From Clostridia bacterium (lineage in GTDB: Bacteria > Bacillota > Clostridia > Oscillospirales > Acutalibacteraceae), in the NCBI GenBank assembly GCA_017403265.1, contig JAFQOJ010000017.1, forward strand, positions 1,196-65,195: a DNA stretch of 64,000 bases. Direction: 5' to 3'. Below are positions 1 to 64,000 of this stretch, piece after piece (position 1 is the first letter of the stretch; each line of letters opens with the position of its first letter). The notes beneath the pieces are model-generated. The model did not search any database. It worked only from the letters and a program-made list of their open reading frames with translations, and was not told where the DNA came from. The position numbers and the translations under genes are program-made.

Positions 1-1
1 A

Positions 2-1966
2 ACCTTGGCTGACGCTATTTTATTTTACGGAAAGGCTACTGACCGTATAGGTAAGATTAGCGACAGTACAACAGTTATGGACTTTGATGCCGAAGAAAAG
101 AAGAGAAAAACTTCCGTTTCAACTTCGGTTTACTCACTTGAAATAAATGATAGTAAACTTAATATTATAGATGCTCCCGGTCTTTTTGACTTTGCAGCTG
201 GTGTTCACGAAGCTTTACAAGCAGCAGATAGCGCTATTATTACAATTTCGGGTAAATCCGGTCTTACCGTAGGTGCTAAACAATGCTTTGAAAAGGCTCG
301 CGCTTTAAATAAAAGTGTTGCATTTTTTGTAGGTAAGCTTAATTCTACACACGCTCACTTCTATCGCGTGCTTTCAGCATTAGCAGGTCAATACGGCGCT
401 ATAATTTGCCCTGTTGTTGTTCCATATATTGAAAACGAACAGGTTAAATGCTACATAAACCTTATTGACAATAAAGCCTACGCTTGCGAGGGTTTAGAAA
501 TTAAAGAAATGCGTATGCCCGTAAGCGAAGAAATAGACAATATGAGAAGTATGCTTTTGGAAGCTATCGCTACTACAGACGAAGCTTTAATGGAAAAATA
601 CTTCGCGGGTGAAGAATTTACACCTGAAGAAATTATACACGGCTTAGGCTTAGGCGTTAAGAGTGGAGATATCTGCCCTGTTTATTGCGGTATTCAGCAA
701 ACAGGTGATGCTGTACCTATGATGGTAGATAATCTTCTCAAGATTCTACCCTCTACTTCCGACTGCACATACACCAACGCAGGCGGCGAAGATTGTGCAT
801 TTGATGCATCGGGCGAAACTGCTCTTTGCGTATTCAAAACAATTGCCGACCCGTTTGTTGGTAAGCTTTCATATTTCAAGGTTTTATCAGGCACTGTTAA
901 AAACGATATTCAGCTTATTAATAACCGCACAAAGAACAGTGAGCGTATTTCTAAGATTATGTGGCTTAAAGGCGCTAAACAAGAAGATGCAACCGCTATT
1001 ACCGCAGGTGATATTGGAGCAGTAGCAAAGCTTGGTAACGTTATTACAGGCGATACTCTCTCACAAAAGGGTGAAATTGCCATTGCAAAAATCAACTTCC
1101 CGCACCCCACCCTATCTGTTGCGGTTTATCCCAAAGCTAAGGGTGACGAAGAAAAAATATCGGGTGCATTCAACCGTATGGCTGAAGAAGACCCCACCAT
1201 TTCGGTTCATACCGATAAGGAAACCAAAGAGCTTATACTCTCGGCTTTAGGTGAACAGCATATTGATGTTATAATTTCCCGCCTAAAGAGTAAATTCGGT
1301 GCCGAAGCAGAGCTTAAACAACCCAAAATTGCATACCGCGAAACTATCCGCAAGCCTGTTAAGGTACAGGGCAGACACAAAAAGCAATCGGGCGGTCATG
1401 GTCAGTTTGGTGATGTTTGGATTAAGTTTGAGCCTTGCGACAGCGAAGAATTAGTATTCTGTGAAGAAGTGTTCGGCGGTGCCGTTCCTAAAAACTTCTT
1501 CCCCGCAGTAGAAAAGGGGCTCCGCGATTCAGCCGTTAGCGGTGTTTTGGCGGGTTACCCAATGGTAGGACTGAAGGCAACACTTTATGACGGTTCCTAC
1601 CACCCTGTAGATTCTTCCGAAATGTCCTTCAAAATGGCAGCAAGCATTGCTTATAAAGAAGGTATACCTCAAGCATCTCCCGTACTTTTAGAGCCTATAG
1701 GCACCCTTAAAGTATTAGTTCCCGATGAAATGCTTGGCGACGTTATTGGCGATATTAACAAACGCCGCGGCAGAATTATAGGTATGAATCCGGCTGACAA
1801 CAAAATGCAGGAAATCATAGGCGAAGTACCCATTGCCGAAATGTCAGACTTCTCTACCGCTATGCGTTCTATTACCCAAGGAACCGCAACCTTCACGCTA
1901 GAACTTGAAAGATACGAAGAAGTTCCTGCACAAATAGCAGCTAAGGTTATAGAAGCTAGCAAATAG
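2..1966 (+). CDS. Elongation factor G family protein, 5' end cut by window edge (degenerate GTPase motifs)
   Basis: The frame is open from the window edge. TLADAILFYGK aligns just after the EF-G P-loop. DAPG (G3), domains II-V and the domain IV tip YHPVDSSEMSFK are recognisable. The TTG at 5 in the ORF track is not the real start. Confidence 0.85.
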   Translation, partial: TLADAILFYGKATDRIGKISDSTTVMDFDAEEKKRKTSVSTSVYSLEINDSKLNIIDAPGLFDFAAGVHEALQAADSAIITISGKSGLTVGAKQCFEKARALNKSVAFFVGKLNSTHAHFYRVLSALAGQYGAIICPVVVPYIENEQVKCYINLIDNKAYACEGLEIKEMRMPVSEEIDNMRSMLLEAIATTDEALMEKYFAGEEFTPEEIIHGLGLGVKSGDICPVYCGIQQTGDAVPMMVDNLLKILPSTSDCTYTNAGGEDCAFDASGETALCVFKTIADPFVGKLSYFKVLSGTVKNDIQLINNRTKNSERISKIMWLKGAKQEDATAITAGDIGAVAKLGNVITGDTLSQKGEIAIAKINFPHPTLSVAVYPKAKGDEEKISGAFNRMAEEDPTISVHTDKETKELILSALGEQHIDVIISRLKSKFGAEAELKQPKIAYRETIRKPVKVQGRHKKQSGGHGQFGDVWIKFEPCDSEELVFCEEVFGGAVPKNFFPAVEKGLRDSAVSGVLAGYPMVGLKATLYDGSYHPVDSSEMSFKMAASIAYKEGIPQASPVLLEPIGTLKVLVPDEMLGDVIGDINKRRGRIIGMNPADNKMQEIIGEVPIAEMSDFSTAMRSITQGTATFTLELERYEEVPAQIAAKVIEASK

Positions 1967-1994
1967 TAAAACTAAATATTTTCTACAAATAAAT

Positions 1995-2036
1995 AAAGCA
2001 GATTTTCTAGTAATTAGAAAATCTGCTTTTATTTTT
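1995..2036. terminator. Bidirectional intrinsic terminator between convergent genes
   Basis: Perfect 15-bp stem AAAGCAGATTTTCTA (1995-2009) / TAGAAAATCTGCTTT (2015-2029) with a 5-nt loop, a T-run downstream and an A-run upstream. Confidence 0.7.
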
Positions 2037-3906
2037 AAAGTTTTTCCCATTCTTCATAAGCGACTAAAAGTTCTTCTTGTGCCGAATTTAGTTGCTCGGT
2101 AATTTCGGATAATTTTACATAATCCGAAAGATTTTCGTCACACTCAAGTTGGGCTTCAAGCTCGCTGACCTTTTGTTCCAAGTTGGCAATTTGCTCTTCT
2201 TTTTTCTTTATTGCACGTTCTCTTTTTGCTTTTTCTTTTAATGGTGTTGTAAAGGTTTTCTTTTCCTTTGGTTTTTCTTCATTTTCAGCCTTTATAACAA
2301 TTTCAGTTTTAGCTTTCAATAAATATTCTTCGTAACCAAAACGGTAATAAGCCGTTTCACCTTTTTTAAAATCTAAAAGAGAAGTAGATATTTCTTTTAT
2401 AAAATATCTATCGTGCGATACAAAAATAACCGTACCTGAAAAATTTTTCAAAATATATTCAAGTGTTTCCTTGCCCACAATATCAAGGTGATTTGTAGGC
2501 TCGTCCAAAATTAAAAAGTTGGGTTTTTTTCTAAATATTTTACAAAGCGCAAGTCTTACCCGTTCCCCACCTGAGAGCATATTAACAGTTTTAAAAACAT
2601 CGTCACCGCTAAAAAGAAAGGCACCTAAAGCAGAGCGTGCTTCAAACTCTGTAGAATGTGGGAATGCACGTAAAAAGTCTTCTAAAACAGTGTCAGAAGA
2701 CGAATACTGCGCCATTTGCTGATCAAAATACCCTATACTAACACGCGGGCCGAATTTATAGTCACCCGAAAGAGCTTTTACGTGTCCCATAAGGGTTTTA
2801 ATAAATGTAGATTTGCCAAGCCCGTTACCGCCTATAATACCTACTTTATCCCCACGCTTTACTTCTAAATTAACGCGTGACAAAACACTATCGTAGCCTA
2901 CGGCTAAATCGGCAACCGATAAAACATCCTTCACACCAATATCGTAAGGCTCGAAATCAGCATGAAAGGTTTTAAGGTTATCCCGTTGAGGCTCAAAAAG
3001 TTCATCCATTCGGTCAATCTGCTTTAATTTGCTTTGCACCATAGCCGCTTTGGTAGCCTTGTACCTAAAACGCTCTGCCAAATCTTCCAAATGCCCTATT
3101 TCCTTTTGCTGCGCAATATATTTCTTTTGCTGTTGCTCTTTAAGTACCGCTTTTTCTTTCACAAACTGTGAATAATTGCCGTTATATTTATAGGTTTTAC
3201 CGTACTCTATTTCATAAACGGTATTTACTGTATTATCTAAAAACATGCGGTCGTGCGATACCACTAAAAACGCCTTTTTGTAATTTTTAAGGTACTCTTC
3301 AAGCCATTCAGTAGCTTCAATATCTAAATGGTTTGTAGGCTCATCCAAAAGCAGAATATCAGGCTTAGATAATAAAAGCTTTAAAAAAGCGATTTTGGTT
3401 TGTTGCCCACCCGAAAATTCACTCAAAGGACTGTTTTTACTGTCGGCAAAGCCAAATTTTTTTATAGCGTTTTCATATTCGCGCTCAAAATAAAAACCTC
3501 CTAAATTAGTAAAGGTATCAAGTAAATTAGTGTAATTTTTGATATCCTCTTCCAAATTTGTTTGTTCCATTTTGGCTTGTGCTTTTCCTAAGTCATCCTT
3601 TAATTCTAAAATCTCACTATAAGCCGAGCGCACTTCTTCTAAAAGCGTTTTGTTATAATCCGAAAAAGTTACTTGCGATAAATATCCAACCTTTGGCTTG
3701 CCTGAAACAGCAAAAAACATATCGGTATCGCTATCACGCTTAGCTATTTCATATTCACCCGCAATAGTTTTTAAAAGGGTGGTTTTACCACATCCGTTAC
3801 GGCCTACAACCGCAATTTTGCTTTGGTCGTTAATTTCAATATTAACTGAGCTTAAAATCGTATCACCCGAAAGTTCAACAACACCGTTTTGTATTTTAAG
3901 CTGCAA
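2035..3906 (-). CDS. ABC-F family ATPase (two ABC cassettes, no TM domain, C-terminal coiled coil)
   Basis: Walker A GRNGCGKTT and GGNGLGKST. Signatures FSGGQ and LSGGE. Walker B LLLDEPTNHLD and LILDEPTNHLD. Charged inter-domain linker and a lysine/glutamate-rich tail. Confidence 0.9.
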   Translation of the reverse strand: MQLKIQNGVVELSGDTILSSVNIEINDQSKIAVVGRNGCGKTTLLKTIAGEYEIAKRDSDTDMFFAVSGKPKVGYLSQVTFSDYNKTLLEEVRSAYSEILELKDDLGKAQAKMEQTNLEEDIKNYTNLLDTFTNLGGFYFEREYENAIKKFGFADSKNSPLSEFSGGQQTKIAFLKLLLSKPDILLLDEPTNHLDIEATEWLEEYLKNYKKAFLVVSHDRMFLDNTVNTVYEIEYGKTYKYNGNYSQFVKEKAVLKEQQQKKYIAQQKEIGHLEDLAERFRYKATKAAMVQSKLKQIDRMDELFEPQRDNLKTFHADFEPYDIGVKDVLSVADLAVGYDSVLSRVNLEVKRGDKVGIIGGNGLGKSTFIKTLMGHVKALSGDYKFGPRVSIGYFDQQMAQYSSSDTVLEDFLRAFPHSTEFEARSALGAFLFSGDDVFKTVNMLSGGERVRLALCKIFRKKPNFLILDEPTNHLDIVGKETLEYILKNFSGTVIFVSHDRYFIKEISTSLLDFKKGETAYYRFGYEEYLLKAKTEIVIKAENEEKPKEKKTFTTPLKEKAKRERAIKKKEEQIANLEQKVSELEAQLECDENLSDYVKLSEITEQLNSAQEELLVAYEEWEKL

Positions 3907-3920
3907 CTAAAACCCTCCTT

Positions 3921-3951
3921 TCAAAAGTTTCGGCGGACAACAAGTCCGCCG
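3921..3951 (-). terminator. Probable intrinsic terminator of the lipoprotein gene
   Basis: Stem CGGCGGAC (3931-3938) / GTCCGCCG (3944-3951) with loop AACAA. On the minus strand it is followed by AAACTTTTGA. Confidence 0.45.
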
Positions 3952-3961
3952 TAGATAAGTT

Positions 3962-4981
3962 TTAAGAAATCTTTGCGTTTTTCTTTACTAAGTCAAATAC
4001 TTCGTTGCTTACAAGCACCATTTCTATATAATACTCTCCGTATTCTTCAATAATATCCGCTCTGGTAACGCTTGAATCGCCGCCGCTTGCGATCATTTCC
4101 TTAATGGTTTGCTCTTTCTCTTCGTCAGTAATCTTTAATTCTTCTTTATCAAAGATAGCATACCAAACCATCTGCATATCCATAATCGGCTTTACCTGAT
4201 TTGTAATCAATTGTTCTTTAAGCTGGTCGGCAGTTTGACCGATTGAAGTTAAGTACTGCTCAACCGTTGCTTGATAGTTGTTTACAAGGGTGTTTTCAAA
4301 CTGCTCATAATATTTACCATACAAGAAGTCTAAATCTTCTTTTGGGTAATCCTTAATCTTAGAAGCGTTTAATACTGCTTGCTGTAGACTTTCACCGATA
4401 GCGCGTTCTTCAATATTAGCTTCATAATCTTCTAATTTTGAGAAGCCCAAGAATGTATAATAATCCTTCGGTTTTTTGGCTTCGGTAGTTGTAACATAGT
4501 TAATTTTAACGGTGAAAACTACATCCTGACCGTTTAATTCTTCATTTCCGTAATTTTTCGGGAAAGTAAGATTAAGGTCAACGGTACTTCCTATCTCTTT
4601 ACCGATAAGTCCATCTTCAAAGCCATCTATAAAGCTATCAGAGCCTATAACCAAATTATAAGCCTGTGCGGTACCGCCTTCAAAAGCAACACCGTCCTTT
4701 TTACCGGTATAATCGATGTTAACATTATCGCCTTCTTTAACTTTACCTTCGTTTTTGGTAACGTATAAGCCGTAGGTTTGAACATCGCTTGCTATTATAT
4801 CTTCGCTAATTTTTTTGAACTCGTCAGACTTTTTGTCAACCTTTAAGCCCTTATATTCGCCCAAAGTAACATACTTACCGAGGTCAACGTTATAAAGCTC
4901 TCTTTTTTCCTTTTTAGCACAACCTGCGAAACAGGTAAGCATTAACCCTAAAATTAGTACCAAACTTAAAATTCTTTTCAT
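3962..4981 (-). CDS. Lipoprotein with trigger-factor-like FKBP PPIase and C-terminal chaperone domains
   Basis: Signal peptide with lipobox (LTCFAGC). The segment GDNVNIDYTGKKDGVAFEGG...FIDGFEDGLIGKEIG...FPKNY matches the trigger factor PPIase domain. The helical C-terminal part resembles the TF C-domain. The TF ribosome-binding N-domain is absent. Confidence 0.7.
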   Translation of the reverse strand: MKRILSLVLILGLMLTCFAGCAKKEKRELYNVDLGKYVTLGEYKGLKVDKKSDEFKKISEDIIASDVQTYGLYVTKNEGKVKEGDNVNIDYTGKKDGVAFEGGTAQAYNLVIGSDSFIDGFEDGLIGKEIGSTVDLNLTFPKNYGNEELNGQDVVFTVKINYVTTTEAKKPKDYYTFLGFSKLEDYEANIEERAIGESLQQAVLNASKIKDYPKEDLDFLYGKYYEQFENTLVNNYQATVEQYLTSIGQTADQLKEQLITNQVKPIMDMQMVWYAIFDKEELKITDEEKEQTIKEMIASGGDSSVTRADIIEEYGEYYIEMVLVSNEVFDLVKKNAKIS

Positions 4982-4984
4982 TTT

Positions 4985-6112
4985 TTATTCTCCTGTGTTA
5001 TTTATTTCGCCTACCGAGGCGGCTTTGAGATATGCGTTAATAAATCCGTCAAGGTCACCGTCCATAACGGCACTTATATTGCCCGATTCAAAACCTGTTC
5101 TGTGGTCTTTTGCAAGGGTGTACGGCATAAATACATAAGAGCGTATTTGCGAACCCCAAGCAATTTCCTTTTGAACACCCTTAATATCATCAATTTTTTC
5201 AAGATGTTCGCGTTCTTTAATTTCCAAAAGCTTTGATTTTAGCATTTTCATTGCTTTTTCACGGTTTTGGAACTGACTTCGCTCGTTTTGGCAAGCAACC
5301 ACAATACCCGTAGGTATGTGGGTAAGCCGTACCGCAGACGAGGTTTTGTTTATATGCTGACCGCCTGCACCTGACGAACGGAAAACATCCATCTTAATGT
5401 CTTCTTCCTTTATTTCGATGTTATTATCATCCGAAATTTCGGGCATAACTTCAAGAGACGCGAAGGAGGTATGGCGTCTGCCCGAAGCATCAAAGGGAGA
5501 TACACGCACTAATCGGTGAACACCCGATTCACTCTTTAAGTAACCATAAGCGTTTTCACCTTCTATGGAAATTGTAGCGCTTTTAAGGCCTGCTTCGTCG
5601 CCATCTAAAAAGTCTAAAATCTGTGTTTTAAAGCCGTGCCTTTCGGTCCAACGGGTATACATACGCACAAGCATTGAAACCCAGTCCATAGCTTCTGTAC
5701 CGCCCGCACCCGCGTGAAAGGTTAAAATTGCGTTGTTTTTGTCATATTCTCCTGTTAAAAGGGTTTGCAGTCGCAGGCTTGCAAGACCTTCTTCATACTC
5801 TTTTATATTAGCTTCAATTTCTTCTATCAGCGATAAATCGCCCTCTTCATCACCCATTTGGATTAGCACCTCTAAATCTTCAAATAGAGTGCATAAATTA
5901 TCATAGCTTTCAACAGTATTTTTTAGTTTACCTGTTCTTTGCAGTATTTTTTGAGAGTTTTCTAAATCGTCCCAAAAATTAGGTGCACCTGCTTTTGCTT
6001 CAAGCTCTTCAATTTCTCTTAAAAGGCTATCGTATCCTAAAGCAGATTTAAGCTCTATAAGCTCGTTCTTACTGCCTGAAAGCTGTAAGCTTAATTCCTC
6101 AAATTCAAGCAT
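4985..6112 (-). CDS. prfB: Peptide chain release factor 2
   Basis: SPF tripeptide (VSPFDASGRRHTSF), GGQ motif (SSGAGGQHINKT), full-length collinearity with RF2. It is encoded in a single frame. Confidence 0.95.
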   Translation of the reverse strand: MLEFEELSLQLSGSKNELIELKSALGYDSLLREIEELEAKAGAPNFWDDLENSQKILQRTGKLKNTVESYDNLCTLFEDLEVLIQMGDEEGDLSLIEEIEANIKEYEEGLASLRLQTLLTGEYDKNNAILTFHAGAGGTEAMDWVSMLVRMYTRWTERHGFKTQILDFLDGDEAGLKSATISIEGENAYGYLKSESGVHRLVRVSPFDASGRRHTSFASLEVMPEISDDNNIEIKEEDIKMDVFRSSGAGGQHINKTSSAVRLTHIPTGIVVACQNERSQFQNREKAMKMLKSKLLEIKEREHLEKIDDIKGVQKEIAWGSQIRSYVFMPYTLAKDHRTGFESGNISAVMDGDLDGFINAYLKAASVGEINNTGE

Positions 6113-6139
6113 ATATTCACTCCTAATTATATGTTGCAG

Positions 6140-7060
6140 TTAATTCTTTTGTAATACAAATGCACACCAGTTATCCTTGTAGCATTCCTTTAAAACAGTA
6201 AAGCCTTTATCGTTTGCAGCGGCTAGAACATCGTCTTTCCTGATATCTATAATACCCGATATTATGAAAACCGCATCCTTTTCTAGGAACTGTTCAACAC
6301 TCTCGAACAGTTTTATTATAACATCCGCTACAATATTAGCGCAAATAACATTATATTTACCGCTTATTTTATCAGCCAAATCGCCTACTATAAATTCACA
6401 TTTATCGGCAATATTATTTATCTCGGCATTTTCTTTAGCGGTTTTTACTGACTGTGCATCAATATCCACACCGATTGCTTTTTGAGCGCCTAAAAGCACC
6501 GAAGCAATACTCAAAATACCACTACCCGTACCTATATCAAGCATAGTTGTATTAGAGTCTATATGATTTTCTAAAAGCGACAAACAAAGCGATGTTGTTG
6601 CATGGGTACCTGTACCGAAAGCAGCACCTGGGTCGATATTCAAAACCACCCTATTGTCCTTATTATCATAAGTCTCCCAGCTTGGTACGATAACCAACTT
6701 TTCGCCAATTTCACTTGTATGAAAATACTTCTTCCAATTTTCATTCCAATCCTTATCATCAACGCCCTTGTCGTCAATCTGGAATTCGATATTCTCTGCA
6801 GTAAAACGCTCTTTTAAAAATTCAAGCGACTCTAAAGCGTTATCACATTCAGATATGTAAATATGAATAAACGATACAGTGCGGTCCTTTGCCAAAAGCT
6901 GCTCGTCAATTAAATTTATATGGGCTATTTCTTCTGCCTTTTCTTCCAAATCGGAATAATCTTCAATATAAATTCCGTAAGGTACCGTCATATTAGCGAT
7001 AGCCGCAGCTAAATCGGTATCCTTTTGCGGCACCTTAATTGTAATTTCAGTCCAGTTCAT
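6140..7060 (-). CDS. prmA: Ribosomal protein L11 methyltransferase
   Basis: PrmA-type N-terminal domain (MNWTEITIKV...) and SAM-binding motif LDIGTGSGILSI. Confidence 0.9.
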   Translation of the reverse strand: MNWTEITIKVPQKDTDLAAAIANMTVPYGIYIEDYSDLEEKAEEIAHINLIDEQLLAKDRTVSFIHIYISECDNALESLEFLKERFTAENIEFQIDDKGVDDKDWNENWKKYFHTSEIGEKLVIVPSWETYDNKDNRVVLNIDPGAAFGTGTHATTSLCLSLLENHIDSNTTMLDIGTGSGILSIASVLLGAQKAIGVDIDAQSVKTAKENAEINNIADKCEFIVGDLADKISGKYNVICANIVADVIIKLFESVEQFLEKDAVFIISGIIDIRKDDVLAAANDKGFTVLKECYKDNWCAFVLQKN

Positions 7061-8192
7061 TTATAACTCCTAATATTTCGCCTTTGGTGTTTTGTACAGT
7101 ACCCTGTACCATTCCGTTGCGTCCGCCACCGCGAACAGTAAGTCTACCCTTAAACTCTTTAAACCAAGCATCAAGTTTTTCGGCATCGCCACATATTGCA
7201 AATGAATATTCGCCTTCACTTCCGCTAAACACCGCCCTGATACCGCCATATTCTTTATATAAAGAATCGGCTAAAGATTGTAAATCTTTAATATCAAAAC
7301 CGTCTTGGAATACGGCGGAAATTTGACCCTCTACTTTATAAGTTTTTGCAAAACTTTCAATAATACGCTTTTTAAGTCCACCTATTTGGTATTTAAGACT
7401 TTCTATGTTTTCAAGTTGCTTTTTCACTGCAGCGGCAATTTCGTTTTGAGGGCTGCAAAGTAGTGCCGAAATTTCCAAATCATTAAAATAACGATTATTG
7501 TAGTCTTTGAGTGCGCGTCTGCCGCATACCGCCCAAATACGAATGCCGCCCTTGTTTTTGGCAAAATCAAGTATCTTTATAATGCCTATCTCACTCGCGC
7601 TGTTAACGTGGGGCGCACAGCAAGCACAACTGTCACAATCTTCGATTTCAACTATTCTAACACCGCTTTGTAAATCAAGCTTACTACGGTACTCTAAATC
7701 CTTTAAATTTTCGGGATAGTAGCAGTTGATTTTCGCATTACGGTATATTACTTCGTTTGCTTGTCTTTCTATCTCTATTAAATTTTCGCGAGTGAGCATT
7801 CCGTCAAAGTCCATAGTCATTTCGGTTTCACTCAAATGAAAGCCTACATTGTTGTAGCCGTAAAGAGAATTAACAATGCCCGAAATTATATGCTCGCCTG
7901 TATGCTGTTGCATAAAATCAAAGCGGCGCTCAAAATCTATTGTTCCGGTAATTTTTTTACCCACTTCTAATTGCTTTGTGGTGTAATGGTAAATAACGCC
8001 GTCCTTTTCTCTAACATCATATACACGAACATCGTCTAAATAACCTGTGTCCGACGGTTGACCGCCACCCTCAGGGAAAAAGGCAGTTCTATCTAAAATT
8101 GTAAAATAACCGTCTGCTTTTTCGTAACATTCTATTACTGTAGCGCCAAATTCTTTTAAATGCGAATCGTTATCGTATAATTTTTCGGTCAT
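7047..8192 (-). CDS. alaX: Alanyl-tRNA editing protein, AlaX-L type
   Basis: tRNA_SAD editing motifs HTGEHIISG (HxxxH) and CCAPH (CxxxH). C-terminal DHHA1-like GGGR/GG segment. It lacks an aminoacylation domain. Confidence 0.8.
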   Translation of the reverse strand: MTEKLYDNDSHLKEFGATVIECYEKADGYFTILDRTAFFPEGGGQPSDTGYLDDVRVYDVREKDGVIYHYTTKQLEVGKKITGTIDFERRFDFMQQHTGEHIISGIVNSLYGYNNVGFHLSETEMTMDFDGMLTRENLIEIERQANEVIYRNAKINCYYPENLKDLEYRSKLDLQSGVRIVEIEDCDSCACCAPHVNSASEIGIIKILDFAKNKGGIRIWAVCGRRALKDYNNRYFNDLEISALLCSPQNEIAAAVKKQLENIESLKYQIGGLKKRIIESFAKTYKVEGQISAVFQDGFDIKDLQSLADSLYKEYGGIRAVFSGSEGEYSFAICGDAEKLDAWFKEFKGRLTVRGGGRNGMVQGTVQNTKGEILGVINELD

Positions 8193-9562
8193 CCTAATCT
8201 TTCCTTTACTATATATGCCGCTTTATAAATATCGCCGCCGCCCATTGTTATTACAATATCGTTTTCCTTTGCGGTTTCAATTATTTTGTCTGCTATATTC
8301 GAAAAACCGTCTACAATGCAAACATCCTTAAGTCCTTTAGCTAAATCTTCGGATGAAATACCATAAGTATTAATCTCGCGCGAGCCCATTATTGGGGTTA
8401 AAATAACCTTATCCGCAATAGATAACGCTTTAATAAATTCATCCTTTAAAAGTGCTGTACGCGAAAAAGTAAAGGGTTGAAACACCGCAATAACATTGTT
8501 ATAAGAAAGGTTTTTAGCGGCAGTAAGGGTTGCAGTAATCTCGGTTGGGTGGTGTGCGTAGTCGTCTGCTAAGCAAAATCCATTAAACTCGCCCAAAAAC
8601 TCAAAGCGTCTACCAGCCCCTGTGAATTTTTCGAGTGCATCTTTTATACCGTCTGCACTCACTCCCATATCATAAGCCACCGCAAAAGCCGACAAAGCGT
8701 TTAAAATATTATGGTGACCGGGGATATGAAGCGCTAAATCAATAATTTTTTCGCCGTTTTTATAAACATCAAACGAAAAACCGTACTTGCCTTTTTCTAT
8801 ATTATCTGCATAATAGTCGTTGGACTTATTAAACCCAAATGTAACCTTTTCTACCTTTGCATTATTGCAAGCAGTAACAGATAATTCATCATCACCGTTT
8901 ACATAGCAAAGCTTACCCGAAGATACAAACTTAGTAAAGGAACTCACAAGATTTTCCATAGTTTTAAAGTAATCAAGGTGGTCATTATCTATATTAAGCA
9001 AAACCGTAATATCGGGGGAAAGCTGTAAAAAGGTATCTACAAACTCGCACGACTCACAAACCATAGTTTCACTTTTGCCTGCAATACCATTAGAATTTAT
9101 AAGCGGGAGCTTACCACCGATAACTGCTGTAGGATCACACTTGTTTAATATTAAAATTTGTGTTATCATAGATGTAACAGAGGTTTTGCCGTGCGTACCG
9201 CATACACCTATAACATTATCGTATTTGCGGGTAAGCGCACCTAAGAGCAGGCTTCTCTCCATTGTAGGAATACCTAGTTCTGCTGCCCTTAATAATTCGG
9301 GGTTATCCTTACTAATAGCCGCCGAGTAAACCACAAGCTCAGCATTTTCTACATTTTCTCCTTTATGCCCCATAAATACCTTTATGCCCAGATTTTTAAC
9401 ACGCTTTAAAGGGTCGCTTTCATTATTGTCAGACCCTGTTAAAATATAACCTTTAGTATGCAAAATTTCAGCAAGCGGACACATACCGCTACCGCCGATA
9501 CCTATCATATGAATTTTTTTAACATTGTCAATTATTTTATCCTGAAGTGACAGTTGTTTCAC
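8189..9562 (-). CDS. murC: UDP-N-acetylmuramate--L-alanine ligase
   Basis: N-terminal IGIGGSGM Rossmann motif, P-loop GTHGKTS, Mur ligase central and C-terminal domains. Confidence 0.95.
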   Translation of the reverse strand: MKQLSLQDKIIDNVKKIHMIGIGGSGMCPLAEILHTKGYILTGSDNNESDPLKRVKNLGIKVFMGHKGENVENAELVVYSAAISKDNPELLRAAELGIPTMERSLLLGALTRKYDNVIGVCGTHGKTSVTSMITQILILNKCDPTAVIGGKLPLINSNGIAGKSETMVCESCEFVDTFLQLSPDITVLLNIDNDHLDYFKTMENLVSSFTKFVSSGKLCYVNGDDELSVTACNNAKVEKVTFGFNKSNDYYADNIEKGKYGFSFDVYKNGEKIIDLALHIPGHHNILNALSAFAVAYDMGVSADGIKDALEKFTGAGRRFEFLGEFNGFCLADDYAHHPTEITATLTAAKNLSYNNVIAVFQPFTFSRTALLKDEFIKALSIADKVILTPIMGSREINTYGISSEDLAKGLKDVCIVDGFSNIADKIIETAKENDIVITMGGGDIYKAAYIVKERLG

Positions 9563-9648
9563 TCGAAAAAACTCCCTTTTTTAGAATATTATATATTATA
9601 CTACTATTTACGTAAAAAATAAACCATTTTTTGAAAGGAAACTAAAAA

Positions 9649-10761
9649 ATGTTTAAAATCCCTTCAAATGTAAGCTTTGTTATGGAAACTTTAATAAACA
9701 ACGGACATAAGGCTTACCTTGTGGGCGGTTGTGTTAGAGATATGCTAATGGGCAAAACCCCTACAGACTTTGACATTACTACTTCAGCTTTTCCAAAGGA
9801 AATAACCGCTCTTTTTGAAAAAACAATACCAACAGGTATAAAGCACGGCACCGTAACGGTTATAGTAGACTCCGTACCAATTGAGGTTACCACCTTTCGC
9901 ACAGAAAACGGCTATAGCGATTCCCGTCACCCCGACGGTGTGAATTTTGTAAGAAATCTACCTGAAGACCTTTGCCGCCGCGATTTTACGGTTAACGCTA
10001 TAGCCTATAACAAATGTGAAGGCCTTATTGACCTTTACGGCGGTATAGCCGATATAGAAAATAAAATTTTGCGAACCGTGGGCGACGCCAAAACCCGATT
10101 TTCAGAAGATGCACTTAGAATTTTAAGGCTTTTCCGCTTTGCTTCCACCTTGGATTTTTCTATTGAACAAAACACCCTAACCTCCGCTTTAGAATGTGCT
10201 AATCTTTTAGAAACTATAAGCTGTGAGCGAATTTTTGCAGAGCTAAAAAAAGCAGTTATGGGGGATAATTTTAAGGTTCTTGAAGCTTTAATTTTATCGG
10301 GTGGCTTAAGCTTTTTAAATCTTACAAAAACTCCCGATTTTGAAAAAATAAACGGTCAAACGAACCCGCTTATCCGTCTATATTTAAGTATTAGTACCGA
10401 TACTTTAATGCTACTTCGCCCATCTAACAAAGAGCGTGAATTTTTCTGCACATTTGATTATCTATCCCTTCTTCCCACTCCCAAAAACGAGCGCGATATT
10501 AAAGAAATGTTGAACACTTGCGACAGCGATATTTTAAAAGCATTTTTTGAATATAAAGGCTTAGATATTACTTTAATTGACAAGGTTTTACAGTCTCACG
10601 AACCGTACAAAATCAGTCACCTTAAAATTGACGGAAAAACGCTTTTGGAACTCGGCTTTAAGGGTGAAAAAATAGGTGAAATTTTAGAGTATTTAAGAAA
10701 GACAGTAATAAAAGAACCACAAAAAAATACTAAAGAAAATTTATTGAAAGAAATACCGTAA
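9649..10761 (+). CDS. cca: tRNA nucleotidyltransferase (CCA-adding) / poly(A) polymerase family protein
   Basis: Head-domain motif GGCVRD...TPTDFDITT and RRDFTVNA. Confidence 0.85.
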   Translation: MFKIPSNVSFVMETLINNGHKAYLVGGCVRDMLMGKTPTDFDITTSAFPKEITALFEKTIPTGIKHGTVTVIVDSVPIEVTTFRTENGYSDSRHPDGVNFVRNLPEDLCRRDFTVNAIAYNKCEGLIDLYGGIADIENKILRTVGDAKTRFSEDALRILRLFRFASTLDFSIEQNTLTSALECANLLETISCERIFAELKKAVMGDNFKVLEALILSGGLSFLNLTKTPDFEKINGQTNPLIRLYLSISTDTLMLLRPSNKEREFFCTFDYLSLLPTPKNERDIKEMLNTCDSDILKAFFEYKGLDITLIDKVLQSHEPYKISHLKIDGKTLLELGFKGEKIGEILEYLRKTVIKEPQKNTKENLLKEIP

Positions 10762-10770
10762 CAAAGAACT

Positions 10771-10834
10771 ATAAGTGCCATAAACTGTATTAGTGAAAGA
10801 AATTCTCTATAAGGTTTTGGCACTTATATTTTTG
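10771..10834 (+). terminator. Hairpin with large loop plus T-run after cca (atypical terminator or small structured element)
   Basis: Perfect 10-bp stem ATAAGTGCCA (10771-10780) / TGGCACTTAT (10818-10827) with a 37-nt loop, followed by ATTTTT. Confidence 0.35.
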
Positions 10835-10845
10835 GGAGTGATTTT

Positions 10846-11643
10846 ATGAAAAAGGTTTGTATAATTGGCGGCGATACTCGTCTTAAAACGGTTAAGCATT
10901 ACCTTGAAAAGCAAAACTTTTTTGTTAATACTTTAGGGCTTTACCCTGATGACAAAGGGGATATCACTTTAAGCGATATACTTATTCTTCCCGTCCCCAC
11001 TACGCGTGACGGTAAAAATATATTCACCCCGCTTACAAACCGTGTTATCCCTTTAGAAGAAATTTATAAGAAAACAAACGACCAGCTAATACTTTGCTGT
11101 AATTATAACTTTAAAAACCGCAACTGTATAGATTACAACACCCTTGACAGCTATGCGCTTTTAAATGCCGTCCCCACTGCAGAGGGTGCAATAAAAATCG
11201 CCATAGAAAACACCGATTTCACAATCTGGCAGAGCAATATTTTGGTTATAGGCTACGGCAGGGTAGGAAAAATTTTAGCCGATAGGCTTAAAAATCTTGG
11301 CGCAAATGTTACTGTAAGCGCCCGCAAACCCAAAGATTTTGCCGCATTGGAAGCGCTAGGATTCAGTAGCATAAATACCGAAAAATTACCCGAGCTTTAC
11401 TTGGGGTACGACATTATTTTCAATACTGTTGACGCCTTGGTTTTACCCGATAACACCCTTAAAAATTTACCCTGCAGTCTTTTAATGGACTTATCCTCTA
11501 AAGGCGGATTCAATTTAGAATACGCCAAATCTTTAGGTCTTAACGCCTTAAACGCGCCCGCACTCCCTGGTAAAGTTGCCCCCAAAACCGCAGGAAGAAT
11601 TTTAGCAAAAACCGTAAGCGAGCTTATTCGCTTTTATAATTAA
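10846..11643 (+). CDS. dpaA: Dipicolinate synthase subunit A
   Basis: DpaA-type N-terminal domain, Rossmann motif IGYGRVGK, immediately followed by dpaB. Confidence 0.85.
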   Translation: MKKVCIIGGDTRLKTVKHYLEKQNFFVNTLGLYPDDKGDITLSDILILPVPTTRDGKNIFTPLTNRVIPLEEIYKKTNDQLILCCNYNFKNRNCIDYNTLDSYALLNAVPTAEGAIKIAIENTDFTIWQSNILVIGYGRVGKILADRLKNLGANVTVSARKPKDFAALEALGFSSINTEKLPELYLGYDIIFNTVDALVLPDNTLKNLPCSLLMDLSSKGGFNLEYAKSLGLNALNAPALPGKVAPKTAGRILAKTVSELIRFYN

Positions 11644-11655
11644 AAGGAGAATATT

Positions 11656-12228
11656 ATGCAAAATATAACCCTGGGCTACGCTATAACAGGCTCCTTTTGT
11701 ACTATAAAGGAATCTATAGAGGCCTTAAAAGTTTTAAGTAAAGAGAATATTAAAATTTTACCTATTTTATCCGAAACGGTATGCAGTACTGACACCCGTT
11801 TCGGTAAAGCAAAAGACATAATAAACGAGGTTGAAAATATAACTGGCAATAAAATTATAAACACAATTGCCACCGCCGAGCCTATTGGTCCTAAGGGCTT
11901 GCTTGATATTTTGGTAGTAGCTCCCGCTACAGGCAATACACTTGCAAAAAACGCTTTAGGTATTACCGATACCGCAGTTACAATGGCAATAAAGGCTCAT
12001 TTGCGCAATAATAAACCTGTAGTCCTTGGTATTGCTACAAACGACGCTTTAGGCGCCAGCGCTAAAAATATTGGAATGCTTCACAACAGTAAAAATATTT
12101 ATTTTGTTCCCTACCGTCAGGACGACCCACAAAAAAAGGGTAGTTCTTTAATATGCAATTTTTCACTAATACCAGAAACGGTAGAGAAAGCGCTTCTAGG
12201 GCAACAGCTACAACCCATTTTAATTTGA
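11656..12228 (+). CDS. dpaB: Dipicolinate synthase subunit B (flavoprotein fold)
   Basis: Flavoprotein-family N-terminus (ITGSFCT), conserved APATGNT segment, pairing with dpaA. Confidence 0.85.
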   Translation: MQNITLGYAITGSFCTIKESIEALKVLSKENIKILPILSETVCSTDTRFGKAKDIINEVENITGNKIINTIATAEPIGPKGLLDILVVAPATGNTLAKNALGITDTAVTMAIKAHLRNNKPVVLGIATNDALGASAKNIGMLHNSKNIYFVPYRQDDPQKKGSSLICNFSLIPETVEKALLGQQLQPILI

Positions 12229-12291
12229 CTTTTCATATATATTGGTATATAATTTAACTTACTGAAAATATACTAGTATGAGTGATTAAAA

Positions 12292-12867
12292 ATGGGAATT
12301 ATAGAACTTTTACTTTTGGCAATAGGTCTTTCAATGGATGCCTTTGCGGTATCTATATGCAAAGGCCTTGCTACATATGAGCTTAAAAAACGGCACATGC
12401 TGATAACGGGACTATGGTTTGGTGGATTTCAGGCTTTAATGCCACTTATAGGCTATTTTTTAGGCACCGCCACCGAAAAATATGTAACAGCAGTTGACCA
12501 TTATATTGCCTTTGTTCTATTGGCGGCTATAGGGGTTAACATGATTAAGGAATCCCGCACAGAAGAAACAGAAGAAGCCGATTGCTCTTCCTTTGCATTT
12601 AAAACTATGTTCGTGATGGCAGTAGCCACAAGTATAGACGCACTAGCGGCAGGCATTTCACTTGCAATGGACTTAAAGGGTAATAATACCTACGCTTATT
12701 TAGCGGTAACATTTATAGGTATTATAACCTTTACCCTATCGGCTATGGGCGTTAAAATAGGTAATGTTTACGGTGCCAAATGGAAATCAAAAGCCGAGCT
12801 TTCAGGAGGTATAATACTAATAGCGCTAGGCACTAAAATTTTAATAGAGCATTTATTCTTTCAGTAA
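12292..12867 (+). CDS. mntP: Manganese efflux pump MntP
   Basis: Two internal repeats (LSMDAFAVS and SIDALAAG), about 6 TM segments, typical length of 191 aa. Confidence 0.85.
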   Translation: MGIIELLLLAIGLSMDAFAVSICKGLATYELKKRHMLITGLWFGGFQALMPLIGYFLGTATEKYVTAVDHYIAFVLLAAIGVNMIKESRTEETEEADCSSFAFKTMFVMAVATSIDALAAGISLAMDLKGNNTYAYLAVTFIGIITFTLSAMGVKIGNVYGAKWKSKAELSGGIILIALGTKILIEHLFFQ

Positions 12868-12900
12868 TAAATAAAATTCACTTTAATTAAAGACGGCAAT

Positions 12901-12940
12901 AAAACTGTGCAGAAAATTTCTGTACAGTTTTATTTTTTTA
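12901..12940 (+). terminator. Intrinsic terminator after mntP
   Basis: Stem AAAACTGTGCAG (12901-12912) / CTGTACAGTTTT (12920-12931) with one mismatch, followed by ATTTTTTT. Confidence 0.7.
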
Positions 12941-13022
12941 TTATAAACTTAACTTCTTAATTTCTATAAAATATTGTTCTACTTAGGACAACCACTTCAT
13001 AAGATTTATTGAGGTGAGCCAA

Positions 13023-13958
13023 ATGCAAGAAATAAAAAGATTTTATGATGTGCTTTATGCAGTATCTCCAAGAACTCGTGAAATATTAGAAAGGTTGCCC
13101 GAAAAAATTAAAATGGGCACCACCGAAATTCGTATGAGATTGGGACTGCCGCTTGCTATTACGGTTGAAAACGAAACCGTTTTTGTGCGTGAAAACGGAC
13201 AAACCCAATTCTTTGTTTCTAAAGACCTTTTTACTGTCACAAAGGACGATTTAGAAGAAAGCTTTAAAAGACTTTGCAATAATTCGGTTTTCGCCCACGA
13301 AAACGAGCTTAAAAACGGATACATAGTAATGAAAAACGGCTCACGCGCTGGAGTTTGCGGTAATATTTTCGAAAACGGCGGCTTTAGGGATGTTTCGTCA
13401 ATTAATATTAGAATTGCACGCGAGATTTTTGGGTGCGCCAATGAGATTGTACGCAACTACAAAGGCGGCGGTATTTTAATTGCAGGGGCTCCAGGAAGCG
13501 GTAAAACTACCATTTTGCGCGACCTAATAAGACAGCTTTCAAACGGCGCCATAGGTAAGCCTTTAAGGATTTCGGTAATAGATAGCCGCTACGAAATATC
13601 GGGAAACAGCTACGGCAAAAACGCAAACGATTTAGGCAGTAATACCGATGTTTTAATAACCGAGCAAAAGGCAATAGGCATAGAAATCGCGCTTCGCACA
13701 ATGTTCCCCGAAATAATCGCATTTGACGAAATTGCCACAGTAGACGAGCTTAAAAAGGTAAGCGATAGCTTTTATTCAGGTGTAAACATTATAACCACCG
13801 CCCACATAGGCAATATAGACGAGCTTAAAACCCGCAATGTTACCAACCTTTTGCTACGAAGCGGTGCTATAAGTCAAATCGCGTTACTTCCCCGACTTCA
13901 CGGTGGAAAGATAAGGCTAATGGATACAAAGGAGCTTTTTTGTGAGGCTTATATTTAA
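13023..13958 (+). CDS. spoIIIAA: Stage III sporulation protein AA (ATPase)
   Basis: Walker A GAPGSGKTT. First gene of a collinear eight-gene spoIIIA cluster. ATG at 13023 sits 5 nt after SD GAGGTGA; the track start GTG at 13014 overlaps the SD. Confidence 0.9.
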   Translation: MQEIKRFYDVLYAVSPRTREILERLPEKIKMGTTEIRMRLGLPLAITVENETVFVRENGQTQFFVSKDLFTVTKDDLEESFKRLCNNSVFAHENELKNGYIVMKNGSRAGVCGNIFENGGFRDVSSINIRIAREIFGCANEIVRNYKGGGILIAGAPGSGKTTILRDLIRQLSNGAIGKPLRISVIDSRYEISGNSYGKNANDLGSNTDVLITEQKAIGIEIALRTMFPEIIAFDEIATVDELKKVSDSFYSGVNIITTAHIGNIDELKTRNVTNLLLRSGAISQIALLPRLHGGKIRLMDTKELFCEAYI

Positions 13959-14367
13959 ACTTTTAGGTTTTATGCTTATAATAATCGTCTGCTGCACCAT
14001 AGGTTTTATAAAGGCGAATGAGCTGCAACTGCGCTGTAAAAAGCTGGAAATATTTAAAAAAGGTATTTTAGAGTTTAAGGAACGGCTAAGGCTATCCTAC
14101 GGCGAGCTTGACCGACTTAAAAGTAAATGCTTTAAAACACCCATAGACTATAGCGGTCTTTATAAAGGTGATAGTGAGATAATTGAAAGTATGTTTCGCG
14201 AAATCCCCTTACTTGACCGCGAAAACGCATACAATCGATGCACACTGGCAGTAGAGCTTTTAAACAAGCAATACGCCGAAGCTCAAACTAAACAAAAAGA
14301 GCTTGGTAAGCTTTATAAAAGCATAGGCGTACTTGGTGGCATTTTTATTTGTATTTTATTTTTATGA
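13942..14367 (+). CDS. spoIIIAB: Stage III sporulation protein AB
   Basis: Position and size in the spoIIIA operon, N-terminal TM segment, GTG start with SD AAGGAG. Confidence 0.8.
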   Translation: MRLIFKLLGFMLIIIVCCTIGFIKANELQLRCKKLEIFKKGILEFKERLRLSYGELDRLKSKCFKTPIDYSGLYKGDSEIIESMFREIPLLDRENAYNRCTLAVELLNKQYAEAQTKQKELGKLYKSIGVLGGIFICILFL

Positions 14368-14376
14368 GGTTAAAAA

Positions 14377-14571
14377 ATGGATGTTGATTTTATATTTAAA
14401 ATAGCGGCAATAGGTATTATTGTTACGGTGCTTAATCTTGTACTTATTCGCTCTGGCAGAGAAGAACAAGCTATGCTCACCACCCTTGCAGGACTTGTTG
14501 TGGTGCTTTTAATGGTTGTAAACTCGGTAGCCGAGCTTTTTGATACCGTAAAGGATTTATTCGGGCTTTAG
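14377..14571 (+). CDS. spoIIIAC: Stage III sporulation protein AC
   Basis: 64-aa two-TM protein at the expected operon position. Confidence 0.8.
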   Translation: MDVDFIFKIAAIGIIVTVLNLVLIRSGREEQAMLTTLAGLVVVLLMVVNSVAELFDTVKDLFGL

Positions 14572-14572
14572 T

Positions 14573-14959
14573 ATGGATACTTTTAAAATATTAGGTTTTA
14601 TTTTTGTAGCTGCCGCACTTTGCTTAATACTTAAAGGCTATAAAACAGAATATGCATTCGCTTTGGCTGTTTGCTCTGCTCTGGCGGTGCTAACGCTAAT
14701 TTTAAAAAATATAGCCTTCCCTTTGAAACTAATACAAGAAAAAATAGCAGAAAGCGGAATTGACGGCAGTTATTTTAAGGTGGCGGTTAAAGCCTTAGGT
14801 ATAGGATACATAACATCATTTGTTGCCGAAGCATGCCGCGATGCAGGGCAAAATTCATTGGCACTGAAAGCTGAGCTTACAGGAAAATGCGCAATTTTTA
14901 TTCTTTCCGTTCCGCTTATTTTAAGCATCTTAGAAACGGCTTTAGGATTTACAAAATGA
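14573..14959 (+). CDS. spoIIIAD: Stage III sporulation protein AD
   Basis: 128-aa multi-TM protein at the expected operon position. Confidence 0.8.
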   Translation: MDTFKILGFIFVAAALCLILKGYKTEYAFALAVCSALAVLTLILKNIAFPLKLIQEKIAESGIDGSYFKVAVKALGIGYITSFVAEACRDAGQNSLALKAELTGKCAIFILSVPLILSILETALGFTK

Positions 14960-16065
14960 AAAAATTATTATTTATTATTTTATTTTTAATTCTTTTCACA
15001 ACTACCGCCTTTGCCGAAGAAACCACTATCTATAAAGAGCAGTTAGAAAATAGCGGTATTTTAGAGATAGAAGATAAGCTACCTCAGGATGTGCGTGAAT
15101 ACATAAATCAAAACGGTCTTGATATTAATGACTACAATTGGATAAACAATATAAAAGCCGAAAATGTTTTTTCGCATATTCTTACCTTTTTAAAAAGCGG
15201 ACTTAAAAAGCCACTTATATCTTTAGGTATAATAACGGCTATTATCATAATCAATGCCTTGCTTTTTGAAAAACAAAATTCGGAAATAAGCTCTGTGGTC
15301 ACCTATGCTGCCACAATTTCTATAGCGGGGGCAATTATAACACCTATCTTTGCATCAATAAATACCTCAATAGGCGCTATGAAGGCCTGCGCCACCTTTA
15401 TGACGGCATTTATCCCCATATTCGCCGCTATAACCGCTGCTACAGGCAAAGCAGTTACAAGCGTTTCTATGAGCACTCTGCTTTTGGGCGCGGCAAATGG
15501 AGTTAGTCTTATTTCAAATTTTGCGGTAGTACCATTTTTGGGAGGATATTTAAGCCTAAGCCTTGCGGCAGGTGTTTCGCCGTTTATGAATAGTGGCGGT
15601 ATTTCACAAGCAGTAAAGAAATTAGCCTTGTGGGTGCTCTCGCTCATTACAACGGTATTTTTAGGGATTTTAAGCATACAAACAGTAGTAAATGCGCATG
15701 CCGATAATCTTTCAATGCGAACCGCCAAATTTATAATCGGCTCATCGGTACCGGTAGCGGGCGGCGTCTTGTCAGAAGCACTTGGCACTCTTACTGCATC
15801 AATGTCGCTTTTAAAATCCACCGTAGGTATTTACGGTGTGGTTATATGTTGCCTTATATTTTTGCCTATTATAATCGAGCTTGTTTTATGGCGAATAACC
15901 CTTTGGATGTCAGATTTTATAAGCTTACAATTTTCTCTTACAAAAATCTCAGGTCTTTTGCAGTCGCTCGACACCGTATTATCGGTGCTCATAGGCATAA
16001 TTTTGCTGACCGCCGCTATGTTTATAATCTCGCTTTCGGTAGTAATGGGAAGTGTTCATGCATGA
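14956..16065 (+). CDS. spoIIIAE: Stage III sporulation protein AE
   Basis: Signal-like N-terminus MKKLLFIILFLILF followed by a polytopic membrane domain. ATG at 14956 overlaps the spoIIIAD stop (ATGA). The track start at 14887 lies inside spoIIIAD. Confidence 0.85.
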   Translation: MKKLLFIILFLILFTTTAFAEETTIYKEQLENSGILEIEDKLPQDVREYINQNGLDINDYNWINNIKAENVFSHILTFLKSGLKKPLISLGIITAIIIINALLFEKQNSEISSVVTYAATISIAGAIITPIFASINTSIGAMKACATFMTAFIPIFAAITAATGKAVTSVSMSTLLLGAANGVSLISNFAVVPFLGGYLSLSLAAGVSPFMNSGGISQAVKKLALWVLSLITTVFLGILSIQTVVNAHADNLSMRTAKFIIGSSVPVAGGVLSEALGTLTASMSLLKSTVGIYGVVICCLIFLPIIIELVLWRITLWMSDFISLQFSLTKISGLLQSLDTVLSVLIGIILLTAAMFIISLSVVMGSVHA

Positions 16066-16484
16066 CACAATTTATAACAAGCTTTTGTGTAGGCTCGGTT
16101 TTGATAGGCTCTTTATATATTATCTGTCCTAAAGGCAATATTTCTAAGCAGATCAAATATATTTTCAGTTTAGTCTTTTTAATAATCATTATATCAGCCG
16201 CCAATGTTCCGCTTAAAAGTATTGATTTTGATGCTCTATCTCCAGCCGACGTTGAAATTGATACCGAATCTTTAGAAACATCGGCCGCAGAATATGTTTT
16301 TTCCTACACCTTAAAAAAACAAAATATAACTTTTAAAAAAATTTCAATTTTTACGGATAAAACCAGTGACGGTAGCATAGTAATTACTAAAGCGGTTGTC
16401 ATTACAGACGAGCCGCCACAAAAGGTAATAAATGCTTTAGCGGGACTTTTAGACAATCGAGAGGTTGAAATAATAAATGAATAG
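16062..16484 (+). CDS. spoIIIAF: Stage III sporulation protein AF
   Basis: ATG at 16062 overlaps the spoIIIAE stop (ATGA). Two N-terminal TM segments and the expected operon position. The track start at 15846 lies inside spoIIIAE. Confidence 0.7.
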   Translation: MTQFITSFCVGSVLIGSLYIICPKGNISKQIKYIFSLVFLIIIISAANVPLKSIDFDALSPADVEIDTESLETSAAEYVFSYTLKKQNITFKKISIFTDKTSDGSIVITKAVVITDEPPQKVINALAGLLDNREVEIINE

Positions 16485-17016
16485 CTTAATTTCAAAGTAT
16501 AAGGATAAGCTCAAAAGCCCTAAAGTGCTTGTAATTGTAGGTATACTAGGCATTTTGCTTATATTTATATCATCCCTTTTTACAGAAAAAGAAGAAGTTA
16601 AAGCCACAGAGCTTGATATGGGTATTTCTTCTACTGAATACCGCGAACAGTTAGAGACCGATGTTAAAAAAATAGTTTCCAAAATCACAGGAAATAAAAA
16701 TGTTACAGTAATAGTTACTTTAGAAAGCGGTATGCGGTATAAGTATGCCGATATAAAGGAAGGCTCCACGGAAGATAAATCGGAAGAGAGCACCAAGCTC
16801 TCGAGCAGTGAAAGCAAACAGGGCTACATAACCGTAAAAACTGCAGACGGCGGTGAGCAAGCGCTACTTGTCACAACCCAGATGCCTGAAATTCGCGGTG
16901 TTGCGATAGTATGTATAGGCGGCGACAACGAGCTTATTGCCGAAAAAATTGAAAATACCGTTACAGCGGCATTAAATATTACATCTCAAAGAGTATCTAT
17001 AGCAGGAGGAAATTAG
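16477..17016 (+). CDS. spoIIIAG: Stage III sporulation protein AG
   Basis: N-terminal TM segment, C-terminal ring-building-like domain (EIRGVAIVC), expected operon position. Confidence 0.8.
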   Translation: MNSLISKYKDKLKSPKVLVIVGILGILLIFISSLFTEKEEVKATELDMGISSTEYREQLETDVKKIVSKITGNKNVTVIVTLESGMRYKYADIKEGSTEDKSEESTKLSSSESKQGYITVKTADGGEQALLVTTQMPEIRGVAIVCIGGDNELIAEKIENTVTAALNITSQRVSIAGGN

Positions 17017-17017
17017 A

Positions 17018-17548
17018 ATGAAAAAAAGTAAGGTTTTAGGTAAAGGACAATTAGCAGTTGGTGTTATGGTAATAGCCTTAATAGCGGCAGTATGGCTTAA
17101 CACCAAATATATGCCAACCTCCACAAAATATTTAGGTGAAGCATCCTTCGTATCTGCAACCTCTGACAATGCAGTTGAAACTGCGGCAAAGACTACAGAA
17201 CAAGACTACTTTACCACCGCCAAAGCTGACAGGGAAAAGCAATTAAAAAATGCAACCGATACTGTAAAAGAACTTTTGAAAAGCGAAGCTTTAACTGACA
17301 AAGATAAGGAATCAGCACTAAAGCAAATCGAAGCCATTGCCGACACTATAAAAAAAGAAGCCAATATTGAAGCTCTTTTAAAGGCAAAAGGCTTCAAAGA
17401 AGTAGTAGCTGTTATAGGTAACGACGGTATAAATATTATTGTTAAATCGGACGGTCTTACCACTGCCAACACTATGCAAATACAGGATATTGCGGTTACA
17501 GAATCAGGTCTTGACCTTTCAAAAGTTAAAATTATACCTGTAAAATAA
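17018..17548 (+). CDS. spoIIIAH: Stage III sporulation protein AH
   Basis: N-terminal TM segment, charged linker, last gene of the operon. Confidence 0.8.
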   Translation: MKKSKVLGKGQLAVGVMVIALIAAVWLNTKYMPTSTKYLGEASFVSATSDNAVETAAKTTEQDYFTTAKADREKQLKNATDTVKELLKSEALTDKDKESALKQIEAIADTIKKEANIEALLKAKGFKEVVAVIGNDGINIIVKSDGLTTANTMQIQDIAVTESGLDLSKVKIIPVK

Positions 17549-17552
17549 AATC

Positions 17553-17586
17553 ACCCGAACGCTAAAAACGTTCGGGTTGATTTTTA
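17553..17586. terminator. Bidirectional terminator (spoIIIA operon / TIM-barrel gene)
   Basis: Stem ACCCGAACG (17553-17561) / CGTTCGGGT (17569-17577) with a 7-nt loop, followed by TGATTTTT. Confidence 0.7.
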
Positions 17587-18495
17587 ATACCTTGAAGCAA
17601 AGCTTTTAATTGTTTTTACCGTAAAATCTGCGGTAGCTATCATAAGATTATCGCTTATGTAGCCGAAATTGGCTTCCGAATTATAAACCCCTTCATAACC
17701 AACTTCTTTGAGAGCTTTAAAAAAATCAGTCCAATCGGTAGTACCTGCACCTATAACTCGGTGATGGTCAACAATACCAAAATTATCGTGAAGGTGAAGA
17801 CAAGCAACATTTTTACCTAATTTTCTTACAAACTCAGCGGCTGAAGGCTCGTTATGTTGAGCAGTAAGGTTTATATGTCCTGTATCAATACAGCAAACAA
17901 ACCATTCGCCGAATTCGCTCATTCTTACATCATCGAACAAGGCTTTAAACTCGTCGTAGGCGCCAAAAAAGTCAAGCTTATTACCTAAGTTCCAGTTAGA
18001 GCCAACCGTTTCAAGCGCAACCTTTACCCCGTTTTCCTTTGCAAAGGGTAATATGCTTTTAAATGCTCTGCGTGCTCTAAAGCGCATCTCTTCGGGTGTA
18101 GCATTAGGATTTGAAAGGTCACTGCCCGGATGGAAAACACAGTATTTTGCGCCTAAAATTCTTGCAGCCTTTAAATCACCTTCGGCATTTTTGGGGAATA
18201 CCACCGTATTGTACTCTTCATCGTTTTCCATAAAGGTACGCATTGTACCGTGTGTTTGGAAAACCACAAGACCGCGTTTTTCAACTTCTTCTCTTATTGC
18301 TTTAAAGTGCGCTTCAATTTCTGCATCCGATTTCAAATAAATAGAATCATTATCACCGTAAAGATTATAGCGGTTAAGGTCAAAATCTATACCGTCAGCG
18401 CCTACTTCTTTTGCTATATCTAAAGTTTTTTCTAAACCATATTTTGGTATAAAATCGCAAATAGCAAGACTAATTTTTCTTTCCATTAAAGCCAC
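17584..18495 (-). CDS. Sugar phosphate isomerase/epimerase family protein (xylose isomerase-like TIM barrel), paralog 1
   Basis: AP-endonuclease-2/xylose-isomerase-like TIM barrel pattern (ALETV..., HLHDN...). Substrate unknown. Confidence 0.7.
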   Translation of the reverse strand: MALMERKISLAICDFIPKYGLEKTLDIAKEVGADGIDFDLNRYNLYGDNDSIYLKSDAEIEAHFKAIREEVEKRGLVVFQTHGTMRTFMENDEEYNTVVFPKNAEGDLKAARILGAKYCVFHPGSDLSNPNATPEEMRFRARRAFKSILPFAKENGVKVALETVGSNWNLGNKLDFFGAYDEFKALFDDVRMSEFGEWFVCCIDTGHINLTAQHNEPSAAEFVRKLGKNVACLHLHDNFGIVDHHRVIGAGTTDWTDFFKALKEVGYEGVYNSEANFGYISDNLMIATADFTVKTIKSFASRY

Positions 18496-18499
18496 TCCC

Positions 18500-19426
18500 C
18501 TAATCTATAAATCTTGTGATAAAATCCCTAATGGTTTTTATCGTAAATTCGGCAGTAGGTACGATAAGGTCCTCACTTATATACTTTAAAGTAACTTCCG
18601 AATTAAAGTTATTATTATAACTTATTTCCTTAAGCGCATTAAATACGTCAACCCAATCGATTGTGCCACCGCAAAGTATACGGTGACCGTCAAAATAGCC
18701 GTCGTTATCATGTAGATGCAAGCAATATACGTTATCACCCATACGCCTTATAAATTCGGCAGGAGTCGGTTGATTATGCTGACCTGTCATATTTATATGT
18801 CCCGTATCGATACAGCACACCCACCATTCAGCACATTCGGGGTTCATATCTCTAACGTCGTCAAATAATGCTCTAAACTCATCATAAGCGCCAAAAAAGT
18901 CGAGCTTATTATTTAGTGTCCAGTTAGAGCCTACTGTTTCGAGCGCTACTTTAACGTTGTTTTCTTTACCAAAGGGTAAAATGCTTGAAAAAGCGCGACG
19001 TGCTCTAAAGCGCATCTCTTCAGGTGTAGCATTAGGATTTGAAAGGTCGCTTCCGGGGTGGAATACGCAAACCGGTGCTCCCAAAATTTTAGAAGCCTTT
19101 AAGTCACACTCTGCATTTTTAGGGAAAGTAACGGTATTATATTCTTCATCATTTTCTCTAAAGGTACGCATTGTGCCATGGGTTTGAAAAATTACTAAGC
19201 CGCGTTTTTCCACTTCATTTTTAATGTTTTCAAAATAAGCCGAAAATTCTTGCTCGCTTTTCAAATAAATAGAATCAGGATTTGTAAAAAGATTATAATC
19301 ATTTAAATCAAAATCTATTCCGTCAAAGCCTAATTCTTTTATAATATCCAAAGAATCAAGAAAGCCGTATTTATCCGCCCAAGTGCCCGATAAAGCACCT
19401 ATACACAGACTGATTTTTCTTTCCAT
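18500..19426 (-). CDS. Sugar phosphate isomerase/epimerase family protein, paralog 2
   Basis: Collinear with the neighbouring gene and roughly two-thirds identical by eye (for example VFHPGSDLSNPNATPEEMRFRARRAF is shared). Confidence 0.7.
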   Translation of the reverse strand: MERKISLCIGALSGTWADKYGFLDSLDIIKELGFDGIDFDLNDYNLFTNPDSIYLKSEQEFSAYFENIKNEVEKRGLVIFQTHGTMRTFRENDEEYNTVTFPKNAECDLKASKILGAPVCVFHPGSDLSNPNATPEEMRFRARRAFSSILPFGKENNVKVALETVGSNWTLNNKLDFFGAYDEFRALFDDVRDMNPECAEWWVCCIDTGHINMTGQHNQPTPAEFIRRMGDNVYCLHLHDNDGYFDGHRILCGGTIDWVDVFNALKEISYNNNFNSEVTLKYISEDLIVPTAEFTIKTIRDFITRFID

Positions 19427-19526
19427 AAAACCACCCTTTTACCATAATTTATATTTATACTTTTATTATATAGCGCAAAAGAAATATGTCAATAGTAAAA
19501 AATAGAGTTGAAAATTCAAAAAAAAG

Positions 19527-19555
19527 TTGTTTTCTTTAAGATTAAGTGGTATAAT
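19527..19555 (+). promoter_or_regulatory. Sigma-A-type promoter upstream of asp23-family gene
   Basis: TTGTTT (19527-19532), 17-nt spacer, TGgTATAAT (extended -10; TATAAT at 19550-19555). Confidence 0.5.
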
Positions 19556-19599
19556 AGTAAAAAAGTACTAAAATGTTATCATATATGGAGGTTAAACCT

Positions 19600-19968
19600 A
19601 TGGCAAATACAAGCTCCGCTCTTTCTATCAATGTTGATGTTTTAAAGAAAATCACTAAGCTCGCCGCTACCGAAGTAAACGGTGTTGTGGGTATTCCTAA
19701 TAAGAACATAGACCTTAAAGGTATTGTTAAATCTAAAAACCCCTTTGCTGGTGTTAAGGTTGAAAATGTAAACGGTGCCTTGGAAATTAGCGTTTACATA
19801 ATTGTAAGCAAGGATGTTAACGTTAAAACCATCGCTGAAGAAGTTCAAGCAAACGTAAAAGACAAAATCCAAACTATGACAGGCAGCGCTGTTACCAAGG
19901 TTAACGTTATTGTTTCTGACATTAAGCTTAAAGATGATGAAATAGAAACAGACGAAACCGAAGAATAA
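19600..19968 (+). CDS. Asp23/Gls24 family alkaline shock protein
   Basis: Asp23-family sequence (KIAATEVNGVVG...). ATG at 19600 is preceded by a GGAGG SD. The track start at 19573 is probably too early. Confidence 0.8.
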   Translation: MANTSSALSINVDVLKKITKLAATEVNGVVGIPNKNIDLKGIVKSKNPFAGVKVENVNGALEISVYIIVSKDVNVKTIAEEVQANVKDKIQTMTGSAVTKVNVIVSDIKLKDDEIETDETEE

Positions 19969-19984
19969 ATTTAAATTATGCTAA

Positions 19985-20026
19985 AAAGCCAACCGATTCT
20001 GCAATGAATCAGTTGGCTTTTATTTT
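19985..20026. terminator. Bidirectional terminator between asp23-family gene and cysK
   Basis: AAAGCCAAC (19985-19993) / GTTGGCTTT (20012-20020) with further pairing inside, followed by TATTTT. Confidence 0.6.
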
Positions 20027-20957
20027 AATCTTCAAACATTGGTGTGGATAAATATCTATCCCCTGTATCAGGTAAAATAACAACAATGTTTTTTCCGTAG
20101 TTTTCTTCACGCTTTGCAAGCGCTATTGCAGCATTTAAAGCCGCGCCCGAAGAAATCCCCACAAGAATACCTTCCTTTTTTCCTATTAAACCGCCAACCG
20201 CGAAAGCATCTTCATCCGTGACGGTTATAACTTCATCATAAACCGATGTATCAAGTACTTTTGGTACAAAGCCTGCACCTATGCCTTGTATTCCGTGGGG
20301 TCCGCCTACACCTGATGATAGTACAGCAGAGCTTTTTGGCTCAACCGCAACAACCCTTACATTTGGATTTTTAGATTTTAAATATTGCCCTACACCTGTA
20401 ATTGTTCCGCCTGTTCCTACACCCGAAACAAAAATATCAACCTCACCGTCGGTATCCTCCCATATTTCAGGGCCGGTGGTTTTTTTGTGTGCAAGCGGAT
20501 TAGCAGGATTTACAAATTGCCCAGCAAGAAAGCTATTTGGTATTTCTTTCGAAAGCTCTTGCGCTTTCGCTATTGCACCTTTCATTCCCAAAGCACCTTT
20601 GGTTAATACAAGCTTGGCACCGTAAGCCTTCATTAATAAACGGCGTTCTATCGACATTGTTTCAGGCATTACAATAATAATTTTATATCCCCTTGCCGCC
20701 GCAACCGCTGCGAGCCCAATACCTGTATTACCCGAAGTTGGCTCAATAATGGTTGAGCCTTTTTTTAATATACCTTTACTTTCGGCGTCATCAATCATTG
20801 CTTTTGCAACGCGGTCTTTTATAGAGCCTGCAGGATTAAAGCATTCAAGTTTTGCAAGAAGCTTTGCTTCAAGCTTTAAATCCCTTTGAATATTTGTAAG
20901 CTCTACAAGTGGAGTTTTGCCGATTAACTCATCAACCGATTTGTATATTTTTGACAT
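20025..20957 (-). CDS. cysK: Cysteine synthase A (O-acetylserine sulfhydrylase)
   Basis: PLP-lysine context NPAGSIKDR, glycine loop SGVGTGGTITG, typical length of 310 aa. Confidence 0.9.
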   Translation of the reverse strand: MSKIYKSVDELIGKTPLVELTNIQRDLKLEAKLLAKLECFNPAGSIKDRVAKAMIDDAESKGILKKGSTIIEPTSGNTGIGLAAVAAARGYKIIIVMPETMSIERRLLMKAYGAKLVLTKGALGMKGAIAKAQELSKEIPNSFLAGQFVNPANPLAHKKTTGPEIWEDTDGEVDIFVSGVGTGGTITGVGQYLKSKNPNVRVVAVEPKSSAVLSSGVGGPHGIQGIGAGFVPKVLDTSVYDEVITVTDEDAFAVGGLIGKKEGILVGISSGAALNAAIALAKREENYGKNIVVILPDTGDRYLSTPMFED

Positions 20958-21037
20958 AATAATTTGCTCCTTTGTGTAAGTGTATTAAGCATTTATATTT
21001 ATTATATCAACTTTTAACCTAAAATTCAATTATTCAT

Positions 21038-21081
21038 TAAAAAGAATAACACCCGACTTTGTTTTTTTCAAAAGTCAGGTG
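21038..21081 (-). terminator. Probable terminator overlapping the stop codon of the four-helix-bundle gene
   Basis: CACCCGACTTT (21050-21060) / AAAGTCAGGTG (21071-21081) with one wobble. On the minus strand it is followed by TTATTCTTTTT. Confidence 0.45.
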
Positions 21082-21425
21082 CTAATTTTATTCTCAATAG
21101 TAATACAAGAAGATGTAAGTATTCGCCTGATTCTGCCGCAGTGATTTCTATGTTTTTTAAATACAATTTCATCGATAAAACCAGAAGAAAATAAAAGTTT
21201 CAGCCAGCCTTCTGTTTCATTACATTCTTTACGTGCAATTTTAAGTTTCGAAAGCATATCAGGTAAACTTTGCGGATATTGGGCTTCCATAACATTTGCA
21301 AAAACACTTGATGAAGATTTACGAATTTGAAAAACAGCATTAGAATTTCCCGTTATATTTTTACATAAAGCTTCAATTTCAATTGCTAACTGTTCAGAAT
21401 ATTTCAAAAGTACATTATTGCTCAT
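21075..21425 (-). CDS. Four-helix-bundle protein (23S rRNA IVS protein / Avd-like family)
   Basis: About 116 aa, all-helical, with the family-typical central segment LKIARKECNETEGWLKLL. ATG at 21425 with a GGTGA SD. The track start at 21506 runs into the promoter. Confidence 0.7.
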   Translation of the reverse strand: MSNNVLLKYSEQLAIEIEALCKNITGNSNAVFQIRKSSSSVFANVMEAQYPQSLPDMLSKLKIARKECNETEGWLKLLFSSGFIDEIVFKKHRNHCGRIRRILTSSCITIENKIST

Positions 21426-21441
21426 AATTATCACCAAAATA

Positions 21442-21470
21442 ATTGTAACACAATTAAACAAATTTCGCAA
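21442..21470 (-). promoter_or_regulatory. Sigma-A-type promoter of the four-helix-bundle gene
   Basis: On the minus strand: TTGCGA (21470-21465), 17-nt spacer, TGtTACAAT (TACAAT at 21447-21442). Confidence 0.55.
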
Positions 21471-21476
21471 CCGAAT

Positions 21477-21652
21477 CACGGCTTTGCCGTGTATGTAATC
21501 CGACAAAGTCGGTATGTAATCAACACGAAGTGTTGTATGTAATCAATCCAAAGAAAAATACATACAAGGCTTATGCCTTGATAACATACAGTTCGCAAAG
21601 CGAACTGATTACATTCCGCTTACGCGAATTACATACCAATCCTTTGGATTGG
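21477..21652. repeat. Array of seven 10-nt motif copies (GTATGTAATC / GATTACATAC) alternating with seven distinct short hairpins
   Basis: Plus-strand copies lie at 21491-21500, 21512-21521 and 21535-21544. Inverted copies lie at 21556-21565, 21580-21589, 21607-21616 and 21627-21636. Hairpins lie at 21477-21491, 21500-21512, 21522-21534, 21565-21580, 21590-21606, 21614-21628 and 21636-21652. Confidence 0.85.
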
Positions 21653-21659
21653 ATAAAAT

Positions 21660-21690
21660 AAAAGGACTACCGAAGTAGTCCTTTTATTTT
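21660..21690 (-). terminator. Intrinsic terminator following tRNA-Lys (structurally bidirectional)
   Basis: Perfect 11-bp stem AAAAGGACTAC (21660-21670) / GTAGTCCTTTT (21675-21685) with loop CGAA and T-runs on both strands. Confidence 0.8.
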
Positions 21691-21766
21691 TGGTGATCCA
21701 TCGGGGATTCGAACCCCGGACACCTTGATTAAAAGTCAAGTGCTCTACCGTCTGAGCTAATGAATC
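21691..21766 (-). tRNA. tRNA-Lys (anticodon UUU), CCA encoded
   Basis: The reverse complement folds as a 76-nt cloverleaf. Acceptor stem GATTCAT/ATGGATC, D arm GCTC-AGACGGTA-GAGC, anticodon arm CTTGA-CTTTTAA-TCAAG, T arm CGGGG-TTCGAAT-CCCCG, then ACCA. Confidence 0.93.
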
Positions 21767-21784
21767 ATTTTTGACAGCCTTAAT

Positions 21785-21813
21785 ATTATATCAACTACTT
21801 ACGCGAATGTCAA
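21785..21813 (-). promoter_or_regulatory. Consensus sigma-A promoter of tRNA-Lys
   Basis: On the minus strand: TTGACA (21813-21808), 17-nt spacer, TATAAT (21790-21785). The tRNA 5' end lies about 19 nt downstream of the -10. Confidence 0.75.
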
Positions 21814-21822
21814 TAAAAAATT

Positions 21823-22098
21823 TCAATTTTTGTAAAATTTTACGAAAACCAACAATATTGCCGCTATTTGCACCAAAATAATTATGGGTAAACCCAACAT
21901 AAACTTAGTATGCTTGGTTTTGTGGCGTATTATTCGCATTGTAATATACATAGCCAAAGCGCCGCCTAAAACAGACAAAAAAAGCAAAGCATTCTCACTT
22001 GTTCTCTGCCACTTATGTTTTGCCGCTATTTTATCGTATATGCAAACAATTACACTAACTACACTAATTGCCGCTAAATAGTATAAAAGATATTTCAT
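21823..22098 (-). CDS. DUF1294 family membrane protein
   Basis: 91 aa with DKxxAKxxxxRxxE...GGxxG..xxMxxxRHKT, the pattern typical of DUF1294. Confidence 0.7.
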   Translation of the reverse strand: MKYLLYYLAAISVVSVIVCIYDKIAAKHKWQRTSENALLFLSVLGGALAMYITMRIIRHKTKHTKFMLGLPIIILVQIAAILLVFVKFYKN

Positions 22099-22180
22099 TG
22101 TTAATTCTCTTTCTTATTATTAACCGTTTCCTTGTGTTCTTAATTTTAATGTATAACATATCAAGTTATAACAAAAATAT

Positions 22181-22783
22181 TTATAAATTAATTTCTCTGT
22201 TTTTAAAATAATACTTTTTGTCACGCTCATTTATTTCCCTTAAAACACGGCAAGGATTTCCCACAGCAACCACATTAGAGGGAATATCTTTTGTAACTAC
22301 ACTTCCGGCACCTATGACAGTATTTTCCCCTATCGTAATTCCCGGAACAATGATAGCACCAGCTCCTATCCAACAATTTTTGCCTATTCTAACAGGTGCA
22401 TTATATTGATACGCCTTTTCTCGAAGCTCCGGCAAAATTGGATGTCCCGCTGTTGCTACTGTTACATTGGGGCCGAACATTGTGTAATCGCCTACATAAA
22501 TATGAGTGTCATCAACCATTGTTAAATTAAAATTAGCATAAACGTTTTTACCAAAATGTATATGTTTTCCTCCCCAATTTGAATGAAACGGAGGTTCAAT
22601 ATAACATCCTGTTCCCAGTTCTGCAAACATTTCCTTGAGAAGCTGTTCTCTCTTATCCAATTCGCTTGGACGGGTATTATTAAACTCAAACAATTTTTCC
22701 AAACATTTTAATTGTTCTTTCATAATTTCTTCATCACTGGGTAGATATAGTTCGCCGGAATGCAATTGTTCATACTTACTCAT
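22181..22783 (-). CDS. Maltose/galactoside O-acetyltransferase family (hexapeptide-repeat)
   Basis: Mac-type N-terminal domain (MSKYEQLHSGELY...) followed by left-handed beta-helix hexapeptide repeats. ATG at 22783 with a GAGGG SD. Confidence 0.8.
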   Translation of the reverse strand: MSKYEQLHSGELYLPSDEEIMKEQLKCLEKLFEFNNTRPSELDKREQLLKEMFAELGTGCYIEPPFHSNWGGKHIHFGKNVYANFNLTMVDDTHIYVGDYTMFGPNVTVATAGHPILPELREKAYQYNAPVRIGKNCWIGAGAIIVPGITIGENTVIGAGSVVTKDIPSNVVAVGNPCRVLREINERDKKYYFKNREINL

Positions 22784-22851
22784 ATTATATCCCTCACACT
22801 TTATTTTCCTACATTTTACCTTTAATAAACTAGGCATTAATTATACCACTT

Positions 22852-23544
22852 TTACACCACTTTTTCAATTTGTTTTTTAAGCTTATTTATTATCCGCTTT
22901 TCAAGCCGAGATATATACGACTGCGAAATACCCAATGTATCAGCAACTTCTTTTTGGGTATATTCTTCATAGCCGTTCATACCAAATCGCATTTCCATAA
23001 TCTGCTTTTCACGTGCAGGCAACCCATTCACAAAACTATTGAGAAGTTGTTTTTCGTCTTCCTGCTCTACTCCTCTGCCTATTTCGTCACCGTCACTGCC
23101 TAAAACATCGGATAGCAACAACTCATTTCCATCCCAATCAACATTCAAAGGCTCGTCGATAGAAATTTCGTGCCGTTGAGATGAGCTTTTACGCAAAAAC
23201 ATTAAAATCTCATTTTCAATACAACGCGATGCGTAGGTTGCAAGCTTTATATTTCTTTCAGGGCAAAAGGTGTTAACCGCTTTTATAAGACCTATTGTGC
23301 CTATAGAAATTAAGTCTTCAATATTGGTATTGGTGCTTTCAAACTTGCGCGCAATATAAACCACAAGCCTTAGATTATGCACTATTAAAGAATCTCGCGA
23401 GGATTTATCGTTTTTATTTACAAGCTCTACTTCTTCTGTATATGTAAGCGGTGCTGGTAAAATTTCGGGCCCATTTATATAAAATGTAGGCTTTACAATA
23501 CCTAGTTTAAAAAGAACTTTATTTAAAATATTTTTGAGTGTCAT
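22852..23544 (-). CDS. sigE: Sporulation sigma factor SigE (pro-sigma-E)
   Basis: Near-collinear with B. subtilis SigE ([58 protein letters not shown]). Located downstream of spoIIGA. ATG at 23544 follows an AAGGTG SD. Confidence 0.9.
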
Positions 23545-23549
23545 ATTAA

Positions 23550-24380
23550 TCACCTTAAAATTTTTGGATTTATAATTGCATCATAGTCATCATTAAGCGG
23601 TGCTTTAGACACCGCTAAAATGGGCTTTTTAAGAAGGATTTTTTTACCGTTTGCTTGCAAATAAGCCCTTTCACAACGAAAGCCTTCTAAACTGCCGTCC
23701 CCCGAAACAGTATTACAGGGCAGAAGCCTATAAAGGTGGGCATATTGGCTGTTTTCCAAACGGTCAATATTACCAAATAAAGATACCACCTTAGATTTAT
23801 CAGCTATAATAATATCGCTATCTGAAAAAATATCTTCTAAAGAATTCCCCGTATCAGCAATTGCCCGAAGCTTTATCTCCTTACCGTCAGCAGTAACTGT
23901 AATATCACACCGCAAAGCATCGGGACTGCTTTTTTTGAAAATTTTAAAGCTTAGAGTAAAAACAATATACCCTACCGCAGAAAAAATCACCAGCATAAGC
24001 GGTGAAATATTAAAGTACACAACCGAGTTATTTATAACCATACCGTAAGGCTTAAATATAATCCATAAAGCGAACATTATCCCACCGTAAGCACAGCTGA
24101 CACCTAAAAAAACCGCTACATTTTTCAAATACCCTTTTACCCCCGAAAACTTATAACAAACAAGCGTTAAAAGAAAAGCTATTGCGGTTTTATATAAAAA
24201 TTCTACTATTACTTTTTGCTGGGGTAAATATATGTAAGTGCTTGAAATCCCACCTATAAATGCCGCTAAAACCGTACGGGCAGTAGTGGTTTTAGCACCC
24301 GTAATTTTACAAGAAGCCAAAAGTAAAAAATAATCGACCAAAGTATTTAAAAATATCAGCACATCCATATAAACAATCAA
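23550..24380 (-). CDS. spoIIGA: Sigma-E processing peptidase SpoIIGA
   Basis: Five N-terminal TM segments, C-terminal aspartic protease motif (IADTGNSL), location upstream of sigE. TTG start at 24380 after a GGTGA SD. Confidence 0.85.
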
Positions 24381-24467
24381 TTAAATCACCAAATATATTA
24401 TACCGTGAAACAAATGAAAATTTTGTCGATAAGAGAGCGCTTTTAAAAAATAGTTTTTAATTGAAAT

Positions 24468-24499
24468 ATAAAAAAACTGTCCCACTTATTTGTGAGACA
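24468..24499 (-). terminator. Probable terminator of htrA
   Basis: TGTCCCAC (24478-24485) / GTGAGACA (24492-24499) with one mismatch. On the minus strand it is followed by GTTTTTTTATATTT. Confidence 0.5.
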
Positions 24500-24520
24500 A
24501 TTTTGCATTTAAAATTTAGT

Positions 24521-25969
24521 TTATTCACCAAACGGGAAGTTAAAGGCTCCGCCGTTACCTTCACTTTCGTCAGGAAGTTGCGGTAATGCATTGTTGTTTT
24601 GTTGTTCTTTTGTGAAGTAACTCGACTCACCCACATTAGCCTTTAAGGTTGCTTGTATAGATTTAGACTTGCCGCTCGAATTCACAAAGGTCACCTTAAC
24701 ATTATCCCCTGCTTTTGATTTTTCTATAATATCAAGCACAATTTCATCGCTTGTTACTTCTATACCGTTTATATGGGTTATAATATCTCCCTTTGTAACT
24801 TTTCCGAAAAGGTCACTATCCTCCGAAACCGAGTCAACATAAAGACCTTCATACTTATACCCTTCGATTTCAGCCGAAACCGAATCAATTGCTCTATAGG
24901 TTATACCCAATTTCGCGCGGCTTAAAACCTTACCGCTTTTAATAAGCTCTTCTACGATACGCTTAACCGTAGTGGTAGGAATAGCATAACCTACAGCATC
25001 AATATCGCTTGACGCTAGCTTTGAAGAAGTGATACCCACAACCTGACCGTACATATTAACCAGCACCCCGCCTGAGCTTCCGGGGTTTATGGGGCAATCT
25101 GTTTCGATAAGGCGCGCCGAATAGCTTGAAGTGGTTTGCACTCGCCTTGAAGTTGCCGAAACAATACCCTTTGTAACGCTTGACGCATTTGTAGCTCCAC
25201 CGGGTCTTCCGATTGCTACCACATTTTCGCCGAAAATAATCTGATTGGAGTTGCCGAATACAGCTGCTTTAAAGCTTCCGTCATTCACCTTTAATACCGC
25301 TAAATCAGACACCTTATCGCCGGCAATATACTGCGCATCATATTCCTTATTGTCATAGGTGTAAATTTTAAATTTTGGTGAAGCAATTTCGGAATAAATG
25401 TGGTCGTTTGTTACAATATATCCGTCATTAGAATAAACCACACCGCTGGCATTTGCCATTTCACCCGAAGCATTATAAATAACTATACCCACAACGCTTG
25501 CATTAACCTTTTCATAAACCTGTGCGGCGGTCATTTCGTCGGTGTTTGTGGGCTTAGCCTCCAAACCAACTACCGCCTCACCCTTGGAAAACGACTGCGA
25601 TACCGAAACCTTACCTAAATAGTAGCCACCTGCACACGCTGCGGTTAAAGCGATTACCAAAGCAAGTAACAGTGCAAAAAATTTAAGACCGCGGCTCATT
25701 GGCTTGGTAGTTTCCATAGGTTCTACCTTTGTATAGTTTATGGGACTGTAGGGTGGAATATATGGCGCCTTCGTTTCAGGCTCAGGTTGTTCAGTTTCAA
25801 CTGTTTCAAACACTTCTTCCACCATATCAGCATCATTTCCCACACTCTCGGCAGGCTCTGCCACAGGAGCGTCTGCTTGCTCAGAAAATTCTGTAACACC
25901 GTCTTGTGTTTCGGTCTTGGGCGCCTGTTCATTTTCAAGGTTATCGTTTAAATTATTAAAATCTTCCAT
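24521..25969 (-). CDS. htrA: HtrA/DegP-family serine protease with PDZ domain
   Basis: Catalytic triad contexts TNDHI, DLAVLK and NPGSSGG. One TM segment follows an acidic N-terminal region. C-terminal PDZ domain. ATG at 25969 with a GGAG SD. Confidence 0.9.
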   Translation of the reverse strand: MEDFNNLNDNLENEQAPKTETQDGVTEFSEQADAPVAEPAESVGNDADMVEEVFETVETEQPEPETKAPYIPPYSPINYTKVEPMETTKPMSRGLKFFALLLALVIALTAACAGGYYLGKVSVSQSFSKGEAVVGLEAKPTNTDEMTAAQVYEKVNASVVGIVIYNASGEMANASGVVYSNDGYIVTNDHIYSEIASPKFKIYTYDNKEYDAQYIAGDKVSDLAVLKVNDGSFKAAVFGNSNQIIFGENVVAIGRPGGATNASSVTKGIVSATSRRVQTTSSYSARLIETDCPINPGSSGGVLVNMYGQVVGITSSKLASSDIDAVGYAIPTTTVKRIVEELIKSGKVLSRAKLGITYRAIDSVSAEIEGYKYEGLYVDSVSEDSDLFGKVTKGDIITHINGIEVTSDEIVLDIIEKSKAGDNVKVTFVNSSGKSKSIQATLKANVGESSYFTKEQQNNNALPQLPDESEGNGGAFNFPFGE

Positions 25970-25970
25970 A

Positions 25971-27386
25971 TTAAATCTCCTTTGGTATAATAACTGTAAA
26001 TGTGGTGAACTTATTTTCCTTACTCTGTACCGAAATTTCACCCTTATGGGCATTAACAATAGTCTTTACAATATAAAGACCTAAGCCCGTACTGTTTTTA
26101 ACATTAGAGCGTGCCTTATCACCCTTGTAAAATCGTTCAAAAACATAAGGCAGGTCGTTTGCGGTAATACCCTTACCCGTATTGGTTATGGAAAAGATTA
26201 TACTATCCGCATTTTGCGAAAGCGAGAAAGAAATCTTTCCCGATTCGTTGGTGAATTTTATAGCGTTATCTATAAGATTATAAACCACTTGATACAGTAA
26301 ATCCTTATCGGCTTTAAGCTTTACGCTTTGCATAGTATCAAGCCCTTCAACAACAATCTGTTTTTCTTCTATATGCTGTTCACGACTTATCATTATTGTA
26401 CACAAAAGCCCGTAAAAATCAAACTCCGATACATTTAGAACCGCTTCGCCCGATTCAAGCTTGGTAACACTAAGCATACCGTTTACAAGGCGGGACAGCC
26501 GTTTTACTTCGTCAGATACAATTTTAAGATAGTATTCTCTGCTTTCGGGTTTTATAGTTCCGTCAAGTATGCCGTCAATAAAGCCACCTATAGTTGTCAT
26601 TGGGGTTTTAAGCTCGTGCGAAACATTACCAACAAAGCTCCTGCGCATACTCTCAAGCCGAGACAACGAGTTTGTCATCATATTAAAGGATGCCGCGAGC
26701 TCGCCTATTTCATCATCGCTTGTAACGGGAACTCGCTTTGAAAAATCACCCTTAGCCATAGCCTTTGCCGCTTCTGACATACTTTTAAGCGGTCTTGTAA
26801 GTCGATAGGTCATAAGGTAAATTGCAATAACCATTAAAGCTAAGGGTATAATTGCCCAAAGATAATAAAGCCTTGAAATACGGCTTAAAATACCACTGGT
26901 TTCGGAGACAGGTGAAGTTGTAAAGACAAAATACTTAGCGTTTTCATCCATCTGCCTTGCCGTCACATACTGCGGGAATTTATATATATTAAGGGTTGTA
27001 ATTCGCGAAAAGGTTTCACTTTTCCCAATGCTTGAAAGTATACCGCTAGGTATTATGTATGACGAATGCATACATTTTCCGGCTTCTTGCCACTCATTAC
27101 AGGCACATAAAACTACCGCGCCATAGGAATCGGTAATAAAAACATCACTGTCAAGCACCTGCGACAGAGGAACCGCAATTTCAAGAAAATTTTCACCGTG
27201 TTCAAGATAGTTAAAATCGGTAAAGCTTTGGCTTATTTGCTCACAACAGTGGGACTGCCGTTTGTACTGAGAATCGGCAATATGCTTATTAAGTACTACC
27301 GATAAAATCATCATAAGCGCAACCAAGCTTATTCCAACTATACTTACGGTTAAAAGAAAGTATTTTTTAAAAAGCTTAAGCCTCAT
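25971..27386 (-). CDS. Sensor histidine kinase (HAMP-HisKA-HATPase)
   Basis: Two TM segments flank an extracytoplasmic domain. H-box SHELKTPMT, N-box NLIDNAIKF, G-box GLGLYIV. Confidence 0.9.
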   Translation of the reverse strand: MRLKLFKKYFLLTVSIVGISLVALMMILSVVLNKHIADSQYKRQSHCCEQISQSFTDFNYLEHGENFLEIAVPLSQVLDSDVFITDSYGAVVLCACNEWQEAGKCMHSSYIIPSGILSSIGKSETFSRITTLNIYKFPQYVTARQMDENAKYFVFTTSPVSETSGILSRISRLYYLWAIIPLALMVIAIYLMTYRLTRPLKSMSEAAKAMAKGDFSKRVPVTSDDEIGELAASFNMMTNSLSRLESMRRSFVGNVSHELKTPMTTIGGFIDGILDGTIKPESREYYLKIVSDEVKRLSRLVNGMLSVTKLESGEAVLNVSEFDFYGLLCTIMISREQHIEEKQIVVEGLDTMQSVKLKADKDLLYQVVYNLIDNAIKFTNESGKISFSLSQNADSIIFSITNTGKGITANDLPYVFERFYKGDKARSNVKNSTGLGLYIVKTIVNAHKGEISVQSKENKFTTFTVIIPKEI

Positions 27387-28069
27387 TATTTAACCTCAAA
27401 TTTATAGCCTACACCCCAAACGGTTTTTAAAGACCATTCCCCTGATATATTTTCAAGCTTTTCACGAAGGCGTTTTACATGAACATCCACAGTTCTTGAA
27501 TCGCCGTAGTAATCAAAACCCCAAACCTCATCAAGCAGCTGGTCGCGTGTGTAAACTCTATTTGGATTGCTTGCCAAATGATAAATAAGCTCCAATTCCT
27601 TAGGCGGTGTGTCAATCTGCTTTCCGCATACTTCTAATTCGTAATTAGTAAGGTTAATACGCAAATTATCATACTTAACCTCTTCTATTTGCTTTTTTTG
27701 CTTGTCGTTACTGCGCCGCAGAACTGCCTTAACGCGCGCTACAACCTCCTTGGTATCAAAGGGCTTTGTAACATAATCGTCGGCGCCTAATTCCAAGCCT
27801 AAAATTTTGTCAAAAACTTCACCTTTTGCTGTTATCATAATAATAGGTGTTTCTAAGGTTTTTCTTATTTCTCTGCAAACCTGCCAACCGTCAAGCGACG
27901 GCAACATTATGTCAAGCAAAATCAAATCAGGGTTTTCTTTTATTGCCGATTTTACTGCATCATTACCGTCATTAGCGATAATTGTATCGTAGCCCTCTTT
28001 TTCAAGGTAAAGTCTTAAAAGCTCACAAATATTTACATCATCATCTACTATTAAGATTTTATTTTTCAC
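27386..28069 (-). CDS. OmpR-family response regulator
   Basis: Receiver domain (DD...LLDIMLP...K) plus a winged-helix output domain (RTVDVHVKRLREKL). Its stop overlaps the kinase start. Confidence 0.9.
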   Translation of the reverse strand: MKNKILIVDDDVNICELLRLYLEKEGYDTIIANDGNDAVKSAIKENPDLILLDIMLPSLDGWQVCREIRKTLETPIIMITAKGEVFDKILGLELGADDYVTKPFDTKEVVARVKAVLRRSNDKQKKQIEEVKYDNLRINLTNYELEVCGKQIDTPPKELELIYHLASNPNRVYTRDQLLDEVWGFDYYGDSRTVDVHVKRLREKLENISGEWSLKTVWGVGYKFEVK

Positions 28070-28171
28070 ATCATTCCCCTACCTTTGAAATCTATTTTAA
28101 CACATTTTCAGAATAATTGTATTAAAAAAATATGAATATTTATTAAAAATTTAAGTAACAGCTATCCCCAT

Positions 28172-28202
28172 CAAAGAAAAAGGCTGCCTTCGAAAAGGCA
28201 GC
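28172..28202 (-). terminator. Terminator after the Zn-ribbon gene
   Basis: GCTGCCTT (28183-28190) / AAGGCAGC (28195-28202) with loop CGAA. On the minus strand it is followed by CTTTTTCTTTG. Confidence 0.65.
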
Positions 28203-28216
28203 ACATCAACCTAAAA

Positions 28217-28507
28217 TTATTCTTCAGCCGATTCTTCTTCCTTCATCTTTGCGAAGCATTCACTGCAATAAACCGGACGGTCATCACGGGGAATAAATGG
28301 CACCTTTGCTACACCACCGCAAGCAGCACATACTGCCTCGTGCAATTCTCTGGGAGCTCTACCTGCATTTTTACGCTTGTCGCGGCAGGGCTTGCAACGT
28401 TGCGGTTCATTTACAAAGCCTTTGGATTCATAAAATTCCTGCTCTCTTGCAGTGAAAACAAACTCCTCTCCGCAGTCTTTGCAAACCAGTGTCTTGTCTT
28501 CAAACAT
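28217..28507 (-). CDS. Small zinc-ribbon protein with two CxxC...CxxC units
   Basis: CKDCGEEFVFTAREQEFYESKGFVNEPQRCKPC and CAACGG...VYCSEC, followed by an acidic tail. Confidence 0.7.
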   Translation of the reverse strand: MFEDKTLVCKDCGEEFVFTAREQEFYESKGFVNEPQRCKPCRDKRKNAGRAPRELHEAVCAACGGVAKVPFIPRDDRPVYCSECFAKMKEEESAEE

Positions 28508-28614
28508 TTTTGTTACCTCTCTTAGGTTTTTTATTATTGCCCCGGACGGTATCGCGCCGTCTTCTTCTTTGCGAATGTTTTGCTTTTAAACTACATGGGC
28601 ATATTTAGGCGGCG

Positions 28615-29181
28615 TTAAATAGCCGCTATTTTCTTGCGTATTCTAGCCAATGCGTTATCTACCGATTTTTCGGTTATTTGCATTTGTTTAGAAATTTCAC
28701 TATAACTTTTCCCTTCTAAAAACAACTGCAGTACCGCATTTTCCCTACTCGAAAGCTCAAGCTTTATATTTTCTTCAAGATTTTTAAGGTCTTCCTTTTC
28801 AATCAAAATACTTTCGGGACTTTGAGCATATAAAATTCCAGCATCTTCAATAGGTATAAGAAGCTCATCAGGAATTGCTTTTTTTGTATTGTTTTTACGA
28901 AGTCTTGCAATCATTGAACGCTTTATACAAACATTTGCAAGGGCTTGAAAACTTGATTTTTGTGGGTCAAAGCTTTTAACCGCACCGTATAGGGCAATTG
29001 TCGCTTCTTGCACCGCGTCTTCAATTTGGTTTTGTGGGCAATATTTTTTAGCAGCACTAATAATTTTTGGTAAATATCGGTCAATTATTATCTGCAAATT
29101 TTCATATTCGCCCCTATTTATTAGTGAAATAACCTCATTATCGGTCAATTTTTTGTTATTTTCGACAAAATTTATTCCCAT
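28615..29181 (-). CDS. Sigma-70 family RNA polymerase sigma factor (regions 2 and 4 only; SigH-like)
   Basis: The region 2 segment (EDAVQEATIALYGAVKSFDPQKSSFQALANVCIKRSMI) and the region 4 HTH (SYSEISKQMQITEKSVDNALARIRKKI) resemble B. subtilis SigH. No region 3 is present. Confidence 0.65.
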   Translation of the reverse strand: MGINFVENNKKLTDNEVISLINRGEYENLQIIIDRYLPKIISAAKKYCPQNQIEDAVQEATIALYGAVKSFDPQKSSFQALANVCIKRSMIARLRKNNTKKAIPDELLIPIEDAGILYAQSPESILIEKEDLKNLEENIKLELSSRENAVLQLFLEGKSYSEISKQMQITEKSVDNALARIRKKIAAI

Positions 29182-29336
29182 CCGTACTCCAAAATAGCAC
29201 TTGTATCCAATATCTTTTAATATAATAACCTATATTGTATACATTGTCAAGGAAAAAATTCAAGTACTTTTTATTGCAAAATAACCAAATTTTGTGTATA
29301 ATTTAACCTTAGAAATGCTTTTGTAAGGTGAAATAT

Positions 29337-31004
29337 ATGAAAAATTTTTTAAATAGTGCATTGTGCGTTTTTTTAAGTATACTTTTTGTTGTTTTTACAG
29401 TTACCGATACTGTTATTTCGGCCGATGCCGCCACTTATACAGTAGCTAAATCCTATTCCATTCCCAAAAAGGACAGCTTCCAAGCCGGCTCAAAGCTTAA
29501 GGTATCTGTTACCGCACGTACAAAAGCCAAAGTGACCGCCACGTTAGACGGCAAAAAAATAACCCTTACTCCCGCCACAACAAAGGGCAACGGCTTTACA
29601 AAATTCAGCGGAAGCTTCACCTTGCCCGATAAGCACATAAAGGATAAAAATTTAGGACCGATTAAATTTAAAGCCACCTATAAAAAACATAGTAAAAACT
29701 TTAAATCGAAAGACATTATTTGCAAAAAGCCAAGCTTTATTAAATCTTCCAACAAAAAAGTCACACCCGAAAGCAAGGATTATATAAACGTCGGCTCAGG
29801 AATTATCACAAAAGTAGTCATGTCGCAAGCCGAAACCTTTAGTGGGAGCGGTTCCAAGGATACGTCAAAACCTTATTACAACTATTTACCCAAGGGCACT
29901 ATAGATTACGGTTCTTCCGATTATGTTACCATAAAGCGTGACGGCAATAAATACAAGCTTATAACCCTTCGTTGCGGGCAAAAAGTATATAAAGCTACCT
30001 ATGACACACCTACTTCGGAAAAATTGACCGTCACAAAGCAATACGCCGGAACGTTACCCGACCACAACGAATTATCTATTATTTCTTTTGATAACGGCAC
30101 TTCTCATACAATTTTAAAGCTTGGTACTCTTTGGAAAGCGCCCTTTAAATTTAAACTTGGTAAACAAAAATACAACAACGATTATTCAGTGGATAAAGTC
30201 ACATACACTTATGTTGATATTACATTTTGTTATGCAACTAAATTAGATGGAAAAATCAAAATCCCAAAAGACAATCACTTATTCAAAAAGGCTAAAATAA
30301 TTAAAAACAAGGATGATTACACTCTAAGGCTTTATCTTAAGAAAAAAGGCGCATTTTACGGTTGGAATTCTTATTACGATTCAAAAGGCAACTTATGTTT
30401 TGAGTTTTTAAATCCCGCAAAAATCACAAAATCTAAAAACAAATACGGTGCCAATTTAAAAGGTGTTAAGATTTTAATTGATGTAGGTCACGGTGGTAAA
30501 GACTCCGGTGCTGTAGGTTTTAGAAACAAAAAGAAAACCGAAGCCGAACGAAATCTCACCCTTGCCAAAAAAATCAAGAAAGAGCTTAAATCCATCGGTG
30601 CTACTGTTTATATGACCCGTAAAAGCGATAAAACGTCCACCACCTATGATAAAATGGCGATGCTAAGTGACTTAAAACCCGACTACTGTATTGCAATTCA
30701 CCACGACCATAACATTTCGCCCCGTCCCAACGGTTTCGGTGCATATTACTATTACCCGTTTTCCAAAAAAGCGGCAAAATATGTACTCGACCGTACCGAA
30801 GATACAAAAATCTATAAAAAAGAAACATTAAAATGGCATTACTACTATATGAGTAGGGTTTCGATTTGTCCTGTAGTACTTACTGAAAACGGCTTTATGT
30901 CTAACTATTCTGATTTTAGTAATATAAAAAAAAGCAAGGTTAATACAAAAAAAGCTGTTGCTATTACAAAAGGTATTGTAGACTATTTTAAATCAATACA
31001 ATAA
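29337..31004 (+). CDS. Secreted N-acetylmuramoyl-L-alanine amidase (Amidase_3) with large N-terminal domain
   Basis: Signal peptide and C-terminal Amidase_3 motif ILIDVGHGGKDSGAVG...E...H. ATG at 29337 follows an AAGGTGA SD; the track start GTG at 29328 overlaps the SD. Confidence 0.8.
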   Translation: MKNFLNSALCVFLSILFVVFTVTDTVISADAATYTVAKSYSIPKKDSFQAGSKLKVSVTARTKAKVTATLDGKKITLTPATTKGNGFTKFSGSFTLPDKHIKDKNLGPIKFKATYKKHSKNFKSKDIICKKPSFIKSSNKKVTPESKDYINVGSGIITKVVMSQAETFSGSGSKDTSKPYYNYLPKGTIDYGSSDYVTIKRDGNKYKLITLRCGQKVYKATYDTPTSEKLTVTKQYAGTLPDHNELSIISFDNGTSHTILKLGTLWKAPFKFKLGKQKYNNDYSVDKVTYTYVDITFCYATKLDGKIKIPKDNHLFKKAKIIKNKDDYTLRLYLKKKGAFYGWNSYYDSKGNLCFEFLNPAKITKSKNKYGANLKGVKILIDVGHGGKDSGAVGFRNKKKTEAERNLTLAKKIKKELKSIGATVYMTRKSDKTSTTYDKMAMLSDLKPDYCIAIHHDHNISPRPNGFGAYYYYPFSKKAAKYVLDRTEDTKIYKKETLKWHYYYMSRVSICPVVLTENGFMSNYSDFSNIKKSKVNTKKAVAITKGIVDYFKSIQ

Positions 31005-31065
31005 CTCCTTGAATTTATTAGGATATTATTGTATAATTAAATAAAAATATAGAAAAGAGTTTTTT

Positions 31066-32037
31066 ATGAATTTTACACCAATAGATAATAATTCTTTAGT
31101 TGAAGGTTTTTGCATAATTAAAAGCGTAGATAAAAAAACTTCTTCAAAGGGAGACAGCTATCTTGATATGACCTTGGGCGACTGCGAGGGTGAAATTAAC
31201 GCAAAATTGTGGCGCTATTCGCCAGAAGTTCACGGCGAATATGGGGCTAACCAAATAATAAAGGTTAGAGGTACCATTTCACAGTATAACGGTACCGACC
31301 AGCTTCGCATAGAGCGTATACGCCCTACAACAGCAGAGGACAATCTTAACCCGTCTGATTTTGTTAAAAGCTCGGGCTATTCCGCAGAAGAGATGTTTGA
31401 CGAATTATTGAACCTCTCCCTTAGCTTTTCAGATGAGAACCTAAAGCTGTTAGTAAGCGAAATTTTAAAAGACAACCGTTTAAAGCTTTTATATTGGCCT
31501 GCGGCATTTAAGCTTCATCACGCGGTGCGCGGCGGTCTTTTAATGCACACCCTTTCAATAGTCCGCTTAGCAGAAAGCATTTGCAAAATCTATCCCTTTG
31601 TTGACCGCGACCTATTACTTTCGGGTGCTATTTTGCACGATATTGCAAAGCTTTCGGAATTTGAAGTTGCAGATACAGGTATTGCTACAGGCTACTCTGT
31701 GGAGGGTAATCTTTTAGGCCATCTTACAATGGGTGCTATGGTAATAAGCCGCTATGCCGAAAAGTTAGGCACAGATAAAAACACCGCTATGCTTTTACAG
31801 CATATGGTGCTTTCCCACCACGGTGAGCCTGAATTTGGCGCCGCTGTTAGACCTTCATTTATAGAAGCCGAGCTTTTATCCGAGCTTGACTTAATGGATT
31901 CACGCGTTTATGAAATGAAAGAAGCTATAGAAGCAACCCCATCGGGCGATTTTTCGGCAAGGCTTTGGGCTATGGACAACCGCAAGCTTTATAACCATAA
32001 TCGTACTGATATGGATAAAACACCAAAATTATTTTAA
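31066..32037 (+). CDS. yhaM: 3'-5' exoribonuclease YhaM (OB-fold + HD domain)
   Basis: N-terminal OB fold and an HD domain (HHAVRGGLLMHT...LHDIAK...SHHG). Confidence 0.85.
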   Translation: MNFTPIDNNSLVEGFCIIKSVDKKTSSKGDSYLDMTLGDCEGEINAKLWRYSPEVHGEYGANQIIKVRGTISQYNGTDQLRIERIRPTTAEDNLNPSDFVKSSGYSAEEMFDELLNLSLSFSDENLKLLVSEILKDNRLKLLYWPAAFKLHHAVRGGLLMHTLSIVRLAESICKIYPFVDRDLLLSGAILHDIAKLSEFEVADTGIATGYSVEGNLLGHLTMGAMVISRYAEKLGTDKNTAMLLQHMVLSHHGEPEFGAAVRPSFIEAELLSELDLMDSRVYEMKEAIEATPSGDFSARLWAMDNRKLYNHNRTDMDKTPKLF

Positions 32038-32064
32038 TACTAATATTAAAAGGAGATAACAAAA

Positions 32065-32265
32065 ATGAAAATTACAAAAGATATGCTTATAGGCGATGTA
32101 CTTGATATCGATACGGGCTGTGCTGAATATTTCTTTGAAATCGGTATGCATTGCCTTGGCTGCCCTGCTTCACGTGGCGAAACAGTTGAGCAGGCTTGCC
32201 AGGTTCACGGCACCGACTGTGACGCTTTAATAGAAAAGCTTAACAAATATTTTGAGAATAAATAA
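32065..32265 (+). CDS. DUF1858 / hybrid-cluster-protein-associated redox disulfide protein
   Basis: 66 aa with the CLGCP motif in the typical DUF1858 context. Confidence 0.7.
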   Translation: MKITKDMLIGDVLDIDTGCAEYFFEIGMHCLGCPASRGETVEQACQVHGTDCDALIEKLNKYFENK

Positions 32266-32945
32266 TGTCAGAGCTTAGTCTACGGCTTAAAACAATCGCT
32301 TCCCTTGTACCAATTGGTGCAAGGGTTTGTGATGTCGGCACAGACCATGCGCGTTTGCCGATTTATTTAAAACAAAATAATATTGCAAATAGCGTAATCG
32401 CTACAGACCTTAATGAAAAACCCTTGAAATTTGCAAAAGAAAACATAGAAAAAAGTGGCGTTTCGGGTATTTCGCTCAGACTTTGTGACGGACTTTCGGC
32501 TGTTGAAAACGGTGAAGCCGATACGGTTATTGTTGCAGGTATCGGCGGAGAGGTTATATCGGAAATACTTGAAAACTGTTGTTGGATTAAAAGTAATAGT
32601 GTAACCCTTATTTTACAACCCACCACTTCGCCTGAAGTTTTACGCAAAACCTTGATACAAAGCGGTTTTGATATACTAACCGAAATTCCGCTATTTGAAA
32701 ACGGTAAGATTTATTCTATAATGACCGCTCGCTTTTGCGGTAATACACTTAACTATCCCGAGCATTTTTACTACATAGGAAAAGTGCCAAAAAATGAAAA
32801 CGGCATAATCTATATTAAAAAACAGCAAAAACGAATTTTCGACTGTATTAGCGCATATAAAAATATTCCCGCTAAGCAAAAGGAATATGAGCTTTTGCGC
32901 AAAATCTATTTAGAAATTGAAAAAATATTAACGGAGAATACCTAA
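32265..32945 (+). CDS. trmK: tRNA (adenine22-N1)-methyltransferase
   Basis: The TrmK N-terminal SAM-MTase motif DVGTDHARLPIYL and AGIGGE. Confidence 0.8.
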   Translation: MSELSLRLKTIASLVPIGARVCDVGTDHARLPIYLKQNNIANSVIATDLNEKPLKFAKENIEKSGVSGISLRLCDGLSAVENGEADTVIVAGIGGEVISEILENCCWIKSNSVTLILQPTTSPEVLRKTLIQSGFDILTEIPLFENGKIYSIMTARFCGNTLNYPEHFYYIGKVPKNENGIIYIKKQQKRIFDCISAYKNIPAKQKEYELLRKIYLEIEKILTENT

Positions 32946-34603
32946 TGGCACTTGACGGCGCATTTCTTTATAAATTAATAGCAGAACTAAAAGAAGCAAT
33001 AGACTGTCATATCGATAAAATCTACCAACCTTCGCGAGATGAGTTGGTTTTTTCCTTGCGCAAAAAAGGCTTCTCCAAAAAGCTTTTAATTTCGGCAAAA
33101 GCAGGAGCACAACGGGTGCATTTCACAGAAAATAAGTATGAAAATCCTGCTACACCACCTATGTTTTGTATGCTTATGCGCAAGTATTTGTCATCAGCAA
33201 GGCTTATAGATATTACCCAACCCGATTTAGAGCGTGTCCTGATTTTTGTATTTTCCACATCTAACGAAATGGGTGACATTGTGGAAATTAAATTAGCTTG
33301 CGAGCTTATAGGCGGTAAGGCTAATATAATTTTAATAGGCTTTGACGGCAAGATTATTGATGCGCTTCGTCACAGTAGTGTTGAATCGGGTGGCAGACTT
33401 ATTTTACCAACCGCAGCCTATACACTACCCGAAAAGCCAGATAAACTAAATCCGTTAATTGTTTCGGCTAAGGAAATTGAAAATGTAACCGCAAACCGCT
33501 CTTTGCTATCAGCAGTAGAGGGTTTTTCACCACTTATCTGCCGCGAAATCGAAGCGAGCGAAGATAAAACAAAAGCTTTAGAAAAGATTTTAGCAGATAT
33601 TAAAATCAATTATACCCCTATTTTGCTTTCTAACCCCCAGGGCGAGCCATTAGATTTCACCTATACCGAAATAAAACAGTACGGCGAAGGATATAAAAAC
33701 ACTGTTTTTGAAAGCTTTTCTGCCCTTTTAGACAAGTTTTACACCGAGAAAGAAACCGCCAGTCGCATAAATACCGCCGCGCGAGACATTATAAAGCTTT
33801 TAAACAGCCTTAAAAACCGCGCCGAAAAGCGCTTGGCTATGCGCCTTACTGACCTTAAGAAGTGTGAAAACCGCGAAAATTTACGAATCTACGGCGAGCT
33901 TATTAAGGCTAATTTGCATAGCATAGAAAAAGGCTCTACTGTAGCGCGTGTACCTAATTATTACAGCGAAAATATGGAAACAGTATCCATTCCGCTTGAT
34001 GCTTCGCTTTCACCCGCAAATAACGCAAACAAATATTTTAAAGAATATAAAAAGACCTATACCGCCGAGCAAACCTTAAAAGAGCTTACAGAGAAGGATA
34101 ATGAAGAAATAATTTATTTAGAGTCGGTGCTTGACAGCATTGAACGCTCTACTACACTTTCGGATATTGCTCAAATCCGCGAAGAATTAACCGACGCTAA
34201 ATACATTAAAGCCCAACCTTTGCGAAAAAAACAAGGTCAAAATACAAACACCTTTAAAGAGTACACCTCTATAGAAGGTTATAAAATTTTGGTTGGTAAA
34301 AACAACCGCCAAAACGATTATTTAACCACGACAATGGCATCTAAGACTGACTTATGGTTCCATGTAAAAAACATAGCCGGAAGTCATGTTATTGTATTTT
34401 CGGGCGGTAAAGAAGTATCTGATAAAACCGTACTGCAAGCGGCATTACTTGCGGCAGAGAACTCAAAAGCCGGCAAATCTTCTAATGTAGCGGTTGATTA
34501 TACCCCCGTAAAATATGTTAAAAAGCCAAACGGCGCAAAACCTGGTATGGTAATATACACTACAAATAAAACGGTTTATGTAACAGTGACTGGAGAAAAT
34601 TAA
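32945..34603 (+). CDS. rqcH: Ribosome quality control protein RqcH (NFACT / FbpA family)
   Basis: NFACT-N domain (MALDGAFL...IDKIYQP), coiled-coil middle region, NFACT-R (DLWFHVKNIAGSHVI). Confidence 0.85.
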   Translation: MALDGAFLYKLIAELKEAIDCHIDKIYQPSRDELVFSLRKKGFSKKLLISAKAGAQRVHFTENKYENPATPPMFCMLMRKYLSSARLIDITQPDLERVLIFVFSTSNEMGDIVEIKLACELIGGKANIILIGFDGKIIDALRHSSVESGGRLILPTAAYTLPEKPDKLNPLIVSAKEIENVTANRSLLSAVEGFSPLICREIEASEDKTKALEKILADIKINYTPILLSNPQGEPLDFTYTEIKQYGEGYKNTVFESFSALLDKFYTEKETASRINTAARDIIKLLNSLKNRAEKRLAMRLTDLKKCENRENLRIYGELIKANLHSIEKGSTVARVPNYYSENMETVSIPLDASLSPANNANKYFKEYKKTYTAEQTLKELTEKDNEEIIYLESVLDSIERSTTLSDIAQIREELTDAKYIKAQPLRKKQGQNTNTFKEYTSIEGYKILVGKNNRQNDYLTTTMASKTDLWFHVKNIAGSHVIVFSGGKEVSDKTVLQAALLAAENSKAGKSSNVAVDYTPVKYVKKPNGAKPGMVIYTTNKTVYVTVTGEN

Positions 34604-34604
34604 A

Positions 34605-35378
34605 ATGAAAATAGGTGTTTCTACCGCATCCCTTTACCCTACCCTAACCGAAGTAGCTCTTGAAACCATTGGCAAAGCAGGAGTTAAAACCTGTGAAATA
34701 TTCTTTAATGCCGAAAGTGAGCTAGAGCCTTCTTTTGTAGATAAACTGCTTGATATCAAAAAGAAGTATGATATGAACATTACGGCAATTCACCCAACAC
34801 TTTCCTTGGCAGAATCTTTTATGATTTTTTCTGAGTATGAAAGACGGTTTTACGAATCGCTTAATAAATTTGCCCGTTATTCCGAAGTTGCGACAGCTTT
34901 GGGTGCTAAATATATAAACCTGCACGGTGGAAAGCCTAACGGACTCACCACCGACTATGAATACTGCGAAAAATATATGACACTAAATCACGAAACCCGC
35001 AAAAACGGCGTTACGGTTTTACAGGAAAATGTAGTAAAATATCGTTCAGGTGATATTGAGTTTTTACGCAGTATGCGGGATATTTTAGGTGATGATGCAC
35101 AATTTTGCTTTGATATTAAACAGGCTATACGCTGCGGACATAACCCCACGGACCTAATAAACGAATTCTACGATAATATACGCCATTTTCATATAAGTGA
35201 CCACTCTGTAGCATCAGATTGTCTTTTACCTCTTAGGGGCAATTTTGATTTTAAAGGATTTTTCAAAACGCTTGAAAACAAAGATTTTTCTGGTGCTTGC
35301 GTTATCGAAGTTTATAAAAACGCTTATAAGAAAACTGACGAAATATTTGACTCTTACAAAAAATTAAATAACATATAG
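34605..35378 (+). CDS. Sugar phosphate isomerase/epimerase family protein (TIM barrel)
   Basis: Xylose-isomerase-like TIM barrel pattern (LQENV..., HISD...). Only distantly related to the 17.6-19.4 kb pair. Confidence 0.65.
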   Translation: MKIGVSTASLYPTLTEVALETIGKAGVKTCEIFFNAESELEPSFVDKLLDIKKKYDMNITAIHPTLSLAESFMIFSEYERRFYESLNKFARYSEVATALGAKYINLHGGKPNGLTTDYEYCEKYMTLNHETRKNGVTVLQENVVKYRSGDIEFLRSMRDILGDDAQFCFDIKQAIRCGHNPTDLINEFYDNIRHFHISDHSVASDCLLPLRGNFDFKGFFKTLENKDFSGACVIEVYKNAYKKTDEIFDSYKKLNNI

Positions 35379-35465
35379 AAAAATGTATTGATTTATTTTT
35401 TTATTTAAGATATAATACAAAGTGGATTTGTATTTTAATATTACATTTAAGAAAAGAGGGCTATT

Positions 35466-36227
35466 GTGAACGAATTTTCTATTTATCATATTTTTCGCTT
35501 ACTTGTCAAAAACTTTTTTATAATTTTCCTTTCTGCAGTTGTTTTCGGTGTGGCAACATTTTGCTATAACGAATTTCAGCTTGAAGAGCGTTATTCAGCC
35601 TCTGGATCAATTATTGTCACCAATGGCGGTGTGCTTGAAGAAATTGAAAATGACACTCAATATGTAAATAGCGATAAAGTAAACAATGCTGATATTACCG
35701 CTTCTATAAATCTGTTAACAACCGTTAAGGATTTGCTATCATCTAAAGATAGTATTTATAAAGACCTTTCAAACAAGCTTGACGGCAAATATTCCGCCGC
35801 GCAGCTTAAAAACTTTATAACTATCTCTACTCGCGAAAATTATTCGCTTTTTATTGATGTAAAATTTGAATTAAACGATAAAGACGACGCCACTAAAATC
35901 ACCAATATGTTTTTGGAGCTAACTCCCGACTGCATAAGCGAGGTTATCCCCAACTCTCGCACCAGCATAGTTACACTAAGCACAGGTGCTATAAAAACCT
36001 ACCCTCGCACCCTTACCTCCACAGTTACCGCAATGCTTATAGGTGCACTTTTATCCTTTGTTATTGTGTATATAATTTCTCTTTTCAATACTACTATTAA
36101 ATCCGAAGAAGATTTTAAAGATAGATATAACATCCCCATTTTAGGCGATATACCCGACTTTGCAACAGCAAAATCAGGTAAGTATACAAAATCTTATTAT
36201 AAGGGAGGCAGTTATTATGGCAATTAA
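35466..36227 (+). CDS. Wzz/CpsC-type chain-length determinant (tyrosine kinase modulator)
   Basis: N- and C-terminal TM segments flank an extracytoplasmic domain. It lies directly upstream of, and overlaps, the BY-kinase gene. Confidence 0.75.
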   Translation: MNEFSIYHIFRLLVKNFFIIFLSAVVFGVATFCYNEFQLEERYSASGSIIVTNGGVLEEIENDTQYVNSDKVNNADITASINLLTTVKDLLSSKDSIYKDLSNKLDGKYSAAQLKNFITISTRENYSLFIDVKFELNDKDDATKITNMFLELTPDCISEVIPNSRTSIVTLSTGAIKTYPRTLTSTVTAMLIGALLSFVIVYIISLFNTTIKSEEDFKDRYNIPILGDIPDFATAKSGKYTKSYYKGGSYYGN

Positions 36228-36942
36228 AGCATCAAAAAATTCTTCAACCGAAAGACTTATAACTGCAGAATCCAATAAAACTCCTTTTGCAGTTGTAGAA
36301 GCATACAAAAACCTTCGCACAAATCTAATTTCAATTTTAGCAAAAACAGACGGTAAAGTTTTAGCAATTACAAGCCCTAACGCTGCCGAAGGTAAATCTA
36401 CCACTGCTCTCAATATTGCTATTACCCTTTCACAGTTAAACAAAAAGGTTGTTATACTGGATACCGACTCACGTAAGCCCTCTATCCATAAAAAGATTAG
36501 AATCAACAACGAAAAGGGTTGTATGGATTACCTCTTAGGCACCCATAGTTTAGACCAAATTACTGTAAAATATAATCCTTATTTAGATATCATCATTTCG
36601 GGCGCTAAGGTTAAAAATCCTGCCGAATTATTTAGCGGCACTAAGTTTTTAGAGCTTTTAAACGAATTAGAAGATCACTATGATTATGTTGTGCTTGATA
36701 CTCCACCTATTAACCTTGTATCAGATGCCTTGATAATCGCCCAAAAATGCGATGCGGTTATAATGGTTGTAAGGGCCAATACAACTAAGTATGAAGCCTT
36801 TGAGGCCGCTTACGACAGCCTTAAGGTTTTAGATATTGAGCTTGACGGTGTTATTATTAACGGCTCAGGCGGAAAAGGTGCTTATTATAAAAACAGTTAT
36901 AAATCATATAAATACTATTCACCTTATCAGGAAAGTAAATAA
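36217..36942 (+). CDS. CpsD/YwqD-type bacterial tyrosine kinase
   Basis: Walker A AEGKST, A' VVILDTD, Walker B VVLDTPP, C-terminal tyrosine cluster YYKNSYKSYKYYSPY. ATG at 36217 follows a GGGAGG SD. Confidence 0.85.
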   Translation: MAIKASKNSSTERLITAESNKTPFAVVEAYKNLRTNLISILAKTDGKVLAITSPNAAEGKSTTALNIAITLSQLNKKVVILDTDSRKPSIHKKIRINNEKGCMDYLLGTHSLDQITVKYNPYLDIIISGAKVKNPAELFSGTKFLELLNELEDHYDYVVLDTPPINLVSDALIIAQKCDAVIMVVRANTTKYEAFEAAYDSLKVLDIELDGVIINGSGGKGAYYKNSYKSYKYYSPYQESK

Positions 36943-36953
36943 TCTACTAAATT

Positions 36954-36981
36954 AACGGGAGAACTCACTCTCCCGTTTTTA
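36954..36981 (+). terminator. Intrinsic terminator (possibly partial) after the kinase gene
   Basis: AACGGGAGA (36954-36962) / TCTCCCGTT (36969-36977), followed by TTTAAAT. Confidence 0.55.
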
Positions 36982-37013
36982 AATATTCAAATATTTAATC
37001 AAGGGGTGGCAAT

Positions 37014-37730
37014 ATGTATCTAGATATTCATTCTCATATTTTATCGGGTATTGACGACGGTGCGGAAGATTTATCGGTATCTTTGGCACTTTTAAATGAT
37101 ATATATAATCAGGGTATTACCGATATTATTGCCACTCCCCACTTTTTTCCTATGTATGATAATTTAGAAGATTTTTTAGAAAACCGCCAAAGTGCTTTTG
37201 AAGAACTTCAAAATGCTCTAAAAGGCAAACCTCACCCTAATGTTTATTTAGGGTGTGAGTTACTGTACTATAACGGTTTAAGCTATGCTTCTTCTTTGGA
37301 AAACTTTACTATAGAAAATTCTAAATACATTCTGTTAGAAGCTGATTACAGGTTATTAAACAAGAAATTTTTTGCCGAAATTTTACACCTTAAAGAAATA
37401 GGATTTAAGCCTATTCTCGCCCATATTGAGCGATATAAAAAAGCAAAAGGCTTTAGAAAGTTTATAAGATTTATAAAAGCAAACGGTATTTTAACTCAAG
37501 TTAATGCTACTGCATTTAATAATAAAAATTACAACAAACTAATTAAAAAGCTTGTAAAAGAAGATCTTATTACCTTTGTCGCTTCGGATACGCATTCTAT
37601 AGATGTACGTCCGCCTATGATAGAGGCGGCTTTAGAAAAAATTACTGCCGATTACGGCGAGGAATATGCTAAAAAGTTAATATCCAATTCGCAAATCCTA
37701 GTTTCAGAAATAGCAAAAGGGGAACCTTAA
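37014..37730 (+). CDS. CpsB/YwqE-type PHP-family tyrosine phosphatase
   Basis: N-terminal DIHSHILSGIDDGA motif and later HxE/DxH metal ligands (LAHIER, SDTH). Confidence 0.85.
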   Translation: MYLDIHSHILSGIDDGAEDLSVSLALLNDIYNQGITDIIATPHFFPMYDNLEDFLENRQSAFEELQNALKGKPHPNVYLGCELLYYNGLSYASSLENFTIENSKYILLEADYRLLNKKFFAEILHLKEIGFKPILAHIERYKKAKGFRKFIRFIKANGILTQVNATAFNNKNYNKLIKKLVKEDLITFVASDTHSIDVRPPMIEAALEKITADYGEEYAKKLISNSQILVSEIAKGEP

Positions 37731-37732
37731 GT

Positions 37733-38554
37733 ATGATTTCACATACTCTTAACATAAATAATAAAGACAGTGTTATGTACATTACATTCCCTAAGTTTGA
37801 AAAAACAGGGCTTGTAAACCTTTTGTTTTCTACCCGTGTAGGCGGTGTTAGTGGCGGTATGTGGTCTAGCATGAACCTAAGCTTTAACCGCGGAGATAAG
37901 CGTGAAAATGTTTTGGAAAACTACAGGCTTTTGTGCGGTTGCAAAGGCATTAATATAAATAACCTTGTTTTAAGTAAACAAACTCATACTAACAATGTAA
38001 AAACCGTAACTAAAGCCGACTGCGGTACAGGTATTTTTAAAGAAAGCTTTTGTGATATTGATGGGCTTATAACCAACCAAAAGGGTGTAGCACTTGTAAC
38101 ACAATATGCCGACTGCACTCCCCTAGTGTTTTTAGATACCAAAAATAAGGTAATAGCCACCTCCCACGCGGGTTGGCGCGGCACTGTAAAAGAAATTGGT
38201 AAAAAAACCGTAGAAAAAATGATGAATGAGTTTGGCTCTAATCCTGCCGATATAATTGTAGGTATAGGTCCTTGTATTAAGGAATGTTGTTACGAGGTTG
38301 ACGACCCTGTTTATAATGAATTTTCAAAGCTTTCTTACCTTGATTTAAGCAAGATTTTTCAAAAAAAAGAAAACGGACGCTATATGCTTAATTTGGTAGA
38401 AGCCAACAAACAAATTTTAATAAATGTGGGGATACCCTACAGTAATTTCGATTTATCGGATATATGTACTTGCTGTAATTCGGATGTTATGCATTCACAC
38501 CGCAAAACTAAAGGTGAGCGCGGGAACTTAGCACTTATAATAGAGTTAAAGTAA
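37733..38554 (+). CDS. pgeF: Peptidoglycan editing factor PgeF (YfiH/DUF152 laccase-domain protein)
   Basis: DUF152 motifs QTHTN, YADCTP and SHAGWRGT, plus C-terminal CTxC...HSHR. Confidence 0.85.
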   Translation: MISHTLNINNKDSVMYITFPKFEKTGLVNLLFSTRVGGVSGGMWSSMNLSFNRGDKRENVLENYRLLCGCKGININNLVLSKQTHTNNVKTVTKADCGTGIFKESFCDIDGLITNQKGVALVTQYADCTPLVFLDTKNKVIATSHAGWRGTVKEIGKKTVEKMMNEFGSNPADIIVGIGPCIKECCYEVDDPVYNEFSKLSYLDLSKIFQKKENGRYMLNLVEANKQILINVGIPYSNFDLSDICTCCNSDVMHSHRKTKGERGNLALIIELK

Positions 38555-38556
38555 AA

Positions 38557-38590
38557 AATCAAGAAACAATGAAGTTTCTTGATTTTTTTA
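38557..38590. terminator. Bidirectional intrinsic terminator after pgeF
   Basis: Perfect 11-bp stem AATCAAGAAAC (38557-38567) / GTTTCTTGATT (38574-38584) with T-runs on both strands. Confidence 0.8.
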
Positions 38591-38602
38591 TAATGATTGT
38601 AG

Positions 38603-38784
38603 TTTGTCGAAACGCTTAAAAGCGCTTCGACAAGCCGATTTGATCGGCTTTGCACAATTGGATTTTTATAAATTCAATTGTGCAAAACACTCATTGCAAT
38701 GGATATAGTCAAATTTTCTTCGAAAATTTGCACAAAAATCGAAGATTTTATGTCGAAACAGTAATTCTATTTTCTGTTTCGACT
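38603..38784. repeat. Cluster of six short hairpins with reiterated GTCGAAAC and TTTGCACAA motifs
   Basis: Hairpins at 38606-38631, 38632-38650, 38649-38686, 38710-38730, 38735-38749 and 38752-38783. TGTCGAA at 38605-38611 and 38751-38757. TTCGACA at 38626-38632. Confidence 0.8.
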
Positions 38785-39591
38785 AACTATAACAATTATT
38801 ATAAATATTCCTACTGCACATTTTGTGATACAGGTAGCCGAATACACAAAGTACAAAAATCCGTCTAATCGGGTAAAAAGATTACCAAAGGTTACTGTAC
38901 TGCCTGCCGCCGAATACGGGTAACTGAGTTGCCCAGAAAACTTTATACCGAAAAGCAAAACCGAATTTAAAATAGTAACAGCAAGGCATAAAAGTCCTAA
39001 AGAGAGTCCACCTAATAAGACACCTTTTTTAATTTTTTCGTGTCTTGCAAAAACACCTAAAGCTATAGACGGGATTACAAGACTTTTAAAATAAAAAATG
39101 CTTTGTGAAAATAAAGTGTTAAGACTTGGCAGTTTATATATAAAAATATTTTTAAAATTAAAATCCTTAAAGGTAGATAAAAAGAAAAACACTACCACCG
39201 CTACAGACAAAAAACCGCAAATAAGCGAAAATTTAAAAAGTGTGTTTGCTTTTTTGAAACTTAAATACACCAACAGTAAGCCAAACGGCAGTAAAATAAA
39301 CAGACGCGGTGTACTAGGCAACAGATTATTGCTTATAAACCTTACAAAGCTTATAAAGGTATCGCCTACAGTGAAAACTACGAGCAAAAAAATCGGTAAT
39401 ACGGTTATTTTATTTATGGGTATAAAATATGCAATAAATCCAAAAATCAGCGATATAAAGCAGGAAATTAAAAACGCCAAAAAATTATATCTATCGGCTG
39501 TTCCTACAGGCGCAGTAATGCAAGCATTACCCAAAACAAAAAGTACCGATAGCATTAAAAAATGCTTAGAATAACACTCATTAACCCGCAC
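38767..39591 (-). CDS. Spore germination protein, GerAB-like permease subunit (short, 274 aa)
   Basis: Polytopic membrane protein with a GerAB-like N-terminus (HFLMLSVLFVLGNACI) and C-terminal FTRLDGFLYF segment. Last gene of the GerA-type operon. Confidence 0.6.
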   Translation of the reverse strand: MRVNECYSKHFLMLSVLFVLGNACITAPVGTADRYNFLAFLISCFISLIFGFIAYFIPINKITVLPIFLLVVFTVGDTFISFVRFISNNLLPSTPRLFILLPFGLLLVYLSFKKANTLFKFSLICGFLSVAVVVFFFLSTFKDFNFKNIFIYKLPSLNTLFSQSIFYFKSLVIPSIALGVFARHEKIKKGVLLGGLSLGLLCLAVTILNSVLLFGIKFSGQLSYPYSAAGSTVTFGNLFTRLDGFLYFVYSATCITKCAVGIFIIIVIVSRNRK

Positions 39592-40135
39592 CGAAAATCA
39601 ATCCCCCGTCATTTATGCTAACTCTTGGCAGAGCGGCGGTATAATTTGTAGCGGTAAGCTCAAACAGTCGGTTTTTATAATGCTTATTTTGCTCTAATAA
39701 CCCCATAATATCAAACCCCACAGTCAAAGAAGATACCGGCTTTACCGACAAAAGCTGTTGCGCATTTTCGGTTTTTATAAGAAATGCCGAAAGTGTGATT
39801 TCTTCATTTTTAACACAGTATTTAGCCACTTCACTTAATTCATTTTGAGTTATGCCATCTCCAATTACCAAAACACCGCAGTGGGATAACAAAAGCGGTT
39901 GAGTGCATTGCTTTTCAATTCTCATTATTGCACCTCTAAGCGTCTTTCCCTCACCCTTTAAAAGCTTAACAGACTGCTTTGTATCCTCGCTATTTATTAT
40001 CACCGATTCAAAGCAAACCTTGTAGCTATCATTCTCTTTATCAAAACCCATACTGGATACTAAATATTCGGGACCGCGTTTCTGACAACCGCACAAAAAT
40101 AAACCTAAGGCTAAAATTAAAAAAACTTTTTTCAT
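39581..40135 (-). CDS. Germination lipoprotein resembling the N-terminal half of Ger(x)C (184 aa)
   Basis: Lipobox LFLCGC followed by the YLVSSMGFDKE segment typical of the GerAC N-terminus. It lies between the A- and B-type genes. Confidence 0.55.
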   Translation of the reverse strand: MKKVFLILALGLFLCGCQKRGPEYLVSSMGFDKENDSYKVCFESVIINSEDTKQSVKLLKGEGKTLRGAIMRIEKQCTQPLLLSHCGVLVIGDGITQNELSEVAKYCVKNEEITLSAFLIKTENAQQLLSVKPVSSLTVGFDIMGLLEQNKHYKNRLFELTATNYTAALPRVSINDGGLIFGAG

Positions 40136-41619
40136 TTATTTTTCCCCTGTCGCGAAATATTGCGGTTAAATAACGGACGCTCCTTCATATTTTTCCACGA
40201 AGCCCTAAAAAGCGTATCCTTAAGTGACTGAAGGCTTGCTTTTTTAAGCGAAACAGTGTAATCGGTAGAGTAAGAATAAATAGATAAAATATAGATACCT
40301 AAGAGCATCGCACCCATAATATACCCGTAAAGGCCTAAAAAAGCCGAAAGTAATACAAACGCTATTCTCAAATAAAAAACTGCAGTTTTAAGGCGCGGCA
40401 GCATTAGTCCTGCAATACCCGAAAGAGCAACCGTAATTAAAATAGGCGAGCTTATAATCCTAGCTTCTACCGCCGCCTGACCCACCACAAGACCACCCAC
40501 AATACTTAAAGCATGGCCTAAGTTTTGGCTCATACGAATACCTGCTTCTTTTAGTATTTCAAAAACAAGTATCATAATAATACATTCACTAACGGGGGTA
40601 AAGGGCACCCCACCGCGCAGCTGCATAACAGAAATAGCAAATGATGTAGGCAGTAATTGTCGGTGAAAGGTGGAAATAGCAATAAAAACAGCAGGAATAC
40701 TAATGCTTAAGAAGAAACAAAAATACCTAAGACACCTTTCTGCCGAAGAAAGCAAAAAGTTTTGGTAATAGTCTTCGTCTGACTGAAAATTTTCCGAAAA
40801 CAAATAGGGTATTGTAACAACCATAGGTGTGCCGTCTACTACAATTGCAATTCTCCCTTCAAGCAGTCTTGCTGCCACAATATCAGGTCGCTCGGTAGTG
40901 CCGTTTCTCTTAAAAAGCGAAAACCTTTTGCCGCTTATTTGCTCTACAATATAGTTGGTATCAAGTATACCGTCAATATTGATTTTTCCTATCTTTTGTT
41001 TAATTTTTTCTACAGTTTTTTGGTCTGCAAGCGTACCTAAGTAGCATACAAAAACCGCAGTAGAGGTACGTCTGCCCACACGGAGCATTTCTATGCATAA
41101 ATCAGGGGTTAAAAGTTTTCTTCTAATCATTGCAAGGTTTAAAAGCGCCGCTTCTTCAAAGCCCTCACGCGGACCCTGTAAAATCCGTTCCTCCATAGGT
41201 TCTGTAATACCACGTGTGCGAAAACCCTTTACATCCATCATAAGCGCATTTTTGCTACCGTTTATAAGCAAAAGCGCCTCTCCGTAGAGGACTCCTTGCA
41301 AAATTTCGGCTATATTACTAATCTTTTTTACATCACGTGCGAAAAGCATCTGCTTACCTACAAAATCAGCAATATCGCCGCTCATATCAGCCATGCCAAC
41401 AGTTATAAGCGGGCGGATAATCGCTTCATTAATCTGGTCAGAGTCGGTCATACCGTCCATATATACAAGTGCACATTCAAGTGTTTTTTCTCCGCGCGCA
41501 GTTATTTCCTTAACACGCAAAATAACATCCTTTTTGAAAATATCCTTAAAAAGCGCAACATCCCTTTCAAGATTGCCGCTTAAATTACAGTTTTTATAAT
41601 CCGCTATCTGTCCTGACAT
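40132..41619 (-). CDS. Spore germination protein, GerAA family
   Basis: GerA-family soluble N-domain (ALVYMDGMTD...INEAIIRPL) followed by about 5 TM segments. ATG at 41619 follows a GGTGA SD; the alternative start is at 41634. Confidence 0.85.
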   Translation of the reverse strand: MSGQIADYKNCNLSGNLERDVALFKDIFKKDVILRVKEITARGEKTLECALVYMDGMTDSDQINEAIIRPLITVGMADMSGDIADFVGKQMLFARDVKKISNIAEILQGVLYGEALLLINGSKNALMMDVKGFRTRGITEPMEERILQGPREGFEEAALLNLAMIRRKLLTPDLCIEMLRVGRRTSTAVFVCYLGTLADQKTVEKIKQKIGKINIDGILDTNYIVEQISGKRFSLFKRNGTTERPDIVAARLLEGRIAIVVDGTPMVVTIPYLFSENFQSDEDYYQNFLLSSAERCLRYFCFFLSISIPAVFIAISTFHRQLLPTSFAISVMQLRGGVPFTPVSECIIMILVFEILKEAGIRMSQNLGHALSIVGGLVVGQAAVEARIISSPILITVALSGIAGLMLPRLKTAVFYLRIAFVLLSAFLGLYGYIMGAMLLGIYILSIYSYSTDYTVSLKKASLQSLKDTLFRASWKNMKERPLFNRNISRQGKNK

Positions 41620-41673
41620 ATTTTCACCACACATTATTTTTAAATATTGTGTGCAAAAATCCCCTTAAAATGC

Positions 41674-41701
41674 AAACAACCTTCCATTTGGAAGGTTGTT
41701 T
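41674..41701 (-). terminator. Probable terminator of the VanY-like gene
   Basis: Perfect 12-bp stem AAACAACCTTCC (41674-41685) / GGAAGGTTGTTT (41690-41701). The downstream T-tract on the minus strand is weak. Confidence 0.5.
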
Positions 41702-41718
41702 TAATTATAGCTTTAAAA

Positions 41719-42585
41719 TTACTTTTTATACTCTACATATTCTTCTAAGCACATATCAAGCCGATTTATCTCCTTTGCGGCATTTATACCTACAAAGCGC
41801 CAATGCCAAGATTCGTGTATAACACCTGTTTTTTCCTGCTTATCTTTGCGGTAGCGCATTATAAAACCATAATTTTCTGCATTTTTTGTAAGCCATTTAT
41901 ATGCCTTTGTATTTTCAAAGGAAGAATTAGCGCAGTTTATATCAAGCGCCAAGCCTGTGTTGTGTTCACTCGTACCCGGTCTTGCTACAACTGTTGCCGC
42001 TTTATCCTCTGCTTCGGATTCAGGCACTCCGTTTGCAATTTGCTTTTTAACCTGTTTTTCAAAAAGCCATTTTTGTGTATTGTAAGAACGGTAAGGCGAC
42101 CAAACACCTATATCTATTCCCTCAGCTCTCGCATCGTCAAGCATAGCCTTTAAATAGGGCCAAACATCCTTATCAATCTCTTTAAGCGAGCCCTTTATAT
42201 ACTTTTGCGGTATAGTAGTAAGATTACCTTCGTAATCATAATCCTCAGGTAACGGATTCCAGCCGTTTACAAGGGTAAGATTTTGAAAATCCTTATCTAG
42301 CTTTTTAGTAGGCTTTTTCGAGCTTGTAATCTCACTTGATGAAGGCTCTTCACTTTCAGTACTCGAAGTATCTGTACTAGAAGTTTCAGTGCTAGAGCTA
42401 TCAACACTTGAAGTTACTTCGCTTGAGATATTTTGGCTGGATGTTGCCGTACTAGAAGTTGTATCCTTATCACCGCTTATGGTTGAAATCACATATATAA
42501 TTAAAGCCAAAACCGCAATTACAACCACAACGCAAGCCGATAAAAATATATTTCTTTTTAAAATTGCTTTTTGTCTTTTATTCAT
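41719..42585 (-). CDS. D-alanyl-D-alanine carboxypeptidase, VanY/peptidase M15B family, membrane-anchored
   Basis: N-terminal TM segment, Ser/Thr-rich linker, and M15 motifs SPYRSY, GTSEHNTGLALD and ESWHWRF. Confidence 0.85.
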   Translation of the reverse strand: MNKRQKAILKRNIFLSACVVVVIAVLALIIYVISTISGDKDTTSSTATSSQNISSEVTSSVDSSSTETSSTDTSSTESEEPSSSEITSSKKPTKKLDKDFQNLTLVNGWNPLPEDYDYEGNLTTIPQKYIKGSLKEIDKDVWPYLKAMLDDARAEGIDIGVWSPYRSYNTQKWLFEKQVKKQIANGVPESEAEDKAATVVARPGTSEHNTGLALDINCANSSFENTKAYKWLTKNAENYGFIMRYRKDKQEKTGVIHESWHWRFVGINAAKEINRLDMCLEEYVEYKK

Positions 42586-42593
42586 AAAATCAC

Positions 42594-44399
42594 CTATTCG
42601 TCAAGTTTGAGTACCGCCATAAATGCTTCTTGCGGTACTTCTACATTACCTAAGCGGCGCATACGCTTTTTACCCTCTTTTTGCTTTTCAAGAAGCTTTT
42701 TCTTACGGGTAATATCGCCGCCGTAGCACTTAGCAAGCACATCCTTACGCATAGCCTTTACGGTTTCTCTTGCTATTACCTTGCCCGAAACCGCAACCTG
42801 AACAGGAACTTCAAATAACTGACGCGGTATAAATTCCTTTAACTTTTCGGCAATCTTACGGGCCCTGGCATAAGAATTATCGGTATGGACAATAAAAGAC
42901 AAAGCATCCACCATATCGCCCGCAAGCAATACATCCAATTTTACAAGCTTGGATTTTTCGTAACGCTTCATCTCATAATCATAGCTTGCATACCCTTTTG
43001 TACGGGATTTTAAGGCATCAAAAAAGTCGTAAACTATTTCGCCCATAGGCATAATATAGTGAATATCCACGCGGTCGCCCATATATTTCATATCTGTATA
43101 AACACCGCGACGTTCTTCACAAAGCTGCATAATAGTGCCAACATAATCACTCGGTGAATATATATGCACATCCGCAACAGGTTCAAGTGCTTCGGCAATT
43201 ATTGCAGGGTCTGGGTAATTTGTAGGGTTGTCTACAGTAATAGTTTCGCCCGTAGTTAAAGTGAACTTGTATTCAACGCTTGGTGCAGTTGTTACAAGGT
43301 CAAGATTATATTCTCTCTCCAATCTTTCCTGAATAATCTCCATATGCAAAAGACCTAAGAATCCGCAACGGAAACCAAAGCCTAACGCGTTCGAGCTTTC
43401 GGGTTCAAATAAAAGTGATGCATCGTTTAACTGCAATTTATCAAGCGCGTCTCTTAAATCGGGGTATTTAGCGCCGTCAGCAGGATAAATACCGCAGAAA
43501 ACTACAGGATTTACCTTTCTGTAACCTTCAAGCGCCTCTGCTACAGGGTTGTCCGCTAAAGTTACGGTATCACCAACACGCGCTTCGCTGACAGTTTTAA
43601 TTGACGCGGCAAAATAACCAACCTCGCCCACCTCTAAAACATCGCAAGGCTCCATAGAGGTAGCACGCTTTCTGCCTAATTCAACAATATCAAAGGTGGC
43701 GCCCGTAGCCATCATTTTAACAGTATCGCCCGCTTTAATTCTACCGCTCATAACACGGAAATAAACTATAACACCTTTATAAGAATCATAATAAGAGTCA
43801 AAAATAAGTGCCGAAAGCGGTGCATCAGCGTCACCCTTAGGCGCAGGGATTTCGGTAACAATTTTTTCAAGCACTTCTTCTATATTAACTCCTGTTTTAG
43901 CCGAAATAAGCGGTGCATTATCGGCAGGGATACCTATAATATCTTCTATTTCAGCCTTTACACGCTCAGGCTCAGCAGAAGGCAGGTCAATCTTGTTGAT
44001 AACAGGCAAAATTTCAAGACCGTGGTCAACCGCCAAATATGTGTTAGCCAAGGTTTGCGCTTCAATACCCTGAGAAGCGTCAACTATTAAAACCGCACCC
44101 TCGCAAGCTGCAAGTGAACGCGAAACTTCATAATTAAAGTCAACGTGACCTGGAGTATCAATTAAATTAAGCTCATACCTTTCGCCGTCTTTGGCGTCAT
44201 AGTATAAGGTTACCGCGTGAGCCTTAATGGTAATACCTCGTTCACGCTCTAAATCCATACTATCAAGGATTTGCTCCTCCATATCACGAGTTGCTACCGA
44301 TTGCGTATGCTCTAGTAATCGGTCAGCTAAGGTAGACTTGCCGTGGTCGATATGAGCTACTATACAAAAATTTCTGATTTTATCAAGCGGAAATGACAC
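42594..44399 (-). CDS. lepA: Elongation factor 4
   Basis: [21 protein letters not shown] and the LepA-specific C-terminal domain. 601 aa. Confidence 0.95.
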
Positions 44400-45295
44400 T
44401 AATTTTTCTCCTTGTCTTTTGGTTTTTTAAAGTTTATAAGTTGAATAAAAATGCCTGCAACAATAACACATAAGCCTATTAGCGAATAGGGATCTTTAAT
44501 ACCTTGGTCCCCAAGAATAAGCCAAGTCCATACAAGTGATAAAAATGGGGTTATGTAAGCTAAATTCGATATTTTAGCGGTGTTGCCTTTATCAAGGGCT
44601 ATAACCCAGGTAGTGCAAGCGATTGCCATAGTGAATATACCGTTCCAAGCAAAGCCTGCAGCCTCTGACAAAGTAGGCATAAATAAATTCCCCGCCGCAG
44701 CATTTATTACAGTAGTAATTGTAAACGACACAAAATAATTAAGCATCATTGAAAGCATTTTATCGTAGTGGTATTTCTTATTAAGTGCGGTAAACAAGCC
44801 GTAAGATACCGCGCCTAAAAGACATAACACTACACCCATTAAAGCATTAGCACTAAAGGATAAAATTTCCTTTCCCGTTACAATACCCACACCCAAAAAG
44901 GAAACTGCTATTGCAATACCTTTTTTAAGCGTCATTTTTTCACGCAAAATAATGCAGGCAAAAACCACACTCATAATTGGCCACATATAATTTACTATAA
45001 AAGCTTGCGAAGCAGGAAGTATTGCCGCACCGCCATAATAAAAAACATAATAAAAAAATGTACCTGGAAGACCTATCAGCACCGATATTACAAAATCCTT
45101 TAAGGTATATTCTTTAAATTTTTTTATTTTGCCTGTAAATATATTTGCCACCAACAAAAACATTCCTGCAAAAAAGACACTAACCCAAAGCACTTGAATA
45201 CTATTATGCCCGTTGTTAAGCAAAAGTTTGGTTACTGTAGCAACGGTTGACCAAAAAAGTATTGAAACACCCGCAAAGAAGTACGACTTTTTCAA
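44399..45295 (-). CDS. DMT-superfamily (EamA) transporter
   Basis: Ten predicted TM segments in two EamA repeats. A TTG start at 45295 follows a strong SD (AAGGTGG). The track start ATG at 45331 has no SD. Confidence 0.75.
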
Positions 45296-45399
45296 AAAAA
45301 TTACCACCTTTAAAGGCAAATATACAAACATCTAAGTTATTGTACCATAACTGAACAAATTTTACAAATAATTTATTTAATTTTTACAGAGTAATTTTC

Positions 45400-45428
45400 T
45401 TGACATATAAATGCTACTATGGTAGAAT
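45400..45428 (+). promoter_or_regulatory. Sigma-A promoter of the pyr operon
   Basis: TTGACA (45400-45405), 17-nt spacer, TGgTAGAAT (TAGAAT at 45423-45428). Confidence 0.7.
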
Positions 45429-45535
45429 ATATAAAGTTAAAATATATCTTTAAATATGGTGCTGTGACGCCGGCAAGATTGTTATATGGTTTTTAATGAG
45501 TATATCCCAAGGGGTTATACCGTTTATTGTCGTAT

Positions 45536-45567
45536 ACACCTTGCTGTCAAGCAGGGTGTTTTTATTA
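45536..45567 (+). terminator. Leader terminator (attenuator) upstream of pyrC
   Basis: ACACCTTGCT (45536-45545) / AGCAGGGTGT (45550-45559) with one G-U pair and loop GTCA, followed by TTTTTATT. It lies about 100 nt downstream of the promoter and 175 nt upstream of pyrC. Confidence 0.7.
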
Positions 45568-45720
45568 GGTTGACACGTGTTGAATACCTTCGGTTTCGAC
45601 CGTCGTCTTTTCCCTCTTGCTCGCGCTTATTTTTGTAAGGCATTAGTATTACAAGAGATGAGACAAGAAAAAACGAAAAATTATATTTGGTAGGCACAAT
45701 GTTTCAACATGTGTCAACCT
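45567..45720 (+). other. 18-bp long-range inverted repeat enclosing about 118 nt of the pyr leader
   Basis: AGGTTGACACGTGTTGAA (45567-45584) pairs with TTCAACATGTGTCAACCT (45703-45720): 17 Watson-Crick pairs and one G-U. The interior is also partly self-complementary (CTCTTG / CAAGAG, TTGTAA / TTACAA). Confidence 0.8.
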
Positions 45721-45740
45721 AAACGAAAGGCGGAATTTTT

Positions 45741-46940
45741 ATGAAAAGCTTAATTAAAAATGCTACAGTTTATGAAAACGGCTCATTCATTTGTAAAGAT
45801 TTTCCGCTAACAGTTAGCGGTGTTATTTCCAATTTTAATAAGTTATTTGTCTTCCCGGCTTTTTGTGATGTTCATGTTCATCTTCGAGAGCCGGGTTTTT
45901 CATATAAGGAAACCATAAAAAGCGGTACAAAAGCTTGTGCCCGCGGGGGATATAGCGATGTGTGCTCTATGCCCAACCTAAACCCTGTGCCAGATAGTTT
46001 TGAAAATTTACAAAAACAACTTGACATTATAAAAACAGATGCGGTTATAAATGTTCACCCTTATGCTTCTATAACCAAAGGGCAATTAGGTGAAGAACTT
46101 TCGGATTTTCAAAACTTAAAACACGCTTTTGCCTTTTCGGATGACGGCAAGGGTGTTCAGAATGCCGAAATAATGAAAAGTGCAATGCTAAAAGCAAAAG
46201 AACTAGGTAAAATAATCGTAGCGCATTGCGAAGACAATAGCCTTCTTTTTGGCGGATATATTCACGACGGCGAGTATGCCAAACTACACAGTCATAAAGG
46301 TATTTGCAGTGAGAGTGAATGGAAACCTATTGAAAGGGATTTAAAACTTGCAAAGATTACGGGTTGTAAATACCACGTTTGCCATATATCCACTAAAGAA
46401 AGTGTTGAGCTTATAAGAAAAGCTAAAGCCGACGGCGTAGATGTTACCTGTGAAACCGCTCCCCACTATTTAGTACTTACCGATATGGACTTAAAAGAAG
46501 ACGGCAAATTTAAAATGAATCCGCCACTTAGAAGTGAAGAAGATAGGCTAGCACTTATTGAAGGCATTAAAGACGGCACTATCGATATGATAGCAACCGA
46601 CCACGCACCCCATAGCGCCGAAGAAAAAAGCAAGGGGCTCCAGAAAAGCGCATTCGGTATAGTGGGAATCGAAACCGCCTTTTCAGTTATGTATACCCAC
46701 CTTGTTAAAACGGGAATAATAACTCTGGAAAAGCTTATAGAAATTATGGCTATAAACCCGCGTGAGCGTTTTGGCATTAAGCCTAGCGGCTACACAGTAT
46801 GGGATTTAGATAAAAAGTTCACTGTAGACACAAACGAATTTTTATCGAAAGGCAGTGCAACCCCCTTTGAAAACTGCGAGCTTTACGGTGAATGTAAACT
46901 AACCGTAGTAAATAATGAAATCAAATATATTAAGGAGTAA
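45741..46940 (+). CDS. pyrC: Dihydroorotase
   Basis: Metal-binding motif [10 protein letters not shown] and the amidohydrolase fold pattern (DHAPH). Located in the pyr operon. Confidence 0.9.
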
Positions 46941-46945
46941 TAAGT

Positions 46946-49900
46946 ATGGCTAAAAGAAAAGACTTAAAAAAGATTTTAATTATAGGCTCTGGTCCTATTG
47001 TTATAGGTCAGGCTGCCGAGTTCGACTACGCAGGCACACAGGCATGCCTTGCTTTAAAGGAAGAAGGCTATGAGGTTGTACTTTGTAACTCTAACCCTGC
47101 TACCATTATGACCGACACCACCATTGCTGATAAGGTTTATATGGAGCCTTTAACCCTTGAATTTATAGCAAAGGTTATAAGATACGAAAGACCCGACGCT
47201 ATTGTTCCCGGCATTGGTGGACAAACAGGTCTTAACCTTGCTATGCAGCTTGAGGAAAAAGGCATTTTAAAGGAATGCGGTGTTGAGCTTTTAGGTACAA
47301 GCAGCAAGAGTATTGAACGCGCTGAAGACCGCGAGTTATTTAAAGAGCTTTGCGAATCTATTGGCGAGCCTACCATCCCGTCACAAATCACCTATTCCTT
47401 AGAAGAAGCCAAAAAGGCTGCAAAAGAAATTGGCTACCCCGTTGTACTTCGTCCTGCATTCACCTTGGGCGGTACAGGCGGCGGATTTGCATACAACGAG
47501 CAAGAGCTTATTGAAATCGGTCTTAATGCATTCAAGCTCTCCCCCGTTCATCAGGTTCTTATTGAAAAAAGTGTTAAGGGCTATAAGGAAATTGAGTTTG
47601 AGGTTATGCGTGACAGTAAAGATAATGCCATAACCATATGCGGTATGGAAAATATTGACCCTGTAGGTGTTCACACAGGCGACTCTATTGTTGTAGCTCC
47701 TATTATGACGCTTAATGACCATGACCTTAAAATGCTTAACGACAGCGCCATTAAAATTATCCGCGAGTTAAAGATAGAAGGCGGTTGTAACGTTCAGTTT
47801 GCGCTCGACCCTAACTCCTCACAATATTATTTAATTGAAGTTAACCCCCGCGTTTCGCGTTCTTCGGCGCTTGCATCAAAAGCCAGTGGTTACCCGATAG
47901 CTCGCGTTACCGCCAAAATTGCGGTTGGTATGACCTTGGAAGAAATCGCTATAGCCAACACCAATGCCGCATTCGAGCCAAGACTTGATTATGTTATTAC
48001 AAAATTCCCACGTTTCCCATTTGATAAGTTCACCACAGCTTCTAACATTTTAGGCACACAGATGAAGGCTACAGGTGAAGTTATGGGTATTGGTACCACT
48101 TTAGAAGAAAGCCTTTTAAAAGGCATACGTTCTCTTGAAATCGGTATCGCTCACCTTTATCACCATAAGTTTGACAATATGACCGATGACGAGCTTCGTG
48201 CCTATATCAGCGAGCTTAGGGATGATAACCTTTTCGCTATTGCCGAGCTTCTTTACCGCGGTGTTACTGTAGAAGAAATTCACGAAATTACAAAGATTAC
48301 CGCATTCTTCCTTGAAGCTATTAAACGCATTATCGAAATGGAAAGAACCCTAAAAGAGAATAAATTCGACCTTGCAACCTTAAAAGATGCTAAGAAAATG
48401 GGCTTTTCGGATAAATATATTGCAAGAATGTGGGACTGTGACGAACTTAAGGTTTATAACTTCCGCAGCGAAAATAATGTTTACCCCGTTTACAAAATGG
48501 TTGATACCTGTCACACAAACGCATATATTCCATACTTCTATTCTTCTTATCACGATGAAAATGCTTCAATTCTTACCGATAAAAAGAAAATTGTTGTTTT
48601 GGGCGCAGGTCCTATCCGTATAGGTCAGGGTGTTGAGTTTGACTACTCTACCGTACACGCCGTTACCACCATTAAAAATTCGGGCTATGAAGCAATTATT
48701 ATAAACAACAATCCCGAAACCGTTTCTACCGACTATACAACAGCTGACAAGCTTTATTTTGAGCCGTTAACACCTGAAGATGTTATGAACATTATCGAGT
48801 TTGAAAAGCCCGAAGGTGTTATTGCTTCTTTGGGCGGTCAGACCGCTATAAACCTTGCAGAGCCGCTAAGAGACCGCGGTGTTAAGATTATCGGCACCGA
48901 CTGTGACGCTATTGAGCGCGCCGAAAACCGCGACAGCTTTGAAAAAATTCTTCACGAGCTTAATATTCCGCAACCAAAAGGTAAAGCTGTTACCAAAATT
49001 GAAGACGGTATTGCCGCTGCTAAAGAAATCGGCTACCCTGTGCTTGTACGCCCGTCATTTGTTTTGGGTGGCCGCGCTATGCAAATTGTTGCCGACGAAG
49101 AACAGTTAAAGCACTACCTTAAAACTGCGGTTGAAATTGATGAAGACCGCCCTGTTTTAGTTGATAAGTATATCCAAGGTAAGGAAGTTGAAGTTGACGC
49201 TATCTGCGATGGCAGAAATGTATTTATCCCCGGTATTATGGAATTAGTTGAGCGTACAGGCGTACACTCAGGTGACTCTATAAGCGTTTACCCCACATTC
49301 AGCATTTCTAACAAGGTTAAAGGTATCATTTTACAGTACGCAAAGAAATTAGGTCTTGGTATCGGCATTGTAGGTCTTTACAACATACAGTTTATTGTTG
49401 ATAAGGACGAAAATGTGTTTATTATCGAAGTTAACCCGCGTTCTTCAAGAACAGTTCCTTTCCTTTCAAAAGCAACGGGCTATAGCCTTGCAGATATTGC
49501 TACCGAGGTTATTCTCGGCAAATCCTTAAAGGAACAGGGTATTTTCGATATCTACCCCCAAGAAAAAGACCGTTGGTATGTTAAAGTACCGGTATTCTCT
49601 TTCAATAAAATTCGCGGTCTTGATGCTTATCTCTCCCCTGAAATGAAGTCTACAGGTGAAGCTATCGGATACGACGATAAGCTTAACCGCGCACTTTCTA
49701 AGGCTTTACAGGCTTCGGGTATGCGTGTACAAAACTACGGTACTGTATTTGCAACAATAAGCGACAAGGACAAGGAAGAAGCTTTACCGCTTATTCGCCG
49801 TTTCTACAACTTAGGCTTTAATATCGAGGCTACATCGGGTACTGCTAAATTCTTAAAAGCAAACGGTATCAACACCCGTGTGCTTAAGAAAATCGAAGAA

Positions 49901-50119
49901 GACCCTGACGAAATCCACGATGCATTACGCCAAGGTCATATTGCTTATGTAATTAACACACGTGATATCGAGTCAAGCGGTACTGCTACAGATGGCTTTA
50001 AGATTAGAAGTTATGCTACCGAAAATAATGTCACTATCTTTACTGCACTTGATACAGTAAAAGTGCTTTTGGATGTATTGGAAGAAACAACACTTACAAT
50101 TTCTACTATTGATGCATAA
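46946..50119 (+). CDS. carB: Carbamoyl-phosphate synthase large subunit
   Basis: 1057 aa. Duplicated ATP-grasp halves (two copies of GxGPIxIGQ..EFDY) and a C-terminal MGS-like domain. Confidence 0.95.
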
Positions 50120-50128
50120 CTAATTCGG

Positions 50129-50149
50129 AATGCATAATTCGTAATTAAA
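50129..50149 (+). repeat. 21-nt intercistronic motif, copy 1 (carB-pyrK gap)
   Basis: AATGCATAATTCGTAATTAAA. It matches 52553-52573 at 19 of 21 positions. Confidence 0.85.
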
Positions 50150-50207
50150 TGTGTTTTGCCCTGCAAAACGATTTAAATATACATCATTACTAATTAGGTG
50201 ATAACTT

Positions 50208-50938
50208 ATGACAACACAAGGAATTTATGAAATTCTTTACAATTTTAAAATTGCTCCTGATGTTTACAGTATGGTGCTTGCAGGCGATACTTCTTCGCTT
50301 TAGCACCCGGACAGTTTGTAAATATTAAGCTAGAAGGTAAATTTTTACGCCGTCCTATATCGGTATGTGACTATAATGAAGAAACCATAACCTTAATTTA
50401 CAAAGTCGTAGGCGACGGCACCGAGCAAATGTCCAAAATGAAAGCAGGCGAAAAGCTTGATATGCTTGTAGGCCTTGGCAATGGCTTTAACCCCGAAAAG
50501 AGTGGTGATAAGCCGTTGCTTATCGGTGGCGGTGTTGGTATTCCACCCCTTTACAATCTTTGTAAAGAGCTTTTGAAAATGGGTAAAACACCCACAGTTA
50601 TATTAGGCTTTAACAAAAAGGAAGAAATCTTTTACGAGGATGCCTTCAAGCAGTTAGGCGCAAAGGTTATTGTAACTACTGTTGACGGCTCTTACGGTGT
50701 AAAAGGCTTTGTTACCGATGCTATGGATATAGAGTATTCCTACTTCTTCACCTGCGGACCCATGCCAATGTTTAAGGCAATTGAAAAGAAAGCAATAACA
50801 AGCGGTCAGTATAGCTTTGAAGAAAGAATGGGTTGCGGCTTTGGTGCTTGTATGGGCTGCAGTTGTAAAACAAAGTACGGCAACAAGCGTATTTGTAAAG
50901 ACGGTCCTGTGCTTTATAGGGAGGAAATAGTATGGTAG
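50208..50938 (+). pseudogene. pyrK: Dihydroorotate dehydrogenase electron-transfer subunit PyrK, interrupted by a frameshift
   Basis: ATG at 50208 (SD AGGTG) gives MTTQGIYEILYNFKIAPDVYSMVLAGDTSSL and then TAG at 50301. The -1 frame, open from 50261, continues ALAPGQFVNIKLEG... through the FAD/NAD domain and the C-terminal 2Fe-2S motif CGFGACMGCSC. Confidence 0.8.
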
Positions 50939-51849
50939 ATACAAGCGTAATCCTTTCAGGAATTAAAATGGATAACCCCGTTATCCCCGCAAGCGGAACC
51001 TTTGGTTTCGGTTATGAATTCGCATCACTTTATGATATAAACTGCCTTGGCACCTTTTCTTTTAAGGGTACTACACGCGATGAGCGTTTTGGAAACCCCA
51101 CACCCCGTATTGCCGAATGCCCAGAAGGTATGTTAAATTCTGTAGGACTTCAAAATCCAGGTGTTGAGCGTGTTATAAGCGAAGAGTTACCCAAGCTTAA
51201 AGAATGTTTTAATAAGCCTGTTATGGCAAATGTAAGCGGTTTTTCAATTGAAGACTACGCTTATACCTGCAAAAAATTAAATGACCAAGAGCAGATAGGT
51301 TGGTTTGAAGTAAATATATCCTGCCCTAATGTTCACGGTGGCGGTTTAGCATTTGGTACAAGCGCCAAAAATGCTGCCGAAGTAACAAAGGCGGTTAAAA
51401 AGGTTACGAGTAAGCCTGTATTTATAAAGCTTTCACCCAATGTCACCGACATTGCCCAGATTGCAAAGGCTTGCGAAGCCGAAGGCGCAGACGGTGTAAG
51501 CCTTATAAATACCTTACTCGGTATGAGAATTGACTTGAAAACCAAAAAGCCTATTTTAGCCAATAAAATGGGTGGATTTTCAGGTCCTGCAATTAAGCCT
51601 GTAGCACTTAGAATGGTTTATCAGGTTTACGATGCAGTTAAAATACCGATTATCGGTATGGGCGGTATTTCTACCGCTGAGGATGTAATAGAAATGATGC
51701 TTGCAGGCGCTACCGCAGTACAGGTTGGTGCCGCAAACCTTGTATCGCCCTTCGCTTGCAGAGATATAATAAACAATCTCCCTAAAGCAATGCAAAAATA
51801 CGGAATAAACAGTTTAACTGAAATTATAGGAGGCGCTCATAATGGGTAA
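50932..51849 (+). CDS. pyrD: Dihydroorotate dehydrogenase, class 1B catalytic subunit
   Basis: Class 1 DHODH motifs ([22 protein letters not shown]). It overlaps the pyrK stop. Confidence 0.93.
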
Positions 51850-52540
51850 GGACGTAATCATCGCTTGCGACTTTGCAAGCAAAGAGGCAACAATAAACTT
51901 TTTAGACAAATTCACAGATGTAAAACCGTTTGTAAAAATCGGTATGGAGCTTTTTTATGCCGAAGGTCCCGAAATTGTAAGAGAAATTAAGGAAAGAGGC
52001 CACAAAATATTCCTCGACTTAAAACTTCACGATATCCCCAATACAGTTAAAAAGTCTATGGCAGTTTTATCACGCTTAGATGTTGATATGACCAACCTTC
52101 ACGCAGGCGGTACTATTTCTATGATGGAAGCCGCTTTGGAAGGGCTTACAAGACCTGACGGTACAAGACCGCTTTTAATAGCAGTAACTCAGCTTACTTC
52201 CACCGACCAAGAACGTATGGAAAACGACCTTTTGATTAAAGAACCTATCGACAAGGTTGTTATGCACTACGCTAATAATGCAAAAATCGCAGGGCTTGAC
52301 GGCGTTGTTTGTTCACCGCTTGAAGCCGGCAAGGTACACGAAACCTGCGGCAAGGAATTTTTAACCGTTACACCGGGTGTACGCTTTGCTGACGGCGATA
52401 TTGGCGACCAAAAGCGTGTTATGACACCAAGTGAAGCCAAAAAAATCGGCAGTGACTACATAGTAGTAGGCAGACCCATTACTGCAGCCGAAGACCCCGT
52501 TGCAGCATATAAGCGCTGTTGTAAAGAGTTTATTGGATAA
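51842..52540 (+). CDS. pyrF: Orotidine 5'-phosphate decarboxylase
   Basis: [10 protein letters not shown] active-site motif. 232 aa. Confidence 0.93.
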
Positions 52541-52552
52541 TTCATAATTCAT

Positions 52553-52573
52553 AATGCGTAATTCGTAATTTAA
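52553..52573 (+). repeat. 21-nt intercistronic motif, copy 2 (pyrF-pyrE gap)
   Basis: AATGCGTAATTCGTAATTTAA, preceded by further TAATTC-like heptads (TTCATAATTCATAATG). Confidence 0.85.
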
Positions 52574-52584
52574 GGAGAATAAAG

Positions 52585-53241
52585 ATGGAAGCTTATAAGA
52601 GAGAGTTTATTGAATTTTTAGAAGGCGCAGGTGTTTTAAAGTTTGGTGATTTTACCGCTAAGTCAGGCAGAAAAATCCCTTATTTTATAAATGCAGGCGA
52701 TATTAAAACTGGCGAACAAATTTGCAAATTAGGCGAATTTTACGCTAAGGCTTACTTTGAAAAAATCGGCAACAAAAAGACTGTACTTTACGGTCCCGCT
52801 TATAAGGGTATCCCGATTGCTGTATCGGTAGCAGTAGCTCTTGCTAAAAACGGCCTTGATGTTCCCTTCTTCTTTAACCGTAAAGAAGAAAAGGACCACG
52901 GCGAAGGCGGTGTGTTTGTTGGCTACAAGCCACAAGCAAATGAAGAAATAGTTATTGTTGAAGACGTTATCACGGCAGGTACCGCTATTAGAGAAAGTAT
53001 GGAAATTCTTTCAAATCTTGAAGGCACAAAGGTTGCTGCAACCTTTGTTATGGTAGACCGCAAGGAAAAAGGCAAAACCGATAAGAGCGCTATGGCAGAA
53101 GTAGGCGAAGAATTCGGATTCCCTGTATACTCGGTAGTAGATGTTTACGATATTATTGAATACTTAGAAGAAGACGAGAAAAACCGCGAAAATGTTGACC
53201 GCATTAAAGCCTATCTCGCTATTAATGGCGCAAAGGAATAA
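52585..53241 (+). CDS. pyrE: Orotate phosphoribosyltransferase
   Basis: PRPP-binding motif VIVEDVITAGT. Confidence 0.93.
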   Translation: MEAYKREFIEFLEGAGVLKFGDFTAKSGRKIPYFINAGDIKTGEQICKLGEFYAKAYFEKIGNKKTVLYGPAYKGIPIAVSVAVALAKNGLDVPFFFNRKEEKDHGEGGVFVGYKPQANEEIVIVEDVITAGTAIRESMEILSNLEGTKVAATFVMVDRKEKGKTDKSAMAEVGEEFGFPVYSVVDVYDIIEYLEEDEKNRENVDRIKAYLAINGAKE

Positions 53242-53259
53242 TCTGAAAGGATTTTTAAA

Positions 53260-54171
53260 ATGAGAAGTTTAATAGATATTGCCGAGCTTTCTTTACAAGA
53301 AATTGACAGCTTAATTGCAACCGCAAACGATATCATTGACAATCCAAAAAAATATGCTGACAAATGCCGTGGCAAAAAACTTGCAACACTGTTTTTCGAG
53401 CCTTCAACCCGTACACGCTTAAGCTTTGAAGCCGCTATGTATGAACTCGGTGGAAATGTTTTAGGCTTTTCTGAGGCGCAAAGCAGCTCTGCTGCAAAGG
53501 GTGAAAGTATAGCAGATACCGCAAAAACCGTTTCTTGCTATGCCGATATTATTGCAATGCGCCACCCCAAAGAAGGCGCACCGCTGGTAGCTTCAATGAA
53601 CGCAAGCATTCCTGTTATTAATGCGGGTGACGGCGGACACAACCACCCCACCCAAACCTTAGCCGACCTTTTAACCATTAAGCGCGAAAAAGGTAGCTTT
53701 GATAACCTTACAGTTGGTCTTTGCGGCGACTTAAAGTTTGGCAGAACGGTACATTCGCTTATAAATGCACTCAGGAGATACAAAAATGTTAAGTTTGTGC
53801 TTATCTCTCCAACCGAACTTCGCATTCCCGAATATATTAGAGAATCGCTCAAAAAGGATAACTTTGAAGTAGTTGAAACTACCGATTTGGAAGCCGCTAT
53901 GAGTGATCTTGACATTCTTTATATGACACGCGTTCAAAGAGAGCGTTTCTTTAACGAAGAAGAATACTTAAGGCTTAAAGACAGCTACATTTTAACTACA
54001 GAAAAGCTTGCTAATGCTAAGCAAGACTTATCTATTCTTCATCCTTTACCGCGTGTTAACGAAATAAGCGTAGCTATTGATAACGACCCGCGCGCTTGCT
54101 ATTTCAAACAGGTTTTAAACGGAAAATATATGCGTATGGCATTAATTTTAATGCTTTTGGGGGTAGAATAA
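53260..54171 (+). CDS. pyrB: Aspartate carbamoyltransferase catalytic subunit
   Basis: STRTR, HPTQ and HPLPRV motifs. Confidence 0.95.
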
Positions 54172-54587
54172 TGACTATTGACGAAATTAAAAACGGTATA
54201 GTAATAGACCACATTACCGCAGGCCTTGGCATGAAAATTTATTCCCTTTTAGAGCTTGATAAGCTTGAATGCTCGGTAGCACTTATTAAAAACACTCCGA
54301 GCAGAAAAATGGGGAAAAAGGATATCATAAAAATAGATGCAGACATCGTACTTAATACCGATATTTTGGGCTATATTGACCCTGATGTAACCGTAAACAT
54401 AATTAAAAACAGCAAAACGGTTGAAAAGAAGCGTATTGCTTTACCCGAAAAGCTTACCAATGTAATCACCTGTAAAAACCCGCGTTGCATTACCACAACC
54501 GAACAGGAACTACCCCAAATATTTAAGCTGACCGACAAAGAAAACCGCATTTACAGATGTTTATACTGTGAATCAAAAGCAAAATAA
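54171..54587 (+). CDS. pyrI: Aspartate carbamoyltransferase regulatory subunit
   Basis: ATG at 54171 overlaps the pyrB stop (TAATG). Allosteric domain (IKNGIVIDHI) and Zn domain CKNPRC...CLYC. Confidence 0.9.
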   Translation: MTIDEIKNGIVIDHITAGLGMKIYSLLELDKLECSVALIKNTPSRKMGKKDIIKIDADIVLNTDILGYIDPDVTVNIIKNSKTVEKKRIALPEKLTNVITCKNPRCITTTEQELPQIFKLTDKENRIYRCLYCESKAK

Positions 54588-54595
54588 ATCATTTT

Positions 54596-54629
54596 ACGGC
54601 ACACTCAAAAAAAGGGTGTGTCGTTTTTA
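54596..54629 (+). terminator. Intrinsic terminator of the pyr operon
   Basis: ACGGCACACTC (54596-54606) / GGGTGTGTCGT (54614-54624) with two G-U pairs and an A7 loop, followed by TTTTTAT. Confidence 0.7.
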
Positions 54630-54688
54630 TATACTTTTTAGCCAAAAAAAATCAAATATTTCGTCTAAGCTTGTTATAATTTATTGTA

Positions 54689-54717
54689 TTGACAAAAGTC
54701 CCCCATACCAATATAAT
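54689..54717 (+). promoter_or_regulatory. Perfect-consensus sigma-A promoter upstream of the glycosyltransferase fusion gene
   Basis: TTGACA (54689-54694), 17-nt spacer, TATAAT (54712-54717). It lies about 165 nt upstream of the ATG at 54886. Confidence 0.65.
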
Positions 54718-54885
54718 GATAGATGTAATATTGTGTATTACAATGCGTTATTTATGCCCATATTTTAGTGGATTTTTTATTTTAAAAAAATTTTTAAAAT
54801 AATGCAATAAATCCGCCCCGCTGTACATTAGTATTATGTAGCGTTCATACTACTAACCGCAGCTTTTACAAAAGGAGTTTCATAA

Positions 54886-57800
54886 ATGAAAGATTTATCT
54901 AACATAAAAGAACTGTTAAACAATGACACCCCAACACACAGACGTAGCATTGTATTTTGCGAAACCCTATTTCATCTTTTTAGCACTCTTTGCATTTTTC
55001 TCAACTACGACAAGCATGCTCCTGTTGATATTGTTTTAACTGATAGCTCTGATTTTTCTAAAGCAAAAGAAATTCTTGAAAAAGAAGGTCCTTTTGAAAA
55101 TGTTTACACCATAAAGGTAAAAGAAAAAATCACACAGCTTTGGCAAGGAACAAAGCCAGAAGAACGCGAACAAATCGCACTCGATGCAGGCTCTTACTTG
55201 CCCGAGATTGACCTTGCTCATACTTATACCGACCTTTGGATAAATATTGATTCAATGGCTTCCAAAATGTTCTACTACAAGCTATTAAAATACGGTATGA
55301 CTCCAATGGTACACTTTATAGATGAAGGCACTTCTTCCTATATTTTGGATTTGAGCGCCACCGAAAAAGATTTCATTGACCACAATAAAATTTACGGAAA
55401 TAATTCGTTCTCTAAACGTATTGCTGATATGTGGTTACACGAGCCGAGAATTTACAGCGGCAAAATCAAAAGATTTCCGCGTTACCAAATACCTAATAAT
55501 ATTCTCAAAGACAACAACATTAAGAATTTTCTGATTCGTATTTTTGGCAGTTGTGATATACCTTCGGAAAAATTTATATTTTTCGAAGAATCTTTTACTG
55601 CCGATTCTCGCACCACTAACGATTTAGATGTTTTTTTAGAAATTGCAAATATTGTAGGTAAAGACAACATTATTGTTAAGCGCCACCCTAGAAATCCAAT
55701 TAACCGCTTTGAAAAATTAGGCTTCAAAGTAATGGAACAGCAAAACATCCCGTGGGAAATTATATTGCTTAATAATGATGTATCGGACAAGGTTCTAATA
55801 TCATTTGGCTCCAGCGCAACCCTAACCCCGTTTTTGCTTTACGGTATGCGCCCCAAGGCTTTTTTGTTAAAACGCCTTTTAGTTGGTAAGGTACCTTACT
55901 TAGATAATCCAAAAATGCTTAGCTTTTTCAAGAAAAGCGTAGCCCTTTTTAACCAGAATAACAAAAATCTTTATTTCCCCTGTTGCAATAAAGAATTACA
56001 ATTAGCTATACAGTACGTTAACGACAACCCCAATATTAAGGCTGATAATTCACCGCTGTTTGATACCAGCGACAGTTATTTATACGACCCGTTATATTGC
56101 GAGCCGGAAAATACCGCTGAGCAAGACTTAGAAGAAAACGAAGCTTCGAGCGATGCGGTTGTACCCTATGAACAAAAATTAGAAATTATAAACCAAAAGT
56201 TATCCAAGCTTGAATCACCGTATATGTCGATAATTGTGCCTGTGTACAATGTTGAAAAATACCTTCGCCGTTGTTTGAATTCTATTGTTTTCCAAACAGT
56301 AGATAATATTGAAATTATTGTTGTAAATGATGGCTCACCTGATAATTCTCAACAAATTATTGACGAATACGCAGCTCTATTCCCCCAAAAAATAATCCCC
56401 CTTAAAAAGAAAAACGGCGGTCTTTCCAGCGCGCGTGAGTATGGATTAAAATACGCGAAGGGCAAATATGTAGGCTTTGTAGATTCTGACGACTATATAG
56501 ACTGTAATTATTGCCGCAAATGTCTTGAAGCCTTATTGTATGAGGATACAAAAGCGGTTGCCTTCTGCGTAAATCACGTTCAAAGTGACGGCACCGTAAC
56601 TGCAGGCAAAAAGCCCTCCGATACCAGTATAAAATCTCTAATACTTGATATGGCTGCATCTTTTTGGTCTAAAGTTTACGACAGGGAATTTTTAATAGAA
56701 AATATTAAATTTTTAAATATGTGGTATGAAGATATTCCTGTTATAAACCCCATGCTTTCATATTTGGACAAGGTAAGCATTCTAAAAGAAGGCTTGTACT
56801 ATTATCTGCGTGACAGAGAGGACTCTATAACCAATAAAATTGCCGACATACGCCAGCTCGATGCACTAAAAGCCGAAAAAATGGCTATTGATAATACAAA
56901 CCCCATTTACCGAGATTATCAAATAGCCAGAAGTATTTCAAGACTGGCGACTATGAATATTGATTCCTTTTATGACCAAGTATATGATTTTATACAAAAC
57001 TATCGCAAAGATTTATTGCGCGACCAAGTAAGAGAAAATATTCCATCCTATATACTAAGAACCATTGATGAAATTTTAAGTAAAAAGGAAAAATGCATCC
57101 CCGAAAATATCTTTATATCCGCTTTCAACAAAAATGACGAAGAAAAAATTGCTTTAAAACAAAAATATTTAAACCGAGTACTTTGGGGCGAACAAAATAT
57201 TGTTATTGTAGACGAAAGCAATTGTGACTTTTCGGAAAATCCTATAACACAAAAGCTTTACGATAATGCTGAATTCGATAAGCTTTCTGCATATTATACT
57301 GCAAAAATGATATATGAAAATGGCGGTATCGCACTTAACGGAGATTTTGTTTTTAACTATACTCTTAATAAGTTTACCTATTCAGATGCATTTTTCAGTT
57401 TTGAGGCAAGCAACCGCATCAGCAACGCAATATTTGGTGCGCAAAAGGGTTCAAATATAATTAAAAATATTTGCGAAAGATTTTTAGAGCAAGGCGGTGC
57501 TCTAACCTTAAACGAATGTGCCGAGTATTATCTTATAGGCAAATACGGTGCTATGCTCAAAGATTTCAATCAGAATTTAGGCAATATTGATATTTGGGGT
57601 TCTAAAATTTTCATTCATAAGGTAGACAACTCTAATGTTGCAATTTTATGCAATATGCGTAAGAACAATTTTATCGAATTGCCGCTTTCAGCATACTCAG
57701 AGCATATTAATTATATATCGCAAAATTTTGTTCCCACTGAAAAACTCAGCACCTTCAAAAATAAGTGCCTAACCTTAGAAAGACAAAGCGAAAAACGCTT

Positions 57801-58086
57801 AGAACGTATTTTAGAACTTAAACCTATAATTTGGGATTTGAGAGCTCGGCTTTCAAGAGCTAATAAAAATGTTGCTGCTCTTAAAAAGCGAATCAATGAA
57901 CTAAAGGAAGCAAATCGTAATTTTAAAGCGAGCAATAAAAAGCTTAAAGAAAAAAACCGTGAATTAAAAGAAAAAAACAAAAAGCTTAAAAAGAAAACCA
58001 AAATTTTAAAGCGTTTCCCCTTTAATTTTCTATTAAAGGTGCGTAAAATTTTGAGTAAAATACTTAATAGGAGAAAGAAAAAATGA
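54886..58086 (+). CDS. 1066-aa multidomain glycosyltransferase: sialyltransferase-like (GT52/GT38-like) + GT2 + GT32-like domain + basic coiled-coil tail
   Basis: aa 1-400 carry D-E-G (55321-55329) and H-P (55684-55689) motifs about 120 aa apart. aa 445-700 are GT2 (IIVPVYNVEKYL...VVNDGSPD...FVDSDDY). aa 735-900 have a GGIALNGD segment resembling a Gly_transf_sug domain. aa 960-1066 are Lys-rich heptads. Confidence 0.7.
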   Translation: MKDLSNIKELLNNDTPTHRRSIVFCETLFHLFSTLCIFLNYDKHAPVDIVLTDSSDFSKAKEILEKEGPFENVYTIKVKEKITQLWQGTKPEEREQIALDAGSYLPEIDLAHTYTDLWINIDSMASKMFYYKLLKYGMTPMVHFIDEGTSSYILDLSATEKDFIDHNKIYGNNSFSKRIADMWLHEPRIYSGKIKRFPRYQIPNNILKDNNIKNFLIRIFGSCDIPSEKFIFFEESFTADSRTTNDLDVFLEIANIVGKDNIIVKRHPRNPINRFEKLGFKVMEQQNIPWEIILLNNDVSDKVLISFGSSATLTPFLLYGMRPKAFLLKRLLVGKVPYLDNPKMLSFFKKSVALFNQNNKNLYFPCCNKELQLAIQYVNDNPNIKADNSPLFDTSDSYLYDPLYCEPENTAEQDLEENEASSDAVVPYEQKLEIINQKLSKLESPYMSIIVPVYNVEKYLRRCLNSIVFQTVDNIEIIVVNDGSPDNSQQIIDEYAALFPQKIIPLKKKNGGLSSAREYGLKYAKGKYVGFVDSDDYIDCNYCRKCLEALLYEDTKAVAFCVNHVQSDGTVTAGKKPSDTSIKSLILDMAASFWSKVYDREFLIENIKFLNMWYEDIPVINPMLSYLDKVSILKEGLYYYLRDREDSITNKIADIRQLDALKAEKMAIDNTNPIYRDYQIARSISRLATMNIDSFYDQVYDFIQNYRKDLLRDQVRENIPSYILRTIDEILSKKEKCIPENIFISAFNKNDEEKIALKQKYLNRVLWGEQNIVIVDESNCDFSENPITQKLYDNAEFDKLSAYYTAKMIYENGGIALNGDFVFNYTLNKFTYSDAFFSFEASNRISNAIFGAQKGSNIIKNICERFLEQGGALTLNECAEYYLIGKYGAMLKDFNQNLGNIDIWGSKIFIHKVDNSNVAILCNMRKNNFIELPLSAYSEHINYISQNFVPTEKLSTFKNKCLTLERQSEKRLERILELKPIIWDLRARLSRANKNVAALKKRINELKEANRNFKASNKKLKEKNRELKEKNKKLKKKTKILKRFPFNFLLKVRKILSKILNRRKKK

Positions 58087-58796
58087 AAGTAACTGCATTA
58101 CTTACAGGAAAAGGGAATTCAACTTTAAGGGATAAAAACACCCTTGAAATTTGCGGCTTTCCCACACTTTTTTATCCTGCAAATGCTGCAAAAAAATCCA
58201 AAGAAATTACTACTTACTATTGTTCAAGCGATGGGGAAAAAGTTCTTTCAACAGCCGAAAAGTTTGGCTTTGAAAGAATTGTACGCCCAGCAGAATTAGC
58301 CACTCCCCAAGCTCAGCACATTGACTGCATTTTACACGCTTTGGAAATAATGAAGCAAAAAAACGATTTGCCCGATATATTGGTGGTTTTATTAGCCAAC
58401 AATGTTACGGTTAAATCAAAGTGGATAGATGACTGTGTAAGGATTATGAAAAACGACCCATCTGTAACAGCGGTTGTTCCCACCTTTGAGAAAAGTGAAT
58501 TTCATCCGCTTAGGGCTAAATCAGTAAATCCTGACGGAACACTTTCTATGTATGAAAAAGGTGTTACAGGCAAAATTTCCACCAACAGACAAGACCTACC
58601 CTCCTGCGTTTTCTTGGCTCACAACTTTTGGGTACTTAATGTAGAAAACATATTATCGGGAAATATGGGACAACCACCTTGGGATTTTATGGGCAATAAA
58701 ATTATGAACTATCCTATATGCGAAGCGTTGGATATTCACGACGAAGCCGATATTTATCTTGCATCGCAATGGATTAAAGAACACTATGAAGATTAA
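58083..58796 (+). CDS. Acylneuraminate (nonulosonic acid) cytidylyltransferase family protein
   Basis: CTP_transf_3-like N-terminus (ALLTGKGNSTLRDKNTLEICGFPTLFY...SSDGEKV...RPAELATPQAQHIDCILHAL). Its start overlaps the upstream stop (ATGA). Confidence 0.65.
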   Translation: MKVTALLTGKGNSTLRDKNTLEICGFPTLFYPANAAKKSKEITTYYCSSDGEKVLSTAEKFGFERIVRPAELATPQAQHIDCILHALEIMKQKNDLPDILVVLLANNVTVKSKWIDDCVRIMKNDPSVTAVVPTFEKSEFHPLRAKSVNPDGTLSMYEKGVTGKISTNRQDLPSCVFLAHNFWVLNVENILSGNMGQPPWDFMGNKIMNYPICEALDIHDEADIYLASQWIKEHYED

Positions 58797-58797
58797 T

Positions 58798-58828
58798 AAA
58801 AGCCACTCGTATGAGTGGCTTTTATTTT
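58798..58828. terminator. Bidirectional terminator
   Basis: AAAAGCCACTC (58798-58808) / GAGTGGCTTTT (58813-58823) with loop GTAT and T/A runs on both sides. Confidence 0.75.
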
Positions 58829-59678
58829 AATTCTCATAAAATACGCTGTGATTAAATATCTTCTTATCGCCTGCTTCTAGCTTTAATATACCTTCCTTTT
58901 TGGTAATATCTGTAACACCGCCGTTAGAAGAGCAAATACCTGCCCATGGTTCAAAACAAATATACGGGGCGCCCGGCTTATGCCATAAAAGCAAATAATC
59001 AAAGCCTTCATACTTAATTGAAGCGGTTTCGCCCGTTTTACGATTACGAAGTGTTGCATATCGGGATTTAACATCCTTAAATATAATAGAATCTATATTA
59101 AAATAATGCTCATAAAGGGGTAAAACATTACTATCCTTTAACATAATGTTTCTTGTACACGGTACACTTTTATCCTTATATGTAACATTATAAAGCGTTT
59201 CCTTATGTTCAAATATAATATCGTAATCCTCTATACCGCCCTCGCAATAATAACTTTCGTGAGCGCCTACCGAATAGTACATTGTACACTCGGAGGTGTT
59301 TTTAATTTCATAAGCGGTATCAAGACAGTTGCCGCGAATGGTGTATGTAACCCTGAACTCAAAATTCCAAGGGTATTGCTTTAAGGTTTCTTCGGTATCC
59401 TTAAAAACAAAGGTGGCAGATAAATCTGTAGCGCACTCTACTTCGGCAACAGTGTCTTTAACAAAACCGTGCATATCCATATAATATTCTTTTTCGTTAT
59501 AGGTAAAGTAACCCTCACGCAAGCGGCTGCAAATTGGGAAAAGCACAGGTGATACATCACCCCAATACTCTGGGTCGGCGGTCCAAACGCGGTTTTTACC
59601 GTCACACAAAAGCTTGCGTACTTCGGCACCCTTTTCTTCTATTTCAACATATAAAATTTCGTTTTTAAGAATTACCAT
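58827..59678 (-). CDS. Aldose 1-epimerase (galactose mutarotase-like) family protein
   Basis: All-beta mutarotase-like sequence (HGF...FEF..., LLWHKPGAPYICFEPW). ATG at 59678 sits 8 nt after a GGAG SD. Confidence 0.65.
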   Translation of the reverse strand: MVILKNEILYVEIEEKGAEVRKLLCDGKNRVWTADPEYWGDVSPVLFPICSRLREGYFTYNEKEYYMDMHGFVKDTVAEVECATDLSATFVFKDTEETLKQYPWNFEFRVTYTIRGNCLDTAYEIKNTSECTMYYSVGAHESYYCEGGIEDYDIIFEHKETLYNVTYKDKSVPCTRNIMLKDSNVLPLYEHYFNIDSIIFKDVKSRYATLRNRKTGETASIKYEGFDYLLLWHKPGAPYICFEPWAGICSSNGGVTDITKKEGILKLEAGDKKIFNHSVFYEN

Positions 59679-59772
59679 AAAAAACACTCCTTTTTTGTCA
59701 TTATACCCTTTATTACATTATATTTCAACCAAAATTTAACCTTTTTACACCTTTTACATAAAATAGTAAGAG

Positions 59773-60324
59773 GTGATTTTTTTGGATAAAAATTTATTAG
59801 AAAATTATAAGGCGCAAATGCTTAAAATGTATAACTCGGTAAAGGGAAGTAATCCTACCTCGACACCTGTTGTCGAGATGTCTGTTGCCGAGCCTGAAAT
59901 AACAACCGATTCTCCACCAACACCGCCCCAAAGCACAAGCACAGGCAGTCTTATAGGAATAGTAACCGCCATTCGCGAGCTTTACCCCATAAACAATGCC
60001 AGAGTAACAATTTTTACGGGTGATTATAATAACGATATGCAGATAATTGACCGCGACCTTACCGATAACAGCGGACGGACTAAAACCTTTTATTTGCCCA
60101 CCCCCGAACGTGCTTTATCCTTAGATGAAACCAATACCGTTTTACCCTATTCGCTTTACAATATGTTAATTGAAGCAGACGGATATGTTAAAAACATACA
60201 TCTTAATATTCCTGTTTTCAGTAATGTAACTTCTTTACAGCAATCAAATTTAATTTTGGAAGAAACCGCAGGCCAAGATAAAGGACCACGGATTTTTGAC
60301 GAAGCACAAAAATATAATTTGTAA
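59773..60324 (+). CDS. Hypothetical protein (Pro/Ser/Thr-rich linker + beta-rich C-terminal domain), upstream partner of the SleC-like gene
   Basis: Open frame with coding-like composition. The start is uncertain (GTG at 59773, or TTG at 59782 after an AGAGGTG SD). No family recognised with confidence. Confidence 0.5.
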   Translation: MIFLDKNLLENYKAQMLKMYNSVKGSNPTSTPVVEMSVAEPEITTDSPPTPPQSTSTGSLIGIVTAIRELYPINNARVTIFTGDYNNDMQIIDRDLTDNSGRTKTFYLPTPERALSLDETNTVLPYSLYNMLIEADGYVKNIHLNIPVFSNVTSLQQSNLILEETAGQDKGPRIFDEAQKYNL

Positions 60325-60333
60325 GGTGATAGT

Positions 60334-61692
60334 ATGCCCGAAATTTTATATCCCGTAATTCCCGAAACCATAACGGTACATTTAGGCGCGCCAGGCAGTA
60401 ATGCTAAAAATGTTACAGTTCCCTTTACAGACTACATTAAAAATGTAGCGTCAAGCGAAATATACCCTACTTGGCCTGAAAATGCCTTACGCGCTAATAT
60501 TTATGCCATTATTTCCTATGCGCTAAACCGCGTTTATACCGAATACTACCGCTCGCGCGGGTATGATTTTGATATTACAAACACCACTCAGTACGACCAG
60601 GCCTTTGTAGAAAACCGAGAAATTTTTGAAAATATAGGTTACATAGTAGATGAAATTTTTAACGACTATATAGTCCGTCAAGGTAGTATCGAGCCACTTT
60701 TTGCCGCCTTTTGCAACGGCACCACATCTACTTGTGAGGGACTTTCTCAATGGGGTACTGTAAGCCTTGCCGAAAGCGGCAGAACTCCGTTTTCAATTTT
60801 GCAAAACTATTATGGCAATGATATAGGTATTGTAAATGACGCGCCCGTAGGCTTTACCGAAGAATCTTATCCGGGTGTTCCCTTGCGCGTGGGAGATTCA
60901 GGCAACAATGTGCAAATAATTCAAACCGAGCTAAACCGAATAGCGCGCAACTACCCAGCCATACCGCGAATAGAAGAAGTAAACGGAATTTTTGGATTAG
61001 ACACTGAAGCGGCGGTTCGTAAATTCCAAGAAATATTTAACCTTACCGTAAACGGTGAAGTGGACAAAGCAACTTGGTATAGAATAAAACAATATTACAA
61101 CGGGGTTAAAAGCCTTTCAGACCTTGTAAGTGAAGGTATCACAATTGCAGAAGCTACCGTCCCCTTTCAAAATCAGGTAAGCGAAGGTGACAGCGGTATA
61201 CCCGTTACCACAATACAGTATTATTTAAGTATTATCGCCTATTTCAACAGTGCCTTAGAGCCTGTGCCGCGTAGTGCTTATTACGGAAGCGAAACCGTAG
61301 CGGCAGTAGAGCGTTTTCAAGAGTTTTACGGTTTGCCCGTAACAGGTATAGTAGATGACGATACTTGGAATACAATTAGCCGCATTTACACCGAAACCGT
61401 AGCCTCTTTACCTCAGGGCTATCAAGGCACAAACGCTAAATTATACCCTGGATTTTTCTTAACAGAGGGTATGCGAAGCGAAAATGTACGTGATTTGCAA
61501 ACCTATTTATCACTGATATCCCAAAACATACCCGAAGTACCATCAGTTTCGGTTACAGGCTATTTTGGTGAACAAACCGAAAATGCCGTAAGAGAATTTC
61601 AGCGCCTTTTTTCTCTTCCCGTATCGGGCGCAGTAGGCCCTGCTACATGGTCGGCAATAGCTAATCAGTACGATTTCTTTAATAATCAGTAA
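60334..61692 (+). CDS. SleC-like spore cortex-lytic enzyme / peptidoglycan-binding protein
   Basis: The N-terminal domain (ITVHLGAPGSNAKNVTVPFTDYIKNVASSEIYPTWPENALRANIYA...) recalls clostridial SleC. Three PG_binding_1 repeats follow (GDSG..V..IQ..L...FG..T..AV..FQ). Confidence 0.6.
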   Translation: MPEILYPVIPETITVHLGAPGSNAKNVTVPFTDYIKNVASSEIYPTWPENALRANIYAIISYALNRVYTEYYRSRGYDFDITNTTQYDQAFVENREIFENIGYIVDEIFNDYIVRQGSIEPLFAAFCNGTTSTCEGLSQWGTVSLAESGRTPFSILQNYYGNDIGIVNDAPVGFTEESYPGVPLRVGDSGNNVQIIQTELNRIARNYPAIPRIEEVNGIFGLDTEAAVRKFQEIFNLTVNGEVDKATWYRIKQYYNGVKSLSDLVSEGITIAEATVPFQNQVSEGDSGIPVTTIQYYLSIIAYFNSALEPVPRSAYYGSETVAAVERFQEFYGLPVTGIVDDDTWNTISRIYTETVASLPQGYQGTNAKLYPGFFLTEGMRSENVRDLQTYLSLISQNIPEVPSVSVTGYFGEQTENAVREFQRLFSLPVSGAVGPATWSAIANQYDFFNNQ

Positions 61693-61708
61693 AATTTGTT
61701 TTACCTCC

Positions 61709-61736
61709 TTGCATTTTTTTAATTTCGCGGTATAAT
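61709..61736 (+). promoter_or_regulatory. Sigma-A-type promoter upstream of mrp
   Basis: TTGCAT (61709-61714), 16-nt spacer, TATAAT (61731-61736). Confidence 0.5.
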
Positions 61737-61770
61737 AGTATTGTTAAATTTTTATTTAGGAGTTTTAAAA

Positions 61771-62610
61771 ATGTCAGATAAAACAAACGGTTGTTCGGGC
61801 AACTGCAGCTCTTGTGCACAAAACTGTGGTTCTAGAGAACAGCAAAGCCTTTTAGAGCCAACAGGCGAATACAACAATATTAAGCACGTTATCGGTGTTG
61901 TAAGCGGTAAGGGCGGTGTAGGTAAATCACTCGTCACTTCGTCCCTTGCGGTACTTATGCAAAAAATGGGCTATAAGGTAGGTATTTTGGACGCCGATAT
62001 TACAGGCCCTTCAATCCCTAAAACCTTTGGTATAAATAGCCGTGCTATGCAAAACGAAATTGGTATTTTACCAACTGAAACCAAAACAGGCATTAAGCTT
62101 ATGTCTATAAATTTGTTACTCGAAGATAAGGAATCCCCTGTTTTATGGCGCGGTCCGGTAATTGCAGGTGCGGTAAAACAATTCTGGCACGATGTTGTAT
62201 GGGGTGACCTGGACTATTTATTTGTAGACTGCCCTCCCGGCACAGGCGATGTACCGCTTACCGTTTTCCAAAGCCTACCGCTTGACGGTATTGTTATAGT
62301 AACCTCCCCGCAAGACTTAGTTTCTATGATAGTTAAAAAGGCTTATAATATGGCGGATATGATGAAGATTCCCGTACTCGGTCTTGTTGAAAATATGAGC
62401 TATGTTGTTTGCCCCGAATGTGGCGAAGAATTTAAGATTTTCGGCAGTGGCTCAGACAGTATTGCCGAAGAATTAAATATAGATTTACTTGGCAAAATGC
62501 CTATTGATATAAGCGTTGCTAAGATGGTAGATAACGGTAATTTTGAAATGTACGATAACCGTTATTTAGCCGATGCCGCAAAGCAAATTAATGAAAAAGT
62601 TAATAAATAG
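61771..62610 (+). CDS. Mrp/NBP35 (ApbC) family Fe-S cluster carrier ATPase
   Basis: Cys-rich N-terminus, deviant Walker A GKGGVGKS and a CPEC motif. ATG at 61771 follows an AGGAG SD. Confidence 0.85.
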   Translation: MSDKTNGCSGNCSSCAQNCGSREQQSLLEPTGEYNNIKHVIGVVSGKGGVGKSLVTSSLAVLMQKMGYKVGILDADITGPSIPKTFGINSRAMQNEIGILPTETKTGIKLMSINLLLEDKESPVLWRGPVIAGAVKQFWHDVVWGDLDYLFVDCPPGTGDVPLTVFQSLPLDGIVIVTSPQDLVSMIVKKAYNMADMMKIPVLGLVENMSYVVCPECGEEFKIFGSGSDSIAEELNIDLLGKMPIDISVAKMVDNGNFEMYDNRYLADAAKQINEKVNK

Positions 62611-62614
62611 TTTA

Positions 62615-62640
62615 AAAGACTCAGGGTAACCTGAGTCTTT
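62615..62640. terminator. Bidirectional terminator
   Basis: AAAGACTCAGG (62615-62625) / CCTGAGTCTTT (62630-62640) with loop GTAA. Confidence 0.7.
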
Positions 62641-62641
62641 G

Positions 62642-63475
62642 TTATTTTAAATATTTTTCGATATTTGAGTTTATCTCTTCAACCAAACTATGCTCGTTTA
62701 TTTGGTGGTCTACCGCCGAGTAAAAACTCTCTGGCAGGCGTGTTAAATTAGGCGATATAAAAATTTTGGGACTGCTTTGCTTTACCGCTTTTAAAAATTC
62801 CAAATACTCAATATTAGAAATACAAAAATCTTCAAAAATTTCAGCCAAAGGCTTCCTTTTCACAGGCCTTTTTAAAGAAGAAAGATTAAAATTTATATTA
62901 TTAAATTTATTACAAACCTCGGTTAAGAATTCCTTAGAATAGCCATTTAACGCATTATAAAAAGCATTGTTGTTTAAAAGCAATGACGGATGCATAGCGC
63001 CTATAATACTCCAAAAATACATTTGGTTATAAAAGCAACTGAAACCGTTATTTAAAAAGGGTGGAAAATAATTAGTAATAAGTACATTGCCCACCGTATT
63101 TTTAGCCGTAAAAATTGTGTTTGTGTAGCGGCTTTCGTATATGTAATGAAAAATGGATTGCTGCATTACAGGATAGCCTGAGAGTGCTTCAAATTTTATG
63201 CGTTCGAGCAAATTTATAAATCCCGAATTCACACGCAAAAACTCCTGATAATAAGCTAATGGCCGCTCTCCTTTTTTAAAGTTTTCATTAAAACTTATAA
63301 ATTTTTGGTAATATCCCTTTAATTCTTCTTTAAAAAAATCTTCTAAAACTACAGTAGTGCCGGGGACCGACCTTAAAAGCGAAGCTATATGTTCAGCTAT
63401 ATTTTCACTCCAAAAAATTGCGGCTTTGCGCATCAGTACCGAAACTCTTTCATTACTGCAATTTATAAAATTCAT
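62642..63475 (-). CDS. Hypothetical helical protein with two internal repeats (possibly DUF2935-like)
   Basis: Repeated FWSENIAEH... / FWSIIGAMH... segments. ATG at 63475 follows an AGGGTG SD. AT-rich gene. The family assignment is from memory only. Confidence 0.45.
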   Translation of the reverse strand: MNFINCSNERVSVLMRKAAIFWSENIAEHIASLLRSVPGTTVVLEDFFKEELKGYYQKFISFNENFKKGERPLAYYQEFLRVNSGFINLLERIKFEALSGYPVMQQSIFHYIYESRYTNTIFTAKNTVGNVLITNYFPPFLNNGFSCFYNQMYFWSIIGAMHPSLLLNNNAFYNALNGYSKEFLTEVCNKFNNINFNLSSLKRPVKRKPLAEIFEDFCISNIEYLEFLKAVKQSSPKIFISPNLTRLPESFYSAVDHQINEHSLVEEINSNIEKYLK

Positions 63476-63549
63476 AAAATCACACCCTAACAATATATTG
63501 ATATGCAAGTGCAATATAAAAAATAATATAATTTACCCACCAAAAAGCA

Positions 63550-63578
63550 TTGATATTTTATTTTAAATTAAGTATAAT
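63550..63578 (+). promoter_or_regulatory. Sigma-A-type promoter upstream of murD
   Basis: TTGATA (63550-63555), 17-nt spacer, TATAAT (63573-63578). Confidence 0.5.
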
Positions 63579-63620
63579 ATAAAGATAGATATATTTAATA
63601 TAAAATTGGGGGTAATTAGT

Positions 63621-64000
63621 TTGGATTGCGTACAATTTTTTGAACAGATAAAGGGCAAAAAAATCGCTATGTGCGGTGTTGGTGTTAGTAACACTCCGCT
63701 TATTATGAACTTTTTAAATAAGGGTGCTAGAGTTTTTGCTTGCGACCGCAGAAGCCGCGAGATGTTAGGCGAAATTGCCGATAAATTAGAAAGTGCAGGC
63801 GCCGAGCTTCGATTGGGAGATGGCTATCTTGATAATTTAGAGGTTGATATAATCTTCCGCACCCCAGGTATGAATTTCCATTTAGAAGAGCTTGATGCCG
63901 CTCGCAAAAAGGGTATTGCAGTTACAAGCGAAATGGAAGTATTTTTCGATTTATGCCCTGCTACAATATTTGCAGTAACCGGTTCTGACGGAAAAACCAC
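63621..64000 (+). CDS. murD: UDP-N-acetylmuramoylalanine--D-glutamate ligase, 5' part (runs off window)
   Basis: TTG start after a GGGGG SD. N-terminal Rossmann motif (KIAMCGVGVSN) and P-loop TGSDGKT at the window end. Absent from the ORF track because no stop codon lies in the window. Confidence 0.85.
   Translation, partial: MDCVQFFEQIKGKKIAMCGVGVSNTPLIMNFLNKGARVFACDRRSREMLGEIADKLESAGAELRLGDGYLDNLEVDIIFRTPGMNFHLEELDAARKKGIAVTSEMEVFFDLCPATIFAVTGSDGKT

Follow-up and report, generated by a model that had tools for sequence, protein, structure and literature searches.

A chromosomal core region that also carries sigE, spoIIGA and cysK contains, between the terminator of a tRNA-Lys gene and the -35 box of a gene for a small four-helix-bundle protein, a compact array in which short hairpins alternate with a 10-nt linker, GTATGTAATC (Table 1). 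A first-pass annotation of the window, by which we mean the whole 64,000-nucleotide stretch of DNA analyzed here, had placed an array at this position, had listed its hairpins at 21477-21652 and had described its two halves as inverted. We confirmed the position and the inversion, found every listed hairpin, and note that every spacer of the array is a hairpin. The coding sequence of the four-helix-bundle gene spans 21075-21425 and does not extend to 21428. Array and gene are identical, base for base, in a second, independent metagenome assembly.

Table 1. Features of the array locus in window coordinates, listed from the four-helix-bundle gene to the tRNA promoter.
Feature	Position	Strand	Remarks
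PF05635/TIGR02436 four-helix-bundle (Avd-like) gene, 116 aa	21075..21425	-	candidate trans-acting partner
Four-helix-bundle gene promoter, TTGCGA-17-TACAAT with TG	21442..21470	-	abuts array
Outermost hairpin CACGGC-TTT-GCCGTG	21477..21491		preceded by truncated linker GAATC (21473-21477)
Linker GTATGTAATC	21491..21500	+	exact copy
Spacer hairpin CCGAC-AAA-GTCGG	21500..21512		
Linker GTATGTAATC	21512..21521	+	exact copy
Spacer hairpin (C)AACAC-GAA-GTGTT(G)	21521..21535		plus-strand loop C(GAA)G
Linker GTATGTAATC	21535..21544	+	exact copy
Central segment C, CAATCCAAAG	21544..21553	+	complementary to loop and 3' arm of hairpin T
Degenerate fourth linker, GTATGTATTT on minus strand	21556..21565	-	two mismatches
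Spacer hairpin CAAGGC-TTAT-GCCTTG	21565..21580		
Linker, GTATGTTATC on minus strand	21580..21589	-	innermost-type variant position
Spacer hairpin (C)AGTTCGC-AAA-GCGAACT(G)	21589..21607		compensated variant of the family's CGTTTGC-AAA-GCAAACG
Linker, GAATGTAATC on minus strand	21607..21616	-	
Spacer hairpin CGC-TTAC-GCG	21617..21626		minus-strand loop GTAA; family type TCGC-TTAC-GCGA
Linker, GTATGTAATT on minus strand	21627..21636	-	
Terminal hairpin T, CCAATCC-TTT-GGATTGG, then ATAAAA	21636..21652		conserved, asymmetric, tRNA-proximal end
Bidirectional intrinsic terminator, 16-bp perfect hairpin, A-run and T-run flanks	21655..21690		separates tRNA from array
tRNA-Lys(UUU)	21691..21766	-	stable-RNA gene preceding array; match of 71.5 bits
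tRNA-Lys promoter, TTGACA-17-TATAAT with TG	21785..21813	-	12/12 match

The linker occurs three times without mismatch on the plus strand, against 0.09 exact copies expected per window, and none of 100 shuffles reached three. Three one-mismatch copies lie on the minus strand, and all six fall inside 146 nt; the rest of the 64-kb window holds a single further one-mismatch match. A seventh copy, AAATACATAC at 21556, departs from the motif at two positions. The array also packs short perfect hairpins more densely than any other part of the window, with seven in 200 nt against four for the runner-up, and it folds more stably than its shuffles on both strands (z = -7.7 and -7.0). Hairpins also crowd together at 7150, 38632 and 52867, where they proved to be coding sequence or unrelated. 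The loop and 3' arm of hairpin T can pair with segment C through CTTTGGATTG (21642-21651), and a loop change is compensated at this locus; across the family, the covariation between segment C and hairpin T scores 9.0, versus 7.3 +/- 0.21.

We scanned species-representative genomes and found at least 120 array loci. Among the matches listed, almost all arrays lie in Acutalibacteraceae/Oscillospirales metagenome-assembled genomes (MAGs), and the carriers, without exception, are Clostridia of gut and rumen that have not been cultured, which is probably why the family has escaped notice. The usual array has three to five units, each a short perfect hairpin plus GTATGTAATC, facing three to four inverted units. 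Linker patterns of the '+++---' type predominate. One end is asymmetric: in 85 of the 121 arrays among the matches listed, just one end bears a marker, GGATTGGATAAAA, and an A-rich ATAAA... sequence was found at both ends. Arrays differ in unit number and draw on a mosaic of hairpins, and there are sister families whose loops have the opposite polarity relative to the tRNA. A MAG may hold at least three loci, as JAZOBS, JAZRPH and JAFSBG each do among the matches listed. Likeness is greater between arrays of one genome (0.77) than between those that follow the same tRNA in separate genomes (0.68) or between other pairs (0.69). Throughout, the 10-nt linker is near-invariant across taxa of widely differing G+C content, and the stems are free.

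The first-pass annotation had known of no described family with this architecture, and our searches agree. In Rfam's gathering mode, 18 related loci gave no match to the arrays and only tRNA, 5S, tmRNA and Gut-1 matches elsewhere; in the window region, scanned in E-value mode, the best match overlapping the array was BTnc060 (26.8 bits; threshold, 228.9), and the best non-tRNA match in the scanned region, RF03091 (27.8 bits; threshold, 94.4), lay outside it. A full-text literature search for GTATGTAATC and GATTACATAC returned only primers and unrelated matches. Viral contigs yielded 18 matches, only one of which resembles a real array, which indicates that the family is not phage-borne. The array belongs, as a single copy, to a lineage-wide, multi-copy intergenic repeat family of Acutalibacteraceae-type Clostridia that is apparently undescribed. 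The unit of this family joins a short perfect hairpin, arbitrary in stem sequence and closed by a loop of the C(GNA)G or C(GNNA)G type, to the conserved 10-nt GTATGTAATC that comes after it.

The first-pass annotation had stated that the linker is conserved while the spacers keep structure and not sequence, and the related arrays bear this out. Perfect end-to-end hairpins make up 156/179 and 124/155 spacers, versus 2-4% after shuffling, even though 115 of 170 left and 101 of 155 right spacer sequences are distinct. Stem positions pair in 97.1% of cases (shuffled, 54.6%), double-sided changes number 144 (shuffled, 37), and the stem covariation score is 1.07 versus 0.21; when the 3' partner is shifted by one to three columns, only 32-50% of cells remain paired. 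The hairpins are 8-18 nt long and the units 19-27 nt across the family; some stems begin with CGTC, but not generally. The loops have a strict polarity relative to the linker orientation, with 170 of the C(G..A)G type and one of the C(T..C)G type. From these patterns we conclude that the hairpins really would form within one strand, and the grammar as a whole points to folded single strands as the likely working form over plain duplex DNA.

The linkers behave differently from the stems. The annotation had envisaged that linkers of the two halves pair with each other in a rod of successive four-way junctions, and the minimum free energy (MFE) fold does draw such a rod. However, among linker departures from the consensus in 68 arrays, 217 of 251 were left mismatched and 5 were restored to Watson-Crick pairing, and the two halves have equal linker numbers in only 27 of the 68 arrays. 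We rejected the rod on these two grounds despite the MFE prediction; by this comparative evidence, the linkers are kept for their sequence and not for mutual pairing. Variant linkers gave no support to a MazF site (UACAU), the XerD arm of dif (TATGTAA), cre, IHF or Spo0A boxes.

These observations also bear on whether the array works as RNA, either as a read-through or antisense rod or as a processing stem for RNase III at the end of a stable-RNA operon. For the latter there is a model, since PF05635 ORFs occur inside 23S rRNA intervening sequences. The strong folding on both strands and the covarying hairpins would fit a structured RNA, as would the excess of G:T over A:C on the sense strand (22 vs 12), a bidirectional terminator that would properly end plus-strand transcripts, and the transcribed appearance of the repeats of two related subfamilies, 4HB-2 and 4HB-3, described below. 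Yet at the locus no promoter reads inward and a strong terminator stands between the tRNA and the array, Rfam gave no match, and only about 3% of stem pairs are non-Watson-Crick. The frequent loops GTCA and GTTA are not GNRA loops, the sense strand of one half is the antisense strand of the other, and linker-linker pairing is not kept. We think an RNA element improbable.

Placement of the arrays is narrow. Among the matches listed, 41 of 80 oriented arrays sit 28-38 nt past the 3' end of a tRNA, covering at least 19 anticodons, and in all 41 the array follows the tRNA strand with hairpin T proximal. Further arrays come after 5S rRNA, tmRNA, candidate sRNA or tRNA 3' fragments, and some after protein-coding genes. 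A bidirectional terminator lies between the stable-RNA gene and the array in the related loci inspected. In the fetched loci, an array was downstream of 47 of 64 cluster-final tRNAs and of none of 36 internal tRNAs, in a sample biased toward arrays because the loci were picked for having them. On the other side, in 20 of 76 relatives the final linker, cut short, doubles as the -35 box (TTGATT) of a conserved promoter module; some arrays instead face a converging neighbor gene, where no promoter is needed. The array takes up the space that separates a stable-RNA unit, ending in a bidirectional terminator, from the promoter of the next gene. We rejected attachment-site arm repeats of an integrated island, as arrays stand behind many tRNAs per genome without an integrase, and island insertion leaves the array next to the tRNA 3' fragment that it displaces.

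Another possibility is an ordinary operator, iteron or centromere-like array in duplex DNA, read by a dimeric regulator of the downstream promoter. The conserved 10-bp site recurs at about two helical turns, the -35 box lies right beside the array or, in some relatives, is its truncated last linker, and parC and tubC centromeres likewise have two repeat blocks around a promoter. This explanation leaves the compensated perfect hairpins and strand-specific loops unaccounted for, and it sits poorly with a unit that varies from 19 to 27 nt and with arrays at converging genes. The plasmid iteron or parC alternative of the first-pass annotation lacks support on further grounds: the element is chromosomal, multi-copy, behind many tRNA genes and absent from phage contigs, and no partition or Rep gene was seen adjacent to it. 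We regard a duplex operator as very improbable.

A third possibility is a device that works through DNA topology and needs no protein of its own, in which extrudable cruciforms would buffer or mark supercoiling, or recruit gyrase in the manner of BIME-2, at the downstream edge of very heavily transcribed stable-RNA units. The location of arrays at the 3' edge of tRNA, 5S and tmRNA units agrees with it, as does nearly all-Watson-Crick pairing, expected if both strands fold. The loops also match hyperstable DNA loops. One PF05635 subfamily lies between gyrB-like and gyrA-like genes, and BIMEs bind gyrase (PMC2817692). A purely topological role would explain neither the conserved, specific 10-nt linker nor the one-strand loop polarity, and stems of 3-7 bp extrude poorly alone. 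This, too, seems a long shot.

The main competing explanation is a selfish origin, in which a REP/REPIN- or MITE-like repeat was spread by a single-stranded DNA transposase or by gene conversion into hairpin-rich DNA past terminators, and the four-helix-bundle gene is a long-standing neighbor shuffled among tRNA loci by array recombination. Several features would be natural for such a repeat: multiple copies per genome, greater likeness within a genome than between same-tRNA copies across genomes, variable unit number, mosaic hairpins and sister families. The ATAAA... at both ends could be a target duplication, some arrays do follow protein-coding genes, and many homologues of the gene lie on contigs below 1 kb, which would result if repeats interrupted assembly. 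Group IIC introns and IS1397 are known elements that target terminator or REP hairpins. Against this, no transposase recurs in the ORFs flanking 80 arrays, the arrays keep a strict position and orientation with respect to the tRNA (41/41), and the array is identical in two independent samples. Moreover, a linker that is near-invariant while the stems are free calls for a factor that reads its sequence. A selfish repeat is unlikely in our judgment, with an appreciable residual chance.

The adjacent gene is a candidate source of such a factor. Its product matches Pfam PF05635 (65.3 bits; cut-off, 33.8) and TIGR02436 (68.3 bits; cut-off, 24), and its AF2 model has four helices and a pLDDT of 95. 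Foldseek TM scores are 0.86 to 2RLD, 0.82-0.84 to 2GSC and about 0.80 to Avd (4DWL); from the five crystal chains in these three structures we infer that the protein is a homopentamer. PF05635 proteins have been reported, in work on Avd, to bind nucleic acid without sequence preference. To our knowledge, Avd is the only studied member of the family, and we know of no general function for the others.

Eighteen close homologues (E 1e-21 to 1e-56) adjoin arrays, behind tRNAs Leu-taa, Gln-ctg, Tyr, Arg-ccg, Asn, Cys, Thr-ggt and Arg-tct. When homologues were picked by protein alone, five of five had an array upstream, including Glu-ttc and Trp-cca loci. Close homologues adjoin arrays behind more than 10 different tRNAs. 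Among the ORFs flanking 80 arrays, the PF05635 gene was the sole recurrent neighbor; most arrays have other neighbors, and unidirectional arrays in other Clostridia had no four-helix-bundle gene within 8 kb. The first-pass suggestion of a protein-binding array is thus sustained in part: comparative context links the family to the four-helix-bundle gene, but the array is not that gene's private operator, as the family is genome-wide and most copies stand beside unrelated genes. Regular adjacency to one array copy hints at the ligand of PF05635 proteins. A gene behind an array would stay behind one through inter-array recombination, and adjacency at different tRNAs is therefore by itself no functional proof.

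The explanation that we favor, at a probability of roughly 45%, is that the arrays are folded-nucleic-acid repeat platforms whose linkers are read by the four-helix-bundle protein as candidate partner. The hairpins would serve as structured spacers that hold about four to five identical linkers exposed in a row, whether on a single strand that has folded or on a cruciform that has extruded. The folded material is likelier to be DNA than RNA, given the strong terminator, the lack of an inward promoter, the near-absence of G:T stem pairs and a loop repertoire matching hyperstable DNA loops. An oligomeric protein would then read the linker row, and the pentameric PF05635 protein is the best candidate; linkers per half number three to five and are not fixed at five. 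Its gene would stand directly behind one array copy per genome, with its promoter abutting or overlapping the last linker. Likely outcomes would be (i) autoregulation of the four-helix-bundle gene, and (ii) boundary marking or insulation between heavily transcribed stable-RNA units and downstream promoters. The many arrays that lack the gene would act as satellite platforms for binding.

Three other PF05635 subfamilies each have a tandem-plus-inverted repeat of their own. The 4HB-2 genes have five GATAA repeats and inverted arms behind tRNA-Arg-cct, the arms coming after a tRNA-Arg without a U-run and reaching the ribosome-binding site. In 4HB-3, arms of about five AATTCGG repeats flank the ORF inside an operon. 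A fourth subfamily (40% identical) lies behind a hairpin-linker array of the GTGAAAT type, a pairing known from one locus; a metagenome scan with GTGAAAT returned many unrelated matches, with hairpin spacers in only 24 of 120 loci. A bolder generalization would be that PF05635 pentamers are sequence-specific readers of rows of about five short tandem repeats in folded nucleic acid, each subfamily having co-evolved with its own repeat (GTATGTAATC, GTGAAAT, GATAA or AATTCGG), in a new repeat-protein system that includes ORF-less satellite arrays and is anchored at stable-RNA gene ends. We offer it tentatively, as a possibility that we consider doubtful. If true, it would unite rRNA intervening sequences, the Avd of diversity-generating retroelements (DGRs) with its target hairpin, and CRISPR-linked members.

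Should the folded-platform reading hold, the arrays would represent a new class of bacterial interspersed repeat with an inverted logic, in which hairpins are free and the linker is conserved, and their placement at the 3' edge of tRNA, 5S and tmRNA units would be unusually strict. They would provide a concrete candidate ligand for PF05635, a family of many thousands (each subfamily query returned several thousand matches), and their hairpin grammar would match the cis element that DGRs need. They would also be sites that break metagenome assemblies and swap genes after tRNA operons.

Of known systems, the REP, BIME and REPIN elements of Enterobacteria and Pseudomonas are close in several respects. 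They are extragenic, multi-copy palindromic units that form inverted arrays at the 3' ends of transcription units (PMC2817692, PMC3116915 and PMC3337134), with copies homogenized within a genome, one repeat-flanked companion gene per genome and single-strand hairpin recognition. The conserved and recognized part of a REP is an imperfect palindrome of 20-40 bp with a GTAG/CGTC tag and linkers that vary, whereas our arrays have free hairpins of 11-17 nt and a conserved 10-nt linker. No REP-type tag was found; the constant flank in the arrays is GTATGTAATC. REPs exceed 100 extragenic copies per genome; for the arrays, the matches listed show at least three loci in a MAG. The REP companion is a Y1 HUH transposase (RAYT), in contrast to a non-enzymatic four-helix bundle, and the arrays, unlike REPs, are specific for the ends of stable-RNA operons.

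Avd-containing DGRs, as in Bordetella phage BPP-1, share a pentameric PF05635 four-helix-bundle partner and a hairpin with a free stem and a G..A loop on one strand. They need a DNA hairpin or cruciform in which the stem sequence is free and a 5'-GRNA loop is present on the sense strand only, and a GAAA to CTTT loop swap abolishes function (PMC3240598). The DGR has a single hairpin with a GC-rich stem of 7-10 bp beside VR, together with a reverse transcriptase and a template repeat; the arrays line up six to nine short hairpins, joined by a conserved linker, in two rows that face each other. With a crude motif applied to ORFs of at least 150 aa, we found a lone YxDD ORF in the window (7047-8222), among cell-wall and housekeeping genes, and none near the array.

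The 23S rRNA intervening sequences of Leptospira, Coxiella and other bacteria likewise attach a PF05635 gene, together with complementary arms, to a stable-RNA gene, and the 4HB-3 relatives in the same bacteria as our arrays are true arm-ORF-arm cassettes. The arrays differ in lying outside the RNA gene and past its terminator, with the ORF outside both arms and under its own promoter, and in having hairpin-interrupted arms that show no covariation as a stem. TRAP (11 GAG/UAG repeats) and HutP offer a works-like analogy only, in that an oligomer of n subunits reads n evenly spaced repeats: 4HB-2 and 4HB-3 have about five repeats per arm and GTATGTAATC arrays four to five. The protein fold is unrelated, and our 10-nt candidate binding repeats are separated by hairpins and are probably DNA.

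Iterons and parC/tubC sites resemble the arrays in having two short direct-repeat blocks beside the promoter of a small gene. The arrays are chromosomal and dispersed, with variable phasing and hairpin covariation, and no Rep, ParR or TubR gene was found adjacent. Finally, CRISPR arrays consist of repeats of about 23-50 nt in one orientation with unique spacers of similar length, whereas the arrays described here have a 10-nt repeat, hairpin spacers of 8-18 nt and inverted halves.

Re-reading the array in the window confirmed the alternation of a 10-nt linker with short hairpins described in the first-pass annotation, with a hairpin in every interval, the tRNA-Lys terminator on one side and the -35 of the four-helix-bundle gene promoter on the other. 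The linker, GTATGTAATC, occurs exactly at 21491, 21512 and 21535, three copies against 0.09 expected in the window, a count that no shuffled sequence matched. One-mismatch copies lie on the opposite strand at 21580, 21607 and 21627, and a seventh copy, at 21556, has two mismatches; elsewhere in the 64-kb window there is a single, unrelated one-mismatch match. The array is the window's densest cluster of short perfect hairpins (7 per 200 nt; the runner-up has 4), and its folding is far above that of shuffles for both strands (z = -7.7 and -7.0). The window matches a 65.7-kb metagenome contig, and the array and four-helix-bundle gene are identical in a second metagenome sample.

Coordinates of features in the window and in related loci fetched for comparison (L-numbers)
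Sequence	Feature	Position	Strand
Window	Hairpin-linker array	21477-21652	
Window	Terminator hairpin, 16-bp, A- and T-runs either side	21655-21690	
Window	tRNA-Lys(UUU)	21691-21766	-
Window	tRNA-Lys promoter, perfect	21813-21785	-
Window	Promoter TTGCGA-17-TACAAT	21470-21442	-
Window	PF05635/TIGR02436 four-helix-bundle gene, correct coding sequence	21075-21425	
Window	Two tandem paralogous ORFs	17584-19426	
Window	Three TGTCGAA motifs and two hairpins	38600-38760	
Window	ORF preceded by these motifs	38767-39597	-
L185	Candidate small RNA	~395-580	
L157	4HB-2 locus	1386-1482	
L163	4HB-2 locus	1383-1484	
L152-L156	4HB-2 loci		
L116	4HB-2 locus	~1660-1800	
L164	4HB-3 arms	1150-1190 / 1543-1583	
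L172	4HB-3 arms	1153-1187 / 1546-1580	
L011	4HB-3 arms	~5290-5385	

The array recurs in related genomes, where the first-pass annotation had suggested looking: a search for paired linkers separated by 6-30 nt, run on a single genome from each species, matched at least 120 loci. The matches listed are nearly all MAGs of Acutalibacteraceae, Oscillospiraceae or Clostridia obtained from the guts of animals and humans, with as many as three loci per MAG among them, and the carriers are all uncultured. Viral contigs gave 18 matches, with a real-looking array in only one. An Rfam search of the array and related loci found no match, and a literature search for the motif found nothing. Frequent linker orientations are +++---, ++++--- and +++----. 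The element's two ends differ: GATTACATAC-CCAATCC-TTC-GGATTGG-ATAAAA always forms one, and AAATCA-hairpin-GTATGTAATC forms the other. In purely descriptive terms, the array is very probably a member of a multi-copy modular repeat built of intrastrand hairpins and sequence-conserved linkers.

Copies at different loci within a genome are the most alike (0.77, compared with 0.68 for arrays that follow one and the same tRNA in separate species and 0.69 for unrelated pairs), which points to concerted evolution or mobility, and the hairpin repertoire across arrays is a mosaic. A selfish, REP/MITE-like repeat would fit mobility, and the array works most like REP/BIME/REPIN elements with RAYT. However, those elements have a conserved 20-40-bp palindrome and a GTAG/CGTC tag, which the array lacks, and an HUH partner (RAYT), none of which was seen among ORFs flanking 80 arrays. 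We consider the selfish reading possible but doubtful. We class the array as a kind of interspersed extragenic palindromic repeat array with inverted recognition logic, a new target niche and a new candidate partner protein. We also compared it with CRISPR arrays, iteron arrays, IVSs and DGRs, and rejected each because defining features failed.

Sister families share the architecture and position but have other linkers (GTGAAGT, ATGAAAT/GTGAAAT, CATCATT), and other Clostridia have one-direction arrays with 5-11 GTATGTAATC units at positions away from tRNAs. Sister arrays lie behind tRNA terminators in L033, L036, L097 and L060 (linkers over all sister loci: GTGAAGT/ACTTCAC, ATGAAAT or GTGAAAT/ATTTCAC, and CATCATT), with more in L200, L212, L213, L235, L243, L247, L279 and L308; with respect to the tRNA, their loops have a polarity opposite to that of the main family. 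At L097, a GTGAAAT-type array is joined to half of a GATTACATAC array. Five loci (L190, L195, L231, L251, L302) have one-direction arrays of four GTGAAAT units immediately after a stop codon (TAAGCGCGCTTACGCGCGCG...), and ~70-300 nt past the first GTGAAAT comes a stretch that is GC-rich, structured and conserved (...GGGGACGGAAGGCCGTCCCC...CACCAAAAGGCTCCCC...GGGGAGCTG...), possibly a separate conserved non-coding element.

Perfect hairpins that span the whole spacer account for 156 of 179 spacers in one half and for 124 of 155 in the opposite half (shuffled, 2-4%), and pairing in the stems is about 97% Watson-Crick. Among 68 distinct 13-nt units, 97.1% of cells are paired versus 54.6% in shuffles; moving the 3' partner by 1-3 columns leaves 32-50% paired. 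The compensatory changes that the first-pass annotation had proposed to look for are present in these units, with 144 double-sided changes versus 37 in shuffles and a covariation score of 1.07 versus 0.21. The loop-closing pair is mostly C-G. Read in the orientation of the linker, C(G..A)G makes up 170 of 302 loops (100 GNA and 70 GNNA, GTCA and GTTA being frequent among the latter), and C(T..C)G occurs only once. This polarity defines the unit as a G..A-loop hairpin plus GTATGTAATC, so that the halves are one unit on opposite strands. The motifs d(cGNAg) and d(cGNNAg) are hyperstable loops in DNA; RNA prefers GNRA and UNCG. Along with stems almost devoid of G:T pairs, the loops favour, without proving, an array that acts as DNA rather than RNA. 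We regard a structured or processed RNA as unlikely.

The linker consensus is G-t-A-T-G-T-A-A-T-C. The first-pass annotation had proposed that linkers of the two halves can pair to form a rod. Across halves, linker changes give 217 mismatches versus 5 compensated pairs, and the halves are equal in just 27 of 68 arrays; hence the linker sequence is under selection and the rod is not, and we rejected the rod for lack of compensation and for unequal halves. A classical duplex operator or centromere would not explain the compensated stems, and we consider it very unlikely. The central segment, which comes next after the final linker on the promoter side, changes along with the loop and 3' arm of the terminal, tRNA-proximal hairpin, loop changes included (mean longest complement 9.0 versus 7.3 +/- 0.21 in permuted pairs); the window's pair is CAATCCAAAG / CTTTGGATTG.

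The element borders stable-RNA transcription units on their outer side; its far end carries a promoter, and one copy is regularly followed by a PF05635 gene. Its conserved end lies 28-38 nt beyond a tRNA 3' end in 41 of 80 oriented arrays (at least 19 anticodons), in every case on the tRNA's strand (41/41). Other arrays follow tmRNA (L057), 5S rRNA (L091 by Rfam, L046 and L084 by flank reading), displaced tRNA 3' fragments, an unannotated candidate sRNA or, occasionally, a protein gene. In the related loci inspected, a hairpin with an A-run and a T-run always separates RNA gene and array. Among fetched loci, a sample biased by selection for arrays, an array is downstream of 47 of 64 cluster-final tRNAs versus 0 of 36 internal ones. 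At the far end, an outward promoter module, TTGATT-N17(..CGCCGCTTTTATGC)-TATAAT-ACACCCAAGGCGGTGAT-ATG, is conserved in 20 of 76 arrays, its -35 being the truncated last linker.

The candidate small RNA that replaces the tRNA ahead of several arrays is ~100 nt long at L185, with its own TG-extended -10 and terminator (...AAAATCCGGGTGAAACCCGGTAAAATTAAGGGTTTCTCACCAGTTCTTTTTTGGACACGAGAGACA...), and has relatives at L019, L180, L045, L079, L086, L033, L036, L076 and L101; no Rfam family reached threshold (best STnc100, 31 bits versus 47). At L012, L024, L028, L098, L115, L126 and L152/L156, the last ~18-25 nt of the tRNA are duplicated between tRNA and array, together with 100-250-nt inserts that hold scraps of other tRNAs, and the array keeps with the displaced fragment. 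These duplications resemble the traces that site-specific insertion would leave at the 3' ends of tRNAs.

The window protein is a PF05635 member, and its AF2 model (pLDDT 95) can be superposed on BT_0352 (2RLD, TM 0.86), Xcc0516 (2GSC) and Avd, the PF05635 protein of the Bordetella phage DGR (4DWL and DGR RNP 8UB7, TM about 0.8), and these structures were all solved with five chains. Its subfamily is highly conserved, identity being 73% or more across the best 120 clusters. Among array-selected loci, 18 close homologues lie immediately behind an array, following tRNAs Leu-taa, Gln-ctg, Tyr, Arg-ccg, Asn, Cys, Thr-ggt and Arg-tct. An array also lies upstream of 5/5 homologues chosen by protein alone, preceded at two loci by tRNA-Glu-ttc and tRNA-Trp-cca and at one by a tRNA having only its 3' end on the contig; at the remaining loci, the array comes after a tRNA fragment or the candidate sRNA, or has no recognised RNA ahead of it. 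Interlocus homology ends at the gene's stop codon, and the remaining array neighbours are diverse. Recombination between arrays would alone keep a downstream gene beside its array, so adjacency is weak evidence. A leader, CCCAAGGCGGTGAT-N3-ATG, lies just after the stop codon at L076, L121 and L132, and directly after the array promoter at L101, L033 and L111, where the gene is absent; it looks as if the ORF had been inserted so as to part a conserved promoter from a ribosome-binding site that is conserved too.

Other PF05635 subfamilies are ~33-48% identical to the window protein and to each other, and each carries its own repeat, a co-variation that is stronger evidence than adjacency for a link to the protein. 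4HB-2 invariably follows tRNA-Arg-cct or that tRNA's displaced 3' fragment; its repeat is a pair of inverted arms, 35-47 nt long and each with about five GATAA units, on either side of a GC hairpin. 4HB-3 lies between gyrB-like and gyrA-like genes, and inverted arms of 35-41 nt, built of about five AATTCGG heptads, bracket its ORF; a fourth subfamily (one locus) is behind a GTGAAAT-type hairpin-linker array. We consider a protein-independent topological element quite unlikely. The Bordetella phage DGR, the sole experimentally studied PF05635 system, needs a DNA hairpin/cruciform whose stem is variable and whose loop, 5'-GRNA on the sense strand, is obligatory (PMC3240598); PF05635 genes have been reported from CRISPR-Cas loci as well (PMC3936711).

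Our tentative reading, at a probability of roughly 45%, is that the hairpins would space and expose ~4-5 linkers in folded DNA (RNA being less likely) and that the putatively pentameric four-helix-bundle protein may read this linker row. The protein would thereby control its own promoter and mark stable-RNA unit boundaries, with ORF-less arrays as putative satellite sites.

The 4HB-2 inverted repeat extends up to the ribosome-binding site. Several of these loci have phage-type integrase genes upstream, so tRNA-Arg(CCT) is an island integration site. At 4HB-3 loci, the neighbours are gyrB/parE-like and gyrA/parC-like genes, and the arms, 85-91% complementary, hold ~five tandem AATTCGG / AATTCCG heptads; the locus is an IVS-like arm-ORF-arm cassette within a topoisomerase operon. 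Elsewhere in the window, the TGTCGAA motifs resemble Spo0A boxes and lie, with their two hairpins, upstream of an ORF. The tandem ORFs (303 and 308 aa), just upstream of an Asp23-like gene, are clearly alike over their entire length and represent a recent tandem duplication.
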